A stretch of DNA of 64,000 nt from NCBI GenBank assembly GCA_965226795.1, contig CBDDDZ010000005.1, positions 2,368,001 to 2,432,000 on the forward strand, written 5' to 3'. The notes beneath the pieces are model-generated. The model saw nothing but the letters and a program-made list of their open reading frames with translations, searched no databases and was not told the DNA's origin. The stretch comes from Candidatus Latescibacterota bacterium (lineage in GTDB: Bacteria > Latescibacterota > UBA2968 > GCA-2709665). The translations under genes were made by a program, and so were the position numbers. This document shows positions 1 through 64,000 of the stretch, one piece after another (position 1 is the first letter of the stretch; each line of letters opens with the position of its first letter).

Positions 1-225
1 GAGCGTGCCCGGAAAAATATATTCCAGGTAACTCATCGTACCCGCCAGTCCTGCGGGCGCGAAAGACGCATTCATCCCAATGCCCAGCAGCAGCCAGAAC
101 ACGAACGGCTGCAGGATGGCCCCGAACAACCGGTGCCGGTCTCTGGCAAATCGCACGAGTTCCCGCTTCCACAGCGTCGCCGCCGGCAGAAAGAAACTTT
201 CGGCGTGCCTTGCGTCAGCTGGCAT
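1..225 (-). CDS. ABC-2 type transporter permease (5' part only; runs off window)
   Basis: Manual translation MPADARHAESFFLPAATLWKRELVRFARDRHRLFGAILQPFVFWLLLGIG...SYLEYIFPGTL; overlaps the ATPase stop. Confidence 0.85.
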   Translation of the reverse strand, partial: MPADARHAESFFLPAATLWKRELVRFARDRHRLFGAILQPFVFWLLLGIGMNASFAPAGLAGTMSYLEYIFPGTL

Positions 226-1156
226 CCCCACCCTCCACCGTCTCGAACGGACGCCCGGTCTCGCGAATAAACACATCCTCCAACGTGGGCCTTCCCAGTC
301 TGATTGCAGATATCCGTTCCCGGAAACAGGCGTACAGAGAAGCCATCATCGCCTGTCCGTCGTCACACTCAATCCTCACGGTACCGTCCAGAAGTACAGT
401 TGAAACGCTCACTTGCGCTTCAATATCGGCTCTCAATGCCTCCGTATGTTCCGCTTCTATCACCAACACGTCCTTGTTTATCGAACGCTTCAGCACTTCC
501 GGCGCACCCTCCGCGACAAGCCGCCCCCGATCCAGAATGCCCACCCGGTCGCATCGCTCCGCTTCCTCGATGAAATGCGTGGTCAGCAAGACCGTGACAC
601 CCTGTTCCTCGCGAAGCTTCTGCATATCGTCCCACAGCGCCCTCCGGGCGAGCGGATCCAGTCCACTTGAGGGTTCATCGAATAGCAACAGCTCCGGCCC
701 GTGCAACAGCCCCCGTGCCAGATCCACACGTCTCCGAAGTCCGCCGGAAAGCTCCTCGATCCGGTCGTCTCTGCGATCCGTGAGGCGGACCCTCCCGAGA
801 ACCGATTCGATTCGCTCCAGAAGGCTCCGCCCACGCAGGCCATATAGATGGCCCTGGTGACGCAGATTCTCAAGAACCGTGAGCTTGAGGTCCAGACTGG
901 CATGCTGAAACACAACCCCCATGCGCGCCCGTATTCCCGCCGCATCCCGCAGGAGATTTCGGCCCATTATACGTACCGTTCCATCTGTCGGTGTAAGAAG
1001 CGTGCTGAGGATGCGGAACAGGGTCGTCTTCCCGCCGCCGTTCGGGCCGAGCAGGCCGTAGACTTCCCCCTTCTCAACTCGAAGGTCAATACCGTCCAGC
1101 GCTCTCCTTTCTCCGTAACAATGGCGCAACCCGGCGACTGCTATGGCAAGCGACAC
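215..1156 (-). CDS. ABC transporter ATP-binding protein (DrrA/NodI-like)
   Basis: Walker A GPNGGGKTT, signature LSGG, Walker B LLLFDEP, H-loop TTH. Confidence 0.95.
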   Translation of the reverse strand: MSLAIAVAGLRHCYGERRALDGIDLRVEKGEVYGLLGPNGGGKTTLFRILSTLLTPTDGTVRIMGRNLLRDAAGIRARMGVVFQHASLDLKLTVLENLRHQGHLYGLRGRSLLERIESVLGRVRLTDRRDDRIEELSGGLRRRVDLARGLLHGPELLLFDEPSSGLDPLARRALWDDMQKLREEQGVTVLLTTHFIEEAERCDRVGILDRGRLVAEGAPEVLKRSINKDVLVIEAEHTEALRADIEAQVSVSTVLLDGTVRIECDDGQAMMASLYACFRERISAIRLGRPTLEDVFIRETGRPFETVEGGDAS

Positions 1157-1250
1157 AGAGACTCCTTACCGGAAATCGTCATCTTCCGAAAAGAGAAAGG
1201 TGATAGGCTACCCCTATCACCTGAAAATACCTGGTTTGCGGAGCCCGATC

Positions 1251-2156
1251 TCACAACAGGAACCTATCGAACAACAGGGCGATCCAAAGCAGAGGCAAAT
1301 GAATCAGCGTCGTGCGCAACAGCCGCCTCGCGTTTTGCTCGGACCGGGTTCTGGCAAACACAATACCTGAATACAGGAGGCAGAGCCCCGTTGCCGCGGC
1401 CACGGCAATGTAAAGCACACCGCCCAAACCCACCAGCATGGGGAGCATGGAAAAAGCCAGCAGGATTGCGCTGTATATGTTGATCTGCCTGGCCGTCCTC
1501 CGGCCCGCCGGATCGCCTGTCGTAATCATCTTGAATCCGCCGCGGACGTAGTCCGCCCTGTAGATCCAGGCAATAGAGAAAAAGTGCGGGAACTGCCAGA
1601 AAAACAGAATACCGAACAGCAGCCACGCGCCGCCGCCGATCTCCCCCTGCGCCGCGGCCCAGCCGCCCATGGGCGGCAACGCCCCCGCGATGGCGCCGAC
1701 GGTGGTATTGTGCGTCGATTTCCGCTTCAGCGGGGTATACAGGAAAAGATAAATGACCGACGTCAACGCCGCCAGAAAGCCCGCCAACCAGTTAATTTTC
1801 AGCCCCATATAAAGGATGCCGGTTCCGGACAACAGCAGCCCGAAAAGTAAGGCCTCTTCCGGATGCAGGCGGCCGGCGGGCAGGGGCCGGTTCGCGGTCC
1901 GCTTCATCCGGGCATCCATTTTGCGCTCCAGGAACTGATTCAGCACCGCCGAACCACTCGCGACCAGGACCGTTGCCAGCAGCGTATGCAGGAGTGGAAG
2001 GAACTCGAAGACACCGGCCGCGCCCAGAACAAAACCCACCGCTGTGCTCAAAGCGACGAATACGGTGATTTTGGGTTTGGTGAGGGCCACGTAGTCCATC
2101 ACGCGCACCCACGATAGCGCCAGACTCGCTGCCCCGGTCTCAACCTGCGGTTTCAT
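1251..2156 (-). CDS. ctaB: Protoheme IX farnesyltransferase (heme O synthase)
   Basis: LTKPKI, D-x-x-M-x-RT-x-x-RPLP-x-GR, YTPLKR, WQFPHF motifs; GGAGG RBS before ATG 2156. Confidence 0.95.
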   Translation of the reverse strand: MKPQVETGAASLALSWVRVMDYVALTKPKITVFVALSTAVGFVLGAAGVFEFLPLLHTLLATVLVASGSAVLNQFLERKMDARMKRTANRPLPAGRLHPEEALLFGLLLSGTGILYMGLKINWLAGFLAALTSVIYLFLYTPLKRKSTHNTTVGAIAGALPPMGGWAAAQGEIGGGAWLLFGILFFWQFPHFFSIAWIYRADYVRGGFKMITTGDPAGRRTARQINIYSAILLAFSMLPMLVGLGGVLYIAVAAATGLCLLYSGIVFARTRSEQNARRLLRTTLIHLPLLWIALLFDRFLL

Positions 2157-2176
2157 AATAGTAAAACCTCCAACAC

Positions 2177-3181
2177 TCAGCGTGCCGCGCCCGTGAATAC
2201 GATCCCCGTATCTGTAGCAGCATGCATCCGCCATACGCGAAGCGTAAGCACCAGGCTGGAAGCCAGCACCGCCGCACCCGCCACGACGTGTAACGTCGTA
2301 ACCGAGACGTCCTTACCGGTCCAGATCACCAGGGCGCCCAGAGCAAGCTGGACAAACAGCAGCCCCAGTAGCGCCACCGAGGGCCTCGTCAATTCGGGTC
2401 GGGTCTTGTGCGCGCGCAGGACGCGGCAAACACCCCAGATCAGAACACCAGACACAACAACGGCCCAGGCCCTATGGGCAAAGTGAATGGCCACACGCGT
2501 CCGGTACGTATCGATCGAGATGGGAAACGGGTCGGTAGCATCGACCGTCAATTCGGAAAACGGCGGAATCAGACGGCCAAAGGAAAGTGGAAAATCGGGA
2601 ATGGCCAGACCGGACTCGGTATGCCGCATCAGTGCGCCGATTACCAGTTGAACGAAAACCACCGTTGTGCCGGCCGCAGCCAGCCATTTCAGCGGTACAC
2701 CACCCGTCTCCGGTAACGGCTCGTCGGCCGTCCGCCACCCGGCCGACGTAAACAGCGCGATACCAACGGTTAGACAGAAAAAGCCCTGCGCCAGGCAGGC
2801 GTGGCTTACGGAAATCCACGTGGGCAGGAGATACAGCACCGTCAGACCGCCCAGCAGACCCTGCAGGACAATGGAGACCAGGGCCGCCACGCCCAGGGCC
2901 CGCAACCAACGCCGCGCTTCACGACGCCACAACCAGATCGCAAGAACTGTGGTAAGGATCCCCACAAAGGTAGCCACCATCCGGTGTCCGTGTTCGTAGA
3001 AGATCCCGCCGACCATGGGCGGAAAAACCATTCCGTATGAAAGCGGCCAGTCCGGAACCGCCAGCCCTGAACCCGTACTGCTGACCATTGCGCCGGCGAA
3101 AATTAAAAAAAGGGTCGCGCCGGCCGTGAACACTGAAAACCGGTGCAGCCAGCGATACCGCTGCGACATCGTGATATCCAT
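2177..3181 (-). CDS. ctaA: Heme A synthase (COX15/CtaA family)
   Basis: GSGLAVPDWP, EHGHR, HFAHR and further His-bearing TM helices; next to ctaB; start approximate. Confidence 0.9.
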   Translation of the reverse strand: MDITMSQRYRWLHRFSVFTAGATLFLIFAGAMVSSTGSGLAVPDWPLSYGMVFPPMVGGIFYEHGHRMVATFVGILTTVLAIWLWRREARRWLRALGVAALVSIVLQGLLGGLTVLYLLPTWISVSHACLAQGFFCLTVGIALFTSAGWRTADEPLPETGGVPLKWLAAAGTTVVFVQLVIGALMRHTESGLAIPDFPLSFGRLIPPFSELTVDATDPFPISIDTYRTRVAIHFAHRAWAVVVSGVLIWGVCRVLRAHKTRPELTRPSVALLGLLFVQLALGALVIWTGKDVSVTTLHVVAGAAVLASSLVLTLRVWRMHAATDTGIVFTGAAR

Positions 3182-3272
3182 TTCCGTCCGGCTCACCCGC
3201 CAGCCCCGCTTATTCCGCGTCGGCGGCAAGCCACTTGCCGTTTATATCGGGAAAACCGGATCCTCGCCTGGA

Positions 3273-3518
3273 TCAATATTGCACACCTGCGTTCCGGTAG
3301 CGGCGCGCCCGGCCCATCCAGAACACCGTCACGCCCACAATCCCGGCCAGCACGGACACGATGATGCCCATCAGCACCAGAACGCCCGCCGCCGCGCCCT
3401 TTGCCATATCCGATTCCGGATTCCCATAACACACTGCACAGGCCTGCACCATCTCGGGAACCATCACCGCCGCAACCACGGCCGCCGCAACACAGGTCCG
3501 CCTCACAGATAACTCCAT
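3273..3518 (-). CDS. Small membrane protein with signal-like N-terminus and CAVC (CxxC) motif
   Basis: ACAVCYGNPES then one TM helix and a basic tail; overlaps the upstream small gene. Confidence 0.7.
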   Translation of the reverse strand: MELSVRRTCVAAAVVAAVMVPEMVQACAVCYGNPESDMAKGAAAGVLVLMGIIVSVLAGIVGVTVFWMGRARRYRNAGVQY

Positions 3519-3709
3519 CCCTTGAGCTTCTTCAGGAACCACAGGCCGTACCAGACCAGCACGCCGCATCCCGCGAAGGAGCCGACACCCAGTCCGAGAT
3601 TCGTCCCGTTGCCCGTTGCGACATAGTCCTGTATAGCCCAGATGCCAAATCCCAGACAGCAGAGAATGGACACAATCACAAAGACCACGTGGAATGCTTT
3701 CAGAGACAT
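3503..3709 (-). CDS. Small two-TM hypothetical protein (68 aa)
   Basis: MSLKAFHVVFVIVSILCCLGFGIWA...YGLWFLKKLKG; GGAG RBS; inside the cox operon. Confidence 0.7.
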   Translation of the reverse strand: MSLKAFHVVFVIVSILCCLGFGIWAIQDYVATGNGTNLGLGVGSFAGCGVLVWYGLWFLKKLKGWSYL

Positions 3710-3732
3710 CGCGTTCTCCGGTTCAGGAGGAT

Positions 3733-3890
3733 TAGTGTCCCGTCTCAGAAATATGTCACCATTCTTCCGCCGATTCATCCCGTCTCGCTGCGTTCGGCCG
3801 ACCTTGCGCAGGTCGCCTCGCTCAGGCGCCTTGCCAGCCGGGCGACTCGGCGGCCGAATTTCGGCAATCTATTTCCGGGACAGAACACTG
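3733..3890. mobile_element. MITE-like element, copy 1 (imperfect 21-bp terminal inverted repeats)
   Basis: TAGTGTCCCGTCTCAGAAATA (3733-3753) vs reverse complement of 3870-3890, 16/21 match; 3731-3782 matches 34875-34926 inverted at 48/52. Confidence 0.65.
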
Positions 3891-4198
3891 CCCATCAGCT
3901 CACCCACGCCCGAGAATTCGGTAACTACCGGAACCAGCATCAGTACGGCAAAAAACACGACCGTTAGCGCCAGCACCCAGTAGACGATCTGTTTTTCCGA
4001 AACCAGATGCATGAAATACCCGGCAACCAGCCCGCCCTTGATACTGGCGATGAATAGCGCGATCAGGACGGTAGCCGCCACCGACTCGATTTGGAGATAG
4101 GAGACGCCAACCGTCACGACTGTCAGCACGGCCAGAGCGGCAAACACCAGAATGTAAACCCGAACATGCTTTCTGATCTCTTCAGCGCTATCAGCCAT
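3869..4198 (-). CDS. Cytochrome c oxidase subunit IV family protein
   Basis: Three TM helices, YILVFAALAVLT and K-x-x-LV-x-x-YFMHL motifs; follows subunit III. Confidence 0.88.
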   Translation of the reverse strand: MADSAEEIRKHVRVYILVFAALAVLTVVTVGVSYLQIESVAATVLIALFIASIKGGLVAGYFMHLVSEKQIVYWVLALTVVFFAVLMLVPVVTEFSGVGELMGSVLSRK

Positions 4199-4208
4199 AC
4201 CAGGCTCC

Positions 4209-4808
4209 TTACAGCAGGTAGAGAATCGGGAACAGAAAGATCCACACCAGATCCACGAAGTGCCAGTAGAGTCCGGCGCATTCGATCCGGTTGACAAACT
4301 GCTCCGGCGCCGTGTGCCAGAGCTTGCTGCCCGGTAACAGCAGGTAGAGATTCACGACGATGCCACCGATCACGTGCAGTCCATGCAGGCCGGTCATCGT
4401 AAAATACGTGGCGTAAAACATGTTGGTGGACGGATAGATGCCAAGATGAAATTTGTGGGTGTATTCGAAGTACTTAACAACCAGGAACACAAACGCCAGT
4501 AATACCGTCAGGCCCAGATAAAGTTTGAACCTGCCGAAATTGTCCATTTTCAAGGATGCCCAGGACATCACCATGGTTACACTGGAGGCGATGAGAACGA
4601 ACGTATTGAGCGTGGCCATCGGCACGTTCAACAACTCCCAGCCATGCGGCCACGTCGGCGCGCCCACCCTGAGCAGGACCAGCGTTGAAAACAGCGCGCC
4701 AAACAACATCACCTCGGACGCCAGGAACAACCAGATCCCGAACTTCCCGTTATACACCCCCGTTATCGGATGCGGCTCCACCGTGTGGGGAATTTCTTCA
4801 ACGGACAC
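4209..4808 (-). CDS. coxC: Cytochrome c oxidase subunit III (short form)
   Basis: WLFLASEVMLF, TGLHGLHV, YWHFVDLVW. Confidence 0.95.
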   Translation of the reverse strand: MSVEEIPHTVEPHPITGVYNGKFGIWLFLASEVMLFGALFSTLVLLRVGAPTWPHGWELLNVPMATLNTFVLIASSVTMVMSWASLKMDNFGRFKLYLGLTVLLAFVFLVVKYFEYTHKFHLGIYPSTNMFYATYFTMTGLHGLHVIGGIVVNLYLLLPGSKLWHTAPEQFVNRIECAGLYWHFVDLVWIFLFPILYLL

Positions 4809-4873
4809 CGTTTATCTCCTTTGCATTGTCGCGGGCCGACACCTCGGTTCCAACGCCCTCGCGGGCGGCGGTG

Positions 4874-6664
4874 TTAATCGTCGTCCGCGGGCGTGGGCGC
4901 TGGCTCGGGTTGGGCCACCTGCCCGTTTTCAGACGCGTATTGTGGCGTAAAGTCACTTGAGGCCCCGGGCACGCTGTATTCGTACGGCCCGCGGTAGACG
5001 GTGGGCGTAACCGCGAAATTCCCGTGCGGAGGCGGCGTGGGCGTGGCCCACTCCAGGGTCGTGGCCTGCCACGGATTGTCCGACGCCACCTTCCGGCCCT
5101 TCCGTATACTCATAAAGAAATTGACGATAAAGAATATCTGCGCCAGTCCAAGCAGCCATGCAGACCAGGAACTCATGGTTGTCAGGCCCTGCACCTGCGC
5201 CCCGTAAGCGTACTGTGTCTGGTCGTAAAGTCGCCTGGAAACACCGGCCATCCCTACGAACAACATCGGCATGAACACGCCGTTCATAAAGATCAGGCTG
5301 CACCAGAAATGCAGCTTGCCCAGTGCCTCGTTCATCATGCGCCCGGTCACCTTGGGAAACCAGTGATAGACCCCGGCGAACAGCGCGAATATCGTGCCCG
5401 GCGCCACCACATAGTGGAAATGGCCGATCACGTAATACGTGTCGTGCAAATGCAGATCCGCGGCCGTGAGGCCCAGCGGCAGCCCCGTCAACCCCCCGAT
5501 GGCGAACATGGGGATGAATGCCAGGCAGAACAGCATGGGCACCGAAAACCGGATTGACGCGCCGTGCAGGCTCAATGCGAACGCCGTCAGGATAATTACG
5601 GACGGGATGGAGATGATCATGGTCGTGGCCTGGAAGAAGGTACTGATTGTGGTTCCCATCCCCGTCATGAACATGTGATGCGCCCAGACGGTAAACGACA
5701 GGAACCCAAGAGCGATAATCGAGTAGACCAGCGCGCGATACCCCCAGAGCGGCCGGCGGGTATTGTTGGCCACAATCTCGCCGACGATGCCCATCGCCGG
5801 CAGAATCAGTACGTAAACTTCCGGATGCGCAAGGAACCAGAACAGGTGCTGCCACAATAGCGGACTGCCACCGCCGCTCACTTCCAGCGCCTGCCCTGTT
5901 ACGACCAGACCGCTCGGCATGAAGAAGCTGGTACCCCCGATCCGATCCATGAGTTGCAGCACCCCGGCGGCCTCGAGCGGAGGGAACGCCAGCAGCAGCA
6001 GGAACGCCGTCACGAACTGCGCCCAAACAAAAAACGGCAGCCGGAAGAACGACAGCCCCTCGGCCCTCATCTGAACCGTCGTTACGATAAAATTAACCGA
6101 ACCCAGAAGAGACGACGTGATCAGGGCCACCATGCCCCACAACCACCAGGTCTGGCCCGTTGGCGCGATAATGGACAAGGGTGGATAGGACGTCCAGCCG
6201 GACTGAGCCGCGCCCGAGGGAACGAAAAAGCTGGCCAGCATAATGATGCCGCCCACGAAAAATACCCAATAGCTCGCCATGTTGAGCTTGGGAAACGCCA
6301 TATCCGGCGCGCCGATCTGAAGCGGCAGCACGTAGTTCCCGAAACCGCCCACGGCCAGCGGAACCACGCCGAGGAACACCATGATGGTGCCGTGCATGGC
6401 CCCCAGCTGGTTGTAAAACTCGGGCACCATCACGCCTTCCGGCATGTTCACCGCACTGAACAACTTGCCTATCCAGGGCATTGGCTGTCCGGGATACGCC
6501 AACTGCCAACGCATCATCATCATCAGGCAGAAGCCGAAAAAAAGGAAAACCAGGGCGGAGACCGCGTACTGAATCCCAATGACCTTGTGATCTACGGAAA
6601 ACACGTACTTGCGCCAGAACGGCAACTCATGGTGTCCGTGATCACCGTGCGCTTGCTCAGCCAT
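4874..6664 (-). CDS. coxA: Cytochrome c oxidase subunit I, A-family heme-copper oxidase
   Basis: DHKVIG, HGTIM, DMAFPKLN, HPEVY, WAHHM, HDT, HFHY, RR motifs. Confidence 0.98.
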   Translation of the reverse strand: MAEQAHGDHGHHELPFWRKYVFSVDHKVIGIQYAVSALVFLFFGFCLMMMMRWQLAYPGQPMPWIGKLFSAVNMPEGVMVPEFYNQLGAMHGTIMVFLGVVPLAVGGFGNYVLPLQIGAPDMAFPKLNMASYWVFFVGGIIMLASFFVPSGAAQSGWTSYPPLSIIAPTGQTWWLWGMVALITSSLLGSVNFIVTTVQMRAEGLSFFRLPFFVWAQFVTAFLLLLAFPPLEAAGVLQLMDRIGGTSFFMPSGLVVTGQALEVSGGGSPLLWQHLFWFLAHPEVYVLILPAMGIVGEIVANNTRRPLWGYRALVYSIIALGFLSFTVWAHHMFMTGMGTTISTFFQATTMIISIPSVIILTAFALSLHGASIRFSVPMLFCLAFIPMFAIGGLTGLPLGLTAADLHLHDTYYVIGHFHYVVAPGTIFALFAGVYHWFPKVTGRMMNEALGKLHFWCSLIFMNGVFMPMLFVGMAGVSRRLYDQTQYAYGAQVQGLTTMSSWSAWLLGLAQIFFIVNFFMSIRKGRKVASDNPWQATTLEWATPTPPPHGNFAVTPTVYRGPYEYSVPGASSDFTPQYASENGQVAQPEPAPTPADDD

Positions 6665-6676
6665 AAATTAGGCTCC

Positions 6677-7447
6677 TTAAAAGAAAAAATCGTCTTCCTC
6701 ATCCGCGGCGCCGGACTGTTCATCGAACCAGGACCGGAACGCCTCTTCCGACTCCACCGTCAACTGCCCGCGCATGCGATAGTGCCCCAGACCGCACAAT
6801 TGAGCGCACGCGATGTCAAATGTACCGGCCTTTGTTGCCTCGAACCAGATCTTGATGTCCTGACCGGGAATCGCGTCTTGCGTCAATCGCATCACCGGGA
6901 TCTTGAAGCTGTGAATGACATCCTTCGACGAGATATGCGCAATTACGGGCTTGTCCTTCACAATATGCAGGTTGTTGATGGCATTGAAATCGTCCTTGCC
7001 GTTCGGATCGTCCGGATCCAGCCCCAACAGATTGTCGGCGCGCACCAACTGCGGCGCCGTCCGTCCGAAAATTCCGTCTTTCCCTGAATAGTGGATATTC
7101 CATGCAAATTGCTCGGGCACCACCCGCACGACCAGTGCGTCGGATTCGTCGGGAAACGCATGTTTGAAATCCGCCCAGAGCGGCATGGAGAGTCCGATAA
7201 GCAGCACGGCCTCGACGACGATTACGCCGACCTCCACGTATTTGGCGAGTTTCCCCTTCACGGGATGATAGGTCGCCGAAGGGTGTGTCCTCCTCCGATA
7301 ACGGATAAGGCAATAGACGAAGAAGACCCCCCAACCCAGAAACAGCGCCACCATAAAGACATGCAGCCAATTGATCAGCCAATCCACGGTCGCCCCGTGG
7401 GTTGAGATATCAATTGGCAGCCAGTAACCGTACACCTTTTCTTGCAT
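6677..7447 (-). CDS. coxB: Cytochrome c oxidase subunit II (CuA; no fused cytochrome c)
   Basis: Two TM helices, DVIHSF and CAQLCGLGHYRM CuA ligands. Confidence 0.95.
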   Translation of the reverse strand: MQEKVYGYWLPIDISTHGATVDWLINWLHVFMVALFLGWGVFFVYCLIRYRRRTHPSATYHPVKGKLAKYVEVGVIVVEAVLLIGLSMPLWADFKHAFPDESDALVVRVVPEQFAWNIHYSGKDGIFGRTAPQLVRADNLLGLDPDDPNGKDDFNAINNLHIVKDKPVIAHISSKDVIHSFKIPVMRLTQDAIPGQDIKIWFEATKAGTFDIACAQLCGLGHYRMRGQLTVESEEAFRSWFDEQSGAADEEDDFFF

Positions 7448-7519
7448 TCGGGACCCCTCCCGTATTGTCGCTGGGCGGACCGGATAATCCGACCGCGCTG
7501 TCACTCCGACGATGTGTGC

Positions 7520-8269
7520 CTATTTTCTTGGCTTTCTCGGCTTGATTTTGAACATGAAATCCAGGGTTTTGGACTCGCCTTCGGCGACCGTGATCTCCTC
7601 GGTCATCGTGCCAAGCCGCTCGCTTTCGTGCCACGCCTCGACAGTATATGTGCCCGCGGGCAACCCCGAGATGTCGAATTTGCCGCCCTCTCCGCTGACA
7701 GCGAAGAACGGATGTTCCATCACACCTATATAGGACTGCATCCAGGGATGTACGTCGCATTTGACCGGTATCATTACCTCGGGATTCGCGAACGAAATCG
7801 TGGTCTTTTTCAAAAATTTCGGCATCGCTCTATTGACTTCGGCGGAGTTCTGCGGCTTCGGATGGATGTTGTGGAGAGTCCCGTCGCTGTTCAACACCGT
7901 AATCGACTGTCCTGCCATAACGCCCAGGACGTGGGGTTTGTATACGCAACCGTGCTGATCCAGGACGGCGCCCTCGGAGGGCGTGTCGAACTTCGTGCCC
8001 TCCAACCCCTTCTTGACGTAAACAAACACGTTGTGCAGACCACCGTCGTCCTCGACCACAACGACCTCGCTAAATGCCGGCCCGTCGGCGTGTTTTCCCG
8101 CGCAGACCGGATCGGCCGCCATCTGTATTTTCTTGCGGCCCGGCTTCTTGCCGCCCGGAAACTCCAGTTTGATGGTTCCGGAAACCGTCGCGCCCGCCAA
8201 CGCGTCGCCAGACGCGAAACAGGCGAAACCCAGCGTAATGAGCGTTGCGACAATCCCACGTTGTTTCAT
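7520..8269 (-). CDS. Exported cupredoxin-like / carboxypeptidase-regulatory-like domain protein
   Basis: Signal peptide; HNIH...CDVHPWM (type-1 Cu-like H/C/H/M); C-terminal GLPAGTYTVEAWHE beta-sandwich. Confidence 0.75.
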   Translation of the reverse strand: MKQRGIVATLITLGFACFASGDALAGATVSGTIKLEFPGGKKPGRKKIQMAADPVCAGKHADGPAFSEVVVVEDDGGLHNVFVYVKKGLEGTKFDTPSEGAVLDQHGCVYKPHVLGVMAGQSITVLNSDGTLHNIHPKPQNSAEVNRAMPKFLKKTTISFANPEVMIPVKCDVHPWMQSYIGVMEHPFFAVSGEGGKFDISGLPAGTYTVEAWHESERLGTMTEEITVAEGESKTLDFMFKIKPRKPRK

Positions 8270-8369
8270 TGTTATATCCCCTCTCTTCCGTTATCGATTG
8301 ATACTACGCCCGACGCGCCGGCGGCCATTCCCTCTCTGTTTTCAATACTGTAGAAACCCGAAGTTCCAA

Positions 8370-11300
8370 CTATCGCCTGGTCAACCGGGCATCCTGGTGC
8401 AAGCCGTAGATGATGTAGTCGGTGACCGCCTGGATGACCACGTCGGTCGGCAACACGAGCAGGCCATCCTCCGGCTTGACCCCTTCGGGCAGCTTCAGAT
8501 AGGCGGCCATCTCCTCTGGAAGGTATGTCATTTCGTCACCGAAAAACGTGGGCATTTTGGTGCCCGGCTGAATCTTCTGCGGATCCCACAACCAGTCCCG
8601 GATCCACGCCGGTTTCAGCCGCTCCCTCGCCAGCTTCAGGTCGGGCGCCCAGCTTGCCGGGTCGCCCCTGGGCTTGATATCGCCCTGCTGGTGACAGGTG
8701 AAGCAGTTGTAAATGTCCTCGCTGAACAGCTTTTTTGCGCCGCTCATCTCCTTTGGACTCAACCGCTTATGCACAAACGTCGCGTAAGGAAACTGCTCCT
8801 TGTCCAAACGGGAGAAATAGGTAACCAGATCGATGGCCTGCTGGTCTTCGAATCCGAACGTGGGCATCCGCGTCTCGAGCCACGGACGGATAGGCTCCAC
8901 GTTCTTCAGGAAAGCGAAGAACCAGTCCGGCTGAACTTTCCTGCCCTCGCTGTCCAGGACCGGCGGCACGAAACCCACGGCGTCGGAGGCGGAAACATCC
9001 TCAGCCCCGTAAGCCTCCACCAGCGGATCCCGGATCGCCCCGCCCTGATTCTCCACGACGTGGCAACCCTTACAATTCCTGTCGTAAACCAGCCAGCGGC
9101 CCTTCTCGATATCGACTTCCTCGGGTGCCAGGCGTTTGACAGCGTCGGCGCCCACCTGGGTCCTGTTCATGCTCAGTAGCGCCGTCGTTACCGCGTGCGC
9201 GTCCTCATCGCTCAGGCCGAACTGGGGCATACGCAGCTTATCGTCGAACAGCTTCACCTTGCCCTTATCGAAGACCCGGGGTTGTTTGAGCTTCTTGAAG
9301 AACCAGTCATGGCGGGTATAGGGAATGGCGTCGGGATCGGTGATGTCGGAACCATGCTTCCTGGTCAGCAGACCGAAATCCAGCTTGTCCACGTCCTTGC
9401 TGCCTTCCTCGGTCAGTTCCGTGCCGATGGGCGAGACATCCTCGAATCCCGCAATGAGGTGGCATCCGAAACAGCCCTGCCGGGAGATAATCTTCTCGCC
9501 CAGCCAGATGTCCCGCTCATGACTCGACATCTGAGCCAGTTGCTCCTTCGCGGTCTTCACGGGCAGCCGGCCTCGCAGGTAGTTCAGGACCAGGTCGTCG
9601 CGCACCTGCGGGTCCACCGGCGCCACCTGTCGGGCTTCAAAGTCCGTATTCCTAAGCGTGAGCAGATAGGCCGCAATGTCGGCGGCCTCCCGGTCGGTCA
9701 ACCGCAGATTCGGCATCCGGGTATCCGGGAAATAGGCCGTTGGATCCTTCAGCCACGCGAACAGCCAGCCCGCAGAAAGTTTACTTCCCACGCCGTTCAG
9801 GTTAGGGCCGAAATTCCGCAGCCCGTATTCCTGGCCCAACTGATCGTCCGCACCCACTACATGGCAGGCCTTGCAGCCCACCATTTCGACGAGGCGCTCG
9901 CCCCGCCCGGGGTCGCGCGGCACCGGAGGCGCGGGGTATGCGGGCCGCTCGGATTTCTCGAAAATATACGACACGACAGCGTTGACCGCGGCCGTATTGC
10001 GCGCGATATCCTCAGGTCCGCTAACGTTGGACAGATCGAAAATCTTGGGCATCTTGGTGGAAGGGCGGAACCCCTTCGGATCACGCACCCACTTAAGGAC
10101 CCAATCGCGATCCAGTTTGCCGGCCGCCTTTCGAAGATCCGGACCGACCCCGCGCAGATCCTGCAGCGTATGTTTTTCGATCTTGTGGCAGCCGTGACAG
10201 CCCAGCGTGCGCACGAGATGGATACCGCGATTCAGTCGATCACCTTGCGGGACATCCACAACGCCTGTGTGGCACTGCGCACACGTCGACTCGACGTAGC
10301 GACTGGGCAGCATCGGGTGGTCCCAGTATTTCATCCTCTTCCAGCCGTACAGCTTTTTCCAGCGGGCGGCCTCGACGTCGTCGCTTGGAGTATGGGCCGT
10401 ATTCTTGAACGTCACCCCCCGGTCGCGGCCGAGATGACAGGTGGTGCACCCCGACTCATCGATCGGATGGGGTGAGCCGTTGCTCAGGAAAAGGTCCAGC
10501 CTGGGGTGTGTGGCAAATGCCCGTACGCGGCCAAGCCGAATGTCTTCGTCCGCGTAGGCTTTTTCCATGTAAGTCCTGAGTGTCTCGTCCTCGAACCAGC
10601 CGGTTTCCGGATCGAGCTCGTATCCCGGACGATCGATGTTCAGATGGCACGTGGTACACCGGTCGACCCGGGGAACCCTGGTAAAGTTGAGTTCGTTTCT
10701 GAGTTCGGCCAGTACGACCTGCCGGACCTTTATGGACGGATCGATAAAGTCGACCATCGGCAGGTTTCGAAAAACGTTGGGAAAACTGGGTACAAGCCCC
10801 GTCAGTTTGCGCCTCAGATTTTCTTCATCCTTGCGCAACGAGCGCCGCCTTGACTCCAGCGCCTGCCGCTGCCCCGCCACCGCGTCGATGATCTTCTGCT
10901 GCGCCGCCTGCTTTTCCTCCACAGCCTCCCTGGCCAGCCGTAATTCGTAGATCTGGGCCTCCTGCGCCTCCATCTCGGCCTTTTTCTTCGCCGCCGTTTC
11001 CCCGTGCCCGGCTTTCGCCGCGTCTTCATACTCAAACTTCACCACGTCGTATTGCGCCTTTTCGAACTTGAGCTCCTGATCGGCGCCGTACCATTCCGCC
11101 TGCGTGAGCCGTTTCAACTCGCTCTGCGCCGTGTCGTATCTTTCCTGATGTGCCAGGATCGCGGCCTCGATCCCCGTGAGTTCGTCCTCAATCGCCTTCA
11201 GGGCATCCTGATCGATGTTCTCCTGAGCCGATCTGATTTCCGCCTCCGTCTTATAGGCCTCCAGCGCCATCGCTTCCTTCTGTATGCCCTTCCACTCCCG

Positions 11301-11423
11301 GTCGTAGTCGTCCCAGACCATCCAGAGCACGGCAACAACCAGCACCACGCTGGACAGGGCGAAAATCATGTTTAATTTATCTACATTGTAGACAAAGTCT
11401 ATGAAGCGCTTCGGCTCATTCAT
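8370..11423 (-). CDS. Membrane-anchored octaheme c-type cytochrome
   Basis: Eight CXXCH (CTTCH x2, CAQCH, CHGCH, CKACH, CFGCH, CKGCH, CFTCH); N-terminal TM plus coiled coil. Confidence 0.92.
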   Translation of the reverse strand: MNEPKRFIDFVYNVDKLNMIFALSSVVLVVAVLWMVWDDYDREWKGIQKEAMALEAYKTEAEIRSAQENIDQDALKAIEDELTGIEAAILAHQERYDTAQSELKRLTQAEWYGADQELKFEKAQYDVVKFEYEDAAKAGHGETAAKKKAEMEAQEAQIYELRLAREAVEEKQAAQQKIIDAVAGQRQALESRRRSLRKDEENLRRKLTGLVPSFPNVFRNLPMVDFIDPSIKVRQVVLAELRNELNFTRVPRVDRCTTCHLNIDRPGYELDPETGWFEDETLRTYMEKAYADEDIRLGRVRAFATHPRLDLFLSNGSPHPIDESGCTTCHLGRDRGVTFKNTAHTPSDDVEAARWKKLYGWKRMKYWDHPMLPSRYVESTCAQCHTGVVDVPQGDRLNRGIHLVRTLGCHGCHKIEKHTLQDLRGVGPDLRKAAGKLDRDWVLKWVRDPKGFRPSTKMPKIFDLSNVSGPEDIARNTAAVNAVVSYIFEKSERPAYPAPPVPRDPGRGERLVEMVGCKACHVVGADDQLGQEYGLRNFGPNLNGVGSKLSAGWLFAWLKDPTAYFPDTRMPNLRLTDREAADIAAYLLTLRNTDFEARQVAPVDPQVRDDLVLNYLRGRLPVKTAKEQLAQMSSHERDIWLGEKIISRQGCFGCHLIAGFEDVSPIGTELTEEGSKDVDKLDFGLLTRKHGSDITDPDAIPYTRHDWFFKKLKQPRVFDKGKVKLFDDKLRMPQFGLSDEDAHAVTTALLSMNRTQVGADAVKRLAPEEVDIEKGRWLVYDRNCKGCHVVENQGGAIRDPLVEAYGAEDVSASDAVGFVPPVLDSEGRKVQPDWFFAFLKNVEPIRPWLETRMPTFGFEDQQAIDLVTYFSRLDKEQFPYATFVHKRLSPKEMSGAKKLFSEDIYNCFTCHQQGDIKPRGDPASWAPDLKLARERLKPAWIRDWLWDPQKIQPGTKMPTFFGDEMTYLPEEMAAYLKLPEGVKPEDGLLVLPTDVVIQAVTDYIIYGLHQDARLTRR

Positions 11424-11529
11424 CGAACGGCTCCAGAGAGGCGGCATTCACCAGAACAACCGGAGTCCTTCAACCCTTTCAGATATTCCTTAGCAGGCTG
11501 CAGCGGCGCCGGAAAACAGAAAAGAACCC

Positions 11530-12606
11530 TCAGATATTGAAAAAATATTCTGGAATGGCGACGATGTATTTCAGGTTGAAAAGCCAGCGAAGCAACATCT
11601 TAATGGGGAGGGCGACCATGCAGAGGAAGAATAAGATCATCACGCTATAGCGGGCGAATCCCATGGTCTTGTAGAATTCCTTGAACACAGTTTGCGCCAG
11701 TACAGGCGGCGGCACCAGAAAATACAGGATAACCAGCAGGAAGCCCCATATTTCGCGCGTCAACCAGAAGGATGGCAAACCCGTGCCCAGCCATTGGACG
11801 TAGATATATTCCGACAGATTGACGTTGACCAGCGCTACCAGTTTGTGTACGTCCCAGAATTCGTAGGGCCCGAAAAAGTTCCAGTTCGGTCCGCGCAGAA
11901 ACGTACCGATCATGATCAGCATCACCCACAACACCACAAAACCGAACAGAAACACCGTAATGGCGAACCGGCGTTCCTTGAACGTGTAGTAGCCGAGTCC
12001 CTTGGAATTCCGATCGATATAAGGAATCGCCATGAGACCCACAATAACAAGGGTGGGTAGAACAACCCCGGCGATCCATGGATCGTAATAAACCAGCATT
12101 TCCTGCAGTCCCAGGAAATACCAGGGCGCCTTGGAAGGATTGGGGGTTTTCGCGGGGTTGGCCGGCTCTTCGATAGGCGCCTTGATGAGCACGGACCAGA
12201 GAATCAGGAAGACCGTGGCAAGGGTCAGGCAGATCAACTCCGTGTAGACCAGATGGGGCCAAGTGAGAACCTTCTCTTTGAATTCGGCTTTCTCAACCGG
12301 TCCCTCGCCCCGTGCGATTCGCTCGTCGTTGTCGTACCCCTGCTTCAGGGCGTACCACACGAAAAAACCGACCAGGAACAGCAACATGACAATTGGGATA
12401 TTGTCGCCCTTGGTCACGATGATACGGAAATTCTCATCCTGAAAGCTTACCACGAAGAATACGATCGAGGCGATGAGAGCGAGGAGACCAAACCGGACGG
12501 TCCAGACCCAGCGGGTACGCAAAGCCAGAATAAAAAGAACGGCAAACAGCGGCAGGAAATATTGAGGCGTGAGAAGCCAGTTAACGAAGCCCTTGAGAAC
12601 GTCCAT
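11530..12606 (-). CDS. Cytochrome b6-type complex subunit IV (PetD/QcrC-like) with extra TM helices
   Basis: TWPHL, APIEEPANPAKTPNPSKAPWYF (PEWY-equivalent), PYIDR. Confidence 0.85.
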   Translation of the reverse strand: MDVLKGFVNWLLTPQYFLPLFAVLFILALRTRWVWTVRFGLLALIASIVFFVVSFQDENFRIIVTKGDNIPIVMLLFLVGFFVWYALKQGYDNDERIARGEGPVEKAEFKEKVLTWPHLVYTELICLTLATVFLILWSVLIKAPIEEPANPAKTPNPSKAPWYFLGLQEMLVYYDPWIAGVVLPTLVIVGLMAIPYIDRNSKGLGYYTFKERRFAITVFLFGFVVLWVMLIMIGTFLRGPNWNFFGPYEFWDVHKLVALVNVNLSEYIYVQWLGTGLPSFWLTREIWGFLLVILYFLVPPPVLAQTVFKEFYKTMGFARYSVMILFFLCMVALPIKMLLRWLFNLKYIVAIPEYFFNI

Positions 12607-12651
12607 CGTCTTCCTCGATGATTCCGCAAATCGGCCAGGCGGAGGCCGTTT

Positions 12652-13437
12652 CTACATCGGCCCGGAGATCCCGCCGTCTTTTCGGACCCGCCAGAAGTGA
12701 ACGGCCATTAATACAGCCGCTACAAACGGGATGAACAGACAATGCAGGACATAGAACCTCAGCAGCGCGCCCTCCCCGACAAACCGGCCCCCCAACAGCG
12801 CGAATCGGGCATCGTTGCCGGCGTGGACCAGGTTGATATCGCCAAGCATAAGGAACGCCGCTCCTGGCCCCTCGTGCCCGAGAAAAGGCGTTGCCCGCGC
12901 CATATTCGATCCTACAGTAATGGCCCAGATGGCAAGCTGGTCCCAGGGCAACAGATACCCGGTAAAGCTCAGCAGCAACGTGAGAAGAAGCAGTATGACG
13001 CCAATCGCCCAGTTGAACTCCCGTGGAGGCTTATAGGAACCCGTCATAAACACGCGCAACATGTGCAGCCAGACCGTGATAATCATCGCGTGGGCGCCCC
13101 ACCGGTGAATCTCCCGCATGATACCCAGCGGCACCTGCTCGCCCAGGTCGATGATGTCGGTGTAGGCGTACTCGAGTGTGGGCCGGTAGTAAAACATGAG
13201 CAGAATGCCGGTGATGGTCTCAATCAGGAAAATAAAAAAGGTGAGCCCGCCCATACACCACGTGTAGCGCACCCGGATACCTGATTTCGGGGTCCGAACG
13301 GGATGCAGGTGCAGAAATACATTGGTCAACACCACCTGCGCGCGGCCGCGTTCGTCTCTCGGCACGTCGTGCCTGAAGATGGACTTCCAGATCTGAGAGC
13401 GTTTGGTCCGGTCCAGGAGGCCGGAAATCTTCGGCAT
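12652..13437 (-). CDS. Cytochrome b, split b6-type (PetB/QcrB-like)
   Basis: CMGG (heme ci Cys position), HRWGAH...[11 protein letters not shown], 14-residue His spacing in helix D, C-terminal GISGPM. Confidence 0.95.
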
Positions 13438-13519
13438 ACCGTGTTCTCCCGATTGTCGCGCAATCCCGTAACTGACAGAATTAATCTTGTAAACGCCGCA
13501 ACCGACGCCAGGTTGCCAG

Positions 13520-14452
13520 TTAGATCCGCAAAAAGGATTCCGGGTTGTCCCAGTGACCCTTCTCGTACTGGAACTTCCGGGTTTTGTCCACCAGCACCTG
13601 GCCATCCTCAGCCAGTACGATGCGGGCCCTTTCGAGCGGCCGCGGCGCCGGCCCCTCGAAATTAATGCCGGTCATATAAAAACCACTGCCGTGACACGGA
13701 CACTTGAATTTCTTTTCGTTGCCCAGCCAGTTGGGCGTGCAACCCAGATGGGTGCACACCGAAATGAGGGCGAACATATCCTGCGTGGACTTGACAATCC
13801 AGACGCTGAACTTGTCCTTCCAGCGTTCATCCACGCCCAGGTCGTAATCTTCCGGAAATCCGATCGTGAAAGACTGAGGGGGCTCGAAAAGGACATTCGG
13901 AAACAGGAAGCGCGCAAACCCCAGGAGCCCAGCCGCGGACGCGGCCGCAAACGCCGCCCAGGCCAGGGTCAACCACGTAAAAAACCCCCGGCGGGTGGTC
14001 ATGCCACCTTCGGCGACGGCCCGTGTTCTTTCCGGTCCTGGTCGGATTGCGGGCGGAGCCGGCGAGGTCTGCACGATCACGCGCTCTTCGGCCGGCGCAT
14101 CCGTTTTTTGCGTTAACGCCCGGGCGGCAGCGGCCCGGGCTGCCGTGGACGCGGCCTTTTTCGCGGGCGCGCCGGCTGGCGCCGCTCCACCACCCCCGCG
14201 CGCCTTTCGCATCAACTCGGCCTTGGCCTTTGCACGGGCAACGCGATCCTGGATCTCGTTCAGCGACGAAAGATCGACTTCGGCCTCACCGGAACCGCCC
14301 CCCGATTCGTCCGTAGCCTTCCCGGAAGCTCCCTCTGCCGGCGTTGCCGCGGCCTCTCTGGCCTTGCGCATCGCTTCCGCCTTGGCCCTGGCCCTGGCTA
14401 CCCGATCCGGAATTTCGTCGAATTCCGAGAGATCGATATTTTCTTCCGACAT
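13520..14452 (-). CDS. Rieske 2Fe-2S subunit with about 150-aa repeated N-terminal extension
   Basis: CTHLGC and CPCHGS boxes; internal TRRGFF Tat motif plus TM; two N-terminal repeats. Confidence 0.95.
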
Positions 14453-14571
14453 GGAAAACCCCAGAAACCGGTCACCTGGTTTTCGAACCGAAACTCTTTA
14501 GGACTATATAATCGTATAAGTTAATGAAATACCGGAAATTGAACCACTTACAAGCCCACAGACACCCGGCC

Positions 14572-14600
14572 AATATATCGAAACAACCCCGGATTGTCAA
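14572..14600 (-). promoter_or_regulatory. Sigma70-type promoter of the respiratory supercluster
   Basis: TTGACA-17-TATATT on the minus strand upstream of the Rieske gene. Confidence 0.7.
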
Positions 14601-14706
14601 GCTGGATTTTCTGTAGATTCGCACCCTCCTGGGAGAACAGGCGAGGGATCCGACGCGCGCCTGAAAGGGCGGGATCCCTCGCTGAATATCCATCGATTCA
14701 TGCGGC

Positions 14707-15615
14707 TCATTTCTCCCCCCATTCATTCAGGACTTCAATGGCCGCCTGCCTGACCCGCAGGTCCGGATCCTGCTGGCGGAGTCGCTGCAGCGAGGGAGCC
14801 AGGGACCTGGCGTCCAGAATGCCCACGGCCCTGATCGCTTCGACCAGAATATTACGCCGCCCCTCCCCGCTTATCCCATCGAAACCGTCCAGGTATCCCG
14901 GGCTAAGCATCTCACCCAGAACTTCAAAGCCCGCGATATTGCCGGCTGCCGCCAACTGCAGGGCGGCGTTCCAGCGAACGTCGGGTGCCCGGTCGTGAAG
15001 CGCCTGTTCGAGTGCCGGCGGCACTCGAGGGTCATCGAGACCCCCCAGTGCGTAAACCGCGGCTTTACGCAGGCCGGCATCGTCGCCGGACGCGATCCTT
15101 TTAAGGTTGGACACAGCGCTCGGGTCTCCCTGGGCCCTGAGCGAGAACATCGCGTTGATCCGGGTCTCGTCGTCGGGATCATCCAAAGCGGAAATCAGGA
15201 CACCGACAAGCTTGGGATCCTGCACCCTTCCCATTGCGGCAGCCAGGAACCGCCTCACGCGCGGGTCGTCCGAACGGGAAGCCTCAAACACGCGGATCAA
15301 CTCTCCAACGAACCTGCGGCCGATCCGACCCTCGCGCTTTTCCTTTTCGAGCACCGTGGCCAGTTCGTACGCCGCCTGCCAGCGGCTGTTGATGCCGCCG
15401 ACGCGAATCGTATTGAGATAGTCCTCCGCCGTTTTTTTCTCGGCCGTTAACAGCCCCAATCCCAGGTAGATTGCAAGCGCCACCAGGATAATGGCCACCG
15501 GAAAAATGACGAATTGGGAAACCAGCCTTGCCCGGGAGACTTCCGCGTCCGAAACCGGAGCGCTGGCATCTTCGGCGATTCTTCTGAGTTCCTCTTCGGG
15601 AGTCGGATGGTCCAT
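14707..15615 (-). CDS. HEAT-repeat protein with N-terminal TM anchor
   Basis: Repeats DDPRVRRFLAAAMG, DPDDETRINAMFSL, DDAGLRKAAVYALG, APDVRWNAALQL, DPDLRVRQAAIEVL. Confidence 0.88.
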   Translation of the reverse strand: MDHPTPEEELRRIAEDASAPVSDAEVSRARLVSQFVIFPVAIILVALAIYLGLGLLTAEKKTAEDYLNTIRVGGINSRWQAAYELATVLEKEKREGRIGRRFVGELIRVFEASRSDDPRVRRFLAAAMGRVQDPKLVGVLISALDDPDDETRINAMFSLRAQGDPSAVSNLKRIASGDDAGLRKAAVYALGGLDDPRVPPALEQALHDRAPDVRWNAALQLAAAGNIAGFEVLGEMLSPGYLDGFDGISGEGRRNILVEAIRAVGILDARSLAPSLQRLRQQDPDLRVRQAAIEVLNEWGEK

Positions 15616-15683
15616 TCGGCAACCTCTATCTTGAACAACGGCAAACGTTATCCCTGGAGTCGACGCGCGAAACCGCACGGTCC

Positions 15684-15787
15684 AATATATACAGAGGTGG
15701 CACGCGCTGTCAAGATTTTGGTCCTCGCCGAAGTTTGCCCGCCCCTGGCCCTTCGCCCTTGACAACCCTTAAGAAAGACCTTATTTT
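15684..15787. promoter_or_regulatory. Divergent sigma70-type promoter pair (HEAT gene / ferredoxin)
   Basis: Minus: TTGACA(15713-15708)-18-TATATT; plus: TTGACA(15759-15764)-17-TATTTT. Confidence 0.55.
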
Positions 15788-15846
15788 AGCGTCGGATCAT
15801 ACAAACCCTAATACACAAATTCCGCTCAACAGGAGATCTCGCCCCC

Positions 15847-16581
15847 GTGAACGTCGACCTTACCCAGTTTGACGGCATCACCGACCGGGTGGCGCGGGCA
15901 AGGGCCAAAGCCGAGGCCATGCGGAAAGCCAAGCAGGGCGCCGGGGACGCCGCGGAATCCGCACCCGAGGCGGCCGCCTCGGAACTGGAAACCGCACAGG
16001 CTTCCGTGGAGCCCGAAAAGGAGCCCGCTGGCCTTACCATTCTCGAATTCAGGCCCGGCATCCATTTCAAACTGAACGGACGGGCCGGCCGGACTGTGGG
16101 CATCCGTTATGACCTGGTCAGTTTCGTCTACGATGACGATCCGGACCAACTCGTCACCGCGGACCGATACCGCCTCAGCCACGCCCACGCCGAAGGTACG
16201 CTGGAATTCGCTCCGAAGTCGGAGGTCTACCGTCCTGAGCGATTCGCCAAAAAAGAACGCATCGACTTCCACGAACACCTCTGGCTGGAAACCCGCTCCG
16301 GCATGGCCTCCAAGAAGAGGCGGCCCCGGCATATCGCCATTATCAATCCGGACTATTGCACCGGTTGCAACGCCTGTATCGAGGTCTGTCCAACTGACTG
16401 TATCGAAGAAGTAGACGTGGCTGATGCCGGGCTGGACGGCATCGGTACTTTTTGTGAAGTCCGGCTCGAAGACTGCATCGGATGCATACAATGTGTACAT
16501 ATCTGCCCATGGGAAGCCATCGAAATGGTAGACACCCAGCGGGTTGAAGACGCATATGGCATTCCCGTCGGGACTTTGTAG
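15847..16581 (+). CDS. 2x[4Fe-4S] ferredoxin with long N-terminal extension
   Basis: CTGCNACIEVCP and CIGCIQCVHICP; AGGAG RBS and GTG start; N-terminal motif shared with the Rieske protein. Confidence 0.9.
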   Translation: MNVDLTQFDGITDRVARARAKAEAMRKAKQGAGDAAESAPEAAASELETAQASVEPEKEPAGLTILEFRPGIHFKLNGRAGRTVGIRYDLVSFVYDDDPDQLVTADRYRLSHAHAEGTLEFAPKSEVYRPERFAKKERIDFHEHLWLETRSGMASKKRRPRHIAIINPDYCTGCNACIEVCPTDCIEEVDVADAGLDGIGTFCEVRLEDCIGCIQCVHICPWEAIEMVDTQRVEDAYGIPVGTL

Positions 16582-16605
16582 ATCGTTATCGACCAAAGGT
16601 AAAAT

Positions 16606-16643
16606 AAAAGGAGCGTCAACCGGATCCGGTTGACGCTCCTTTT
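16606..16643. terminator. Bidirectional intrinsic terminator
   Basis: Perfect 38-bp palindrome AAAAGGAGCGTCAACCGGATCCGGTTGACGCTCCTTTT between convergent genes. Confidence 0.85.
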
Positions 16644-16823
16644 TGTGGTGTGGAATACCGGGGCTGCCAGGCTGTGCGTGATGCCGTCGGTTTGTGATCC
16701 CCCGCTATACCGGTCCGTATTGTCGCGCCTCCGACAACTGGCATCAACTGCGGCATTTCGCCGAATATCGAGAGGAATCGCGAGATCAATCCATATCATA
16801 ATAACGGCTTGCGCCGCATACCG

Positions 16824-17792
16824 TCAGCAACCGCCGGCCGACAACGCCTCAGAGACGCTGCGCATGTCCTGCGGTACGGCCGCGCGGAATTCCAGCGTTT
16901 TGCCCGTGACCGGATGGTCGAATCCGAGGGACTCGGCATGTAACATCTGTCTATTCGCCATACCCATGACCGTCCTGGCCGCGTTCCTCAGAGGCGGTGA
17001 AATGCCTCGGATTCGTTTCGCGCCGCCACCGTACGTGGTATCTCCAAAGACCGGATGTCCGATGTGGGCGAGATGTACCCGAATCTGATGCGTTCGACCC
17101 GTCTCCAACTTCAATCCCAGCGTCGATGCGAACCCATGGAACGCTTTCACCTCGTAACTGGTGGCGGCGGTGCGTCCTCCTTCGTCCACAACTGCCATGA
17201 GCCTGCGGGCCTTAGGACTCCTGCCTATGGCCGTCTCGATGCGGCCGCGTTCCGGTTCAGGTTGCCCCCAAACAATCGCGATATATCGCCGGATCACGGT
17301 ACGCGCTTCGAGCTGCGCCGCAAGGCCCCGGTGAGCCACGTCATCCTTGGCCACCATGAGCAGACCCGAGGTTTCCCTGTCCAGCCGATGCACAATACCC
17401 GGACGCAGGACGCCGTTGATACCGGAGAGACGGTCGCAATGGGCGAGGAGACCGTTCACCAGCGTACCGGATCGCCTCCCGCCCGTCGGGTGTACCACCA
17501 TGCCCGCCGGCTTGTTCACGACAAGCAGATGCGCGTCTTCAAAAAAAATATCCAGAGGAATTTCCTCCGGATCATATCCCGAGGGTTCGGGGGCGGGCAG
17601 ACAGACGACGATCCGCTCGCCGGCCGAAACCCTGTAGTTGGATCGAACCCGTTTTCCCGTTACACGTACTTCCCCGGAGACAATCAACACCTGGATTCGA
17701 GACCGGGAGAGTGGTTCGCAGACGTCTGCCAGCATCCGGTCCAGCCGGCTGCCCGCGTGTTCCGAAAGGACGGTTACCTCAAATCGCCTCAT
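16824..17792 (-). CDS. rluD: RluA-family 23S rRNA pseudouridine synthase (RluD-like)
   Basis: S4 domain, VNKPAGMVVHP, HRLDRETSG, TGRTHQIRVH. Confidence 0.93.
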   Translation of the reverse strand: MRRFEVTVLSEHAGSRLDRMLADVCEPLSRSRIQVLIVSGEVRVTGKRVRSNYRVSAGERIVVCLPAPEPSGYDPEEIPLDIFFEDAHLLVVNKPAGMVVHPTGGRRSGTLVNGLLAHCDRLSGINGVLRPGIVHRLDRETSGLLMVAKDDVAHRGLAAQLEARTVIRRYIAIVWGQPEPERGRIETAIGRSPKARRLMAVVDEGGRTAATSYEVKAFHGFASTLGLKLETGRTHQIRVHLAHIGHPVFGDTTYGGGAKRIRGISPPLRNAARTVMGMANRQMLHAESLGFDHPVTGKTLEFRAAVPQDMRSVSEALSAGGC

Positions 17793-18243
17793 CCTTTCTG
17801 CCCCTCAGAAGACCGCAGCCCAGTATTAACAGGACGGCCCCCACAGTAACGGAGGCGTCGGCCACGTTGAAAACCCACCAGCGAAGCGACCCGAATCCGA
17901 AATCCAGAAAATCAACCACCGCGCCAAAGCGGATCCGGTCTACGACGTTGCCGACGGCTCCACCCAGCACAAGCGCCAGACCGGCCGACGCCAGCCGCTC
18001 GTCAGGCGGCAGACGGAACCACATCACCGCCACCATGATCAATGCCAGCCCGGCGAAAATCAGGTGCGCGGCGTTTCCGCCCAACCTCAATCCGAACACG
18101 GCGCCGGGGTTCTGAATATAGGTCAACCTGAAGAAGGAGCCCAGTACGGGAATCGACTCTCCCCGGTACATCGATTCCATCACCATCCGTTTTGAAACCT
18201 GGTCCAGAAAAAGGACAACACCCGAAATCCAGAGGCCGCGCAC
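17779..18243 (-). CDS. lspA: Lipoprotein signal peptidase II
   Basis: DQVSK, NPGAVFG, GNVVDR, VVDF, FNVAD; AAGGAGG RBS before GTG. Confidence 0.95.
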   Translation of the reverse strand: MRGLWISGVVLFLDQVSKRMVMESMYRGESIPVLGSFFRLTYIQNPGAVFGLRLGGNAAHLIFAGLALIMVAVMWFRLPPDERLASAGLALVLGGAVGNVVDRIRFGAVVDFLDFGFGSLRWWVFNVADASVTVGAVLLILGCGLLRGRKDEAI

Positions 18244-18300
18244 AACGCCTCCTTGGAGATGGATCGAACGCACCTGTTACCGTGAACGGGCCATGTGCGA

Positions 18301-18684
18301 TTACGAGGGACGAAACCTCTGCTGCTGCTCCCCTTCCTTGCAGGGAACGCACACCCGGGTTGTGGGAACGGCCTCCAGACGCGCTTTCGGGATCTCTTTT
18401 CCGCAAACCCTGCATTCTCCAAACGACCTGTCCTTTATGCGTTGCAGCGCGTCCCCCACCTGCGCCAGATAGGCGCCGTCTCGAGAAGCGAACATGAAGG
18501 CTTTCTCCCTCTCGATGGAGTCGCTACCCAGTTCCGGCATATGATCCGAGTAAATCTGTCCGCCCGAAGCCTCTTCGGATGTCGCATGCATGGATCGTTG
18601 CTCCAACATCCCCAGGTCCTGAACGACGGACAGCCGCTTTTTTTCCAGGATCTCCCGGAAGTATTTCAGTTCTTTCTCGGTCAT
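18301..18684 (-). CDS. TraR/DksA C4 zinc-finger protein
   Basis: Coiled coil plus CRVC...RLEAVP...CVPC. Confidence 0.9.
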   Translation of the reverse strand: MTEKELKYFREILEKKRLSVVQDLGMLEQRSMHATSEEASGGQIYSDHMPELGSDSIEREKAFMFASRDGAYLAQVGDALQRIKDRSFGECRVCGKEIPKARLEAVPTTRVCVPCKEGEQQQRFRPS

Positions 18685-18781
18685 CGTCCTCTCCGCCTGT
18701 CAATTCAAGCCGTACGCACCAGCCGGATGGCGCCACCAACGAGCGTCTGCGAATCCCCATCCACATAAGGTCCTGGGAGAT

Positions 18782-21700
18782 TCAAACGCGTGAAATACCA
18801 ATTGTGCCGCGCAAACCGTTTACCAGCCATTCCCGCGTCATCAGACAGGAATCGGGCAGTTGGCCCACCAGCACCTCCTCCGCCAGCGTCTCGCCGCTGA
18901 CATATGCCCGGTAGCGGGTAACCGCCCGCTCCAGACCGCATTCACCCAAGACCCCCGCGTGAATGCGGTCGACGATTTCCAATCCCATCTCTTTCCTCAT
19001 GTTCTGCACGCGGTTGACAAATTCACGCGCCGTACATTCGTCGATCAATTCTTCGTCGAGATGCACATCCAGGCCGACGCACAGGTTGCTCTCGACAGCC
19101 ACCACCACGTCGTCTTTCTTCCGCCGCTGGATTTCCAGATCCTCAAGAACGATTTCCCCTCCCGCGACCTCCAGCTTTTCGCCCGTCCGCAGGCGTTCGA
19201 CCTCCTCGGGCCCCAATCCTGCGATGCGCCCGACCACCTCTTTCATGCGTTTCCCGAATCGCGGACCCAACACCCTGAAGTTGGGTCTGTAGGAGATTTC
19301 GCTCAACTCGGTCTCGTCCTCCACCAGAACCACCTCTTTGATATTCAGTTCCTCGGCGATCAGGCCCTGCATCGAAGCAAGCGCATCGCGCCCGGCGCTA
19401 TCGGGCGGCAGCAGGTAGACCCGCCGCAACGGTTGACGCACCTTCAGGTCGTGCCTGCTGCGAAGCGACCGACCCAGAGCAACCGCGCGCATCGCCAGAT
19501 GCATCTGGGCTTCAAGATCCGGATCGCGCATCGACTCATCCGCCTGCGGCATATCGCACAGGTGTACGCTTTCGGGCGCCTCGGGATCGGCTCTTCTCAC
19601 CAGATTCTGATAGATATGTTCGGTCACGAACGGCAGTACCGGCGCCATGGCCTTAACCAATGCCACCAGCACCTCGTAGAGCGTTTTGTAAACCGCCGCC
19701 TTGTCCTCGTCGTCTACCGACTTCCAGAAGCGGCGGCGGCTGCGGCGGATGTACCAGTTCGTCAACTTCTCCACAAATGAAACCATTACCGGCACGGTCC
19801 TGTACAGCCGGTAAGCCGACATCTCGGCATTCATGTCGTGCAGCAGAGTCTGCAATTCCGACAGGATCCAGCGGTCCAGTTCGTGGGTGCGCACCGCCCC
19901 TCTCGCCGTGGCCGGCGTCCAACCGTCGATATTGGCATATGTGACGAAAATTCCGCCGTACGCGTTCCACAGTGGAATAATCACCGAACGCAGGCTCTCC
20001 TGAATACCCCGTTCGCTGATTCTTAACTCCTCGGCCTTGAGCGCCGGAGAGTTCAACAGATACAACCTCAACGCGTCCGCGCCGTATGCTTCGAGCATTT
20101 CGGTGGGTTCCGGATAGTTCTTCAGCCGCTTGCTCATCTTGCGTCCGTCCTCGGCAAGCAGCATCCCGGATACGATGCAATTCCTGAACGCCGGCTCCTC
20201 AAACAACGCGGCAGCGAGAACCGTCAACGTATAAAACCAGCCCCGGGTCTGATCCAGTCCTTCGGAAATGAAATCGGCCGGAAAATTCGCCTCGAAAAAC
20301 GATCGATTCTCAAACGGATAGTGTGTCTGGGCATAGGGCATGGCCCCGGACTCGAACCAGCAATCCAGCACCTCGGGAACACGCCTCAACATTCCCCTCC
20401 CCGTGGGACTGGGAATTTCGATATGATCTATCAGATGCTTATGCAGATCCTCCACTCGCTGACCACTCAGGCGCTCCAGTTCTTCACGGCTGCCGACACA
20501 AATCGTCTCCTTCGTGTCCTCATTGCGCCATACGGGTAACGGCGTGCCCCAGTAGCGGCTCCGGCTGATCGCCCAATCGCGCGCATCCTCCAGCCAGCGT
20601 CCGAATCGTCCGTTCTTTATGTGTTCCGGCACCCATCGGACCCGCTGATTCGAGGCGATCATCTTTTCCTTGATCGGTTCAATGGCCACAAACCAGGTTG
20701 AGATTGCGCGATAAATCAGTGGAGAATCACACCGCCAGCAGTAGGGGTAGCTATGAACCAGCGTTCCCTCGGAAAACAGCGAACCGCCCTCACGCAGTCG
20801 CCGCACGATATGACGGTCGACCTCCTTCACAAACTGTCCTGTATAGTCCGGGATCGCATCGGTGAACGCACAGTCCTCGTCGATCGGACACACGACCGGG
20901 ATTCCCTTTTCAACGCCCAGTTGATAGTCGTCTTCACCGAAACCGGGCGCCACATGCACGATCCCGGTGCCGTCTTCGGTCGTCACGAAATCGGCCGCAA
21001 CCACGCGATACGCGCCCTCATTTTCCAGATCTGAAAAATAGCCGAACAGCGGCTCATAACGCATCTCCAGCAGCGCCTCTATCGGTTCCGCCTCCACCCG
21101 CGCCACTTCCCCGTTGCGCCCCGAAAACAGGGCATCGAAGCGAGGCTCCGCAAGGATTAACTGCTCTCCGTTCCCCAGATGGACGCGCAGGTACGGGATG
21201 TCTTCCCCCACCGCGAGCGCCATGTTCGAAGGCAGCGTCCACGGTGTGGTCGTCCAGGCGAGAATCGACGTATTCGCCTCTCCCTGCACGCGGAAACGCA
21301 CCGTGATCGAAGGATCCTGGGTATCCCGGTAGCCTCCCTGATTCACCTCGAAATTCGAAAGCGGCGTGGCGCATCTGGGGCAGTAGGCCAGGGAATAGAA
21401 TCCTTCATAAATCAGTTCCTTCTCCCACAGGCTCTTGAACACCCACCACACCGACTCCATGAAATCCGAATCCATCGTGCGGTACTCGTGGTCCCAATCC
21501 ACCCACCGCCCGCATCGCTGGATCACCTGTTTCCACTCCGCCGTGTACTGAAGCACCTGTTCCCGGCAGAACTCGTTGAACCGACTCACTCCGAACGCAA
21601 GGATGTCTTTCCGGGACTTCAGTCCCAACTGGCGTTCGGCCTCGTTCTCGACCGGCAGTCCGTGACAATCCCATCCGAAACGCCGGTCCACCCGGTAACC

Positions 21701-21952
21701 GCGCATCGTCCAGTACCGCGGCACCACGTCCTTGATTATGGAAGCCAGCAGATGCCCGTAGTGCGGAAGCCCGCTCGCGAACGGCGGTCCGTCATTGAAG
21801 ATGAACAAATTTGATTCCGGGCGGGTTGCCACCGACTTCTCAAACGTCCGGTTTTTCTCCCAGAACCGAAGGATTTCCTTCTCCATTTCGGGAAAGTTCA
21901 TCCTGCCGGAAACGTCCTCAAACACCCTCTCTGCCGTTTTCTCCACCGCCAT
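18782..21952 (-). CDS. ileS: Isoleucine-tRNA ligase, type 2
   Basis: DGPPFASGLPHYGH, GWDCHGLP, WTTTPWT, EGLDQTRGWF, KMSKR; no C-terminal Zn finger. Confidence 0.97.
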   Translation of the reverse strand: MAVEKTAERVFEDVSGRMNFPEMEKEILRFWEKNRTFEKSVATRPESNLFIFNDGPPFASGLPHYGHLLASIIKDVVPRYWTMRGYRVDRRFGWDCHGLPVENEAERQLGLKSRKDILAFGVSRFNEFCREQVLQYTAEWKQVIQRCGRWVDWDHEYRTMDSDFMESVWWVFKSLWEKELIYEGFYSLAYCPRCATPLSNFEVNQGGYRDTQDPSITVRFRVQGEANTSILAWTTTPWTLPSNMALAVGEDIPYLRVHLGNGEQLILAEPRFDALFSGRNGEVARVEAEPIEALLEMRYEPLFGYFSDLENEGAYRVVAADFVTTEDGTGIVHVAPGFGEDDYQLGVEKGIPVVCPIDEDCAFTDAIPDYTGQFVKEVDRHIVRRLREGGSLFSEGTLVHSYPYCWRCDSPLIYRAISTWFVAIEPIKEKMIASNQRVRWVPEHIKNGRFGRWLEDARDWAISRSRYWGTPLPVWRNEDTKETICVGSREELERLSGQRVEDLHKHLIDHIEIPSPTGRGMLRRVPEVLDCWFESGAMPYAQTHYPFENRSFFEANFPADFISEGLDQTRGWFYTLTVLAAALFEEPAFRNCIVSGMLLAEDGRKMSKRLKNYPEPTEMLEAYGADALRLYLLNSPALKAEELRISERGIQESLRSVIIPLWNAYGGIFVTYANIDGWTPATARGAVRTHELDRWILSELQTLLHDMNAEMSAYRLYRTVPVMVSFVEKLTNWYIRRSRRRFWKSVDDEDKAAVYKTLYEVLVALVKAMAPVLPFVTEHIYQNLVRRADPEAPESVHLCDMPQADESMRDPDLEAQMHLAMRAVALGRSLRSRHDLKVRQPLRRVYLLPPDSAGRDALASMQGLIAEELNIKEVVLVEDETELSEISYRPNFRVLGPRFGKRMKEVVGRIAGLGPEEVERLRTGEKLEVAGGEIVLEDLEIQRRKKDDVVVAVESNLCVGLDVHLDEELIDECTAREFVNRVQNMRKEMGLEIVDRIHAGVLGECGLERAVTRYRAYVSGETLAEEVLVGQLPDSCLMTREWLVNGLRGTIGISRV

Positions 21953-22106
21953 GAGGTTCTTTCGCTTCTCTGGTATGTTCTGGAATGTCGCGGATATTTT
22001 CTGTTGCTATGTCCTGTCAGTCCATAGACCGCGACCGCCAGGAATCCTTCCGCGCCGTGCAGAAAAACGGTTCAGGCGGAAGTATCGTGCTTCGAGTCGC
22101 TCGTCG

Positions 22107-22577
22107 TTATCGAACCGATTTGCCATTCACCATTGCGACAATCCGGTCCCCGTTCTCCCCCAACAACGCCTTCTGTTCCGGCCACATCATCACCGGCAGC
22201 CGATCGATGGGAAACCAGTCCACGACTTCGTGATGTTCCACGTCCGTGGGCACGACATCCACCTGCTCGGTCCGATACAGAAAATAGTGCGTGGTCTTCC
22301 ATTCCGTCCGATGATAATTCATCCGTGCCCTTACGCCCATCGACTGGATCAACTTCAATTCCGTAAACCCTGCCTCTTCCTCAATCTCCCGCCGCGCAGC
22401 CTCCTCGACGGACTCGCCCCTGTCCACGTGTCCCTTGGGCAGCACGTATTCCTCGTAGGACTGCTCGCGAATCAGCGCCACCATCACCTGTCCATCCGCC
22501 ACCGTTACAACCACGCCCCCCGCCGAAACGGCTTCCGGCATGCCATCGGGTCTCCGGTACCATCGTTCATCGATCAT
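22107..22577 (-). CDS. NUDIX hydrolase
   Basis: LPKGHVDRGESVEEAARREIEEEAG Nudix box. Confidence 0.92.
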   Translation of the reverse strand: MIDERWYRRPDGMPEAVSAGGVVVTVADGQVMVALIREQSYEEYVLPKGHVDRGESVEEAARREIEEEAGFTELKLIQSMGVRARMNYHRTEWKTTHYFLYRTEQVDVVPTDVEHHEVVDWFPIDRLPVMMWPEQKALLGENGDRIVAMVNGKSVR

Positions 22578-23461
22578 CCTGACCCACCCAGATAGTGTCC
22601 ATACAACACGCTCAGCCGCTGTCTTGCCTCATTCGGAATGGCGCCCGGCGCCGTAATGATCGCATCCCGCGCCGCATGGTGACATTCGCAATCCGACGCC
22701 TCAGGCAGCAACCCTGCGATTTCTTTCACGACCGCATTGGCCATCCGTGTATTGGCCTTCAGAATGGCCAGCACGGCCTCGATGTCCACGTCCTCTTCCC
22801 GCCCGTGCCAGCAGTCGTAATCCGTGCCCAGGGAAAGCACGGCATAGCACATCTCCGCCTCCCGGGCCAGTTTAGCCTCCGGAAGCGCCGTCATTCCGAT
22901 CACCGTGGCATCGGCGGCCCGGCGATAAAACTCCGACTCGGCCCTCGTCGAAAACTGAGGCCCCTCCATGCAGACATACGTGCCGCCGTCATGAACCGTA
23001 GCGCCTCTGTTCCCCGCCGCTTGAACGACAACGCCGCGCATATCGGCGCAGAACGGGTCTGCGAAGGCAACGTGTCCCACAACCCCGTCACCGAAAAACG
23101 TGGACGGCCGAATCCCCCTTGTGCGATCGAAAATCTGATCCGGGACGACCATGTCTCCCGGCCTGATGTGTTCTTTCATAATTCCCACGGCGCCTACCGC
23201 AAGTACGTGGGTGACATCCAACTGTTTCAACGCATGGATATTGGCACGGTATCTCACCTCGGACGGCAGCAACCGGTGTCCGCGCCCGTGGCGGGGCAGG
23301 AAAACAACTGTACGTCCGTCGATATCCGTTTCCACCAGCAGGTCGGAGGGCTGGCCGAACGGCGTGTCCACCTCGTGTTCCCGCACCACCGCGACGCCAT
23401 CCATCTCATAGAACCCGGATCCGCCAATCACACCCAGACGCAACGGCTTTGTCTCTTTCAT
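22574..23461 (-). CDS. mtnP: S-methyl-5'-thioadenosine phosphorylase
   Basis: GVIGGSG, RHGRGH, EGPQFSTRAES, GMT, TDYDCW. Confidence 0.92.
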   Translation of the reverse strand: MKETKPLRLGVIGGSGFYEMDGVAVVREHEVDTPFGQPSDLLVETDIDGRTVVFLPRHGRGHRLLPSEVRYRANIHALKQLDVTHVLAVGAVGIMKEHIRPGDMVVPDQIFDRTRGIRPSTFFGDGVVGHVAFADPFCADMRGVVVQAAGNRGATVHDGGTYVCMEGPQFSTRAESEFYRRAADATVIGMTALPEAKLAREAEMCYAVLSLGTDYDCWHGREEDVDIEAVLAILKANTRMANAVVKEIAGLLPEASDCECHHAARDAIITAPGAIPNEARQRLSVLYGHYLGGSG

Positions 23462-23527
23462 TGTTCCGCTCCGCTACCGCCGGTAAAGTCCCGTCTTGCG
23501 ATTGCGAGCCGCCACGAAGGCGGAAAA

Positions 23528-24085
23528 TCAGTCCTCCGTCTCCGCGTTTTCGCCATCCGTGATCTGGCCGTTTCCGCCCTTCACGTACGCTTCCTCGTCT
23601 CCTTCATTCGTGCGCACGTCGTCGACGCCGTCGAATTCATCGCCTGACAGCTGCGCCAGAAAATCGGACTGCGCCTGCAGAAGGGACTGAAACCTGGCTA
23701 TGAACATGTCCCGCCGACTCTTCAGATTCACCAACTCGCTCCGCATCTGCCGCACGAATGAACGTGCTTTCTCCACGGCGCGATTCCCCAGCGCTTCGGC
23801 CTCCTTCACAATCAACCTGCCTTCCGTCCGGGCATTTTCACGCACATCATCCGCGGCCAGTTGGGCTGTTTTCAATATTTCCTGCAACGTCGCTTCCATC
23901 TGCGTGTACCGCTCCACTTTCTCCAGCAAATTGGCCTCGCGCTCCAGTGCCTGCAGGCGCTCGCGGTTCAGCTCTTCGAACGCATCGGCGATCGTTTCCA
24001 GAAAGGCCATCACTTCCTCCGGGTCCAAACCTCGAAAGACCCGTTTAAACTCCTGCTTCCGGATATCCAGAGAAGTCATCTTCAT
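23528..24085 (-). CDS. divIVA: DivIVA domain protein
   Basis: DIRKQEFKRVFRGLDPEEV N-terminus plus coiled coil; ylm-type context. Confidence 0.88.
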   Translation of the reverse strand: MKMTSLDIRKQEFKRVFRGLDPEEVMAFLETIADAFEELNRERLQALEREANLLEKVERYTQMEATLQEILKTAQLAADDVRENARTEGRLIVKEAEALGNRAVEKARSFVRQMRSELVNLKSRRDMFIARFQSLLQAQSDFLAQLSGDEFDGVDDVRTNEGDEEAYVKGGNGQITDGENAETED

Positions 24086-24251
24086 GGGAACCACCTCCAT
24101 ATCCGTCCTCGGCGCCGGCAGCGCCGGGATACCTCAAGCGGGCGGCAGGGGAAACCGCCACTCGGGGAGAGGGAAGGCGGGATTCAGGATCCAGAACCGG
24201 GTCGGGAGGAACGCGTATCCGATATGCACGTCCTCATACCCGACGCCCGCC

Positions 24252-24854
24252 TTACGTCGTGCTCAGTCCGAAAACGACGAGAACCGCGCCTTTGGCGAAA
24301 TTCAGCAACAGGATCAACAGAATCGGCGACAGATCGAACATGCCTAATGGCGGGATCAGGCGCCGGAAGGGCGCCATGACGGGCTCGGTAAGCGAATAAA
24401 GCGTCCATATCATTCGCCCGTTTCGAAAAAAGGGCATCCAGGAAACAATGATGCGAGCGAGAATCAACACCAGGAAAACTGATATTGCGCCGTAAAAGAG
24501 CCAGCCAATGACCTGAAGAAATGCCACGTTCAACAACGCCCGAACCACTCCCTCCAAAGCCAGAAGCACGTCGTTGCTGATCCACTTAAGAAAAAACGCG
24601 GCCAACAATGTTCCCAGAATCACAAACAAAGGCGCAATGCCGAGACTGTTGGGCGCGGGCAGGCTCTGGGTGATTGGCCAGATCATGGGATCGGTCCATC
24701 CCCGAACCACCTGAGACAACCGGCCGAACGGTTGCGCCTTCAACAGAACCCATCGTGAAAACATTAACAGAGCGACAACCACAACCGCCGAAAACGCCAC
24801 AAAATTAACCGCTGCACGCATGTAGTCGATCACCTGCAACAAGACGTATAACAT
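24252..24854 (-). CDS. yggT: YggT family membrane protein (two YGGT repeats)
   Basis: TDPMIWP and TEPVMAPFRRLIPPLGMFDLSP. Confidence 0.88.
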   Translation of the reverse strand: MLYVLLQVIDYMRAAVNFVAFSAVVVVALLMFSRWVLLKAQPFGRLSQVVRGWTDPMIWPITQSLPAPNSLGIAPLFVILGTLLAAFFLKWISNDVLLALEGVVRALLNVAFLQVIGWLFYGAISVFLVLILARIIVSWMPFFRNGRMIWTLYSLTEPVMAPFRRLIPPLGMFDLSPILLILLLNFAKGAVLVVFGLSTT

Positions 24855-24963
24855 GATTACCCTTCATTATCCTTCGCTGAACCCTGTCACCTCAGACGGA
24901 AGGACGCCAAACCGGCGGTGGATTATACGTTCTAACGCCCCGAAGCGCCCTGCACCCGCGTCA

Positions 24964-25650
24964 TTACCTGGAACCGAAAATCGCCGAGCCGACTCGCACC
25001 ATTGTAGCGCCTTCCTCAATTGCCACTTCAAAATCCCCTGTCATCCCCATTGAAAGGTGTGTCATCGATACATCCGGCATTCGCGCCGCCGCAATCTTCT
25101 CACTCAGTTCCCGCAGCTGTACGAAACAAGGTCGCACCGCCTCCGGGTCCGGCAGAAACAAGCCGATCGTCATCAACCCCTCCACATCCACACCTTCCAC
25201 CTCCGAAATCCGCCCGACCTGATCGACCGTTGCGTCGGGCGCGGCCCCGAACTGGGCATCCGCCCCCGAGGTATTCACCTGCACAAGCGTCCGCGCGGAA
25301 ATCCCGGCCTGCACCGCACGTTTTCCAATCTCCCTTGCCAGCCGCAGGCTGTCCACCGAGTGAACCATTTCGAACATGCGGAGCGCGCTTTTCACCTTAT
25401 TCCGCTGCAAATGTCCCACCAGATGCCAAACCACCGCACCCGCGACGCTGCCAACCTTCGTCTCGGCCTCCTGTACTCTGTTCTCACCCAGCACCCGAAC
25501 CCCGGCCTCCACCGCTTCCTGGATGACTTCTACGGGCTTTGTCTTGGATACAGCGACAAGGGTTACATCATGCGCCTGTCGCCCCGCTCGCTCCGCAGCC
25601 CGGACAATGCGTTCACGAACCCGTTTGAGATTATCCGAAATCGACGTCAT
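24964..25650 (-). CDS. yggS: YggS family PLP homeostasis protein
   Basis: AVSKT, GENRVQE, HLVGHLQRNK, LSMGM, VRVGSAIFG. Confidence 0.95.
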   Translation of the reverse strand: MTSISDNLKRVRERIVRAAERAGRQAHDVTLVAVSKTKPVEVIQEAVEAGVRVLGENRVQEAETKVGSVAGAVVWHLVGHLQRNKVKSALRMFEMVHSVDSLRLAREIGKRAVQAGISARTLVQVNTSGADAQFGAAPDATVDQVGRISEVEGVDVEGLMTIGLFLPDPEAVRPCFVQLRELSEKIAAARMPDVSMTHLSMGMTGDFEVAIEEGATMVRVGSAIFGSR

Positions 25651-25860
25651 TGGCGCTCTGCCGAATCGTGAAAATGGTCAACCCCGGTTCCAATGCAGAA
25701 TAGTAAACTTATATTAAAACGGATGATTTGGCAACCTATTCGCCGACTCGAGATTGCAAAGTTAGACCGGCGGCTTAAGCGACAATCATCTAAATAATTA
25801 AAATCAAGAGGATTACGCTAACGTTTACAGGAATTGGCTAAATCCAGCCCCGTGAATCAT

Positions 25861-28464
25861 TTAGTTTGCCCGCTCCGATGATGCCCGGTTCTCGCTCCCG
25901 TCACCGTGAATTTGCACAACACCTCGACTCCCATCCACGGTAACCCGGTCTCCCGTGCGAATGCGCCATGTGGCGCCTGAAACACCCACGACCGCCGGAA
26001 TTTGGTACTCCCGCGCGATCACAGAACTGTGGTTCAACACCCCGCCAATTTCCGTCACAACCGCACTCACGCGACGGAAAAGCGGGGTCCACCCCGGGTC
26101 GGTACCCAGTGCGACCAGCACCTCCCCCTGCGCCAGTGCCTCGAACTCCTCGGGTCCGCGTATCAGCCGGGCGATTCCGGTTGCCGTACCTGAGCTCGTA
26201 CCGATGCCCTTTAGCCGATCAGCATCCTGATCCTCGTCGGGAACCGGATTCTCGCCCCGCCCATCGATCCAGAAATAAAACGGCTGCCGACCGCGAGCAC
26301 GTTCGAAATCGGCGATCCGTCGATGAATCTCGTCCTCGAAAGCAACGGGAACGCCTTTGAACGCATTCTCTACCTCGGTACACGTCAGGAAAAAGACCTC
26401 ATCCTTCCGCCGCAGCAATCCGCGGGATACGAGATGGTCCCCCAGTTTCAGAAAAACCGTCCTGTACCCAGAAAACAGTCTATCCAGATGAAATCGCAAC
26501 TCCTCACGAAGTCCAAGATAGATCCTCGTATATTTCAACACAAACCGGAACATGACTGTCCGCGCCGACCCCCACGTCGTTTCGGACAGACGTTTCAACA
26601 CTTCCTTTTCGGCCGTCCGCATCAATTCCCGCGGCGCCCGTTGCACCGGAGCGGGTTTCGCGCCGAGGTTCTGTCGGACCATCTGCAAAACGGCCTCCGG
26701 ACTTTCCCGCCATCGCGCAAACGTAAAGTCCCGGTTCGCAGCGCGAATCCCATACGCGTTGATGAATGCGTTGAACCTGGACGCAAAGCCACCCTCGCCG
26801 GCGCGCATGTATTCGAGGAACTCCTCGTCCGTCCCGGTTTCCAGGCGCCGTCGCAGCCGGGAATCGCCTCGAACCACATCCGCCAATTTCTCCAGCGCGG
26901 CGTTGGCCTCCGAAGTCTTGTTGCGTTCGGGGACCAGTAACAGATCCTTGAAAGCGGCCATGTCGATACCCGCCCAACGGACCACTATCACACGCAGAAC
27001 CCAGATGCAGTTTATCGCAAACGCGTAACTCCACTGGTTGACATCCCGTTGCTGATGCACGGCGAGCGCCGTCAGTCGATCCGCGGCCAGGAGCAGCGCG
27101 TCCGGATCGCAGGCCGAGGAAATCTGCCGCTCGATCGAACGTATCCGCCGGTTGAATACCGGGAAAAACGCGCGTCTGACCCTTCGGTGATTGCTGTGAA
27201 CCAGTCCATAGGGTTCAGTCATCAGAAGGCCCGGCAGACGCAGCAGCGCCGGGATCAGCCGCCTCCAGGTCCGCGGCGCGCATTCGACCTCCTCCTGGAG
27301 TTTCCGGGGCAAAATAACCAGAGCATCGTCCATCAGCATTCTTTCCGGAACCAGCTTGAGCACCTGCGCCACGGCGTTCGCGTTCACGTACATATAGCAA
27401 TCGATCACCTTCACCATATCACGGCGTACCAACGCCCCCAGGCCCAGCCGCCGCGCGGGACGCTGAAATGTATACGCCTCGCTCAGGCGATCCGCAATAA
27501 TCGACGCCGCCATCGGACAAAGGGCCTCGGACCAGAGGTCGTCACAGATTCCCCGGGACCACATGCCGCGGGGCCGGGACACTGTGGTGGTAATCGGTCG
27601 TGTCTGCAGGAAATAGAGCCGGCCACCGGAAAACGCCCATTCGATATCCTGGGGGCGGCCACCGAAAAACGCCTCGACCTCGCTGCCCTGCCGCCACAGC
27701 ATATGAAGCTCTTCCGGGGAAAGCGCCTCCGCATCCCGAAGCCTCTCGGGCATGGGTTCGGCGCGGCTGTCACCCGGACGGAGCCTCCACAGCTTGTGCG
27801 CTATCTGTTTCTCGATGACCCGGCCCGTCTTCCGGTCCAGAACGTATGAATCGGGCGATACTTCCCCTCCGACCACGGTCTCGCCCAGCCCCCAGTTGGC
27901 CTCCACAAAAATACCCGGTGCGCCTGACGCCACCGGGTTCCGCGTGAAAAGGATACCTGACTTTTCGGCCTCGACCATCTCCTGAATCACAACCGCAATG
28001 CGCGGAACCAGACCCGGCGCATAGGTTCGCAGTCTGTCGTTCCACGCCGACGCCCAGCACAACCGGACGTGCTCGAGCACGGACGCGACATCCCTCTGGT
28101 TCAGATAGGTTTCGAACTGTCCGGCAAAAGCGAACGCGCTACCGTCCTCAGACGCGCCGGACGACCGCACCGCAACGGTTTTTGCTCCCTGATTGAGGAG
28201 CAAATCGGTGTGCGACCGAATGGCCTGTTCGACGTCGGGGGGAAACGAACCCCGGGCAACCGTCTCCTCGGTCACGCTTACGGGATCAAGTCCATTGTGA
28301 TCCAGAAACCGGACGCAGGCGTCAGCCGTTACGCAAAACCCGTCCGGAACACGGAATCCACCGGCAAGCAGGCGCCCCAGATTTCTCGCTTTTCCGCCAA
28401 CCTGTTCCAATGAAGCCCGGGACGCACGCGCGAGTTCAATAGCTATTCCCATTGTTTCTGCCAT
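25861..28464 (-). CDS. PEP-synthase/rifampin-phosphotransferase-like dikinase (ATP-grasp, central domain, phospho-His swivel)
   Basis: VGGKA, AVRSS, EANWGLGE, DIEW, LQTRPIT; C-terminal GGVLNHSSVIAREY. Confidence 0.85.
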   Translation of the reverse strand: MAETMGIAIELARASRASLEQVGGKARNLGRLLAGGFRVPDGFCVTADACVRFLDHNGLDPVSVTEETVARGSFPPDVEQAIRSHTDLLLNQGAKTVAVRSSGASEDGSAFAFAGQFETYLNQRDVASVLEHVRLCWASAWNDRLRTYAPGLVPRIAVVIQEMVEAEKSGILFTRNPVASGAPGIFVEANWGLGETVVGGEVSPDSYVLDRKTGRVIEKQIAHKLWRLRPGDSRAEPMPERLRDAEALSPEELHMLWRQGSEVEAFFGGRPQDIEWAFSGGRLYFLQTRPITTTVSRPRGMWSRGICDDLWSEALCPMAASIIADRLSEAYTFQRPARRLGLGALVRRDMVKVIDCYMYVNANAVAQVLKLVPERMLMDDALVILPRKLQEEVECAPRTWRRLIPALLRLPGLLMTEPYGLVHSNHRRVRRAFFPVFNRRIRSIERQISSACDPDALLLAADRLTALAVHQQRDVNQWSYAFAINCIWVLRVIVVRWAGIDMAAFKDLLLVPERNKTSEANAALEKLADVVRGDSRLRRRLETGTDEEFLEYMRAGEGGFASRFNAFINAYGIRAANRDFTFARWRESPEAVLQMVRQNLGAKPAPVQRAPRELMRTAEKEVLKRLSETTWGSARTVMFRFVLKYTRIYLGLREELRFHLDRLFSGYRTVFLKLGDHLVSRGLLRRKDEVFFLTCTEVENAFKGVPVAFEDEIHRRIADFERARGRQPFYFWIDGRGENPVPDEDQDADRLKGIGTSSGTATGIARLIRGPEEFEALAQGEVLVALGTDPGWTPLFRRVSAVVTEIGGVLNHSSVIAREYQIPAVVGVSGATWRIRTGDRVTVDGSRGVVQIHGDGSENRASSERAN

Positions 28465-28684
28465 GACGACGCTCAGCGTTATCTGCCGGCAGGATCGCAA
28501 CTGGCCCGGTCGGGGGGAAAGTCCTCCAGAATTCGTTTCGTCCGCATCCCCGAAACCGTGATCGGTCTCTTCGAGCGCTCAGGCGCGGAAGGGGGGGGTC
28601 GGGGCCCCGTCGGACGGACGGTAACACACCGCCGCGCGACGGTCATCCCTGCCCCATCGTAGAATTCCGGCTGCGAGAAAGCAA

Positions 28685-29674
28685 CTATCGGTCCGTCTCG
28701 AGCGCATGCAGGAACCCGTGCATCTGTCCCACGCAAAACGCTATATAAGCCCGACCAGCCGCGTCACCCGCCAGTTCCATGATATGGTCGTAGTCAATGG
28801 CGCCGTCAAATCCTGCTTCGTGCAACGCCCGAACCACCTGAAACATGTTCAGGTCTCCCAGATCCGGAATCACCTCCTCATACCCTCCGGTTTCTGGAAT
28901 GGTTCCCCTCACGTTTCGAAAATGCACGTGGAAAATTTTCCCTTGCCCCCCGAAACGCCGGATTCCCTCGAACACGTCTTCGCCCGACTCGTACCGCGTG
29001 CCCACGCAAAACGTCATCCCGTTTGCCGGCGACGCCACCTCCGAGAACAACCGATCGAATGCCGCGAAATCGTACAAGACCTGCGGCACCCCATAAAGGC
29101 TTGGTACGGGAGGGTCGTTCCCATGCATGGCGACCCGTGTGCCGGCCGCTTCGGCGACCGGCGCCGCTGCGCGAAAAATCCTCAGCGTTCGTTCCCAGAG
29201 TTCCTCGTGCGTGGGGGCGCCGTCCGGCGCCGGTCTGTTCAGCGCGTCGCGTAAATCGACCCTTAGGTGCCGGTAGCCGCCACGACCTTCCACCCACTCG
29301 AAAACACCACGGGGTAACCCGCCGAACTGGGCGGCCTGAAAACACTGTATCCCGACAACGGGGAAACCGTATTCCCCACAAAGCGCGACGTTCGCAACAA
29401 GATGATCAAGCTCCTCGCTTGCACCCGGTTCATCCAGAAAAACCGCACGCGTATAGTCGCTGGTCGAATTCGCCCGTTCGATCTTCAGGCCGGCGCCGTC
29501 AACCACCTCCACCACTGCCTCTACGCTTTCCCGCCGGAGTTGCCCGGACTCCTTATACCCCGGGAAAATATCCAGCGTCACATCTACCACATCCACACCA
29601 ATCTGCTTCAGGAACTGCAAATCCTTCGGCCGGTCCAGCCAGGTCGGATCGATCCGCGTTCCAATCTTGATCAC
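28685..29674 (-). CDS. Mannonate dehydratase (UxuA)-like protein
   Basis: MHGNDPP, FCVGT, HVHFRNVRG, DH motifs. Confidence 0.8.
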   Translation of the reverse strand: MIKIGTRIDPTWLDRPKDLQFLKQIGVDVVDVTLDIFPGYKESGQLRRESVEAVVEVVDGAGLKIERANSTSDYTRAVFLDEPGASEELDHLVANVALCGEYGFPVVGIQCFQAAQFGGLPRGVFEWVEGRGGYRHLRVDLRDALNRPAPDGAPTHEELWERTLRIFRAAAPVAEAAGTRVAMHGNDPPVPSLYGVPQVLYDFAAFDRLFSEVASPANGMTFCVGTRYESGEDVFEGIRRFGGQGKIFHVHFRNVRGTIPETGGYEEVIPDLGDLNMFQVVRALHEAGFDGAIDYDHIMELAGDAAGRAYIAFCVGQMHGFLHALETDR

Positions 29675-29783
29675 GGGCCACCTCTCAGGACGAAATTTCC
29701 ATTTTTGCCTGGCCACGTGCTGGACTATATTGCTTCAGTCCCCACGATAACCGACTACCTGCTATCCACGGAGCTTTCCTGCG

Positions 29784-30701
29784 ATGTTTTCCGAGGACTT
29801 GAAAAATCGACTCAAAAACACACACGCGTTCGTTGTAACCCCGTTCGAAAGACAAGACTACGGACGGCTTGACGTGAACGCCCTTGAAAGGAACGTGGGT
29901 TTTCTGATCGAGCACGGAGTGAAAGTACTGAACCTCGGCGGAGGTACCGGCGAAGTCAACGCCCTCGCCAATTCCGAACTTGTGACGCTGACCAAAACCG
30001 CATTCGACATGGCGGGTTCCAGCCCGCTGGTCATTCCCACCCTGCCGGAAAATCTGGGCGCCGCCCTGGAACTTGCGCCCGTTTACGAACGAATGGGCGC
30101 CAGGGTTGCACTGGGAATGGCGCCATATATCCGAAACGATGTACCGGACGACCTGGCGGGCGTTCTCAACCACTATAGAGCCCTTGCGGGCGCCTCCGGC
30201 CTGGCATTAATGCCCTATAACACACAGGCCTGGCCCGCAGCGTTCTTTCTCCGGCTCGCGGAGGTCGACCGTATCATCGGGATCAAGGATCCCTGCCGGG
30301 CGCCTCACAATCTGTTCGCCGCCATTCAGAGCCTTGGCGACCGCTTTGTCTGGATCGGAAACAAACGCCACGACCCGGGTGTGCTCCACCTTCGCTTCCA
30401 GATGGGCATTGACGGATTCTCCGCCGGCATCGTCAACTTCGCGCCGCAACACGAACTCGAACTCTTCGACCTCGCCTGCGTGAAAAACTGGGAGGCCATG
30501 GTTCTCATCCAGCGCCGGCTTGCCCCTCTGGAAAGGCTGAGAGCCAGATACGGCGATGTCGCGATGATAAAGGCCGGCATGGACCTGGTCGGTCTGTCCG
30601 GTGGACCCGTTCGCCCGCCTCGCGTCGACGTTTCCGCCGAGGGTCGCGCAGAAATCCTGGCCGCCCTCAATAGACTCGGCATCGAAACGATCGGGGTCTA
30701 A
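29784..30701 (+). CDS. DHDPS/KdgD-like class I aldolase or dehydratase
   Basis: VTPF, GGTGE, YN, GIKD (Schiff-base Lys), VRPP. Confidence 0.85.
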   Translation: MFSEDLKNRLKNTHAFVVTPFERQDYGRLDVNALERNVGFLIEHGVKVLNLGGGTGEVNALANSELVTLTKTAFDMAGSSPLVIPTLPENLGAALELAPVYERMGARVALGMAPYIRNDVPDDLAGVLNHYRALAGASGLALMPYNTQAWPAAFFLRLAEVDRIIGIKDPCRAPHNLFAAIQSLGDRFVWIGNKRHDPGVLHLRFQMGIDGFSAGIVNFAPQHELELFDLACVKNWEAMVLIQRRLAPLERLRARYGDVAMIKAGMDLVGLSGGPVRPPRVDVSAEGRAEILAALNRLGIETIGV

Positions 30702-30749
30702 TCCTATACCGGCCGACGTCGGGAGACTCCACGTACCGTCCTTCGTGCT

Positions 30750-31991
30750 TCAACTCCCGCCAAATCTGACTGGGGCGGCATCGAAGTACCGTTCGTCGCC
30801 GAAGAAAGGAAACATACCGAACCCCGCCGCGAGGTCTCGATGCTCCCAGACGAGGCCGGTTTCGCAATAGCTCAGCGAGCCGTGTGCGGGCGGCGAGAAT
30901 TCCGGACGCCCCAGCAAGTCACTCCGGAACCACACGCTCCGGTGCCCGAAACACACGCCCTTCTCCAGATTTTCCTGAACGAATTCAACCATGTGCGGAA
31001 ACGTCTGCTGGTATTCCGCACCGGGGCCGTATTCAATATGGGCCTTCAGGTTCTCTCCTGCGGCCCGAACCTCGCCCATCGACATGGGCACCCCGTTTCT
31101 GACAAACAGCGCATCGGCGTTCGGATCCACCACCGCCCACTTGCCAGACTCGTCGAACCATACCTCCGCCACGAAATGCCCGTTGAATCCGTTTACCGCC
31201 TCGGTCAGAACGGCGCAACGGGCCGGAATGCCCACCGCCTGAGCGCAGCTTACGAAAGCCGCCGCATAGTGAACGCACATCGCCACCGGCCGTTTTCCGT
31301 TGTGTCCCGCCTGTCCAGGGGCCCATGCGAGCAGGGTTTCCGCGTCCCACGGCGCATATTGGCCCGCCCTCAACGAATTGGTGTGCTCCCAACTGGACGC
31401 CAGCCAGGCCGATAACGCACGGACCCGGGTGATCAGCGGCCCCTGGTCTCTTGCGACGGGCGGCAGCAAACGCCTCAACGATACCAGCTTTGGCGACTCC
31501 TCAACCTCCCATACCATGGCGGGAGGCGGTGGATCCTCACCCTCGGCCAGCCGTACCCGGATGACGTACTCACCCAGAACCGAATTGACGTAGCCCATCC
31601 GTTCACTCCGCCAGGTCTCTCCACCGTCGTCACTGACCCCGCTGTCGGGTTCGGCGTGGCCGGCCTCCATCGCGAGCGACCAGCCATCCATCGCCGTCAC
31701 GTCGGTCCACAGCTCGAAGGTGTTGTCGCCGGATCTCAGATCCGCCACCGAAAGTTCATACCAGGAATACGCGCCGGGCCGGTCGGGCTCGAGCGCCGCG
31801 ACCTCAAAGCCGTTCAGGGCCACTCGAAGCGGGGCTTCGTTTTCGGGATAGGGCCGGGCGAGGATATAAACCAGCCCGGGCGCGTCCGTCGCCGGCAACG
31901 TGAGTGTCTTGCGCGCCCGCCGGAAAGTCGTCAACTCCTCGCAGAGAGACGGCATGACCCGCCCATCTTCGCTGTAGTACAATCGGCTCAT
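30750..31991 (-). CDS. Transglutaminase-like domain protein
   Basis: MCVHYA...GIPAR...GHFVAEVW...WAVVDP (Cys-His-Asp triad); Asp-box-like SDDGGETW. Confidence 0.8.
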   Translation of the reverse strand: MSRLYYSEDGRVMPSLCEELTTFRRARKTLTLPATDAPGLVYILARPYPENEAPLRVALNGFEVAALEPDRPGAYSWYELSVADLRSGDNTFELWTDVTAMDGWSLAMEAGHAEPDSGVSDDGGETWRSERMGYVNSVLGEYVIRVRLAEGEDPPPPAMVWEVEESPKLVSLRRLLPPVARDQGPLITRVRALSAWLASSWEHTNSLRAGQYAPWDAETLLAWAPGQAGHNGKRPVAMCVHYAAAFVSCAQAVGIPARCAVLTEAVNGFNGHFVAEVWFDESGKWAVVDPNADALFVRNGVPMSMGEVRAAGENLKAHIEYGPGAEYQQTFPHMVEFVQENLEKGVCFGHRSVWFRSDLLGRPEFSPPAHGSLSYCETGLVWEHRDLAAGFGMFPFFGDERYFDAAPVRFGGS

Positions 31992-32087
31992 CCGGACCTC
32001 TCTTTATTGAGCACACCGTATTTCGCCGCGGGAATATTCGCTCTGACCCATATCCTTCCACCGCGCTCCGGCATAAACCGCGACATC

Positions 32088-33005
32088 TTAAGAACGCCGA
32101 TTCAACAGCCCGATATACTCCGGAAAGACCAGCTTCCAGTTCTCGTAGATGATGTTATGAATCATCTCATCCGGCACGGTCGGGAAATTTGTCCCCTTGA
32201 CCACTTCGTTTACCTTCCACAGGCCGGCAATCACCTGCGCCGCCGTGGCCGATGGAAAATCGGATCCGAAAATCAGTTTGTGTTCCACGCCATATTCGAC
32301 CGCCGACATAAATGCCTGATAGTGTCGCCTCGGCCGGTAGTGGAGGGCAGACACGTTGGTGTAAAGGTTGGGATGCTTGCGAATCAGCACCACGCATTCA
32401 TCCTCCCACGGATGTCCCATGTGTGAAATGACAATACGCAGATCCGGGCACGCAATAGCAATATCCTCGAGCAGAATCGGGTTGGCGTACTTCAAAGGGC
32501 CGAACCGGACGAACGAGGTGCCCTGATGAATATTCAGCGGGATACCGAGAGATTCCGCCTTTTTGAAAAACGGAAGGTGTCGGGGATCCTGGGGATCCCA
32601 GTTCTGATAGATCGGCGCCACCTTCAGCCCCCGCAGCCCCAGGTCCTCCACGCAATATACCAGCTGTTCGATACAATCCGCGTCGTTTGGATTTACCGAA
32701 CTCCAGCCGAAGAACCGATCCGGGTTTTCATTGACGAATCCCGCCACCAGTTCCTGCGGCACGTCGATTCCCACATACGGCGCCCGCAGACCGAACACGA
32801 TCGCCCTGTCGCAATCTTCGGTGGCCGCCAGCAGTTGCTGTGGTCTGGCATCGAATGCGTTGCGCTGGTCCTGGGCCTCGTCGGCATAGTACACGTCCGG
32901 CGACAATCGCATCTTTGCCTTTTTGGCGGCAAGCGCGGAATCGACGAATTCGTCCGATAGATGGTCCGGATACCACAGCAAATTGGTATGCGTGTCGAAA
33001 AGCAT
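32088..33005 (-). CDS. Amidohydrolase family 2 protein
   Basis: DTHT, GLRGLK, IHQG, SHMGHP, FGSDFP. Confidence 0.88.
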   Translation of the reverse strand: MLFDTHTNLLWYPDHLSDEFVDSALAAKKAKMRLSPDVYYADEAQDQRNAFDARPQQLLAATEDCDRAIVFGLRAPYVGIDVPQELVAGFVNENPDRFFGWSSVNPNDADCIEQLVYCVEDLGLRGLKVAPIYQNWDPQDPRHLPFFKKAESLGIPLNIHQGTSFVRFGPLKYANPILLEDIAIACPDLRIVISHMGHPWEDECVVLIRKHPNLYTNVSALHYRPRRHYQAFMSAVEYGVEHKLIFGSDFPSATAAQVIAGLWKVNEVVKGTNFPTVPDEMIHNIIYENWKLVFPEYIGLLNRRS

Positions 33006-33042
33006 GCCACGCTCCTCGCGCAGGACGGGCGGGCGGGAAGTC

Positions 33043-34629
33043 TTACTCCAGGAATCGCCTCAGCACGTTGCCCGTGAGTCGGGACAGTTCGTCGCTCACC
33101 AGCAGGGAGCTAATATAAGTGATCGACCCCGTAGAGAAGACGGCACCGCCGCCGGCCGGCTCGTGAATGATCATATGGGCGCCCCCGTCGTTTTCGTTGG
33201 TCCCGCGGGCAAGCAATTTAACGTTCGGGGGAGAGAACCTGGATGAGATCTTATCCGTTTCGTGCCCCGACGCTCCGCCCGGAATTCGCATATGCAGATA
33301 CTCCCGGCCGAAGATATCCCCTTCGCCGAGGCCCGTGCCCTCGAATGCCCAGTGGCCCGCGTCGACGACCCGGTACGGAGCCGCCGTCATAATGCCTGCC
33401 TGAGTAAACACCACCCCCAGCAGGTTGGCCTCGGACTCTTGGCGCATGTGCATGCGGCTCTCAAACCCTTCGTCTCGCTGCTGACGCCGGTTTCCGTTCT
33501 GGACGATCATCGTTTCCTCGTCCACGAACTCCACCTCGCAGTTCAGCCCATTTCCGCCCAGATACATCAACCTGCCGCCGCGGTTGAAAACCCAATCTTT
33601 TACTTCGTAATACATTTTACTGGACCAGTATTCGGGATGGGGCCCCAGAATCAACACGGCGTAATCGTCCAGGTTCAGCGCGCCGAAATGCAACTGTGTT
33701 TCCGAATAAAGATCGTACTCGAACCCCTCCCGCTCCAGCCACCCCATCAGCCGCCACTCCGCCGGGGCGACGTGATTGGGTGCCCGTCCTTCAATCGGAT
33801 CGGTCACCTGCTCGTCCTCCGGCACGACGTTTATCGGCTCCGGACGTTCGAAGGACAGCGGCAGGTATTCCTCGGCATCGTAGTTGATGTGTTCCGGATC
33901 GGTGTAGCGTTTCAACTCCAGCCGGGCGTTGATGGTGGGTGTGGGGGGCATCCTGTCCGGATGAATATAATTGCTGCGGCCGCCGAAATTGTTATAACAG
34001 TTCCAGTTGATATCCGACGCCAGCACGGCCACCTTCGCCCTCGGTTCCGCGGGGGCCACAACCCACGGAAACGAGAAGAACAAACCGGATTCCGTCCTGG
34101 CGTGGAAGTAGTAAAGTCCCGACCTTTCAGGCGCGGTGACAAGCTGTTTGTGACCGGGGCTGGTATATCCGAGCTTGTTCCACTGCGCGCCCACTTGCGT
34201 ATAATCGCCGTCGGGCGTCAGTTGGACGGTAGCCCGCGGACCATGCTCGTCGTACCACCCGATAGGCCTGATGAGTTCCTTTTTCCATCCGTAACGCCAC
34301 AATTCCAGCTTGTACTGTTCGTGTGAATGCACGCGAAATTCGGAGCGATCGCCCGACTTCACGCACTTGGGCCACACATAGCCCATAAGGCAGTCCTTCA
34401 ACAGACGAAACTGATGGGGCTCGCCCGGCTTCACCTCCATATCCACAATTTTCGACCCGTACCCATTTCGTGCCAGGACCACCTGATACCGGCCCGGCGT
34501 CACGTCCGCATAAACCGCACCCGATGCGGACGAACGCGCGAGCACGGCATTTTCCGACGCGTCTCTGAATTCCAGAGCCACATCGTATAACGCAATGTAA
34601 CGCTCATCACTCACGTAACCCACCAGCAT
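33043..34629 (-). CDS. N,N-dimethylformamidase large-subunit-like protein
   Basis: NWNCYNNFGGRSNY, LSFERP, HPEYWS, YLGGNG, GHETD, GAVFSTGSI. Confidence 0.7.
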   Translation of the reverse strand: MLVGYVSDERYIALYDVALEFRDASENAVLARSSASGAVYADVTPGRYQVVLARNGYGSKIVDMEVKPGEPHQFRLLKDCLMGYVWPKCVKSGDRSEFRVHSHEQYKLELWRYGWKKELIRPIGWYDEHGPRATVQLTPDGDYTQVGAQWNKLGYTSPGHKQLVTAPERSGLYYFHARTESGLFFSFPWVVAPAEPRAKVAVLASDINWNCYNNFGGRSNYIHPDRMPPTPTINARLELKRYTDPEHINYDAEEYLPLSFERPEPINVVPEDEQVTDPIEGRAPNHVAPAEWRLMGWLEREGFEYDLYSETQLHFGALNLDDYAVLILGPHPEYWSSKMYYEVKDWVFNRGGRLMYLGGNGLNCEVEFVDEETMIVQNGNRRQQRDEGFESRMHMRQESEANLLGVVFTQAGIMTAAPYRVVDAGHWAFEGTGLGEGDIFGREYLHMRIPGGASGHETDKISSRFSPPNVKLLARGTNENDGGAHMIIHEPAGGGAVFSTGSITYISSLLVSDELSRLTGNVLRRFLE

Positions 34630-34644
34630 GGCGCACTCCTCTTA

Positions 34645-34926
34645 GTTGAACCTCTGGCCTGAGATCAATTTGTCAATCCATGTGCCACCGGCGGCCCCGG
34701 AGTCTCGCGCCACGTACGCTGGCGACGCGACGCGCGCAAGTAGACGACATTGGGCCTGCACCCTGAACTTGCACCCTGAGCCTGTCGAAGGATAGCCAAA
34801 CGCGGGCATTTCGACAAGCTCAGCACGGGCAATGACCGCGTTTCGACAAGCCCAACGCACGCAACACGGTCGGGCGGGATGAACCGGCGGAAGAATGGCG
34901 ACATATTTCCGGGACGGGACACTAAT
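34645..34926. mobile_element. MITE-like element, copy 2, with nested REP-like units (left boundary approximate)
   Basis: 34875-34926 is an inverted 48/52 match to 3731-3782; contains CCCTGAGCCTGTCGAAGG and two TTCGACAAGC units. Confidence 0.55.
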
Positions 34927-36316
34927 ACCCGGGCGGGCGCGACGCGCGCCAGTCCGTTGCCTGCTCGTATGCATAGGCCAGCCGAAGGATCATCGCTTCG
35001 TCGTAGGGCTTTCCCGTCAGTTGCAAGCCGACCGGAAGTCCCTCCGATGTAAAGCCGCATGGTACGGATACCGCGCACAGACCCAGCCAGTTTACAAGCC
35101 GGGTGAGCAAGCGAGTCGGTTCACCGCGATCCAGATCACGAAGACGCGGCGCGGGCTTCAACATCGTGGGGCCTGCGATGGCTTCAATGTCGGCCAACCT
35201 CGCCGCCGTCGTCCGCATCATCAAGGCCCGTTTGCGCTGAATTTCAGCCAGATCGACGGCCAGCAATCCCGGCTCGACCTCAAGACGCGCGCGGACGACG
35301 GGGCCGAATGAATCCGGCGCATCCGTCAGCGCCTCGCGGTGGACAACAACCGCCTCGGTCCGCAGAAGCCTCAGGTTATCTTCCTCTTTTTCCGCCTGCG
35401 CCGCCTCCGGAAAAGCCATATCCCGAACCTCGACGCCCAGACCAGCCAGGACCTGAATCGCGTCCTCCACCAGCGAGACCACCTCGGGATCCGCGCCGCT
35501 GAAGAAGGGCTCACGGACCACCGCGAGCCGCAGGCCCTTTACATCCTTCTTCAAGACGCCCATGACGTCGCCCACCGGAAAATCGAGGGCCGTGGAATCT
35601 TCCACGTCCGGACCTGCGATTTCCGCATACACCAGCGCAGCGTCCTCAACACATCTGGCCATGGGCCCTATCGTGTCCAGCGTCCACGAAAGCGGCATCA
35701 CGCCGGCCGTACCGATGCGACCCGTTGTAGTCTTCAGGCCGACGACACCGCAGAACGCCGCGGGAATGCGTACCGACCCGCCGGTGTCCGTTCCGACTGC
35801 CGCTGCAGTCAGGCCGGCCGCGACGGCCAGGCCGGATCCGCTGCTGGACCCGCCCGGAACCCGTTCCGGATCCCACGGATTCGGAGGGGTGCCGAAATGC
35901 GGGTTGATTCCAAACGGACCGAACGCATATTCCTCCAGATTCGTCTTGCCCAACAACACCGTGCCCGCGCGCGCCAGCCGCTTCGCTACCGTTGAAGAAC
36001 GCGTCGGCACATGGTCTTTCCGCGCCCCGGATCCCGACGTCGTGCGAATATCCGCCGTATCGCACAGGTCCTTTAATGCAATCGGCACACCGTGCAGCGG
36101 CCCGAAATCGCTTCCGGATAGGAACGCCAGTTCCGCCGCTCTTGCGTCTGCCCGCGCGCGATCCGCCGTTACCGTAATGAAAGCCTTGGTCTCGGGCTGA
36201 TAGCGATGGATTCGCTCCAGATACGCTTCCGTTACCGCCACGGGCGAAACCTGCCCACTGCGGTATAGCGCGGCGAGTTCCGTGGCCGTCAAGAAATGGA
36301 GTGCCTGATCCGCCAT
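34922..36316 (-). CDS. Amidase-signature family amidase (GatA-like)
   Basis: IALKD, GGSSSGS, GTDTGGSVRIPA. Confidence 0.93.
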   Translation of the reverse strand: MADQALHFLTATELAALYRSGQVSPVAVTEAYLERIHRYQPETKAFITVTADRARADARAAELAFLSGSDFGPLHGVPIALKDLCDTADIRTTSGSGARKDHVPTRSSTVAKRLARAGTVLLGKTNLEEYAFGPFGINPHFGTPPNPWDPERVPGGSSSGSGLAVAAGLTAAAVGTDTGGSVRIPAAFCGVVGLKTTTGRIGTAGVMPLSWTLDTIGPMARCVEDAALVYAEIAGPDVEDSTALDFPVGDVMGVLKKDVKGLRLAVVREPFFSGADPEVVSLVEDAIQVLAGLGVEVRDMAFPEAAQAEKEEDNLRLLRTEAVVVHREALTDAPDSFGPVVRARLEVEPGLLAVDLAEIQRKRALMMRTTAARLADIEAIAGPTMLKPAPRLRDLDRGEPTRLLTRLVNWLGLCAVSVPCGFTSEGLPVGLQLTGKPYDEAMILRLAYAYEQATDWRASRPPGY

Positions 36317-36392
36317 AGCCGAGTTCTCAATGAATGGAAAATTTGCCTCGGGCGTTGCCCCGCGTGAAGATCATCGCAAATCCAGCTTTGTC

Positions 36393-36731
36393 CTATTCAC
36401 AACCCGGCCCCTTAACCTCCTGGCGCACAACCTGATCCGGAAGCAAACGGCGTACAAACCCGCGGGGATCGGCCCGATGGCCGTCGACGAGTCTCCCGAT
36501 CTCTTCCAAAACCCGCTTCCGGTCGTAGAGACCGTACCGGTAGATGTCGATGGGCCCGATCAGCTGCAGATAGAAATGGTTGCCCGCGTCGTGTTCCACC
36601 GCGCATGCGCTGGGCTTGTGTGCGATTTCCAGTTGATCTTCGAACGCGTCCGCAAATGCCGCCAGCAACAGCTCACCGTGCAGATCGGCCGGGATCTCCG
36701 GGAACCGACTCACCAGTTCCTGAACCGTCAT
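36393..36731 (-). CDS. Hypothetical protein
   Basis: Purine-rich RBS (GAGGAT/AAGG) before ATG 36731; co-oriented with neighbours; plausible composition. Confidence 0.6.
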   Translation of the reverse strand: MTVQELVSRFPEIPADLHGELLLAAFADAFEDQLEIAHKPSACAVEHDAGNHFYLQLIGPIDIYRYGLYDRKRVLEEIGRLVDGHRADPRGFVRRLLPDQVVRQEVKGPGCE

Positions 36732-37140
36732 CCTTATCCTCCTCTTCGTGATCCGTTCCTCGTTCCCGAAGTAGTTCATCGGGAATCCGTTTACGCCCCG
36801 GATAGCCTTCCGTGGGACTGTGGTAATGCGTTACTCGCGGCTCATCGCTCCGCCAGCAAAGAAGCACCTCCTCGCCGTCGATTACGCCGGGAAAATCCAC
36901 CAGGCCGAGGGTGAAGTTCGGGTCTTTATACGAACACCCGATTCCTTCCAATTCCTCGAAGAATTCATTCAACGACGCAATCAGCTTCCTTACCTCGGCA
37001 TCATCGGCCGCGGCCGGCCCCAGTTCCTCGGCAAGTTGACGTAAACGACGACCGGAAGCCTGGATGTCGGCAACAATTCGCTTCACCAGCGGCAATGTCC
37101 GGTTTGCCTCCAGGGGTGTGAAATACCTGATTTCGTTCAT
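36673..37140 (-). CDS. DUF2203 family protein
   Basis: FTPLEANRTLP, GLVDFP, LCWR-x-x-E, H...GY-x-GR. Confidence 0.85.
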   Translation of the reverse strand: MNEIRYFTPLEANRTLPLVKRIVADIQASGRRLRQLAEELGPAAADDAEVRKLIASLNEFFEELEGIGCSYKDPNFTLGLVDFPGVIDGEEVLLCWRSDEPRVTHYHSPTEGYPGRKRIPDELLRERGTDHEEEDKDDGSGTGESVPGDPGRSAR

Positions 37141-37156
37141 CGGCGCCATCCCCGTG

Positions 37157-38224
37157 TCAAGAAGTTTCACGCTTAATGCCGGTATTCACCGGGCTACGAT
37201 CCGGGCCCGCACCAGCCCCGGACACGAATTCATCCAACCGAATCAATTCGCCTCCCCTGGACGCAGAGGCATTGGCCCCCAGAACCGCGGCCAGGCTATT
37301 CAGCGCTTGTACGTAACCGTTATGCAGCCCGGAAGCGTCGCCCGAACGGATCGCATCGACAAACGCCCGTGCCTGGCTGGCGAACGGGTTGTTCCGGGCC
37401 GGCGCCTCGAAAATCGTCTCGCCGTTTTCCACGACCCTTTCGGCTGACCATTCCATGAGGGCATCGTCGCATACAACCATCACCTCCCGTTTGGATGCGT
37501 TCACATTCGTCAGCACGCGTGAGGTTGTGACACTGGCCACGACGCCGCCTTCAAATCGGTAATTCACGTCGTACACGTGGGGCAGATTGATGGGCTCGGG
37601 CCCCTCGCCGGGCTCGCGATAGAAATAAAACGCGGACACATCCGTAACGTCACCCAGGAAAAATCTGAGGAGATCCACCATATGAATCGTATTCTCGACA
37701 AACGATCCTCCGCACAGCTCGAAGCGGCTCGTCCAGTAGCGAATATGCCCCCCGCTGTAAAGCAGTTGCACAAGCGCGTGCCTCGCCCTCCGCTCCGATA
37801 TCCGATCCCGCATGTACGCCGCCGTTGCGTAATAACGGCTCATGAAGCCCACCTGAGACGGGACGCCCGACTTCCGGATTGCCTCGCTGAACCGAACCGC
37901 CTGGGCGATATCCAGAGTCTGGGGTTTCTCCACCATAACCGGGATCCCTTTTTCAACGGCGATCAACTCGGCATCCGTATGCAACGTGGGTGGAATGCAG
38001 ATGTAAACCCCGTCCAACTCCTCTTTCTCAAACATTTCGTGGTGATCCGTATATACGGCATTCGCCCCGAAAGTCCGCGCCTGCCGGGCCGCCGTTTCCT
38101 CGTCCTTGTCGCAGAACGCCTGGAACACCGCCAAACCTCTCTCCGCAAGTTCGGCCAGTGGCGGGAGGTGGGCATTTACCGTAATATGACCCAGACCGAT
38201 AAAACCCAGTCGTGCTGCGGTCAT
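37157..38224 (-). CDS. Gfo/Idh/MocA family oxidoreductase
   Basis: GFIGLG, EKP, HMVD. Confidence 0.9.
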   Translation of the reverse strand: MTAARLGFIGLGHITVNAHLPPLAELAERGLAVFQAFCDKDEETAARQARTFGANAVYTDHHEMFEKEELDGVYICIPPTLHTDAELIAVEKGIPVMVEKPQTLDIAQAVRFSEAIRKSGVPSQVGFMSRYYATAAYMRDRISERRARHALVQLLYSGGHIRYWTSRFELCGGSFVENTIHMVDLLRFFLGDVTDVSAFYFYREPGEGPEPINLPHVYDVNYRFEGGVVASVTTSRVLTNVNASKREVMVVCDDALMEWSAERVVENGETIFEAPARNNPFASQARAFVDAIRSGDASGLHNGYVQALNSLAAVLGANASASRGGELIRLDEFVSGAGAGPDRSPVNTGIKRETS

Positions 38225-38225
38225 G

Positions 38226-39122
38226 CTAAGCCTCCTCGATCTGCCGGACCCGGTCCGGGGGGAGGTGCTCGCCGTCCGAAACCGATGCACACATTTCCAG
38301 CTCCTCCACGTTGGATGCCCCGCAGAGCAGCATCGTCACCCGCGGGTCCGTAAGCAGGTACCGAAGCGCTACATTTACCAGACCCTGCGGCTCGTCCGCC
38401 AGTAAAACCTCCACACGGCGCAGTCTGGCGTGCAACTCGGGAAATCGTCCATTTGCAATAAACCTGTCGCGCTTGGAACCCAACAGACCTCCGTGCAGGG
38501 GAGACGCGGCGATCACCGCCACATTCTCCGCTGCCGCGACAGGTACCAGAATTTCCTTGGCTTCCTGTGTCAGCAGATCGTACTTGCAAAACGTGATCAC
38601 GGATACGAATTCATCGGTCTCTTTCAGGATTTCGCTCATCAATGACAGGTCAGACCCGGTCAATCCAATGTGTTGCGCGAGCCCTTGCGAACGAATATCC
38701 AACAGCGTCTCCAGCGTGCGTTCCCTTCCGAAGATACCTTCCCAGGCGGCCTGCTCCGCTTCATGCACCTGGAGCAGATCCACCCGATCCCGTCGCAGTC
38801 GTTTCAGACTGGCGTCGAATCCGCGCCAGATCGCGTCCCTCGTATAGTCGAAAGGTTCCGGATAATAACCGACCTTGGTCGCCAGATAGTACGGTTCCGT
38901 CACACCCTCCAGGGCATGCCCCAACAGTTCTTCGCTTCGGCCCTTTCCGTACAAGGGCGCCGTATCGAAATAATTCACGCCCAACTCGAGCGCCCGATCG
39001 ACCATCTTTACCCCGTGAGCGTCGGGCAGCAATCCCTCCTCAGGCCGGCCGTAAAACCACGCACCACCCATCCCCACCTCGCTGACCAGCCAGTCCGTCT
39101 TGCCAAAACGCCGGTATTGCAT
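38226..39122 (-). CDS. Aldo/keto reductase
   Basis: DTAPLYG, ATKVG, SLKRL-x-x-DRVDLLQVH. Confidence 0.92.
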   Translation of the reverse strand: MQYRRFGKTDWLVSEVGMGGAWFYGRPEEGLLPDAHGVKMVDRALELGVNYFDTAPLYGKGRSEELLGHALEGVTEPYYLATKVGYYPEPFDYTRDAIWRGFDASLKRLRRDRVDLLQVHEAEQAAWEGIFGRERTLETLLDIRSQGLAQHIGLTGSDLSLMSEILKETDEFVSVITFCKYDLLTQEAKEILVPVAAAENVAVIAASPLHGGLLGSKRDRFIANGRFPELHARLRRVEVLLADEPQGLVNVALRYLLTDPRVTMLLCGASNVEELEMCASVSDGEHLPPDRVRQIEEA

Positions 39123-39321
39123 CCAGGTCCCGTCCTATCCGGATCCAACGCACACGGGCCAAATCGAGATCATACCATTTGAGTCACTCGCCGTCTTCTT
39201 CTCTGACATCCGTGCGTCCATCAAGATAAGCCGGGGCTCCGACCCTTATCCGACCGCCGATTGCCTGTGTGCCGGTTCCCGAATCCGGAAATCGATTCGG
39301 CGAGTCCATCACTCGGCTTTC

Positions 39322-40005
39322 TCATCGAACGCCACGATAGAGACGGCTCAACCGTTTGTCGGAAACCGAACACAGGTGCAGGATTCGTATAATCCACATC
39401 CGGATCACCGTCGGTACAACACCCCATCGCCGCCATCGCCGGGTGGAAGTGCAGACGCTGCCGTCCAGCAATACGAAACAGCCCAGTTTCCGTACCGCCG
39501 CGCAGAACTCCGAATCCTCGAAAAGCTCCACGTCCGGAAACCCGGCCACCCGTTCAAAAATGGAGCGAAGAACGTAGATTCCCTGATCTCCGTAAGTGAT
39601 GCCCAGATATCTTGAACGCATAGTGCTAAGTGAGGCGATCGCCCGAAACATCCACGTATCCTCGGAAAGCCCCAGCCGGAATCGTCCACCTACCACACCC
39701 GGATCCTCGAACGATTCCAGGATCATCCCGATGCCGCCTTCCGGCAGAAACGTATCGGCATGCAGAAACAGCAGCACCTCCCCCAAGGCCGAACTCGCCC
39801 CGTGATTCATCTGTACGGAACGGCCGGACCTCGGCGACATCACCAGCCGCGCTATTCCGGTTGCCCGGATTCGCTCCTGCGTACCGTCGCGACTGCCGCC
39901 GTCGACCACAATCACTTCGACATCCCGTTGTTCGCGGAACTGCGCCAGGCAACCGTCTATGGCTTCCGCCTCATTGACAACAGGAATAATTACACTGACT
40001 TGCAA
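39322..40005 (-). CDS. GT2 glycosyltransferase (TIGR04283-like)
   Basis: VVDGGSRD, QMNHGA, FLHADT, YGDQG, FED, TSTRRW. Confidence 0.88.
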   Translation of the reverse strand: MQVSVIIPVVNEAEAIDGCLAQFREQRDVEVIVVDGGSRDGTQERIRATGIARLVMSPRSGRSVQMNHGASSALGEVLLFLHADTFLPEGGIGMILESFEDPGVVGGRFRLGLSEDTWMFRAIASLSTMRSRYLGITYGDQGIYVLRSIFERVAGFPDVELFEDSEFCAAVRKLGCFVLLDGSVCTSTRRWRRWGVVPTVIRMWIIRILHLCSVSDKRLSRLYRGVR

Positions 40006-40038
40006 CGTCCTCTCGTGGAAAGAAGAGAACCTGCCGTA

Positions 40039-40608
40039 CTAGGCCTTCCGCCTTAAAAATCTGCGCGCGTAGCTTACCGTCGAAACCAGCAGGAGTACGG
40101 CCGACAGGTACAGAAAAGGATCCTTCAGCGGCTCGGCATCCATCGCATAGGCAATCAGCAATACACTCATCGCACAGGTGGTCAGCTTGCCCCAGATGTT
40201 CGAAGAATACACGATCCGTTCCCGCTTTACTAAGAATACACCGGTCAGCACAATCAAGACATCTCGCCCGACAACCACCACAACCACCCAAAGCGGCAAT
40301 TCCTTTACAAGCGCCAGCACGATCGCGATCGCATCGATCGCCACCTTATCGGCAAGCGGGTCCAGGATCTTTCCCCAGTACGTAACAACCCCCCAGCACC
40401 TTGCGAGATATCCGTCCAGAATATCGGTTATAATCATCAAGATGACAACCGAGAACAGATACCACTTCCACGCCGGCCCCATCCATATCATCCAGAGCAC
40501 GGGCCCGGTCAACGCGGCACGGAGCAAACTCAGCCCGTTTGAAATCGTCCAGAATGGATTGGCCGAACGATCCTCGCATGGCGTGGCATGGCAGGCGGCT
40601 TCGTTCAT
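40039..40608 (-). CDS. CDP-alcohol phosphatidyltransferase (PgsA-like)
   Basis: DILDGYLAR...GKILDPLADK. Confidence 0.92.
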   Translation of the reverse strand: MNEAACHATPCEDRSANPFWTISNGLSLLRAALTGPVLWMIWMGPAWKWYLFSVVILMIITDILDGYLARCWGVVTYWGKILDPLADKVAIDAIAIVLALVKELPLWVVVVVVGRDVLIVLTGVFLVKRERIVYSSNIWGKLTTCAMSVLLIAYAMDAEPLKDPFLYLSAVLLLVSTVSYARRFLRRKA

Positions 40609-41264
40609 TGATCTGCCTGTTCAAGGGGCAAGAGCACCACACAGCCCATATTCGCCAATTCACAAAAGGCGTTCCGGGCAGGCCCCCACGTGGTTAGATG
40701 ATAACTTCCGTCTGGCAACTTCTGACTTCGTGTGAAATTCGCGAAAACGCACGCCGTTCCTTCGTGCTGCGCCCCGCTGACGTCCGGTACGCCGGCCCAC
40801 GGAATGGCCAGCTGTGCGCACCAGCGCCCATTTGCATCCACCTCTGAAGCCGACCACACCAGCCCCGGCACGTCGTATTCGGCCATCTTCCGCCAATCGG
40901 TCTCCCCCTCGTCCGGGAAATACAGATCCAGTACCGCGCCACGGGGGTTCACCTCAATTTCGTAGTAACCGCCTCCCGCTCGAAGGAAGACCTCTACCGC
41001 ACATTCGTTGAAAAGATCCTGATCCCGCTGCCGCATCGTCACGGGAACGGGAGATGGATCGGATACAATACATACGTATAGGGCCTCCTCGTCCCAAAGC
41101 GCCGCAGCTTCCAGAAAATAACCGGGCGGGTCGGCTTCCGTACCGAGCAAATGGAATGCCCGGTTGACTTTGTCGGCCGACTCCCACACCGTCCCGGGAA
41201 TCTTCCCGTCCAGCGGCGGCGGGTCGGGGACATTTCTGCAGCAGTACACAGGTCGCTCTCTCAT
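40605..41264 (-). CDS. CBM9-like sugar-binding domain protein
   Basis: PPLDG, LWDEEALYV, VEVF, YYEIEVNP, W...IPW. Confidence 0.75.
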   Translation of the reverse strand: MRERPVYCCRNVPDPPPLDGKIPGTVWESADKVNRAFHLLGTEADPPGYFLEAAALWDEEALYVCIVSDPSPVPVTMRQRDQDLFNECAVEVFLRAGGGYYEIEVNPRGAVLDLYFPDEGETDWRKMAEYDVPGLVWSASEVDANGRWCAQLAIPWAGVPDVSGAQHEGTACVFANFTRSQKLPDGSYHLTTWGPARNAFCELANMGCVVLLPLEQADQ

Positions 41265-41369
41265 CGCCGATCCCTTCCTCGAGGCGAACATTCGAACCAT
41301 CACCAGTACAGACCGTGGTATGTCCCGACCGCATCGGTGCGGACACCGGCGGTGGACGCCGCTTCCAAT

Positions 41370-42110
41370 TTAATCCCGTCTGACGGGGACCCTGTTCCCG
41401 CCAGTTTGCGATATTGCAACCAGATGTTCGAAAATGCCGTCCCACACCGTGCCTGGCAACGCTTCCGGGTGAAACTGAACGCCAATAATGCGTCCATCTT
41501 CCGTCTCGATCCCTTCAATCAACCCGTCCTCGCTTACCGCATTCACGCGGAGCCCCATCCCCGGCCCTTTTATGGCCTGAATATGGGAACTATTCACCTC
41601 GACGGGGACACCCGGCCGGCCGGTCAGGCGGGCAAGCCAGGTATCCGCCCGCGTCCGCACGAGGTGCCGCACCGGACGTTCTTCCGACCGCCTGGGCGAG
41701 TGGGCGCACTTGCCGAGTTGGGCCTGCAGATCCCCATAAATCGCACCATCGAATTGGGCATTGATGAACTGCATCCCGTAACAAATGCCCAGCATCGGGA
41801 GATCCCGTTCTTGTGCGCCCTGGAAGACCCACCCGTCCGCACGGCCGCGGGTCGAGTCCACAGGCGGCAAATCCTCGGGCAGAGCGCCGATGAGCCCGTC
41901 CGTGATCCCCGGACCGCCCGTAATGATCAGACCATCGATCCGGTCGAGCACCGGCGCCAGCGCATCTCTGTGTTCGACCATCGGCAGAATCACCGGACAT
42001 CCGCCGGCGCGCTCCACCGAACGAATATATGCGCGGCTCACCACCTGCCGGGAATCCCCGCCTTCGTGTGTTTGAACGCTCGTGGTGATGCCAATTACGG
42101 GCCTGGACAT
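41370..42110 (-). CDS. Peptidase C26 / gamma-glutamyl-GABA hydrolase family
   Basis: LGICYGMQ, VNSSH, GVQFHPE. Confidence 0.9.
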   Translation of the reverse strand: MSRPVIGITTSVQTHEGGDSRQVVSRAYIRSVERAGGCPVILPMVEHRDALAPVLDRIDGLIITGGPGITDGLIGALPEDLPPVDSTRGRADGWVFQGAQERDLPMLGICYGMQFINAQFDGAIYGDLQAQLGKCAHSPRRSEERPVRHLVRTRADTWLARLTGRPGVPVEVNSSHIQAIKGPGMGLRVNAVSEDGLIEGIETEDGRIIGVQFHPEALPGTVWDGIFEHLVAISQTGGNRVPVRRD

Positions 42111-42154
42111 ACGTCCCCCCCCGCCGTTTGAAGCACCAGGCGCCCGCCACAATT

Positions 42155-42871
42155 TTACGACATCATCAACCTGGCGCCGATCACAAGAACCAGTGTCAGA
42201 ATTGCCCTGTTGAACCACACGACCGGCAAGCGGCGGTTCATGAGAATGCCGACCCCCACGCCCGCGGCAAGCGTCGGGAGCATCCATAGATCCATTAGCC
42301 AGACTTCGGGACCCAGCAGACCCAGATTCGCATAGGCCGGCGATTTCATCGTATTCAGAACGAGCCCGACCACCACCGCCGTGGACACAAATACCCGGAC
42401 GCTCAACCCCTGTGGCATCAGGTAGAGCATAAGGATAATGCCTCCCGAATGGGTAAGCACCGAGACGACACCCAGCGCCACGCCGGCGGCGACTCCCGAG
42501 ACGGGCGGCACTTTCGGCAGACGGTCTTTAAAGGCCTGCAGCAACCCGAATGCGCAAGCCAGTCCGCCAAGCATCCGCCGGAACCAGAGTTCCGGAATCG
42601 CATCCAGCAATACCCAGCCAACCAGCACCCCCACTGCCATTCCGGGAATCAGGGCGAAGACGAATCTCCCAACCCGGTATTTCCAGTAATACTTTATAGC
42701 GATCAAATCCGCGGCGAGCGATAGCGGAAGCATGACACCCAGCGCCAGTTTGGCCGGCATCACAAGCGCCAGGAGCGGCGTCACGACCACACCCACGCCG
42801 CCGCCGAAACCCGCCTTCATAACGCCAATGAGCAGGCCCGCCAACGCCAGCACCAGATGCGTAATGTCCAA
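42155..42871 (-). CDS. TauE/SafE family exporter
   Basis: KAGFGGG, H-x-GG, about 8 TM helices. Confidence 0.85.
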   Translation of the reverse strand: MDITHLVLALAGLLIGVMKAGFGGGVGVVVTPLLALVMPAKLALGVMLPLSLAADLIAIKYYWKYRVGRFVFALIPGMAVGVLVGWVLLDAIPELWFRRMLGGLACAFGLLQAFKDRLPKVPPVSGVAAGVALGVVSVLTHSGGIILMLYLMPQGLSVRVFVSTAVVVGLVLNTMKSPAYANLGLLGPEVWLMDLWMLPTLAAGVGVGILMNRRLPVVWFNRAILTLVLVIGARLMMS

Positions 42872-43232
42872 ACGGCCCCCTGTATTTGCCGGAACCGGGC
42901 CAGCTGTCCTCCGCGCCGGCAGGCGACTGTCGGCCGCCTCTTTACTCCACGTCTGATGTCTCCGGAGCCCCGGTTCAATCCGTCCCGATTCATAGAGATT
43001 TCAAGTATAACAAACCGGGGTCCCTGTGAAAAGACAAAATCGAGCCTCATTTCCCGGTTACGCAGCCCTTGACAGCCTGCATCCATCTGTATATGTTTGG
43101 CCCGGAACGAACGTATTCAACCGCGATGGGGAGTCGAGACCACCGCAAAAACGATCGACGACACACCACATATCGAAACCCGTAAGCACGACGCCCTCCG
43201 TCTTAAATTCCCGGCGTCCAGGATTCCATACG

Positions 43233-43781
43233 ATGGCGAAAGCATGGAAACACCTTCTCAGATTCCGTTGCACGGGTTGCGGTAACTGTTGCAGGGAACC
43301 CATCGCACTGGTGACGGACGAAGATATCCGGCGCATTGTGCGATATACGGGCAGGGACGCCGCCGATATCGTTGAATTCTATTCACCCGGTGAAATTGAA
43401 TGGGGCGTCTCGAATCCGGGATGGATCAGGCTTGAAGACGAACACCGCATCATGGGCTTGAGCCGGAATGAAGACGGATGCCGATTTCTTGGAAAGGACG
43501 ACCTCTGCACCATCTATGAATTTCGCCCGGTAACCTGTCGTCGTTATCCCTTCAACGTCGAATTCGACGCGCTTGGCGGGATCGAATTTCTCAGCATCAG
43601 CGATGCGGCTGAATGCCCGTACGAACTCGACGGCCGGAACTCGCTCAAACAAATCAAGGCCGTGTGCGATTGGGAGGAAAAAGAGGAGCAGTGTTATTAT
43701 GAGCGGGTCGAATCCTGGAACACGAAGGGAAAGGCAGGCGGAGAACGTAAGTTTCTGAAATATCTCGGGTTTGAGAAATAG
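43233..43781 (+). CDS. YkgJ family cysteine-cluster protein
   Basis: CTGCGNCC, CRFL...CTIYEFRPVTCRRYPF; TTGACA-17-TATGTT at 43069-43097. Confidence 0.88.
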   Translation: MAKAWKHLLRFRCTGCGNCCREPIALVTDEDIRRIVRYTGRDAADIVEFYSPGEIEWGVSNPGWIRLEDEHRIMGLSRNEDGCRFLGKDDLCTIYEFRPVTCRRYPFNVEFDALGGIEFLSISDAAECPYELDGRNSLKQIKAVCDWEEKEEQCYYERVESWNTKGKAGGERKFLKYLGFEK

Positions 43782-43876
43782 GTGCGGAAGTCCGGGATCC
43801 ACGCAATCTCAGCCCGGCTCACGACCGGACGACTCGCCGGTTGCCCGGTGAGGAGAAAGCCGACTTCACCCTATCG

Positions 43877-44680
43877 TCAGCGGTTATAGCCGAAAACGGC
43901 TCTTTTTATTTTTCGCAGCAGACAGAACAGCCAGCGTGCGTCCTTAATCAGCGGCAGATTAAAGTAGAGTCCGAGTCCGTATTTCCGTCGGACGGACCAG
44001 ATCGCCCGGTCGTCGGACTCCCTGCGGCTGATATTGGCACCGTGGATGCGATAGTAAAAAAGGGGTTGCGGCACGTAGAATCCACGCCCTCCCTGTCTCA
44101 AGACGACATTCAACCAGAGATCCCAATCCTGATAACGCCGCAGAGATTCGTCAAAACCGGGAAAACAACCGGCCCGCAATAACGAGGCGAGATCGACATA
44201 ATTGCCCTGTCGCAGCCGTTCCGGCTGAAAGGGTCCGGACTTCCAGACCCCCTCCCGCTCCGGATACCATGAGCCGTCCCCGTCTGTGAAATTGATGCGA
44301 TCGCAATACACAAAATCGAGGCCCGGCCGCGCGCGCGACGCCCCGTAAAGCACATCCAGAAATTCGGGCGCCATATAGTTGTCCGCGTCGAAAAAGACAA
44401 CCCATTCGGCAGTGACCTGAGTGAAGCCAAAATTGCGGGATCTGTTGCCATTCAGGAACTCAGCCCGCCGGTATTCCACCTCCGGAAACTGCCGGACGAC
44501 GGCCTCTGTCTCGTCCGTGCTGGCGTCGTCCACGACCAGAACGGACGCCGGCTTCAACACCTGCGATTCAATCGAACGCAGGCATTGTTGCAGGTAACGG
44601 CCGTAGTTGTGACAGGTGACGATAACGGCAATATTGGCCTTGCGCACTGGTTTCATGCTTACACGCCCGGTGCTCGTCAT
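43877..44680 (-). CDS. GT2 glycosyltransferase
   Basis: VDDASTD, FFDAD, QDWDLW. Confidence 0.88.
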   Translation of the reverse strand: MTSTGRVSMKPVRKANIAVIVTCHNYGRYLQQCLRSIESQVLKPASVLVVDDASTDETEAVVRQFPEVEYRRAEFLNGNRSRNFGFTQVTAEWVVFFDADNYMAPEFLDVLYGASRARPGLDFVYCDRINFTDGDGSWYPEREGVWKSGPFQPERLRQGNYVDLASLLRAGCFPGFDESLRRYQDWDLWLNVVLRQGGRGFYVPQPLFYYRIHGANISRRESDDRAIWSVRRKYGLGLYFNLPLIKDARWLFCLLRKIKRAVFGYNR

Positions 44681-45666
44681 TGGGAGGGGACCTGCCCTCT
44701 GGCCATGCGCAACAGTTCGACCTGGTATTCCAGTCCCAGCAACCCTTCGTTTCCTGAAACAACTGCCCGACGGCCCGAACCCCGCACCAACGAAACGAAG
44801 GCCTCAACCAGAATATGCAGAAAGTCGTCACAGGGTAACGACTCACCACCATGAACCAGCCGTGCGCGGTAGATCCCACCGGCATCTACGTACCCCTCCC
44901 AATCCACCATGAAGCCGTTCACGCCGAACCGGCGAGCCGGAATACCTTCGTCGATATCCCTTAACACAAGATCGACGGCGCAACGCCCGCCTCGGCTAAC
45001 GTATTCGAATCGCGCCCGATTCTCCCGCTCTTCGATTTCGCAAACCGCGGTTCCCGTATCCATCCTGCCATCAGGCAGGAATCCGATCACCAGACTCAAC
45101 GCGTGCGGGGCGACGTCCGCCCAGATTTCCTCGTAACGTTTCGGCCCCTTTCTTCCCTTCACCTCCATCTCCATCGTAATCTCAGTCACTTCGTCCCACG
45201 CCCCGCGGATCTGCTTGTAAAAGGCCCGGAAGTGTGGAATGCCGGCCGGATATTGTGCGGACACCCCCAGCAGACGGCCGGCTTCCTTCGCTTTTGCAAC
45301 GACAGCCCGTCCGTCCGCAAGAATCTCATCCAACTCTTTGTCTCTGTCCCAGCAGAACGGTTTCTCGCACAGCACGTGGGCCCCGGCGTCGAACGCGGCA
45401 ATCGCGTGCGTCTTGTGCATCGGGTAAGGGCTCGTTACCGCGACAATGTCAGGGGCCTCCTCCCGAAGCATTGCTTCCACATCCTGATACGTCCGGCCGC
45501 TGAATCCGAAGTAGGACGCCAACCGCGCGCGGGTGTGCTCACACGAGGCCTTTGACGTACCCGCAAACGCAACCACTTCACACCCCGAGAGATCGTACCA
45601 ACGGGCGTGATGCTGACCGATTCCACTGGCGCCGATGACGGCGACCCTGAGGGGATTATCGTACAT
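44677..45666 (-). CDS. Gfo/Idh/MocA family oxidoreductase
   Basis: VIGASGIG, HVLCEKP. Confidence 0.85.
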   Translation of the reverse strand: MYDNPLRVAVIGASGIGQHHARWYDLSGCEVVAFAGTSKASCEHTRARLASYFGFSGRTYQDVEAMLREEAPDIVAVTSPYPMHKTHAIAAFDAGAHVLCEKPFCWDRDKELDEILADGRAVVAKAKEAGRLLGVSAQYPAGIPHFRAFYKQIRGAWDEVTEITMEMEVKGRKGPKRYEEIWADVAPHALSLVIGFLPDGRMDTGTAVCEIEERENRARFEYVSRGGRCAVDLVLRDIDEGIPARRFGVNGFMVDWEGYVDAGGIYRARLVHGGESLPCDDFLHILVEAFVSLVRGSGRRAVVSGNEGLLGLEYQVELLRMARGQVPSQ

Positions 45667-45761
45667 AATCGCTCCTGGATAATGAATTCAACGCCGGTTT
45701 TACGTAAAATAGAAATCCTCGATATCGCTGCCAATCGTTTTTTCCTGCGCTCCACCTCAAG

Positions 45762-46323
45762 GATTCCAGCCATCTTCCGGACGCCGACCTGGCCTCCGCG
45801 GGCGGAACCGATTCCGGCGACCTGTTCAACGGTGGCAAGGCCGTCTCCAAAGGCCTCGAATTCGAACTCAAATATGACCCCGCGGCGGCGGCGCATCAAC
45901 CCTTTTCGTTGCCTATTCGCATTGCCTATACCCACACCAGCGCCCGGCTCAGGAGCAGCTTCGAGAGCGAATTCGATGCCTGGGGCACCCGTAGCCGACG
46001 GCGACGACCTCCCCTACATTCCCAAACACCAGTGTATCATGAATGTGGGTTTGACATTTGGACGGTGGGGGCTGGATCTTGGCGGCAAGTATTCCAGGAG
46101 AATGCGAACAGCTCCCGGTACAGGCGCCATACCGGACCTCAAGGGCACCGACGCCGCTTTCGTTGCCGACTTTATGGCTGAACACAAGCTCACCGACAGT
46201 GCGAAACTGTTCGGCGGCGTGCGCAACCTGACCGACAGGACCTACATCACGGCACGCCGCCCGGCATGCGTGCGACCCGGTTTGCCGCGCAGGTTGACCG
46301 GTGGCGTCAAGACCGACTTTTAA
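45762..46323 (+). pseudogene. 5'-truncated, frameshifted TonB-dependent receptor remnant (FecA-like C-terminus)
   Basis: DLFNGG...GLE...AYTHT...WGT, extra C at 45990, then VADGDDLPYIPKHQ...NLTDRTY...RPGLPR...DF-stop (terminal Phe). Confidence 0.8.
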
Positions 46324-46456
46324 CACTGCTGACCAGGTTGTATCGCGGCACTTGTCGCGGGTCGACGTACAATTCGGACGAAGCGAGCGTCGGCCCGCGA
46401 CTCATACGGATCCGTCCATAACCCGCCCGCTGCGTTCTCCTCCATCCCGACCCGGC

Positions 46457-46492
46457 GAAAAGCCATCCTGCTGACAGGCAGGATGGCTTTTC
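46457..46492. terminator. Intrinsic terminator-like hairpin
   Basis: GAAAAGCCATCCTGC-TGACAG-GCAGGATGGCTTTTC. Confidence 0.7.
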
Positions 46493-46669
46493 TGTCATGG
46501 GCCAGTAGAGGAAGCCCTTGTTTTATTTTTTGTTTTTGGTATACTTAAGTCCCTCTATTGTCGTCACGTCGCAGAAGAGATCCGCTAAGCCTCAGTGCGC
46601 AGAGGATCGCGCGATCGGGGTTTGACCCTCTTGTGCGCTTCGCTTTTTTTGTCCGCAAGGAGGACGTGG

Positions 46670-47179
46670 ATGCTTAAAGAAAATGTACAGGCAGCCCTTA
46701 ACAATCAGTTGAATTCCGAACTGTACGCCTCCTATTTTTATCTTTCAATGTCCGCCTATTTTCACGCCATCAACCTGAGTGGTTTTGCCTCCTGGATACG
46801 CACCCAGGCGCAGGAGGAATTGGTGCACGCCCTGAAGGTTTACGACTTTATCAACGATCGAGAGGGCGAGGTCGCGCTAACGACCATCGCGGAGCCCAAA
46901 CGGCAGTGGGAAAATACCCTCGCGGCGTTCGAAGATGCCTATCGACACGAGAAGGCCGTAACCGCCCAGATTTACGACCTGGTAGACCTTAGCGTTAAGG
47001 AAAGAGACCACGCCACGAACACCTTCCTGCAGTGGTTCGTGACCGAACAGGTGGAAGAAGAGGCCACCGCAAACGATATCGTCAACAAGCTGAAATTGGT
47101 TGGCAACGACGGCAATGGCCTGTTTATTCTGGACAGAGATCTGGGCACGAGAGGTCCGAAACCGAAAGAAGACGAATAG
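46670..47179 (+). CDS. ftnA: Non-heme ferritin
   Basis: E-x-YAS-x-x-YLSM, QAQEELVH, HE, FLQWFVTEQVEEE ferroxidase residues; AAGGAGG RBS. Confidence 0.95.
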   Translation: MLKENVQAALNNQLNSELYASYFYLSMSAYFHAINLSGFASWIRTQAQEELVHALKVYDFINDREGEVALTTIAEPKRQWENTLAAFEDAYRHEKAVTAQIYDLVDLSVKERDHATNTFLQWFVTEQVEEEATANDIVNKLKLVGNDGNGLFILDRDLGTRGPKPKEDE

Positions 47180-47277
47180 ACAACGTGTCCGCCGCACCCC
47201 TGTGGCGGCCCGACCACCTCCTCCGCCGAATTGCGCCGAGACTATTTATATACATTAAAAAAAATGCCGATCCTGTA

Positions 47278-47306
47278 TTGACAGATGGCCGATCGTATAT
47301 TATCTT
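47278..47306 (+). promoter_or_regulatory. Sigma70-type promoter about 480 bp upstream of the sigma factor gene
   Basis: TTGACA-17-TATCTT. Confidence 0.6.
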
Positions 47307-47349
47307 GCCATTTTATACGGCTTTCGGTAAATCGAAAACCTCAAAGATT

Positions 47350-47620
47350 AAGGCTTGAGCCGGAGTTGCCAGCCTCATCAGCCGGAGCCCCTCGGCTATG
47401 ACAACGGCGAGTCCCGAAATGAGCCAACTCTCCAAACTGAGCAGGATCCAGGTTGGAGAATCAAGGAGGCTCAAGGCAGGACATAGCATCAGGAAACCTT
47501 TCCCCTGAAGGTTCCTGGCTGGATTTTCCGTTTTCCCCACAGGTTCAACGCCTCTCCCCTGGAGGGGTTGAACTTTCCGAATTCCCCTTCTCCCTTTTTC
47601 TTTTCCTCCCCTTTCCAGAT
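47350..47620. ncRNA. Candidate structured RNA or leader (family not recognised)
   Basis: Nested stems, two hairpins with identical TCCCCTG loops, pyrimidine tract. Confidence 0.4.
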
Positions 47621-47787
47621 TGTGTTGTTCACGTTCACGGTCGGCGTATTCGAACCTGTGTGTCGCCTGCTGTGTATTGGGCCCGCACAGGATCTGTCTG
47701 CGCGCGCGATCCTGAGTATTTCCACATCGATCGAAATACGTCAGGTACCGGCATGCAGACGAACGCACCATTGCCTGGGGGAAAGTA

Positions 47788-48669
47788 ATGCCTGCAACGG
47801 TAATGAGCCAGCACACCCCAATCACATCGCGGGGAAAGAAGCGGTCGGCGCTCGAGCTTTATCTCAAGGATATAGCGTATAATGTTCTGCTCACGCCGCA
47901 ACAGGAAGTAACATTGGCGAAGCGTATCAGGGCCGGAGATCGCAAGAGTCTGGAAACAATGGTCGAGTCCAACCTCCGGTTCGTCATTACGATCGCCAAA
48001 GAATACCAGGGGAGGGGTTTGCCCCTGGAAGATCTGATTGCCGAGGGCAACCTCGGACTGGTTCGCGCGGCAACGCGGTACGATGAAACGGTAGGTGTTA
48101 AATTTACGACCTATGCGGTCTGGTGGATCCGGCAGGGTATTCTCTCTTCGCTTGCGGAAAAGGCCCGTATGGTCCGGCTGCCCGTTAACAAGATCAAACA
48201 CCTTTGCCGGCTGGAGCGCATCGCTTCCAGCCTCAAGCAGAAACTTGGCAGGGAACCCAGTGTCGACGAGATTGCGGTGGGTGCGGACATGCAGCCCAAG
48301 CAGGCGCAGGATCTGTTGAACGCATCGCGATGGCACGTGTCACTGGACATGCCGCTGGAGGGCGGGCCGGATTCCTGCCTCCTGGAAGTCCTGGAAGATA
48401 AAGACCAGGTATCGCCTGAGGTGGAAGTGATGGAACAGGCGATGGCCGACGAGATCCGGGCCGCGCTGGATACTCTGTCTTCCCGAGAAGCGCGGATTTT
48501 ACGGCTATACTTCGGCATCAACGGCGAAGACGCAATGACGCTGGAAAAAATCGGCAATCAACTCAGTCTTACAAAGGAGCGGGTCCGTCAGATTCGAGAC
48601 AAGGCACTTGCCGCGCTTAAACACCCGTCGCGAGTGCGAAAAATCCGCGCATACCTTACGGAGAACTGA
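47788..48669 (+). CDS. RpoD/RpoS-like sigma70 factor lacking region 1.1
   Basis: NLRFV, DLIAEGNLGL, FTTYAVWWIRQ, TLEKIG...TKERVRQI. Confidence 0.93.
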   Translation: MPATVMSQHTPITSRGKKRSALELYLKDIAYNVLLTPQQEVTLAKRIRAGDRKSLETMVESNLRFVITIAKEYQGRGLPLEDLIAEGNLGLVRAATRYDETVGVKFTTYAVWWIRQGILSSLAEKARMVRLPVNKIKHLCRLERIASSLKQKLGREPSVDEIAVGADMQPKQAQDLLNASRWHVSLDMPLEGGPDSCLLEVLEDKDQVSPEVEVMEQAMADEIRAALDTLSSREARILRLYFGINGEDAMTLEKIGNQLSLTKERVRQIRDKALAALKHPSRVRKIRAYLTEN

Positions 48670-48674
48670 GAACC

Positions 48675-49109
48675 GTGGCACACGACACCTTCAAAAACCC
48701 GGAATGCTCTCTCAGGGGTGCGGTCTCCCCCGTGCTGGACATCGTGGGCGTGCACCACATCACCCTTGTAGCACGCAATCTGGATCGATCCAGGTCCTTT
48801 TATGAGAAATTCCTGGGACTACACCCGATCTCCCGGCCCAGTTACGATTTCGAAGGCGCCTGGTACCGTTGCGGAAGCGTGGAAATACACCTTCTGGTAG
48901 CGGAAGAACACCCCGATCCGTCCAGGCGCCACGTCGCGCTTGAGGTCTCAGACTTTGAACGTGTCATCAAATCTCTGGACGGCGCGTGGGTGCATGTCGT
49001 CGGCGGCCCGGGAATCAGACCGCACGACGGAAGCCGGTTTGTTTTTCTCCAGGATCCCGACGGCAACCTGATTGAAATCATGTGTCGCGGTTCAAAACGC
49101 GAGGGTTGA
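48675..49109 (+). CDS. VOC/glyoxalase family protein
   Basis: HHITL, FYEKFLG, DPDGNLIE; start uncertain. Confidence 0.88.
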   Translation: MAHDTFKNPECSLRGAVSPVLDIVGVHHITLVARNLDRSRSFYEKFLGLHPISRPSYDFEGAWYRCGSVEIHLLVAEEHPDPSRRHVALEVSDFERVIKSLDGAWVHVVGGPGIRPHDGSRFVFLQDPDGNLIEIMCRGSKREG

Positions 49110-49192
49110 ATCGTCGTCGAACTCCAAACAGGAAGCGGGCCGCGATGGGTATCGCGACCCGCTTCCTGTTTTCGCAGACATCGCCAAAGGCG

Positions 49193-50644
49193 TTACGCGC
49201 GCCTGTTGGCTCGCAGAACTGGCTTTCGCGCGGCCGCTGCTTCATCCAGCCGCCGCACGGGCGTGTGGCGCGGGGCACTGTGCAACAGGTCGGGGTTCTC
49301 TTCTGCTTCCCTGGCGATCCGGATCATGGCTTCGATGAACTCGTCAAGCTGTTCCAGGCTCTCGGTCTCCGTTGGCTCAATCAGCATCGCTTCCGGCGCC
49401 ACCCTGGGCAGCGGAAAGTAGATGGTGGGCGGATGATGGCCGTAGTCGATCAGTCTTTTGGCGATATCCAGAGCGCTCACCCCATTGGCCTTTTTCTGTC
49501 GTGACGCCGAGAATACCATTTCGTGCATGGGCTGAGCCGATTTTGGCCGGTCATAGTAGCCATCCAGCCGGCTGGCGATATAATTCGCGTTCAGGACGGC
49601 CATCTCGCTCGTACGCCGCATCCCTTCCGCACCCAACATTCTGGCGTATACGTAGGCGCGAATCACCATTCCGAAATTTCCAAAAAACGTACTGACCTTT
49701 CCGATCGACTGCGGGCGATCGTAATCCAGCCGGAAGAGATCACCTTCTTTGGTGACGATAGGGACCGGCAAATAGGGCAGCAATGCTTCCTTCGCGCCGA
49801 CCGGCCCGGACCCGGGGCCGCCGCCGCCATGCGGGGTGGTGAAGGTCTTGTGCAGGTTGATGTGAACAACGTCAAAGCCCATATCTCCGGGCCGGCATTG
49901 TCCGAGAAATGCGTTCAGATTCGCTCCATCGTAATAGAGCAACCCGCCGCCGTCGTGAACCACCCGCTGTATTTCCAGGATTTCATCCTCGAACACGCCG
50001 AATGTATTGGGATTGGTCAGCATCAATCCCGCTACCCGGTCGTTCATCTTGGCCTTCAAATCCTCGACGTCCACGGTTCCACGGTCGGTAGATTTCAGTG
50101 TCTCCACCCGAAAGCCGCATATCGCGGCGGTAGCCGGGTTTGTACCGTGAGCCGAATCAGGAATCAGCACGACCTGCCTGCTATCCTGTTTCTCGCGGTG
50201 GTACGCCGCTATCAGTGAGATACCGACGAGTTCCCCCTGCGCTCCAGCCGCCGGCTGAAACGTAAAACCGTCCATACCGGTTACGGCCTTCAATACCCCA
50301 TCCATCTCCCACAAGACGCGTAACGCCGCCTGGGACGACGACGCATCCGCGAAGGGATGCAATCCCGCGAAATCGGGCAGGCGTGCGGCGCGTTCGTGTA
50401 CTTTGGGATTGTATTTCATCGTACACGAACCCAGCGGGTAAAACGCGGTATCGATACTGAAGTTCATTGACGAAAGCCTAACGTAATGGCGCACCAGTTC
50501 CAGTTCGCTGACTTCCGGCAGCGCAGGCGCGTCATTCCGATACATCCCATCGGGGATGGGCACAACCGGAGCGCCGGCATCCGGAAACGTCACACAACGC
50601 CGCCCTTTTTCACCCCTTTCAAAAATCAGCAGATCCTGATCCAT
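49193..50644 (-). CDS. gcvPB: Glycine dehydrogenase subunit 2
   Basis: PLGSCTMKYNP, HGTNPATA, NLHKTF-x-x-PHGGGGPG. Confidence 0.97.
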   Translation of the reverse strand: MDQDLLIFERGEKGRRCVTFPDAGAPVVPIPDGMYRNDAPALPEVSELELVRHYVRLSSMNFSIDTAFYPLGSCTMKYNPKVHERAARLPDFAGLHPFADASSSQAALRVLWEMDGVLKAVTGMDGFTFQPAAGAQGELVGISLIAAYHREKQDSRQVVLIPDSAHGTNPATAAICGFRVETLKSTDRGTVDVEDLKAKMNDRVAGLMLTNPNTFGVFEDEILEIQRVVHDGGGLLYYDGANLNAFLGQCRPGDMGFDVVHINLHKTFTTPHGGGGPGSGPVGAKEALLPYLPVPIVTKEGDLFRLDYDRPQSIGKVSTFFGNFGMVIRAYVYARMLGAEGMRRTSEMAVLNANYIASRLDGYYDRPKSAQPMHEMVFSASRQKKANGVSALDIAKRLIDYGHHPPTIYFPLPRVAPEAMLIEPTETESLEQLDEFIEAMIRIAREAEENPDLLHSAPRHTPVRRLDEAAAARKPVLRANRRA

Positions 50645-51987
50645 TAAATGTCTCTCCAGGCATCAACCAGACGTGCCACGTCCGTGTCTGTCTTCGTTTC
50701 GGTCACGCACATCAAAACGCAACGGTCCAATTCGGGGAAAAAACGTCCCAGATCGATACCGCCGGCGATGCCTTGTTCTCGTAGCGCTTCGAGAGCCACC
50801 CGCGCCGGCCCGGTCGTTTCAACCACGAACTCGTTAAACGACGCGCCCGGGAACTTGAGCGAAAGCCCATCAATTTCGCGCAGCGCCGCCGCCGCATCGT
50901 GGCTCCGATTCCAGTTCAATATGCCAACTTCCCGCAGGCCTTCCGGCCCGAGCGACGCGAGATAGACGGTTGCCGCCGTCGCACACAACGTCTGATTCGT
51001 ACAGATATTCGAGGTTGCCCGTTCCCGGCGAATATGCTGTTCGCGAGTCTGCAGCGTCATCACGAACCCCCGCCTCCCGTCAATATCGGTGGTTTGCCCG
51101 ACCACCCGCCCGGGCATTCGACGGATATGCTGTTCGCGGGTGGCGAACATCCCCACGTAGGGACCCCCGTAGGACAACGGCAAACCCAGCGGTTGCCCGT
51201 CGCCGACCACAATGTCCGCACCGAAATCACCGGGCGGCCGGATTACCCCCAAGGAAATCGGATTCACAGCCGCGACATAGGCCGCCCGGTGATTTCGTAC
51301 CAGGATTCCCAGTGCTTCCAGCGGTTCGAGCACGCCCACAAAATTCGGATTCTGTACCACCACCGCGGCAGTGTCGTCATTCATCTCCGACTCGACCCGG
51401 TCCAGGTCGATCGTTCCTGCATCCGTCCACGGAATTTCCACCAATTCCAGTCCGATTCCCTTAACATATGTCTCTACCACACGCCGGTAGAACGGATGCA
51501 GACTGCGCGGCAGCAGCACGCGGGAGCCGTCATTAATCCGTACCGCCATCATCACCGCCTCCGCGAGGGCGGACGCGCCGTCGTACATGGAGGCGTTGGC
51601 CACCTCCATACCGGTCAGCTCGCAGACCATGGTCTGGAACTCGAAAATCGCCCGCAGCGTACCCTGGCTCACCTCCGCCTGATACGGCGTATAGGCCGTG
51701 TAGAACTCGCTGCGTGAAATCATTGCATCGATGACGCTGGGCATGAAATGCTCGTAGGCGCCGCCACCCATGAAAGACAGCCCGGGCGTTTGCTCCCGCG
51801 CCGACCGGCCAAGATCCTGAACCAGCCTAAGCGCCTCCATCTCGTTGATACCCCTGGGAAGATCCAGGGAATTCAGGCGGAGGGATTCCGGCACCGGTTC
51901 AAACAATGCCTCTACTGAATCGACCCCGATCGTCTCCAGCATTTTCTGGATGTCTCGATCCGTATGCGGTGTATAATTCACGAGCAA
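50644..51987 (-). CDS. gcvPA: Glycine dehydrogenase subunit 1
   Basis: TAYTPYQAEVSQG, NASMYDG, REQHIRRERATSNICTN. Confidence 0.97.
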   Translation of the reverse strand: MLVNYTPHTDRDIQKMLETIGVDSVEALFEPVPESLRLNSLDLPRGINEMEALRLVQDLGRSAREQTPGLSFMGGGAYEHFMPSVIDAMISRSEFYTAYTPYQAEVSQGTLRAIFEFQTMVCELTGMEVANASMYDGASALAEAVMMAVRINDGSRVLLPRSLHPFYRRVVETYVKGIGLELVEIPWTDAGTIDLDRVESEMNDDTAAVVVQNPNFVGVLEPLEALGILVRNHRAAYVAAVNPISLGVIRPPGDFGADIVVGDGQPLGLPLSYGGPYVGMFATREQHIRRMPGRVVGQTTDIDGRRGFVMTLQTREQHIRRERATSNICTNQTLCATAATVYLASLGPEGLREVGILNWNRSHDAAAALREIDGLSLKFPGASFNEFVVETTGPARVALEALREQGIAGGIDLGRFFPELDRCVLMCVTETKTDTDVARLVDAWRDI

Positions 51988-52018
51988 AACCCTGAAATTT
52001 ACAATGGTGGGCGGGTGT

Positions 52019-52741
52019 CTATTTCTTCAAATACGTATATTGCAGGCCATCCTTCGGCTGCCACCCCAGAATGCGCTTCGCTTTGTCGTTCAGAAACTGC
52101 CCGTGCGGGCGATCACCGAAAATATTGAATACCTCGCACCGCGAGGGCAATCGGTCCAGTTCAATGGTCAACCCCGGCAGGAACGCAGCGGCCGCGTCCC
52201 GCCACGATACCAGGAACGACCAGTCCCGAGCCGGCGCGGACGACGCGTCGTGATCCCGAAAGATGCAGAACAGGTAACACAACACGTAAACGTCGGAATG
52301 CAACGTAAAGATCCGACATATTTCCTGCCCCAATCCCTTCGAAAGCGCATACAGATTCGTACTGGGCTTCGGAGGCACATCCGGGCCAATGCCATAGTCC
52401 CAAGCGACGTAGGGGTCCCCCTGAACGGTAAAATGCGGTCCCGTGTTGATTACGCGCCGGACCCCATGCCTGACCGCTGCGCGCAGAATGTTGTAACACC
52501 CCAGCGTGTTCACGTCGAATGCGATCTTTCGATGCGGTCGCAGGACGGAAAGGTTGATGATCGCATCCATCCCTTCGGCCGCGCGCATTACGTCCTCGGG
52601 GTCCGCCACGTCCACGGGCATCATTTCATGGGGCGTTTCAAACGGCTCCAGATCCGTTATTCGCAGCGAAACGTGCCCCTCGAGGGCCTTCACCACATGG
52701 GGTCCCAACATGCCATTTCCGCCGTAAATTACGACTTTCAT
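52019..52741 (-). CDS. NAD-dependent epimerase/dehydratase (extended SDR), paralog A
   Basis: GGNGMLG, YALSK. Confidence 0.88.
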   Translation of the reverse strand: MKVVIYGGNGMLGPHVVKALEGHVSLRITDLEPFETPHEMMPVDVADPEDVMRAAEGMDAIINLSVLRPHRKIAFDVNTLGCYNILRAAVRHGVRRVINTGPHFTVQGDPYVAWDYGIGPDVPPKPSTNLYALSKGLGQEICRIFTLHSDVYVLCYLFCIFRDHDASSAPARDWSFLVSWRDAAAAFLPGLTIELDRLPSRCEVFNIFGDRPHGQFLNDKAKRILGWQPKDGLQYTYLKK

Positions 52742-52769
52742 TTCGATCTCCAGCGTTGTTCGGATTTGA

Positions 52770-53498
52770 CTACATGAGTTTTTTCATGTACGTGTATTCC
52801 AGTCCATCCCGGGGCTGCCACCCCAGGATCCGCCTGGCCTTCCCGTTTTCAAAATGCCCGTGCGGTCGATCGCCGAGAATATCGAATACCTCGCACCGTG
52901 ACGGCAAACTCTCCAGTCCAATTTTCAACCCGGGGAGGAACGCGTCGGCAGCATCCCGCCACGTCACCATAAAAGACCGGTCATGAACCGGTTCCGAGGA
53001 CGCGTCGTGATCGCGAAAACTCCAGAACAGGTAACACAACACGTACACATCGAAGTTCGAGGTAAAAATCCGGCAAATCTCCTGGCCCAATCCCTTGGAC
53101 AGCGCGTACAGGTTCGTTCCGGGCTTAGGGGGCACATCCGGACCGATGTGATAGTCCCAGTCTACGTAGGATTCGCCCTGCACGGTAAAGTGCGGCCCCG
53201 TGTTGATGACTCGCCGGATCCCGTACTTAACCGCCGCGCGCATGACGTTGTAGCACCCCAGGGTATTCACGTCGAACGCAACTTTCCGATGCGGTCGCAG
53301 GACGGAAAGGTTGATGATCGCGTCCATCCCTTCGGCCGCGCGCATTACGTCCTCCGGATCCGCCACATCCACGGGCATCATTTCGTGGGGCGTTTCGAAC
53401 GGCTTCAGATCCGTTATCCGCAAGGCCACGTGACCCTCCAGGGCCTTCACCACGTGGGGCCCCAACATACCATTACCGCCGTAAATTACGACTTTCAT
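52770..53498 (-). CDS. NAD-dependent epimerase/dehydratase (extended SDR), paralog B
   Basis: Near-identical N-terminal half to 52019-52741; YALSK. Confidence 0.88.
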   Translation of the reverse strand: MKVVIYGGNGMLGPHVVKALEGHVALRITDLKPFETPHEMMPVDVADPEDVMRAAEGMDAIINLSVLRPHRKVAFDVNTLGCYNVMRAAVKYGIRRVINTGPHFTVQGESYVDWDYHIGPDVPPKPGTNLYALSKGLGQEICRIFTSNFDVYVLCYLFWSFRDHDASSEPVHDRSFMVTWRDAADAFLPGLKIGLESLPSRCEVFDILGDRPHGHFENGKARRILGWQPRDGLEYTYMKKLM

Positions 53499-53530
53499 TT
53501 CCATCTCCAGCGTTGGTCAGATATCACTGC

Positions 53531-54175
53531 CTAAATACCCAGGGCTTTTTTGGCCTGGTCAATTGGAAACCTTGCGTTTTCGACTTCGGACTGCACGTGA
53601 AGCACTTGCCACATGGGCCCGTCTTTCGACAGTGCCATTGCAATGGCCCTGACCGCGTCTTCCACCGTCAACGCCATGTCGCCACCGTCACCGACATCGC
53701 CGAAACGCAAACAGGTCACGCGCAACGAGTGCTCCCGCGCGAACTCCCTGCAGGTGAATTCACCCAGGTACCTCGCCATTGGCGCGGCATCCGTTGACGG
53801 CCGCGGCGCCCACTGCTCCGTCACGTTCCAATTCGGATCACATGTCGCAAACAGGCTCAGAGAGCTGATGAAGACGATGTGGCCGACCTTTTTCTCCCGG
53901 GCGGCATGCAACAGATTATACGTGCACCTCGTCTGAAAGTCGATTTCGCGTTCTTCGCTCTTCAATCCTTCGGGCAACTCCGCGAGATGCACGATCGTAT
54001 CCATCCCATCCACCAGGGATTCCGTCTCTCCATCGTGGCCCAATTCACACTGAAGAAAGGCGAGATCCGTCGGCACGGCCACGACGTCCGTCAACGTCAC
54101 GTCGTGTTCCCGCGACAGATCCGCCGCCAATGCCGGAGCCAACGACGTCCCTCCTGAGGTAATCAGAACTTTCAT
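53531..54175 (-). CDS. Divergent SDR-fold protein with degenerate catalytic motifs
   Basis: MKVLIT, GMDTIVHLA, YNLLHAA, FISSLS, CLRFG; no YxxxK. Confidence 0.75.
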   Translation of the reverse strand: MKVLITSGGTSLAPALAADLSREHDVTLTDVVAVPTDLAFLQCELGHDGETESLVDGMDTIVHLAELPEGLKSEEREIDFQTRCTYNLLHAAREKKVGHIVFISSLSLFATCDPNWNVTEQWAPRPSTDAAPMARYLGEFTCREFAREHSLRVTCLRFGDVGDGGDMALTVEDAVRAIAMALSKDGPMWQVLHVQSEVENARFPIDQAKKALGI

Positions 54176-54372
54176 AAATCGCGCTCCTGTTTTGGGAAGT
54201 TCGATAGCCGGTCCACCCGCACTCTACCCACATACAAATCGCTGAACGAATCCAGCGGAATATCGCACGGGCAGATATTGAAGTGATCGAAAACCAGTAA
54301 GCACCGCATCTGGAAAATCCGGGAAACGGCTCATGGACGATCCGATTCGCCGGCTGGATATTTGCCGTCGAA

Positions 54373-54696
54373 TTAAACGGCAACGACGCGTTGTTTTCCC
54401 GCGCCACTTTCTGACGGAATAATACGGATCTCTATATCTCGATTCAGGCGGGTAAGAAATGTCATCAATCGCTCAACGCTGTAATGATTGAACTTGCCCT
54501 TCTTTAGACGGGATATTTCCGGTTGCTTCACTCCTAAAACGTTTGCTGCCTCCGCCTGGGTGAGCTTCCGTTTCCCAATAATCTGAAACACTTCAAAACC
54601 AAGTGTTGCCTTGAGAAACAGTTCCTCCGCATCTGGTAGGTCCAGATCTTCAAACACCTTACCTGAGCTCTTTTCGATTTCAACCCTGTCGCTCAT
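54373..54696 (-). CDS. XRE/HigA-like HTH antitoxin
   Basis: SSGKVFEDL, LTQAEAANVLGVKQPEISRL, SVERL. Confidence 0.9.
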   Translation of the reverse strand: MSDRVEIEKSSGKVFEDLDLPDAEELFLKATLGFEVFQIIGKRKLTQAEAANVLGVKQPEISRLKKGKFNHYSVERLMTFLTRLNRDIEIRIIPSESGAGKQRVVAV

Positions 54697-55053
54697 AGTT
54701 CGCCTCCAGTTCCTGCGCCACTCTCATACGTCGCCTGATAAGATTGACATCTTTCACGGGAGTCTTATTTCCGCGCGTTGATTTTTTCTGAAAACAATGT
54801 AGTACATAAACCCTCGCTCCGATTTTCACTGCGTAGACCGCGCGATAAGTGTCCGTTCTGTGTTCCGCCCGTATCTCGAAAACTCCTGAGCCGACGCCCT
54901 GAATGGTTTGGCTTCGGGGGACATGCTTCCCGCCTGCGCAAAAAACAGAGCGTCACCGATATCCTTCTGAACCGGCGTCGGAAATTTTCTCAGTTTTTTC
55001 TTGGAATCCCCTAGCGACAAGACTTCTCTTAAATTTCCTCGTGCGCGAAACAT
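54680..55053 (-). pseudogene. Frameshifted RelE/HigB (Gp49-like) toxin
   Basis: ...SPEAKPF, 1-nt loss near 54900, then GVGSGVFEIR...YRAVYAVKIG...VLHCFQKKS. Confidence 0.85.
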
Positions 55054-55058
55054 CAATT

Positions 55059-55087
55059 ATTATAACCAACTGGCTATAAATTGTCAA
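55059..55087 (-). promoter_or_regulatory. Consensus promoter with embedded operator palindrome (TA operon)
   Basis: TTGACA-17-TATAAT; TTATAACCA-AC-TGGCTATAA inverted repeat at 55060-55079. Confidence 0.8.
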
Positions 55088-55187
55088 GAGTTTCGATAAA
55101 AACAGCGCCCGACAGACCCTTCCTGTAGAGGCAGGGTAGACACGATCAGATTAAAAAGATCCGGATGGTCGTTCAGGCATGGTTGGT

Positions 55188-55706
55188 TCACAGGTATTGA
55201 TAATACGTTACCTGAGGCTGGGCAATGTTGAATCCCGCTTTTTCATAGGCCCGGCGTGCGGGGGCGTGGCCCTCGTCCAAACCCGTCCCTACGGAAGCAA
55301 AACGAAGTCCTTCCGACCGAAAGCAGCCCAGGGCATATCGATACATCGCCGTACCGAGCCCCTTCCCCTGTGCTTCCGGCGCCACGGCATTATTCGTTAT
55401 TCTACCCAGGGATTTCCCCCGATCGATTGAAAACGTCAGGAATGCAACCACATTTCCGGTTTCCGTCGCAGCGACAACCCGGAACCACTCCGGATTCAAC
55501 TGCCAGTGACGGCGAACCGCGGCTGTTTTCTCTTGTTTCCAGTTCGCACACAGCACGGCGTGCATTCCTTCCCCCATAATCTCGGCGGTACTGGCGTGGA
55601 TCCTCTGCCACGCCTCGCGCGCGATCTCGCCCACCCGATCCATTTCCTCCCGTACCGCAGGCCGGATCCGGAATCCCGGGACGAGTTCAGAATGCGGGCC
55701 GTTCAT
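55188..55706 (-). CDS. GNAT family N-acetyltransferase
   Basis: AVAPEAQGKGLGT, ARRAYEKAGF; GGAGG RBS. Confidence 0.88.
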   Translation of the reverse strand: MNGPHSELVPGFRIRPAVREEMDRVGEIAREAWQRIHASTAEIMGEGMHAVLCANWKQEKTAAVRRHWQLNPEWFRVVAATETGNVVAFLTFSIDRGKSLGRITNNAVAPEAQGKGLGTAMYRYALGCFRSEGLRFASVGTGLDEGHAPARRAYEKAGFNIAQPQVTYYQYL

Positions 55707-56001
55707 CTGTCCTCCAGGTGAACGATGGGTTTCACGATGAATGTTAACGAATATGCGTGCAGGATTGGGCCTGACACTTCCAACCGGGGTGTCAGGCGGC
55801 CACGATGGCGGCCTTTGTGCCGGCGGTGGACAGAAACACAATGGGAGCGCTGCCGGTCCCGGCTCCCATTGCGAAACGACCGCCTGGGCCAAACCGCTTC
55901 GCGCACCCGCCGCCAAATAACAAAACCGTTGACTTTCGTTAGAGAGCCGATATTTTGAATTCGACCCCTACAACCATAAAGGTACGGAAGGAGTACCCGA
56001 A

Positions 56002-56766
56002 ATGAAGCTTGGAATCGTCACCTACCAGATCGCCAAAGACTGGGATGTCCCCACACTGATCGACATGTGCCAAACCACGGGGATTCAGGGCGTTGAACTG
56101 CGCACCACCCACGCCCATGGCGTGGAAAACGACCTCTCGCCGGGCGAACGAAGCGCTGTCAGACGTCAGTTCGAAGACGCTGAAGTTGAAATCGTGGGCC
56201 TCGGAAGCGTCTACGAATACCATGCCCCGGATCCGGAGACGGTGCGTCAGAACATCGACGGGACCGTCGAAACCGCGAGACTCGCCGCGGATCTGGGTTG
56301 CCCGGGGGTGAAGGTGCGTCCCAACGGGCTGCAGACGGACAAAGGCATACCGGAAGAACAGACGCTTGAACAGATAGGGCTCGCCCTGAGAGAGTGTGGA
56401 GATGCCGCCGCCGGTCTAGGTGTCCGGATCCGCGTGGAGGTCCATGGACGGGACACCTGTAAACCCGTGCGCATGCGCACTATCATCGACCATGCCGACC
56501 ATGACAACGTCCATCTCTGCTGGAACTCCAACCCCCAGGACGTTGTCGACGGCTCGGTCAAATCGAGTTTCGACCTGCTGAAACACAAAATCGGGCTCGT
56601 GCATATCAATGAATTGCACAAATCCGAATACCCCTGGCGGGAACTCTTCGGCCTCCTGAAGGACGAAGGGTACGAGGGTTACACGCTGGCCGAAATCCCT
56701 ACCAGCCCGGAGCCGGAACGCCTGTTGCGCTACTACAGGGCGCTCTGGCAGGCGCTTATGGCCTAA
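56002..56766 (+). CDS. Sugar phosphate isomerase/epimerase (xylose-isomerase-like TIM barrel)
   Basis: GVELR, VEVHG, VHINE, GY-x-GY-x-LAE. Confidence 0.85.
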   Translation: MKLGIVTYQIAKDWDVPTLIDMCQTTGIQGVELRTTHAHGVENDLSPGERSAVRRQFEDAEVEIVGLGSVYEYHAPDPETVRQNIDGTVETARLAADLGCPGVKVRPNGLQTDKGIPEEQTLEQIGLALRECGDAAAGLGVRIRVEVHGRDTCKPVRMRTIIDHADHDNVHLCWNSNPQDVVDGSVKSSFDLLKHKIGLVHINELHKSEYPWRELFGLLKDEGYEGYTLAEIPTSPEPERLLRYYRALWQALMA

Positions 56767-56837
56767 TCCGATGTGCAGCCGCGACCGGCGCGTTGACGCG
56801 CCGGCCCGTGCTTTGGTCCCGCCAGTCAGTGTTTTCT

Positions 56838-58742
56838 CTACAGGCCGGGCACCTGGAAGCTCCAGACTTCCGAACTGTGGGTGAAATAGAGCCGGCCTTT
56901 GTGTATTACGATTCCCGCGTTCGCGTTTACCGGGGGCTTACCCAGAAGGCTGTGTTCGAACGAGCCCGGCTCAATACGAACGATCGCGTTGCGAAACAGC
57001 GCATAGATCTTATTGTCAGGTCCCGTCGCCAGGATTCTGGGGGCCTGTTGGCCCGCGAGATCGCCGTAAGGCAGTTTCTCCTCGCTGTGAACGACCTTCC
57101 ACGATTCAGGGTCGAACACGAAAAAGGCGGATCCGGAGGCCATGCCGTAGATCAATCCGTCCGGGCCCAGGATCATGTCTCGAATCTCCGTGGCGCCGGG
57201 TACAACCGCATCGCGAAACAGCACGCGTTTTTCATCCGGATCCAGAACGTACAACTCGGCCTCCTTCGCGTGCGCCTCTCCACCGGTGCCAGGGCTGATC
57301 GTGGTACCACCCACGAGATTACCGTCGGACAATGCCACCAAAGAAACCGTGCTGTGATCGGGAAGCAGATCCTCGTGCGTCAGCAGCGTGTGGTTCTCCG
57401 TTTCCGTATCCCAGATCAGCATCCCCCCGCCCGTCAATCCATACCCAGGCGTACCCGTCATGACCAGCCGCCGGCCGTCCGGATGCGCCAGCAGCGCGTG
57501 CGGCCGGATAATCGTCGGACTCACCGAAATCAGAACCCTCGGGTTCGGATCCGCCGTTGCCTGATCGTCCCATGGCCGAAACGGATCGTATTCCCAGAGC
57601 CTGCCGCCCGAATACTCCCCGCAATAGACCTTTCCACCTTGCACCGCAAGCGCGTTCAGATGTCCGCTCAGATCCCAGAGACCCCGGTGAATAAACGTAT
57701 CCGCCTCGGCATCGTACGAATAGAACCGCAACGGATGCCCGGTCGAGCCGTGAATTTTGCCATCCGGGCCTTCCGCGATGGACAGAATGTGTGATCCGGC
57801 TGATTCGTAGTCGATATCCAACCGCCTCACCGTTCCCGCCTCCCTGATCTCGACGAATTTCTCAGGCAGGTTGATTGCTTCCAGCGTCCAGCCATGGGGG
57901 AAATTGTCCAGAATCGCTTCCTGGCTGCCGGCCAGAATCGGCTGCTCGTCGGCAGGAGCGTTTACGGGCGACACCGCCCCTTCAAACAATGCCCACCAGG
58001 GTCCCTCGCTGAATGGTCTACCGTACACCTTTCCATCCATCCCCCGGTAAACCGTGGATGCGCCGTGCTGACGTTCCGACTCGGGAACCAACGCGGCGCG
58101 CTCGCGGGTTTTCGGATTGAACGCCACGATCTGTCCGCGCGTCGCGCCGATACCCGCGTAAACCCATCCGGAACTGTCCACCGCGATTGTACGGGGATAC
58201 TGAGGCCAGTTTTCATGGTTGAGCGGTCCATAGTCTGTCAGTTCTCCTGTATCCGGATCGAAGCTCAGCAATTCGCAGTTCGGATACGCGGACGTCCAGA
58301 CCACGCCGCTATCGTCTTCCGTAAACGACATGGCGAAATTCGGTGGCGCGTCGGACCAGAACGTGAAGCGACGTGATTGGGCGTCGAACTCCACGAACTT
58401 ATCGAAATATGAATAGAACCGGTTCCGCTTGGACAGTAGCACCGCAAACGGTGTGGAGGCCATCCCGAACGGGGTCGGAATCTGTTCCACCTGCCCTGAG
58501 CGGGCATCGATCACGAGAATGGACCCGCAGCCCCGATGATCCATCGGCCACGCCAGAACAATCGGCCGCCCTTCACCGTCGACGGTTGCCGCCACCCCGC
58601 GCGCACGGGAAACCGGCGCCGCAACGCCATGACACCTGAACCCTTCACCGATATCACGAGTCCCGGCGATAGCCGGACGCTTGATTGTCAGCAAAAGGGC
58701 CATTAACAATGTGGCAAATGCCACGAATGGGACGAGGCTCAT
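56838..58742 (-). CDS. Uncharacterised beta-propeller repeat protein
   Basis: Recurring blade-like units (GPDGKIHG, GPDGLIYG, GPDNKIY, FDP/YDP); start uncertain. Confidence 0.65.
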   Translation of the reverse strand: MSLVPFVAFATLLMALLLTIKRPAIAGTRDIGEGFRCHGVAAPVSRARGVAATVDGEGRPIVLAWPMDHRGCGSILVIDARSGQVEQIPTPFGMASTPFAVLLSKRNRFYSYFDKFVEFDAQSRRFTFWSDAPPNFAMSFTEDDSGVVWTSAYPNCELLSFDPDTGELTDYGPLNHENWPQYPRTIAVDSSGWVYAGIGATRGQIVAFNPKTRERAALVPESERQHGASTVYRGMDGKVYGRPFSEGPWWALFEGAVSPVNAPADEQPILAGSQEAILDNFPHGWTLEAINLPEKFVEIREAGTVRRLDIDYESAGSHILSIAEGPDGKIHGSTGHPLRFYSYDAEADTFIHRGLWDLSGHLNALAVQGGKVYCGEYSGGRLWEYDPFRPWDDQATADPNPRVLISVSPTIIRPHALLAHPDGRRLVMTGTPGYGLTGGGMLIWDTETENHTLLTHEDLLPDHSTVSLVALSDGNLVGGTTISPGTGGEAHAKEAELYVLDPDEKRVLFRDAVVPGATEIRDMILGPDGLIYGMASGSAFFVFDPESWKVVHSEEKLPYGDLAGQQAPRILATGPDNKIYALFRNAIVRIEPGSFEHSLLGKPPVNANAGIVIHKGRLYFTHSSEVWSFQVPGL

Positions 58743-58844
58743 GTGGGATAGTCCTTTCGATCGCGGCCTTGCAAGCCGCCAGATTCACGTCCGTTCATGA
58801 AATTATGGCCCGCCAAATCGCCGGCCGTTTCAGGCTTGTTGCCA

Positions 58845-59744
58845 TCACCCATCCAGGATCCCGACCTCCGCAGCCTCCAGGTCTGCCCGCATTCTCCTGG
58901 AGACGTCTTCTCCAAGCGGCCGCGTGGGCGGGATCGGATTTCCGCAGTCGACTCCCTGCCAGCGCAGAATCTCTCGAATACTCGCCGTTCCCCCATAGGC
59001 CAAACCGATGCGGATCACGCGGTTCACCTCCTGCTGGAGTCCACGTGCGGAATCGAAGTCTCCGGATTGAACGGCCTCGTAGATCTTCACGAAAAGACCC
59101 GGCATCACATTGTAAAACCCGCCGATTCCCGCCTGCGCGCCCATCGCCAACCCTGCCAGCAGGACCTCGTCGTGCCCGTTAAACACGTGGGGCCTGGAAG
59201 GACCGTTCAATATCCCCTCCATCAGATAGAGATTATGATCGGTAAACTTCAAGCCGGCGACGTCGCGGATGCTCAGAAGCCGTTCCATCTCGTCGAGCGC
59301 AAAACTCCGGTGCGTCACAACTGGGATATAATATACGAACACCGGCAGTCCGGCTCCGGCTTCGGCGATGGCCGTATAATAGGCCAGAACATCGGTGAAG
59401 CCGTACCCCTGCACATAGGGCGGCAAACTGGAGATCCCGTCGACCCCCTGGGACGCGGCATGCGCTGCCAGTTCAACCGCGTCGCTCTCGGCGGGCGCCC
59501 CGACATGCACGATTACTTTACCGCACTGCGCGGACATCTTAACGGCCACTTCGGCCGCCAGCTTCCTGTCCGCCGCGGACATCAGATATCCCTCGCCCGT
59601 ATTCCCGCACACGTAGAGTCCCTGCGCACCCTCAACGTAAAACCGGTCGATCAACCGCTCGAACGCGGCCACCCCAAACCCGCCGTCCGCATCTCGTGGA
59701 CTTACAATTGCCGGAAAGATCCCGTCGAAGCCACCGTGCGCCAT
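58845..59744 (-). CDS. DHDPS/N-acetylneuraminate lyase family protein
   Basis: GLYVCGNTGEG, VHVGA, YYIP, GLKFTD, GIGGFYN. Confidence 0.88.
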   Translation of the reverse strand: MAHGGFDGIFPAIVSPRDADGGFGVAAFERLIDRFYVEGAQGLYVCGNTGEGYLMSAADRKLAAEVAVKMSAQCGKVIVHVGAPAESDAVELAAHAASQGVDGISSLPPYVQGYGFTDVLAYYTAIAEAGAGLPVFVYYIPVVTHRSFALDEMERLLSIRDVAGLKFTDHNLYLMEGILNGPSRPHVFNGHDEVLLAGLAMGAQAGIGGFYNVMPGLFVKIYEAVQSGDFDSARGLQQEVNRVIRIGLAYGGTASIREILRWQGVDCGNPIPPTRPLGEDVSRRMRADLEAAEVGILDG

Positions 59745-60045
59745 CCAACCTCCTCAGCCGATACCGCTTCACATGTGAATCGAATCCAAATATGCCGAGG
59801 CCGACAAGGAAAGTCAAGCGGATGCGCCGGTACCCCGGTAGTTCCCGGGGTTACCGCGCGGATGCCGGACGACACGCGAAAAAACCGGCCTGTGACCAGA
59901 TCGGCTTCTGAAGAGCGTGCTCGCGCATCTTTGAATAGTGGATCCATTTCGGACATTTACATTTGTGCGGAGCCGGGACCGTTGTCCCTTTGAGTTTATT
60001 ACGAGGAGGGGAAATAGTCGACGGTTTTTCCCTCCGTTTCAAACC

Positions 60046-60241
60046 AGGATGTAAACCATACGGTGTTCCCCGAACCTGTGGCCCTTAGCCGCTCCCTGAG
60101 CCTGTCGAAGGGTCGAAGGGTCGGCGACGGGATGGCTAAGGGGACCGAACGGGTGTCGAAACGCGCATTTCGACGAGCTCAATGAACGTAATTCGACAAG
60201 CTCAACTGCTGCAGCGGAGGATGTAAACTATAGGTTGTTCC
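60046..60241. repeat. REP-like cluster bracketed by 24-bp imperfect direct repeats
   Basis: AGGATGTAAACCATACGGTGTTCC / AGGATGTAAACTATAGGTTGTTCC (21/24); internal CCCTGAGCCTGTCGAAGG and TTCGAC(A/G)AGCTCA as at 34.8 kb. Confidence 0.65.
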
Positions 60242-60290
60242 ACGTAATATGTCATCACACTTCGAATCTGATCGCAAAATGCCCGCGGGA

Positions 60291-60865
60291 CTACAGATCC
60301 TTGTACCAGGTCAGTTCCACCTCGTCGAGACCCTCGGCACGGTAGGCGTAGAGATGGACCTTGCCCAGCGTGGCGCCCATGCGCGCGTAGAAGCGGCAGG
60401 CGGCGACGTTGATGTTCTGGTTTTCAATTTTCAACTGGATGCAGCCCCGGCTCCGGGCGCAGGCTTCGACGCGATGAAAGAGTGCCTTGCCGACGCCCCG
60501 TCTTCGATATTCCGGGCTGACGCGAATGTCCCACAAGCCCGCGAGGTCTTCGCGCCCTTCGCAGTAGTTCAAGCCATCGACGTGAAACGCGATGATCGCG
60601 CCGCCAATTCGCTCTTTCTCCCGGAATGCGCCCAAAAAATCCAGTTCGAGAGCTCCCACGATCTCCGCGTCCAGCGCTCGGGGCCATCGGGGTTGTCGTA
60701 GTTCTTGATATACGGCGAACTCAAGGCTTCTTCGACCAGCCGGATTCCCCCCAGGCCATCGGATACGTGTTCCACGCAAAAGCGGCTCTTCACTTCGAAG
60801 GCGATGGGCACCTGGCCGTATTCGGACAGGACATCGGTGGATTCTTCCTGTATGTGGAAGTCCAT
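60291..60865 (-). pseudogene. Frameshifted GNAT acetyltransferase (streptothricin acetyltransferase-like)
   Basis: Two overlapping ORFs join as ...LSNW-IFLGAF... if the T6 run (60634-60639) were T7; LWDIRVSPEYRRRGVG, QNINVAACRFY. Confidence 0.8.
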
Positions 60866-61146
60866 TGGCGTTTCGGTCTCCTCGATCGCCCGCCTCAGAC
60901 CGCCTCGCGGACGCGTTCCGTCAGGGCGCTACTGTTTAGTTTAACCCATTTCGAATAACCATCGAGCATCAAGCGGAACGGATAAGCATTTTAATGGCTA
61001 TCATTCCTGAGCACCCCGGACGAAGAATCGGAATCTCGGGTCAAAAAACTCGATCATACATAACCTGTTAATTTCATTGCATTTTCTGTGTTCTTTGTCT
61101 ATTTTCCGTCTTGCGTTTTCACACAACGGTTCAAGGCATTCCTATA

Positions 61147-62523
61147 ATGACCCGAAAAACTGCCGCGGGGCTTATTCTCGCCATCCTTCTGCCGCTGGTC
61201 GTGATCCTGTATCCGGGCGATATCGATAACGTACCGCGTCTGGCTCTGGCTCTGTCTCTTGCCACGATTGTTCTGTGGACCTTCGAACCCGTCCCCCTCG
61301 AATACAGTTCGCTGCTGCTGATCGTCCTCTTCCCCATCCTGGACGTACTCCCGTTTGAAACCGCTTTCGGGCCCTTCTCAAGCAAAACCGTCTGGCTCAT
61401 CTTCGCCGGCATGGCCCTCAGCCTGGGCATCACTGAGACCCCGCTGGGCGCCCGGATCTCTCGCCTGGTCCTCGGACACATCGGTAGCCTGAACGGGCTC
61501 ATCCTGGCACTCCACGTCCTGGGCATGCTGTCCGCGCTTCTCATCCCCTCCGGGGTCGTGCGAATCCTGATCCTTATGCCCCTCATCATCACTTTACTCC
61601 GGACACTCGGCGAACCGCCAGGATCCAGGGTGAGTGCGGCGCTGATTCTCTCTCTGGCCTGTTCCACATATTACGGCGGCACCGGCGTCCTTACGGCTTC
61701 GGTGCCCAGCCTGGTCGTCTTCGGCGTACTGGAATCCCGGGACATCACCGTCTATTGGGGCCAGTGGACACTGTACCTCTTTCCCATCTTTTCCCTATGC
61801 CGGGTCGCGTGCTGCTACCTGCTGATCCGCCTGTTATTGCCCCTCCGAGGTGATACCCGCATCCAGACGAAGCCCGATGTCGATTCCAACGTACCCGATG
61901 GCGTCACGCCTGCAGAGAAAAAGACCCTTTGTATCCTGCTCGCGGGCGTTCTGCTATGGGCGACCGACGCGCTACACGGTATCCATCCAACGTACGTGGG
62001 TCTGGGGATGGTTCTGGCCTGTTATCTCCCCGGATGGGGACCCTTGCACCCTGACCTGATGAAAAAGATCAACTTTCCCCTGCTCATCTACATCGCCGCC
62101 GCGTTCTCCGTTGGACATGCCCTCGAAACCACGGGCTTCAGCCTCCTGCTCGCCGATCTGTTTACGGACTGGCTCGGGCGTTTCGACGGTAGTCTGCTCA
62201 CCCAACTCGGTCTGCTCTCCGCCTTCATCCTGCCCTTCAACTTTCTGGCGGATACGGCTGCGGTTGCGGCCATCCTCACCCCTGTACTCCTGGATGTCGC
62301 CGCCCAGTCCGGCCTGGCGCCGCTTCCCGTCGCCCTGTGTATGGCCATAGTCGCCAGTTGCGGTTTCTTTCCGTACCAGGCGGCGCCATTCATCCTGGCC
62401 TACAGCTTTCGCTATGTGCATATGGGCCAGTTCATCCGTCTCATGGTGCTTCTTGCGCTGGTCTCGCTCCTGCTTCTCATCCCCCTCAACTTCCTCTATT
62501 GGCGACTGATCGGATTGATCTGA
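61147..62523 (+). CDS. SLC13/DASS family permease
   Basis: LWTFEPVP, PSGVVR, LWATD-x-LHG, FPYQAAP; more than 11 TM helices. Confidence 0.85.
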   Translation: MTRKTAAGLILAILLPLVVILYPGDIDNVPRLALALSLATIVLWTFEPVPLEYSSLLLIVLFPILDVLPFETAFGPFSSKTVWLIFAGMALSLGITETPLGARISRLVLGHIGSLNGLILALHVLGMLSALLIPSGVVRILILMPLIITLLRTLGEPPGSRVSAALILSLACSTYYGGTGVLTASVPSLVVFGVLESRDITVYWGQWTLYLFPIFSLCRVACCYLLIRLLLPLRGDTRIQTKPDVDSNVPDGVTPAEKKTLCILLAGVLLWATDALHGIHPTYVGLGMVLACYLPGWGPLHPDLMKKINFPLLIYIAAAFSVGHALETTGFSLLLADLFTDWLGRFDGSLLTQLGLLSAFILPFNFLADTAAVAAILTPVLLDVAAQSGLAPLPVALCMAIVASCGFFPYQAAPFILAYSFRYVHMGQFIRLMVLLALVSLLLLIPLNFLYWRLIGLI

Positions 62524-62600
62524 CAAGTGGAATCAATCCCATGAGCCGCTGTTCATTCCGCACCAGAGGTGCGGCAACCCCGTCACATTCCCCTTCGCGC

Positions 62601-62629
62601 TTGACAAGCCCTGGGTGTACGGGTACCAT
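62601..62629 (+). promoter_or_regulatory. Sigma70-type promoter of iorA
   Basis: TTGACA-17-TACCAT. Confidence 0.6.
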
Positions 62630-62674
62630 CGTTGTTCCGACTGTAATAATGCCAATTCATAGTGGAGATCCCGG

Positions 62675-64000
62675 ATGAATGCATTGCGAATCAACGGAGA
62701 CACGGCTTTGGCCTGGGGCGCAATCGAGGCCGGTGTCAGCTGCGTTACCGGATATCCCGGTTCCCCCGGTACAGGTACGTTTAGCGCGCTCGCCGACACG
62801 GCGGCCGAATACGGCCACGATGCCGAGTGGTGTCTGAACGAACGCATCGCCCTGGACGTTGCCGCGGGCGTCTCCCAGGGTGGCCGGCGGGTGCTCGTGT
62901 GCATTAAGAGCGTGGGTATGAACGTGGCGCTGGATACCCTCATGGTTCTGAATATGACCGGCGTGCATGCCGGTCTGGTGATCCTCATGGGCGACGATCC
63001 CGGCGCGTGGGGTTCACAGAACGAGCAGGACGGCCGTTTTTTCGGCCCCCTTGCCGAAGTCCCCATACTCGAGCCCGCAACCCCGGCGGAGGGCCGGCGA
63101 ATGATGCGCTGGGCTTTCGATTTCTCTGAGTCGTTCCGAACGGTCGTCATCCTGCGCATCACCCGGAGTTTCAGCGTCTGCGAGGCCGACCAACCGGCCA
63201 TCAAAAGGCCCCCGTCGTTGCCGGCACTGGCGCCGGACAGGGAGCCGATGCGCTGGATCTCCTCCCTGTCCAACTGCATACCCAACCACCAAAGACTCCA
63301 TCGAAATCTCCAGGCCATTGCGAAGAAATTCGAAGACATTCCGTTCAACCGCGTTGAGGGCTCAGGAGAGATGGGCGTGATCGCATCCGGATGCGTGCAC
63401 AACAAACTTCAGGACGCGCTTGGAGGCGCGGATATCTCGGAGCTCAGGTGCCTGAAACTCGCGTCTCTCTATCCTCTTCCAAGGGCCCTGATCACAGATT
63501 TCCTGAAACAGTGCAAGCAGGTCCTTGTACTTGAAGAAGTGGACCCATTTCTCGAAGACAGCATCAAAACCATCGGGTACGACGCGGGCGTCACCCCGAG
63601 CGTCATCGGCAAACGCAGCGGTCATGTACCGGGAGAAGGTGAACTCTTCCGATGGCAGATGCAGAAAGCGCTGAAGGCCTATCTGCCCGGTCTGAAGCCG
63701 GCGCGCATATTCACGGAAGCGGATTGGCAAAAGGAAAAGCCATACCGGAAGTCACACTGCGCCGGCTGCCCTTACAATGACATCCTCGCCGCGCTGCGTG
63801 AAGAAGCGGCTGGCCTGGGTCAGAACCCATTCCTCACCGCCGATCCCGGCTGCGTCGTCATTGCCGCGCGATTCCTCGACACCAAGCTGTGTATGGGATC
63901 CGCCATCGGCGCGGCGCTGGGGCTCCAGAAAGCCGGAGTGCGGGAGCGTGTTGTGGCCATTACAGGCGACTCGGCTTTCTACCACAGCAGCGTCAATGCG
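62675..64000 (+). CDS. iorA: Indolepyruvate:ferredoxin oxidoreductase alpha subunit-like (3' end beyond window)
   Basis: Absent from the ORF track (no stop). GYPGSP, NERIAL, KSVGMNVA, DDPG...SQNEQD, CAGCP, DPGC, GDSAFYHS TPP motif. Confidence 0.9.
   Translation, partial: MNALRINGDTALAWGAIEAGVSCVTGYPGSPGTGTFSALADTAAEYGHDAEWCLNERIALDVAAGVSQGGRRVLVCIKSVGMNVALDTLMVLNMTGVHAGLVILMGDDPGAWGSQNEQDGRFFGPLAEVPILEPATPAEGRRMMRWAFDFSESFRTVVILRITRSFSVCEADQPAIKRPPSLPALAPDREPMRWISSLSNCIPNHQRLHRNLQAIAKKFEDIPFNRVEGSGEMGVIASGCVHNKLQDALGGADISELRCLKLASLYPLPRALITDFLKQCKQVLVLEEVDPFLEDSIKTIGYDAGVTPSVIGKRSGHVPGEGELFRWQMQKALKAYLPGLKPARIFTEADWQKEKPYRKSHCAGCPYNDILAALREEAAGLGQNPFLTADPGCVVIAARFLDTKLCMGSAIGAALGLQKAGVRERVVAITGDSAFYHSSVNA

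Follow-up and report, generated by a model that had tools for sequence, protein, structure and literature searches.

The locus described here raises a simple question: why should the same 27-residue peptide occur both on the cytoplasmic tail of a Rieske iron-sulfur subunit and on a divergently encoded protein that carries a ferredoxin domain? Direct feeding of a b6-type complex by ferredoxin, through haem cn, has been argued over for two decades in photosynthesis research, and we know of no stable ferredoxin-b6 complex available for study. In the window analysed here, a stretch of 64,000 nucleotides from a Latescibacterota genome, a ferredoxin module is genetically tied to a b6-type complex, being divergent from it, co-inherited with it and marked by the same tag as its Rieske subunit. 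If the tag docks both proteins, the interaction would come down to defined peptides and domains, which can be expressed and tested.

The tag is a protein-level module

Translation of the window places the three copies of the peptide, with the same residues as the initial annotation had reported, twice on the Rieske N-tail and once on the partner (Table 1). Seventeen of the 27 columns are invariant among them. A hidden Markov model built from the three copies, as had been proposed, was run against the six-frame translation of the 5.4-Mb genome (101,937 open segments of at least 30 residues) and matched only these copies, on the Rieske subunit and the ferredoxin partner (domain E 2.5e-17 to 5.7e-17), with the next best sequence reaching only E = 0.52. 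In pairwise comparison, 18-21 of 27 residues are identical against only 52-56 of 81 bases, and codons differ at 10-15 conserved residues per pair. As residues are kept while codons differ, conservation acts at the protein level; the tag is a module under selection and not a DNA repeat, as the initial annotation had argued.

Across 31 tag copies spanning families f1-f3, eight residues (D2, L3, I9, D11, R12, R15, A16 and K19) are invariant. The Ala/Gly/Pro/Glu-rich linker that had been noted behind each copy is borne out by a conservation profile of 14 Rieske proteins, in which these linkers are poorly conserved. Invariant tag columns followed by variable linkers form a sequence pattern typical of a peptide recognised by a folded partner.

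Table 1. Features of the tag locus, in window coordinates.
Feature	Position	Strand	Basis or remark
Multihaem cytochrome c, 1025 aa	8370-11447	-	Pfam
Subunit IV-like protein	11530-12606	-	Pfam
Cytochrome b6-type subunit	12652..13437	-	Pfam Cytochrome_B
Rieske [2Fe-2S] subunit, 310 aa	13520..14452	-	PF00355, E 5e-8
Further Rieske-tail islands, residues 95-114 (Ala/Lys/Arg-rich) and 124-142 (Pro-rich)	14027..14170	-	Conservation profile
Tag copy 2, Rieske N-tail residues 59-85	14198..14278	-	Domain E 5.7e-17
Tag copy 1, Rieske N-tail residues 6-32	14357..14437	-	Domain E 5.1e-17
HEAT-repeat protein, one N-terminal membrane helix	14707..15615	-	Pfam HEAT_2, E 4e-25; first operon gene, between the tag-bearing genes
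Divergent intergenic region, HEAT operon versus partner gene	15616..15846	.	Sequence
Partner protein, 244 aa	15847..16581	+	Pfam Fer4 families
Partner tag copy, residues 3-29	15853..15933	+	Right behind GTG start; E 2.5e-17

Architecture of the Rieske subunit, its operon and the partner

From its N-terminus, the Rieske protein comprises a cytoplasmic tail of 150 residues, a twin-arginine motif (TTRRGFF), a stretch that anchors it in the membrane and, last, the Rieske domain. Its translation contains both the CTHLGC and CPCHGS boxes, and the NCBIfam models for the b6-f iron-sulfur subunit match it below cut-off. Among 14 two-copy Rieske proteins, the tail shows four conserved islands, namely the two tags and the two further segments of Table 1. 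The second tag copy is restricted to some genera; others have a single Rieske copy. AF2 predicted a short helix followed by a long helix for copy 1, at a pLDDT of about 85. The model of residues 1-100 (25-row alignment, pTM 0.27) has helices at 8-11, 14-35 and 62-84, with pLDDT values of about 85 and 70-80; it shows no confident packing of tag on tag in cis, which at this pTM is neither support nor counter-evidence. The tag helix is not a classical membrane-seeking amphipathic helix, a candidate that we rejected since its hydrophobic moment is low (0.22) and basic residues occur on every face.

The operon runs in the order HEAT, Rieske, cytochrome b6, subunit IV, multihaem cytochrome c and then the aa3 oxidase genes, with Pfam assigning CoxII, CoxI, CoxIII, CtaA and CtaB downstream of the multihaem cytochrome c. 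Cytochrome b is split, with PF00033 and PF00032 on separate genes, and the best PDB relatives of the b6 subunit are the b6 chains of b6f complexes (E 4e-41). Its Cys61 falls, in the alignment, on Cys35 of b6 chains with solved structures, a residue that we take to be the haem cn attachment site; the initial annotation's view of a b6-type complex with haem ci (cn) thus agrees with the retained cysteine. In the genome, three POR_N matches above cut-off mark 2-oxoacid:ferredoxin oxidoreductase genes. Contigs from RNA libraries of three studies contain the locus. In two of the studies, contigs end on either side of the intergenic region (at 15667/15669/15716 and at 15814/15815), and the gap is spanned by the contig of one run (X12, a variant strain); being assembled contigs, they show presence in RNA libraries rather than levels or true transcript ends, and their ends are a weak hint of two divergent transcripts.

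The partner begins with the tag, followed by an acidic linker (residues 30-62), a predicted Tudor/SH3-like barrel (about 63-128), a basic connector and a 2x[4Fe-4S] ferredoxin domain (161-244). Its translation contains two CxxCxxCxxxCP motifs, CTGCNACIEVCP and CIGCIQCVHICP, in agreement with the Fer4 family matches, and lacks a twin-arginine motif. The tag is N-terminal in 36 of 38 cluster representatives, and in the ferredoxin cluster P0145 it has decayed. That the ferredoxin bears a tag copy of its own would be odd if the tag merely bound ferredoxin. In the AF2 model of the whole partner (mean pLDDT 57.8), the barrel reaches 75-91 and the Fe-S domain is poor, at 35-60. Fold matches to the modelled barrel, all below Z 8, include 7pik_A (Z 7.2, rmsd 3.0, 68 aligned), 4uy4_A (Z 6.5) and CarD, 4l5g_A (Z 6.2, rmsd 1.8, 51 aligned); the listing, at Z 5-7.2, consists mostly of Tudor, KOW and FeoA folds, with CarD too. 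Searching the ESM Atlas with the barrel gave no usable match. A word search found the barrel in fused ferredoxins only, a method blind to the divergent membrane-anchored form that a profile search recovered.

This form occurs in the sister family f3, where the partner is split in two: a barrel protein that bears two tags and ends in a membrane hairpin, and behind it a 2x[4Fe-4S] ferredoxin of 105 residues. The small ferredoxin aligns to the C-terminal half of the fused partner and carries no tag, the f3 barrel protein has no cluster-binding motif, and the f1/f2 ferredoxin fusion is without the membrane hairpin. The initial annotation had called the partner a soluble 2x[4Fe-4S] ferredoxin. The 2x[4Fe-4S] domain is indeed present, but the protein is not simply a soluble ferredoxin, given its fusion to tag and barrel and its split, membrane-anchored counterpart in f3.

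Distribution of the tag and its locus

Thirty of 168 Latescibacterota genomes contain the tag (82 matches), in 2-3 copies each, on opposite strands and about 1.5 kb apart. In all 30, it sits on the divergent pair formed by the Rieske N-tail and the partner across the HEAT gene. A Rieske orthologue of at least 72% identity is found in the same 30 genomes, and a HEAT orthologue in 31 of the 168, namely these and genome G048. The order partner, HEAT, Rieske, b6 is kept in 14 of 14 tag loci examined, and the whole locus is inherited with the tag: partner, HEAT, Rieske, b6, subunit IV, multihaem c and cox genes. Conservation thus extends to all orthologous loci found.

In protein databases, 30 representatives among 1.84 billion proteins match the tag at E <= 1e-3. 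Among 5.8 billion protein clusters, 68 match at E <= 0.01, comprising 32 Rieske proteins, 21 with Fer4 and 15 without a Pfam match; the inspected members of these last are Rieske or ferredoxin fragments or the barrel-plus-membrane-hairpin form. The carriers are therefore not a random set, being restricted to the Rieske protein and its dedicated ferredoxin or barrel partner, with distant relatives on NuoI and SRPBCC proteins. As the initial annotation had surmised, the tag is not a named domain: Pfam and NCBIfam contain no family for the region, and a profile search of PDB sequences gave at best a chance match to an annexin (E 2.6). A literature search returned no description of the tag, nor did it turn up work on the Rieske or ferredoxin subunits of Latescibacterota; the one match it gave on that subject concerns Caldithrix.

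Tag identity averages 19.8 of 27 within genomes and 19.6 between them, in a count that entered one locus's N-masked Rieske fragment as partner, and so gives no co-variation signal of direct pairing. Genome G048 possesses the HEAT gene and a related complex but neither the tag nor the partner, and its Rieske tail carries a different twofold repeat of about 42 residues. Searched with this repeat, that genome gave only the two copies themselves and, within the gene for ribosomal protein S3, a match at chance level (E 0.05). As the repeat occurs on no other protein, G048 has no parallel matching-tag system.

Distant relatives of the tag

Against 1.84 billion proteins, the tag profile matches P0021 and P0022 at about 1e-7. 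The tag core shows homology to the leading 36 columns of a domain of about 60 residues at the C-terminus of NuoI-like proteins from Marinimicrobia/Fidelibacterota (hhalign 96.6%, E 4.7e-10). To our knowledge, this domain is unnamed and has no Pfam family. It shares with the tag the residues D, L, I, D, R, R, A and K at +0, +1, +7, +9, +10, +13, +16 and +17, and likewise comes as 1-3 linker-borne copies on a respiratory 2x[4Fe-4S] subunit. It differs in being C-terminal where the Latescibacterota tag is N-terminal, and its copies extend for about 30 further helical residues (roughly 60 in all), whereas the window tag passes into a variable Gly/Ala/Pro/Glu linker; the two C-terminal helices of the full domain are absent from the window tag, and the hhalign alignment ends at column 36. 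In the sole Marinimicrobia locus long enough, the genes are arranged nuoC-nuoD-nuoH-nuoI with no nuoEFG between D and H, so that here, too, the family is found on a 2x[4Fe-4S] subunit where electrons probably enter. A metagenome scan for the NuoI-type domain confirmed at least four cases among 588 candidate stretches, and the protein is NuoI-like in all four of the matches listed. Since the Marinimicrobia domain is seen on this one protein family only, as against two partners for the tag, a same tag on two partners is no general rule of the family.

Distant relatives also occur on membrane-anchored SRPBCC proteins, C-terminal as on NuoI. The initial annotation had also pointed to the tails of RnfC. 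The C-terminal tail of E. coli RsxC (RnfC family) resembles the tag in its tandem units of about 32 residues, each an Ala/Lys/Arg-rich helix plus linker, and the subunit of a membrane complex that bears them binds Fe-S clusters as well. The RsxC repeats, however, lack the DLSxFDxIxDR half of the tag, and three tag HMMs score only negative on E. coli K-12 RsxC, even at a database size of 1. We therefore rejected RsxC as a family member; the resemblance is compositional only.

Possible roles of the tag

We favour a role as a docking or tethering module, a reading to which we give a little less than an even chance. The tag would be a helix-turn-helix peptide that the Rieske subunit and the barrel-ferredoxin partner both display on flexible tails in the cytoplasm, and by docking it would keep the ferredoxin module at the Rieske/cytochrome b6 complex, on the cytoplasmic (n) side. 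Gene-fusion logic, with the partner fused in some families and split in another, suggests that the barrel may be the ferredoxin's adaptor. The tags could bring the two proteins together by mutual pairing, through one shared receptor (candidates being the HEAT protein and the surface that b6/subunit IV presents on the n-side), or through contact of the Rieske tags with the ferredoxin domain, which is acidic. Electrons might then pass between the 2x[4Fe-4S] clusters so tethered and either the n-side haems (bn/cn) or the Qi site, in either direction, from ferredoxin to quinone or the reverse; delivery of electrons to haem cn/Qi is pure inference on our part.

Ferredoxin might also simply be captured, in a special case of docking that would render the tag-to-tag symmetry incidental. 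The basic tag helix would bind the acidic 2x[4Fe-4S] domain and concentrate ferredoxin at the electron-entry site, with the Rieske tail, the membrane-anchored barrel protein and the Marinimicrobia NuoI C-terminus as carriers. The net charges, +5 for the helix and -13 for the ferredoxin domain, are in keeping with this, as are the related domain on NuoI, whose operon lacks nuoEFG between nuoD and nuoH, the situation in f3, where a barrel protein without Fe-S clusters bears the tags and the small ferredoxin next to it has none, and the positively charged ferredoxin pocket of NdhI with its small accessory subunits, one of them SH3-like, as described in the part of the source available (PMC7021789). 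We consider capture unlikely, because electrostatics leave the invariant acidic/hydrophobic first half of the tag (D2, L3, D7, I9, D11) unexplained and 36 of 38 clusters of the fused ferredoxin retain the tag. Binding to the membrane surface or to anionic lipids appears quite improbable. Here, the basic Ala-rich helices would lie on the cytoplasmic membrane surface, holding the ferredoxin fusion peripheral to the membrane and collecting acidic lipids round the complex. Every carrier is a membrane protein or the partner of a membrane complex, tandem copies sit on flexible linkers, and the f1/f2 fusion has lost the membrane hairpin of f3, all of which would suit such a role. The helix, however, has a hydrophobic moment of 0.22 per residue (Kyte-Doolittle scale) and a mean hydropathy of -1.2, and the first half of the tag is invariantly acidic. 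The Rieske protein and the f3 partner, moreover, already have membrane anchors; with a tagged f3 partner that is itself anchored, membrane tethering cannot be the tag's only purpose.

More doubtful still is an assembly or quality-control tag recognised by a shared chaperone, be it a Tat proofreading chaperone working on the long stretch ahead of the twin-arginine motif, an adaptor for Fe-S delivery or a protease adaptor keeping the two subunits in proportion. The extreme N-terminal position on both proteins, ahead of the twin-arginine motif on the Rieske protein, and the Fe-S nature of both window carriers speak for it. Against it stand the f3 tags on a barrel protein without a cluster motif, next to an untagged small ferredoxin, the absence of a twin-arginine motif from the partner and the C-terminal copies on NuoI and SRPBCC relatives; the HEAT protein aside, which is a chaperone candidate, Pfam revealed no gene in the locus for a cognate chaperone or for the shell protein that a microcompartment-type encapsulation peptide would bind. 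Lineage-specific, low-complexity decoration with no specific function is barely credible: the linkers are of low complexity and other redox subunits have Ala/Lys/Arg-rich tails, such as the E. coli RsxC repeats, but eight columns are invariant across families f1-f3, every copy type is conserved orthologously and synonymous change reveals purifying selection.

Returning to the docking reading, it can be extended to an undescribed family of docking domains that hard-wires a 2x[4Fe-4S] ferredoxin to quinone-reactive complexes in FCB-group bacteria, of the b6 type in Latescibacterota and complex I in Marinimicrobia. In that case, the complex of Latescibacterota would naturally act, via haem cn, as a ferredoxin:quinone or quinol:ferredoxin oxidoreductase, and would provide a genetically fixed model for the long-debated electron path from ferredoxin to b6f. 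We regard this extension as doubtful.

Relation to known systems

In the anammox bacterium Kuenenia stuttgartiensis, Rieske/cytochrome b complexes have a cytoplasmic-side NAD(P) oxidoreductase/Fe-S subunit, according to the available portion of the source (PMC12954380). As in Latescibacterota, a b6-type Rieske/cytochrome b, subunit IV and a multihaem cytochrome c are accompanied by an extra negative-side Fe-S protein, which has been proposed, in a suggestion itself unproven, to swap electrons with haems bn/cn (PMC12954380). Unlike the divergent Latescibacterota partner, the extra Kuenenia subunit is a multi-cluster flavoprotein encoded within the operon, and the text available describes no shared peptide tag (PMC12954380). 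In cyanobacterial NDH-1, small accessory proteins, the SH3-like NdhS among them, form a positively charged site for ferredoxin on NdhI (PMC7021789, in the part available). The likeness lies in the combination of a 2x[4Fe-4S] subunit of a quinone reductase with an SH3-like accessory, the partner here having a predicted Tudor/SH3-like barrel. There is, however, no sequence relation, the NDH-1 ferredoxin is a free [2Fe-2S] protein, and docking as that part of the source presents it involves no repeated tag on flexible tails (PMC7021789).

For cytochrome b6f, association with ferredoxin/FNR and entry of electrons from ferredoxin at haem cn are proposed ideas, and the association in chloroplasts and cyanobacteria is described as transient and debated in the section available (PMC5600118). 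The Latescibacterota b6 resembles b6f in retaining the cysteine that corresponds to the haem cn site. It departs from b6f in that the ferredoxin gene is fixed beside the operon, the tag is common to the Rieske subunit and the ferredoxin, and the operon is part of an aerobic respiratory chain whose oxidase is of the aa3 type. Should docking hold true, the tag would be a new small docking domain among the parts of respiratory complexes, and the locus would represent an undescribed wiring of ferredoxin into a quinone-based chain in one clade of uncultured Latescibacterota. Marine and sponge-associated Latescibacterota, with their 2-oxoacid:ferredoxin oxidoreductase genes, might in this way link low-potential ferredoxin to an aerobic quinol oxidase chain. 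Ferredoxins recur with Rieske/b6 complexes, as seen in a paralogous Rieske/b6 operon of genome G079, where a small ferredoxin gene lies between those for subunit IV and multihaem cytochrome c.

A short peptide is conserved at the protein level on two divergently encoded proteins

Our searches confirmed the three 27-residue peptides quoted in the initial annotation, two on the N-terminal tail of the Rieske protein and one at the N-terminus of the divergently encoded ferredoxin protein (the partner). Across the three copies of this peptide, hereafter the tag, 17 of 27 columns are invariant. A six-frame search of the genome (5.41 Mb, 101,937 open segments) with an HMM of the three copies matched exactly these three, with domain E-values of ~1e-17; there was no fourth copy, the runner-up sequence having E = 0.52. 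Because any two copies agree at 18-21 of 27 residues and at only 52-56 of 81 bases, with differing codons at 10-15 conserved residues, the repeat is kept at the protein level, and the earlier claim of protein-level selection holds. The tag is a member of no curated family, with no match over it in Pfam, NCBIfam or PDB sequences. Its first half is acidic and hydrophobic, with the pattern DLSxFDxIxD and a net charge of -3, and its second half is a basic, Ala-rich helix with a net charge of +5. The predicted structure is a short helix joined by a turn to a long one (AF2, pLDDT ~70-85).

Organization of the locus and of the Rieske tail

The Rieske/b6 operon continues into the CoxII, CoxI, CoxIII, CtaA and CtaB genes without a change of strand, a layout that suggests a combined quinol oxidase chain. 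The Rieske tail, defined as the 150 residues before the twin-arginine motif, contains four conserved islands with variable linkers in between, and the number of tags within it varies by genus, with one in some and two in others. The Pro-rich island, which immediately precedes the twin-arginine motif, matches the tags in its degree of conservation. Given the predicted SH3-like barrel of the partner, this PxxP-like peptide offers a lead to a candidate interaction.

Features of the tagged Rieske/b6 locus (window coordinates)
Feature	Position	Strand	Remarks
Partner, 244 aa	15847-16581		divergent from the HEAT gene; C-terminal 2x[4Fe-4S] domain
Tag of the partner	15853-15933	plus	residues 3-29
HEAT-repeat membrane protein	14707-15615	minus	first gene of the operon
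Rieske protein	13520-14452	minus	
Rieske tag	14357-14437	minus	residues 6-32
Rieske tag	14198-14278	minus	residues 59-85
Rieske Ala/Lys/Arg island			residues 95-114
Rieske Pro-rich island	14027-14083	minus	residues 124-142
Cytochrome b6-type protein	12652-13437	minus	
Subunit IV-like protein	11530-12606	minus	
Multihaem cytochrome c, 1025 aa	8370-11447	minus	
CarboxypepD_reg-like protein, 249 aa		minus	between the multihaem c and CoxII genes
CoxII, CoxI, CoxIII, CtaA and CtaB genes	within 4209-8269 and 1251-3229	minus	downstream of multihaem c

The partner occurs in fused and split forms

In the partner, the tag is followed by an acidic linker, a predicted barrel of ~65 residues, a basic connector and the ferredoxin domain. 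The barrel model (AF2, pLDDT 75-91) has its top structural matches among Tudor, CarD/UvrD-Tudor, KOW and FeoA barrels, at Z-scores of 5-7.2, a consistent if moderate signal. An N-terminal tag is found in 36 of the 38 clusters that share this middle domain; one exception has a disrupted N-terminus and the other a decayed tag. The latter, P0145, is a fused-ferredoxin cluster of 211 aa from a 1.5-kb contig. Within family f3 of the phylum, the partner is encoded by two genes (genomes G077 and G079). The product of the first combines two tags and the barrel with a two-helix membrane hairpin at its C-terminus; that of the second is a ferredoxin of 105 aa, which can be aligned to the C-terminal half of the fused partner. 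Since the partner is fused in some families and split in f3, we infer by gene-fusion logic that the barrel could be the adaptor of the ferredoxin.

The tag is co-inherited with the Rieske and HEAT genes

With a profile built from 31 tag copies, 30 of the 168 genomes of the phylum proved to carry the tag, namely 21/21 of family f1, 6/31 of f2, 2/3 of f3 and the genome studied here. These hold 82 matches at 2 or 3 copies per genome, always on opposite strands and ~1.5 kb apart. The same 30 genomes also encode a Rieske orthologue with at least 72% identity, and a HEAT orthologue occurs in 31 of the 168, these being the 30 tag genomes and G048. The gene order partner, HEAT, Rieske, b6 is kept in all 14 tag loci examined, and neither that order nor the tag was found in the loci of more distant Rieske orthologues (53-64% identity; 0/5). 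Only 30 among 1.84 billion representative proteins match the profile at E <= 1e-3. At E <= 0.01 there are 68 matches (8000 scored candidates, 5.8 billion clusters), of which 32 contain PF00355 (Rieske), 21 contain Fer4 families and 15 contain no Pfam domain; those inspected from the last set proved to be fragmentary or frameshifted versions of the Rieske protein or partner, or the membrane-anchored barrel protein.

Other arrangements occur at related loci. The Rieske orthologue of G048 (core identity 64%) has a long N-tail on which a different module of ~42 aa occurs twice (L113:9476-9826, minus strand). This module contains …EQLRAAAEALGIEV…, and a search of the G048 genome found it on no other protein; at this locus the HEAT gene lies after the multihaem c gene, and there is no ferredoxin partner. 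A second, paralogous Rieske/b6 operon of G079 includes a gene for a small, untagged 2x[4Fe-4S] ferredoxin (L117:10397-10654) between the subunit IV and multihaem cytochrome c genes. In another genome, G071, a polyferredoxin gene (L116:2845-3396) follows the Rieske/b6 operon.

Wider relatives of the tag

Weaker global matches share the invariant residue spacing of the tag and fall into two groups. The first comprises NuoI-like 2x[4Fe-4S] proteins in which a ~60-aa domain occurs one to three times at the C-terminus (E ~1e-7; for example, P0021 and P0110-P0128), with Candidatus Marinimicrobia or Fidelibacterota as the named source in 5 of 22. Profile-profile comparison aligned the tag with this domain over 36 columns (probability 96.6%, E = 4.7e-10), the homology being to the first half of the domain. 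The nearest relative of the tag is this likewise undescribed domain on Marinimicrobia NuoI. The metagenome contig L128 (306-4170) encodes nuoC, nuoD, nuoH and nuoI with the domain, and on this one contig long enough to judge, nuoEFG is absent between nuoD and nuoH. The second group consists of membrane-anchored SRPBCC (polyketide-cyclase/START-like) proteins that bear three or four repeats at the C-terminus (E 2e-5 to 5e-4). A related repeat unit, …INxIEDRVxRAKAKSxLVKAKR…, is seen in the SRPBCC carriers P0025, P0027 and P0029, one cluster of which has 45 members. The likeness to RnfC raised in the initial annotation was not borne out: E. coli RsxC does have Ala/Lys/Arg repeats of ~32 aa, but it scores negative with all three tag HMMs.

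A possible docking role at the Rieske/b6 complex

The best reading of the tag, held tentatively and with slightly more doubt than belief, is a specific protein-docking role, because the tag is exclusive to two partners, has strict residues next to free linkers, sits at flexible cytoplasmic tail ends, is co-inherited, and accompanies the partner in both fused and split form. Binding to lipid is unlikely, given that the helix has basic residues on all sides and a low hydrophobic moment (0.22), and that the other half of the tag is acidic. A tag for assembly or for a chaperone seems marginally less probable again; both the f3 arrangement and the relatives that carry the element at the C-terminus speak against it. 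Meaningless low complexity, by far the least credible reading, is ruled out by the conservation of the tag. Under specific docking, the tags would serve to keep the barrel-ferredoxin module on the n-side of the Rieske/b6 complex. The surface that reads the tag could be another tag, a shared receptor (the HEAT protein or b6/subunit IV) or the acidic ferredoxin domain; direct tag-tag pairing received no support from either the single-chain model or the co-variation count.

Among solved structures, the cytochrome b6-type protein is closest to the b6 subunits of b6f complexes (E = 4e-41), and its Cys61 aligns with Cys35 of the solved chains, the attachment site of haem cn. Genes for 2-oxoacid:ferredoxin oxidoreductase are present in the genome. 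Donation of electrons from ferredoxins to haem cn has been suggested (PMC5600118). PMC12954380 describes a negative-side Fe-S/NAD(P) oxidoreductase subunit in anammox Rieske/cytochrome b complexes, for which electron bifurcation towards that subunit has been proposed, and PMC7021789 describes docking of ferredoxin on NdhI, aided by small subunits, one of them SH3-like. The likeness of both systems to ours is one of function, with an Fe-S protein parked on a quinone-reactive complex at its negative side; relative to them, the new elements are the peptide tag that both partners share and the putative barrel adaptor. An electron-transfer role is a proposal, and the ferredoxin-to-b6 question would become testable with defined, expressible parts.

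Contigs from RNA libraries

Three studies have RNA-library contigs that contain the locus, and those with a named source are sponge-associated. In two of these studies the contigs break off at both flanks of the divergent intergenic region, at 15667, 15669 and 15716 towards the HEAT gene and at 15814 and 15815 towards the ferredoxin gene. This hints weakly at two divergent transcripts and at a ferredoxin mRNA that starts ~33 nt before the GTG. One contig end at this gap (window 15667-15815) carries an adapter-like loose end, and a variant-strain RNA-library contig from another study spans the gap.
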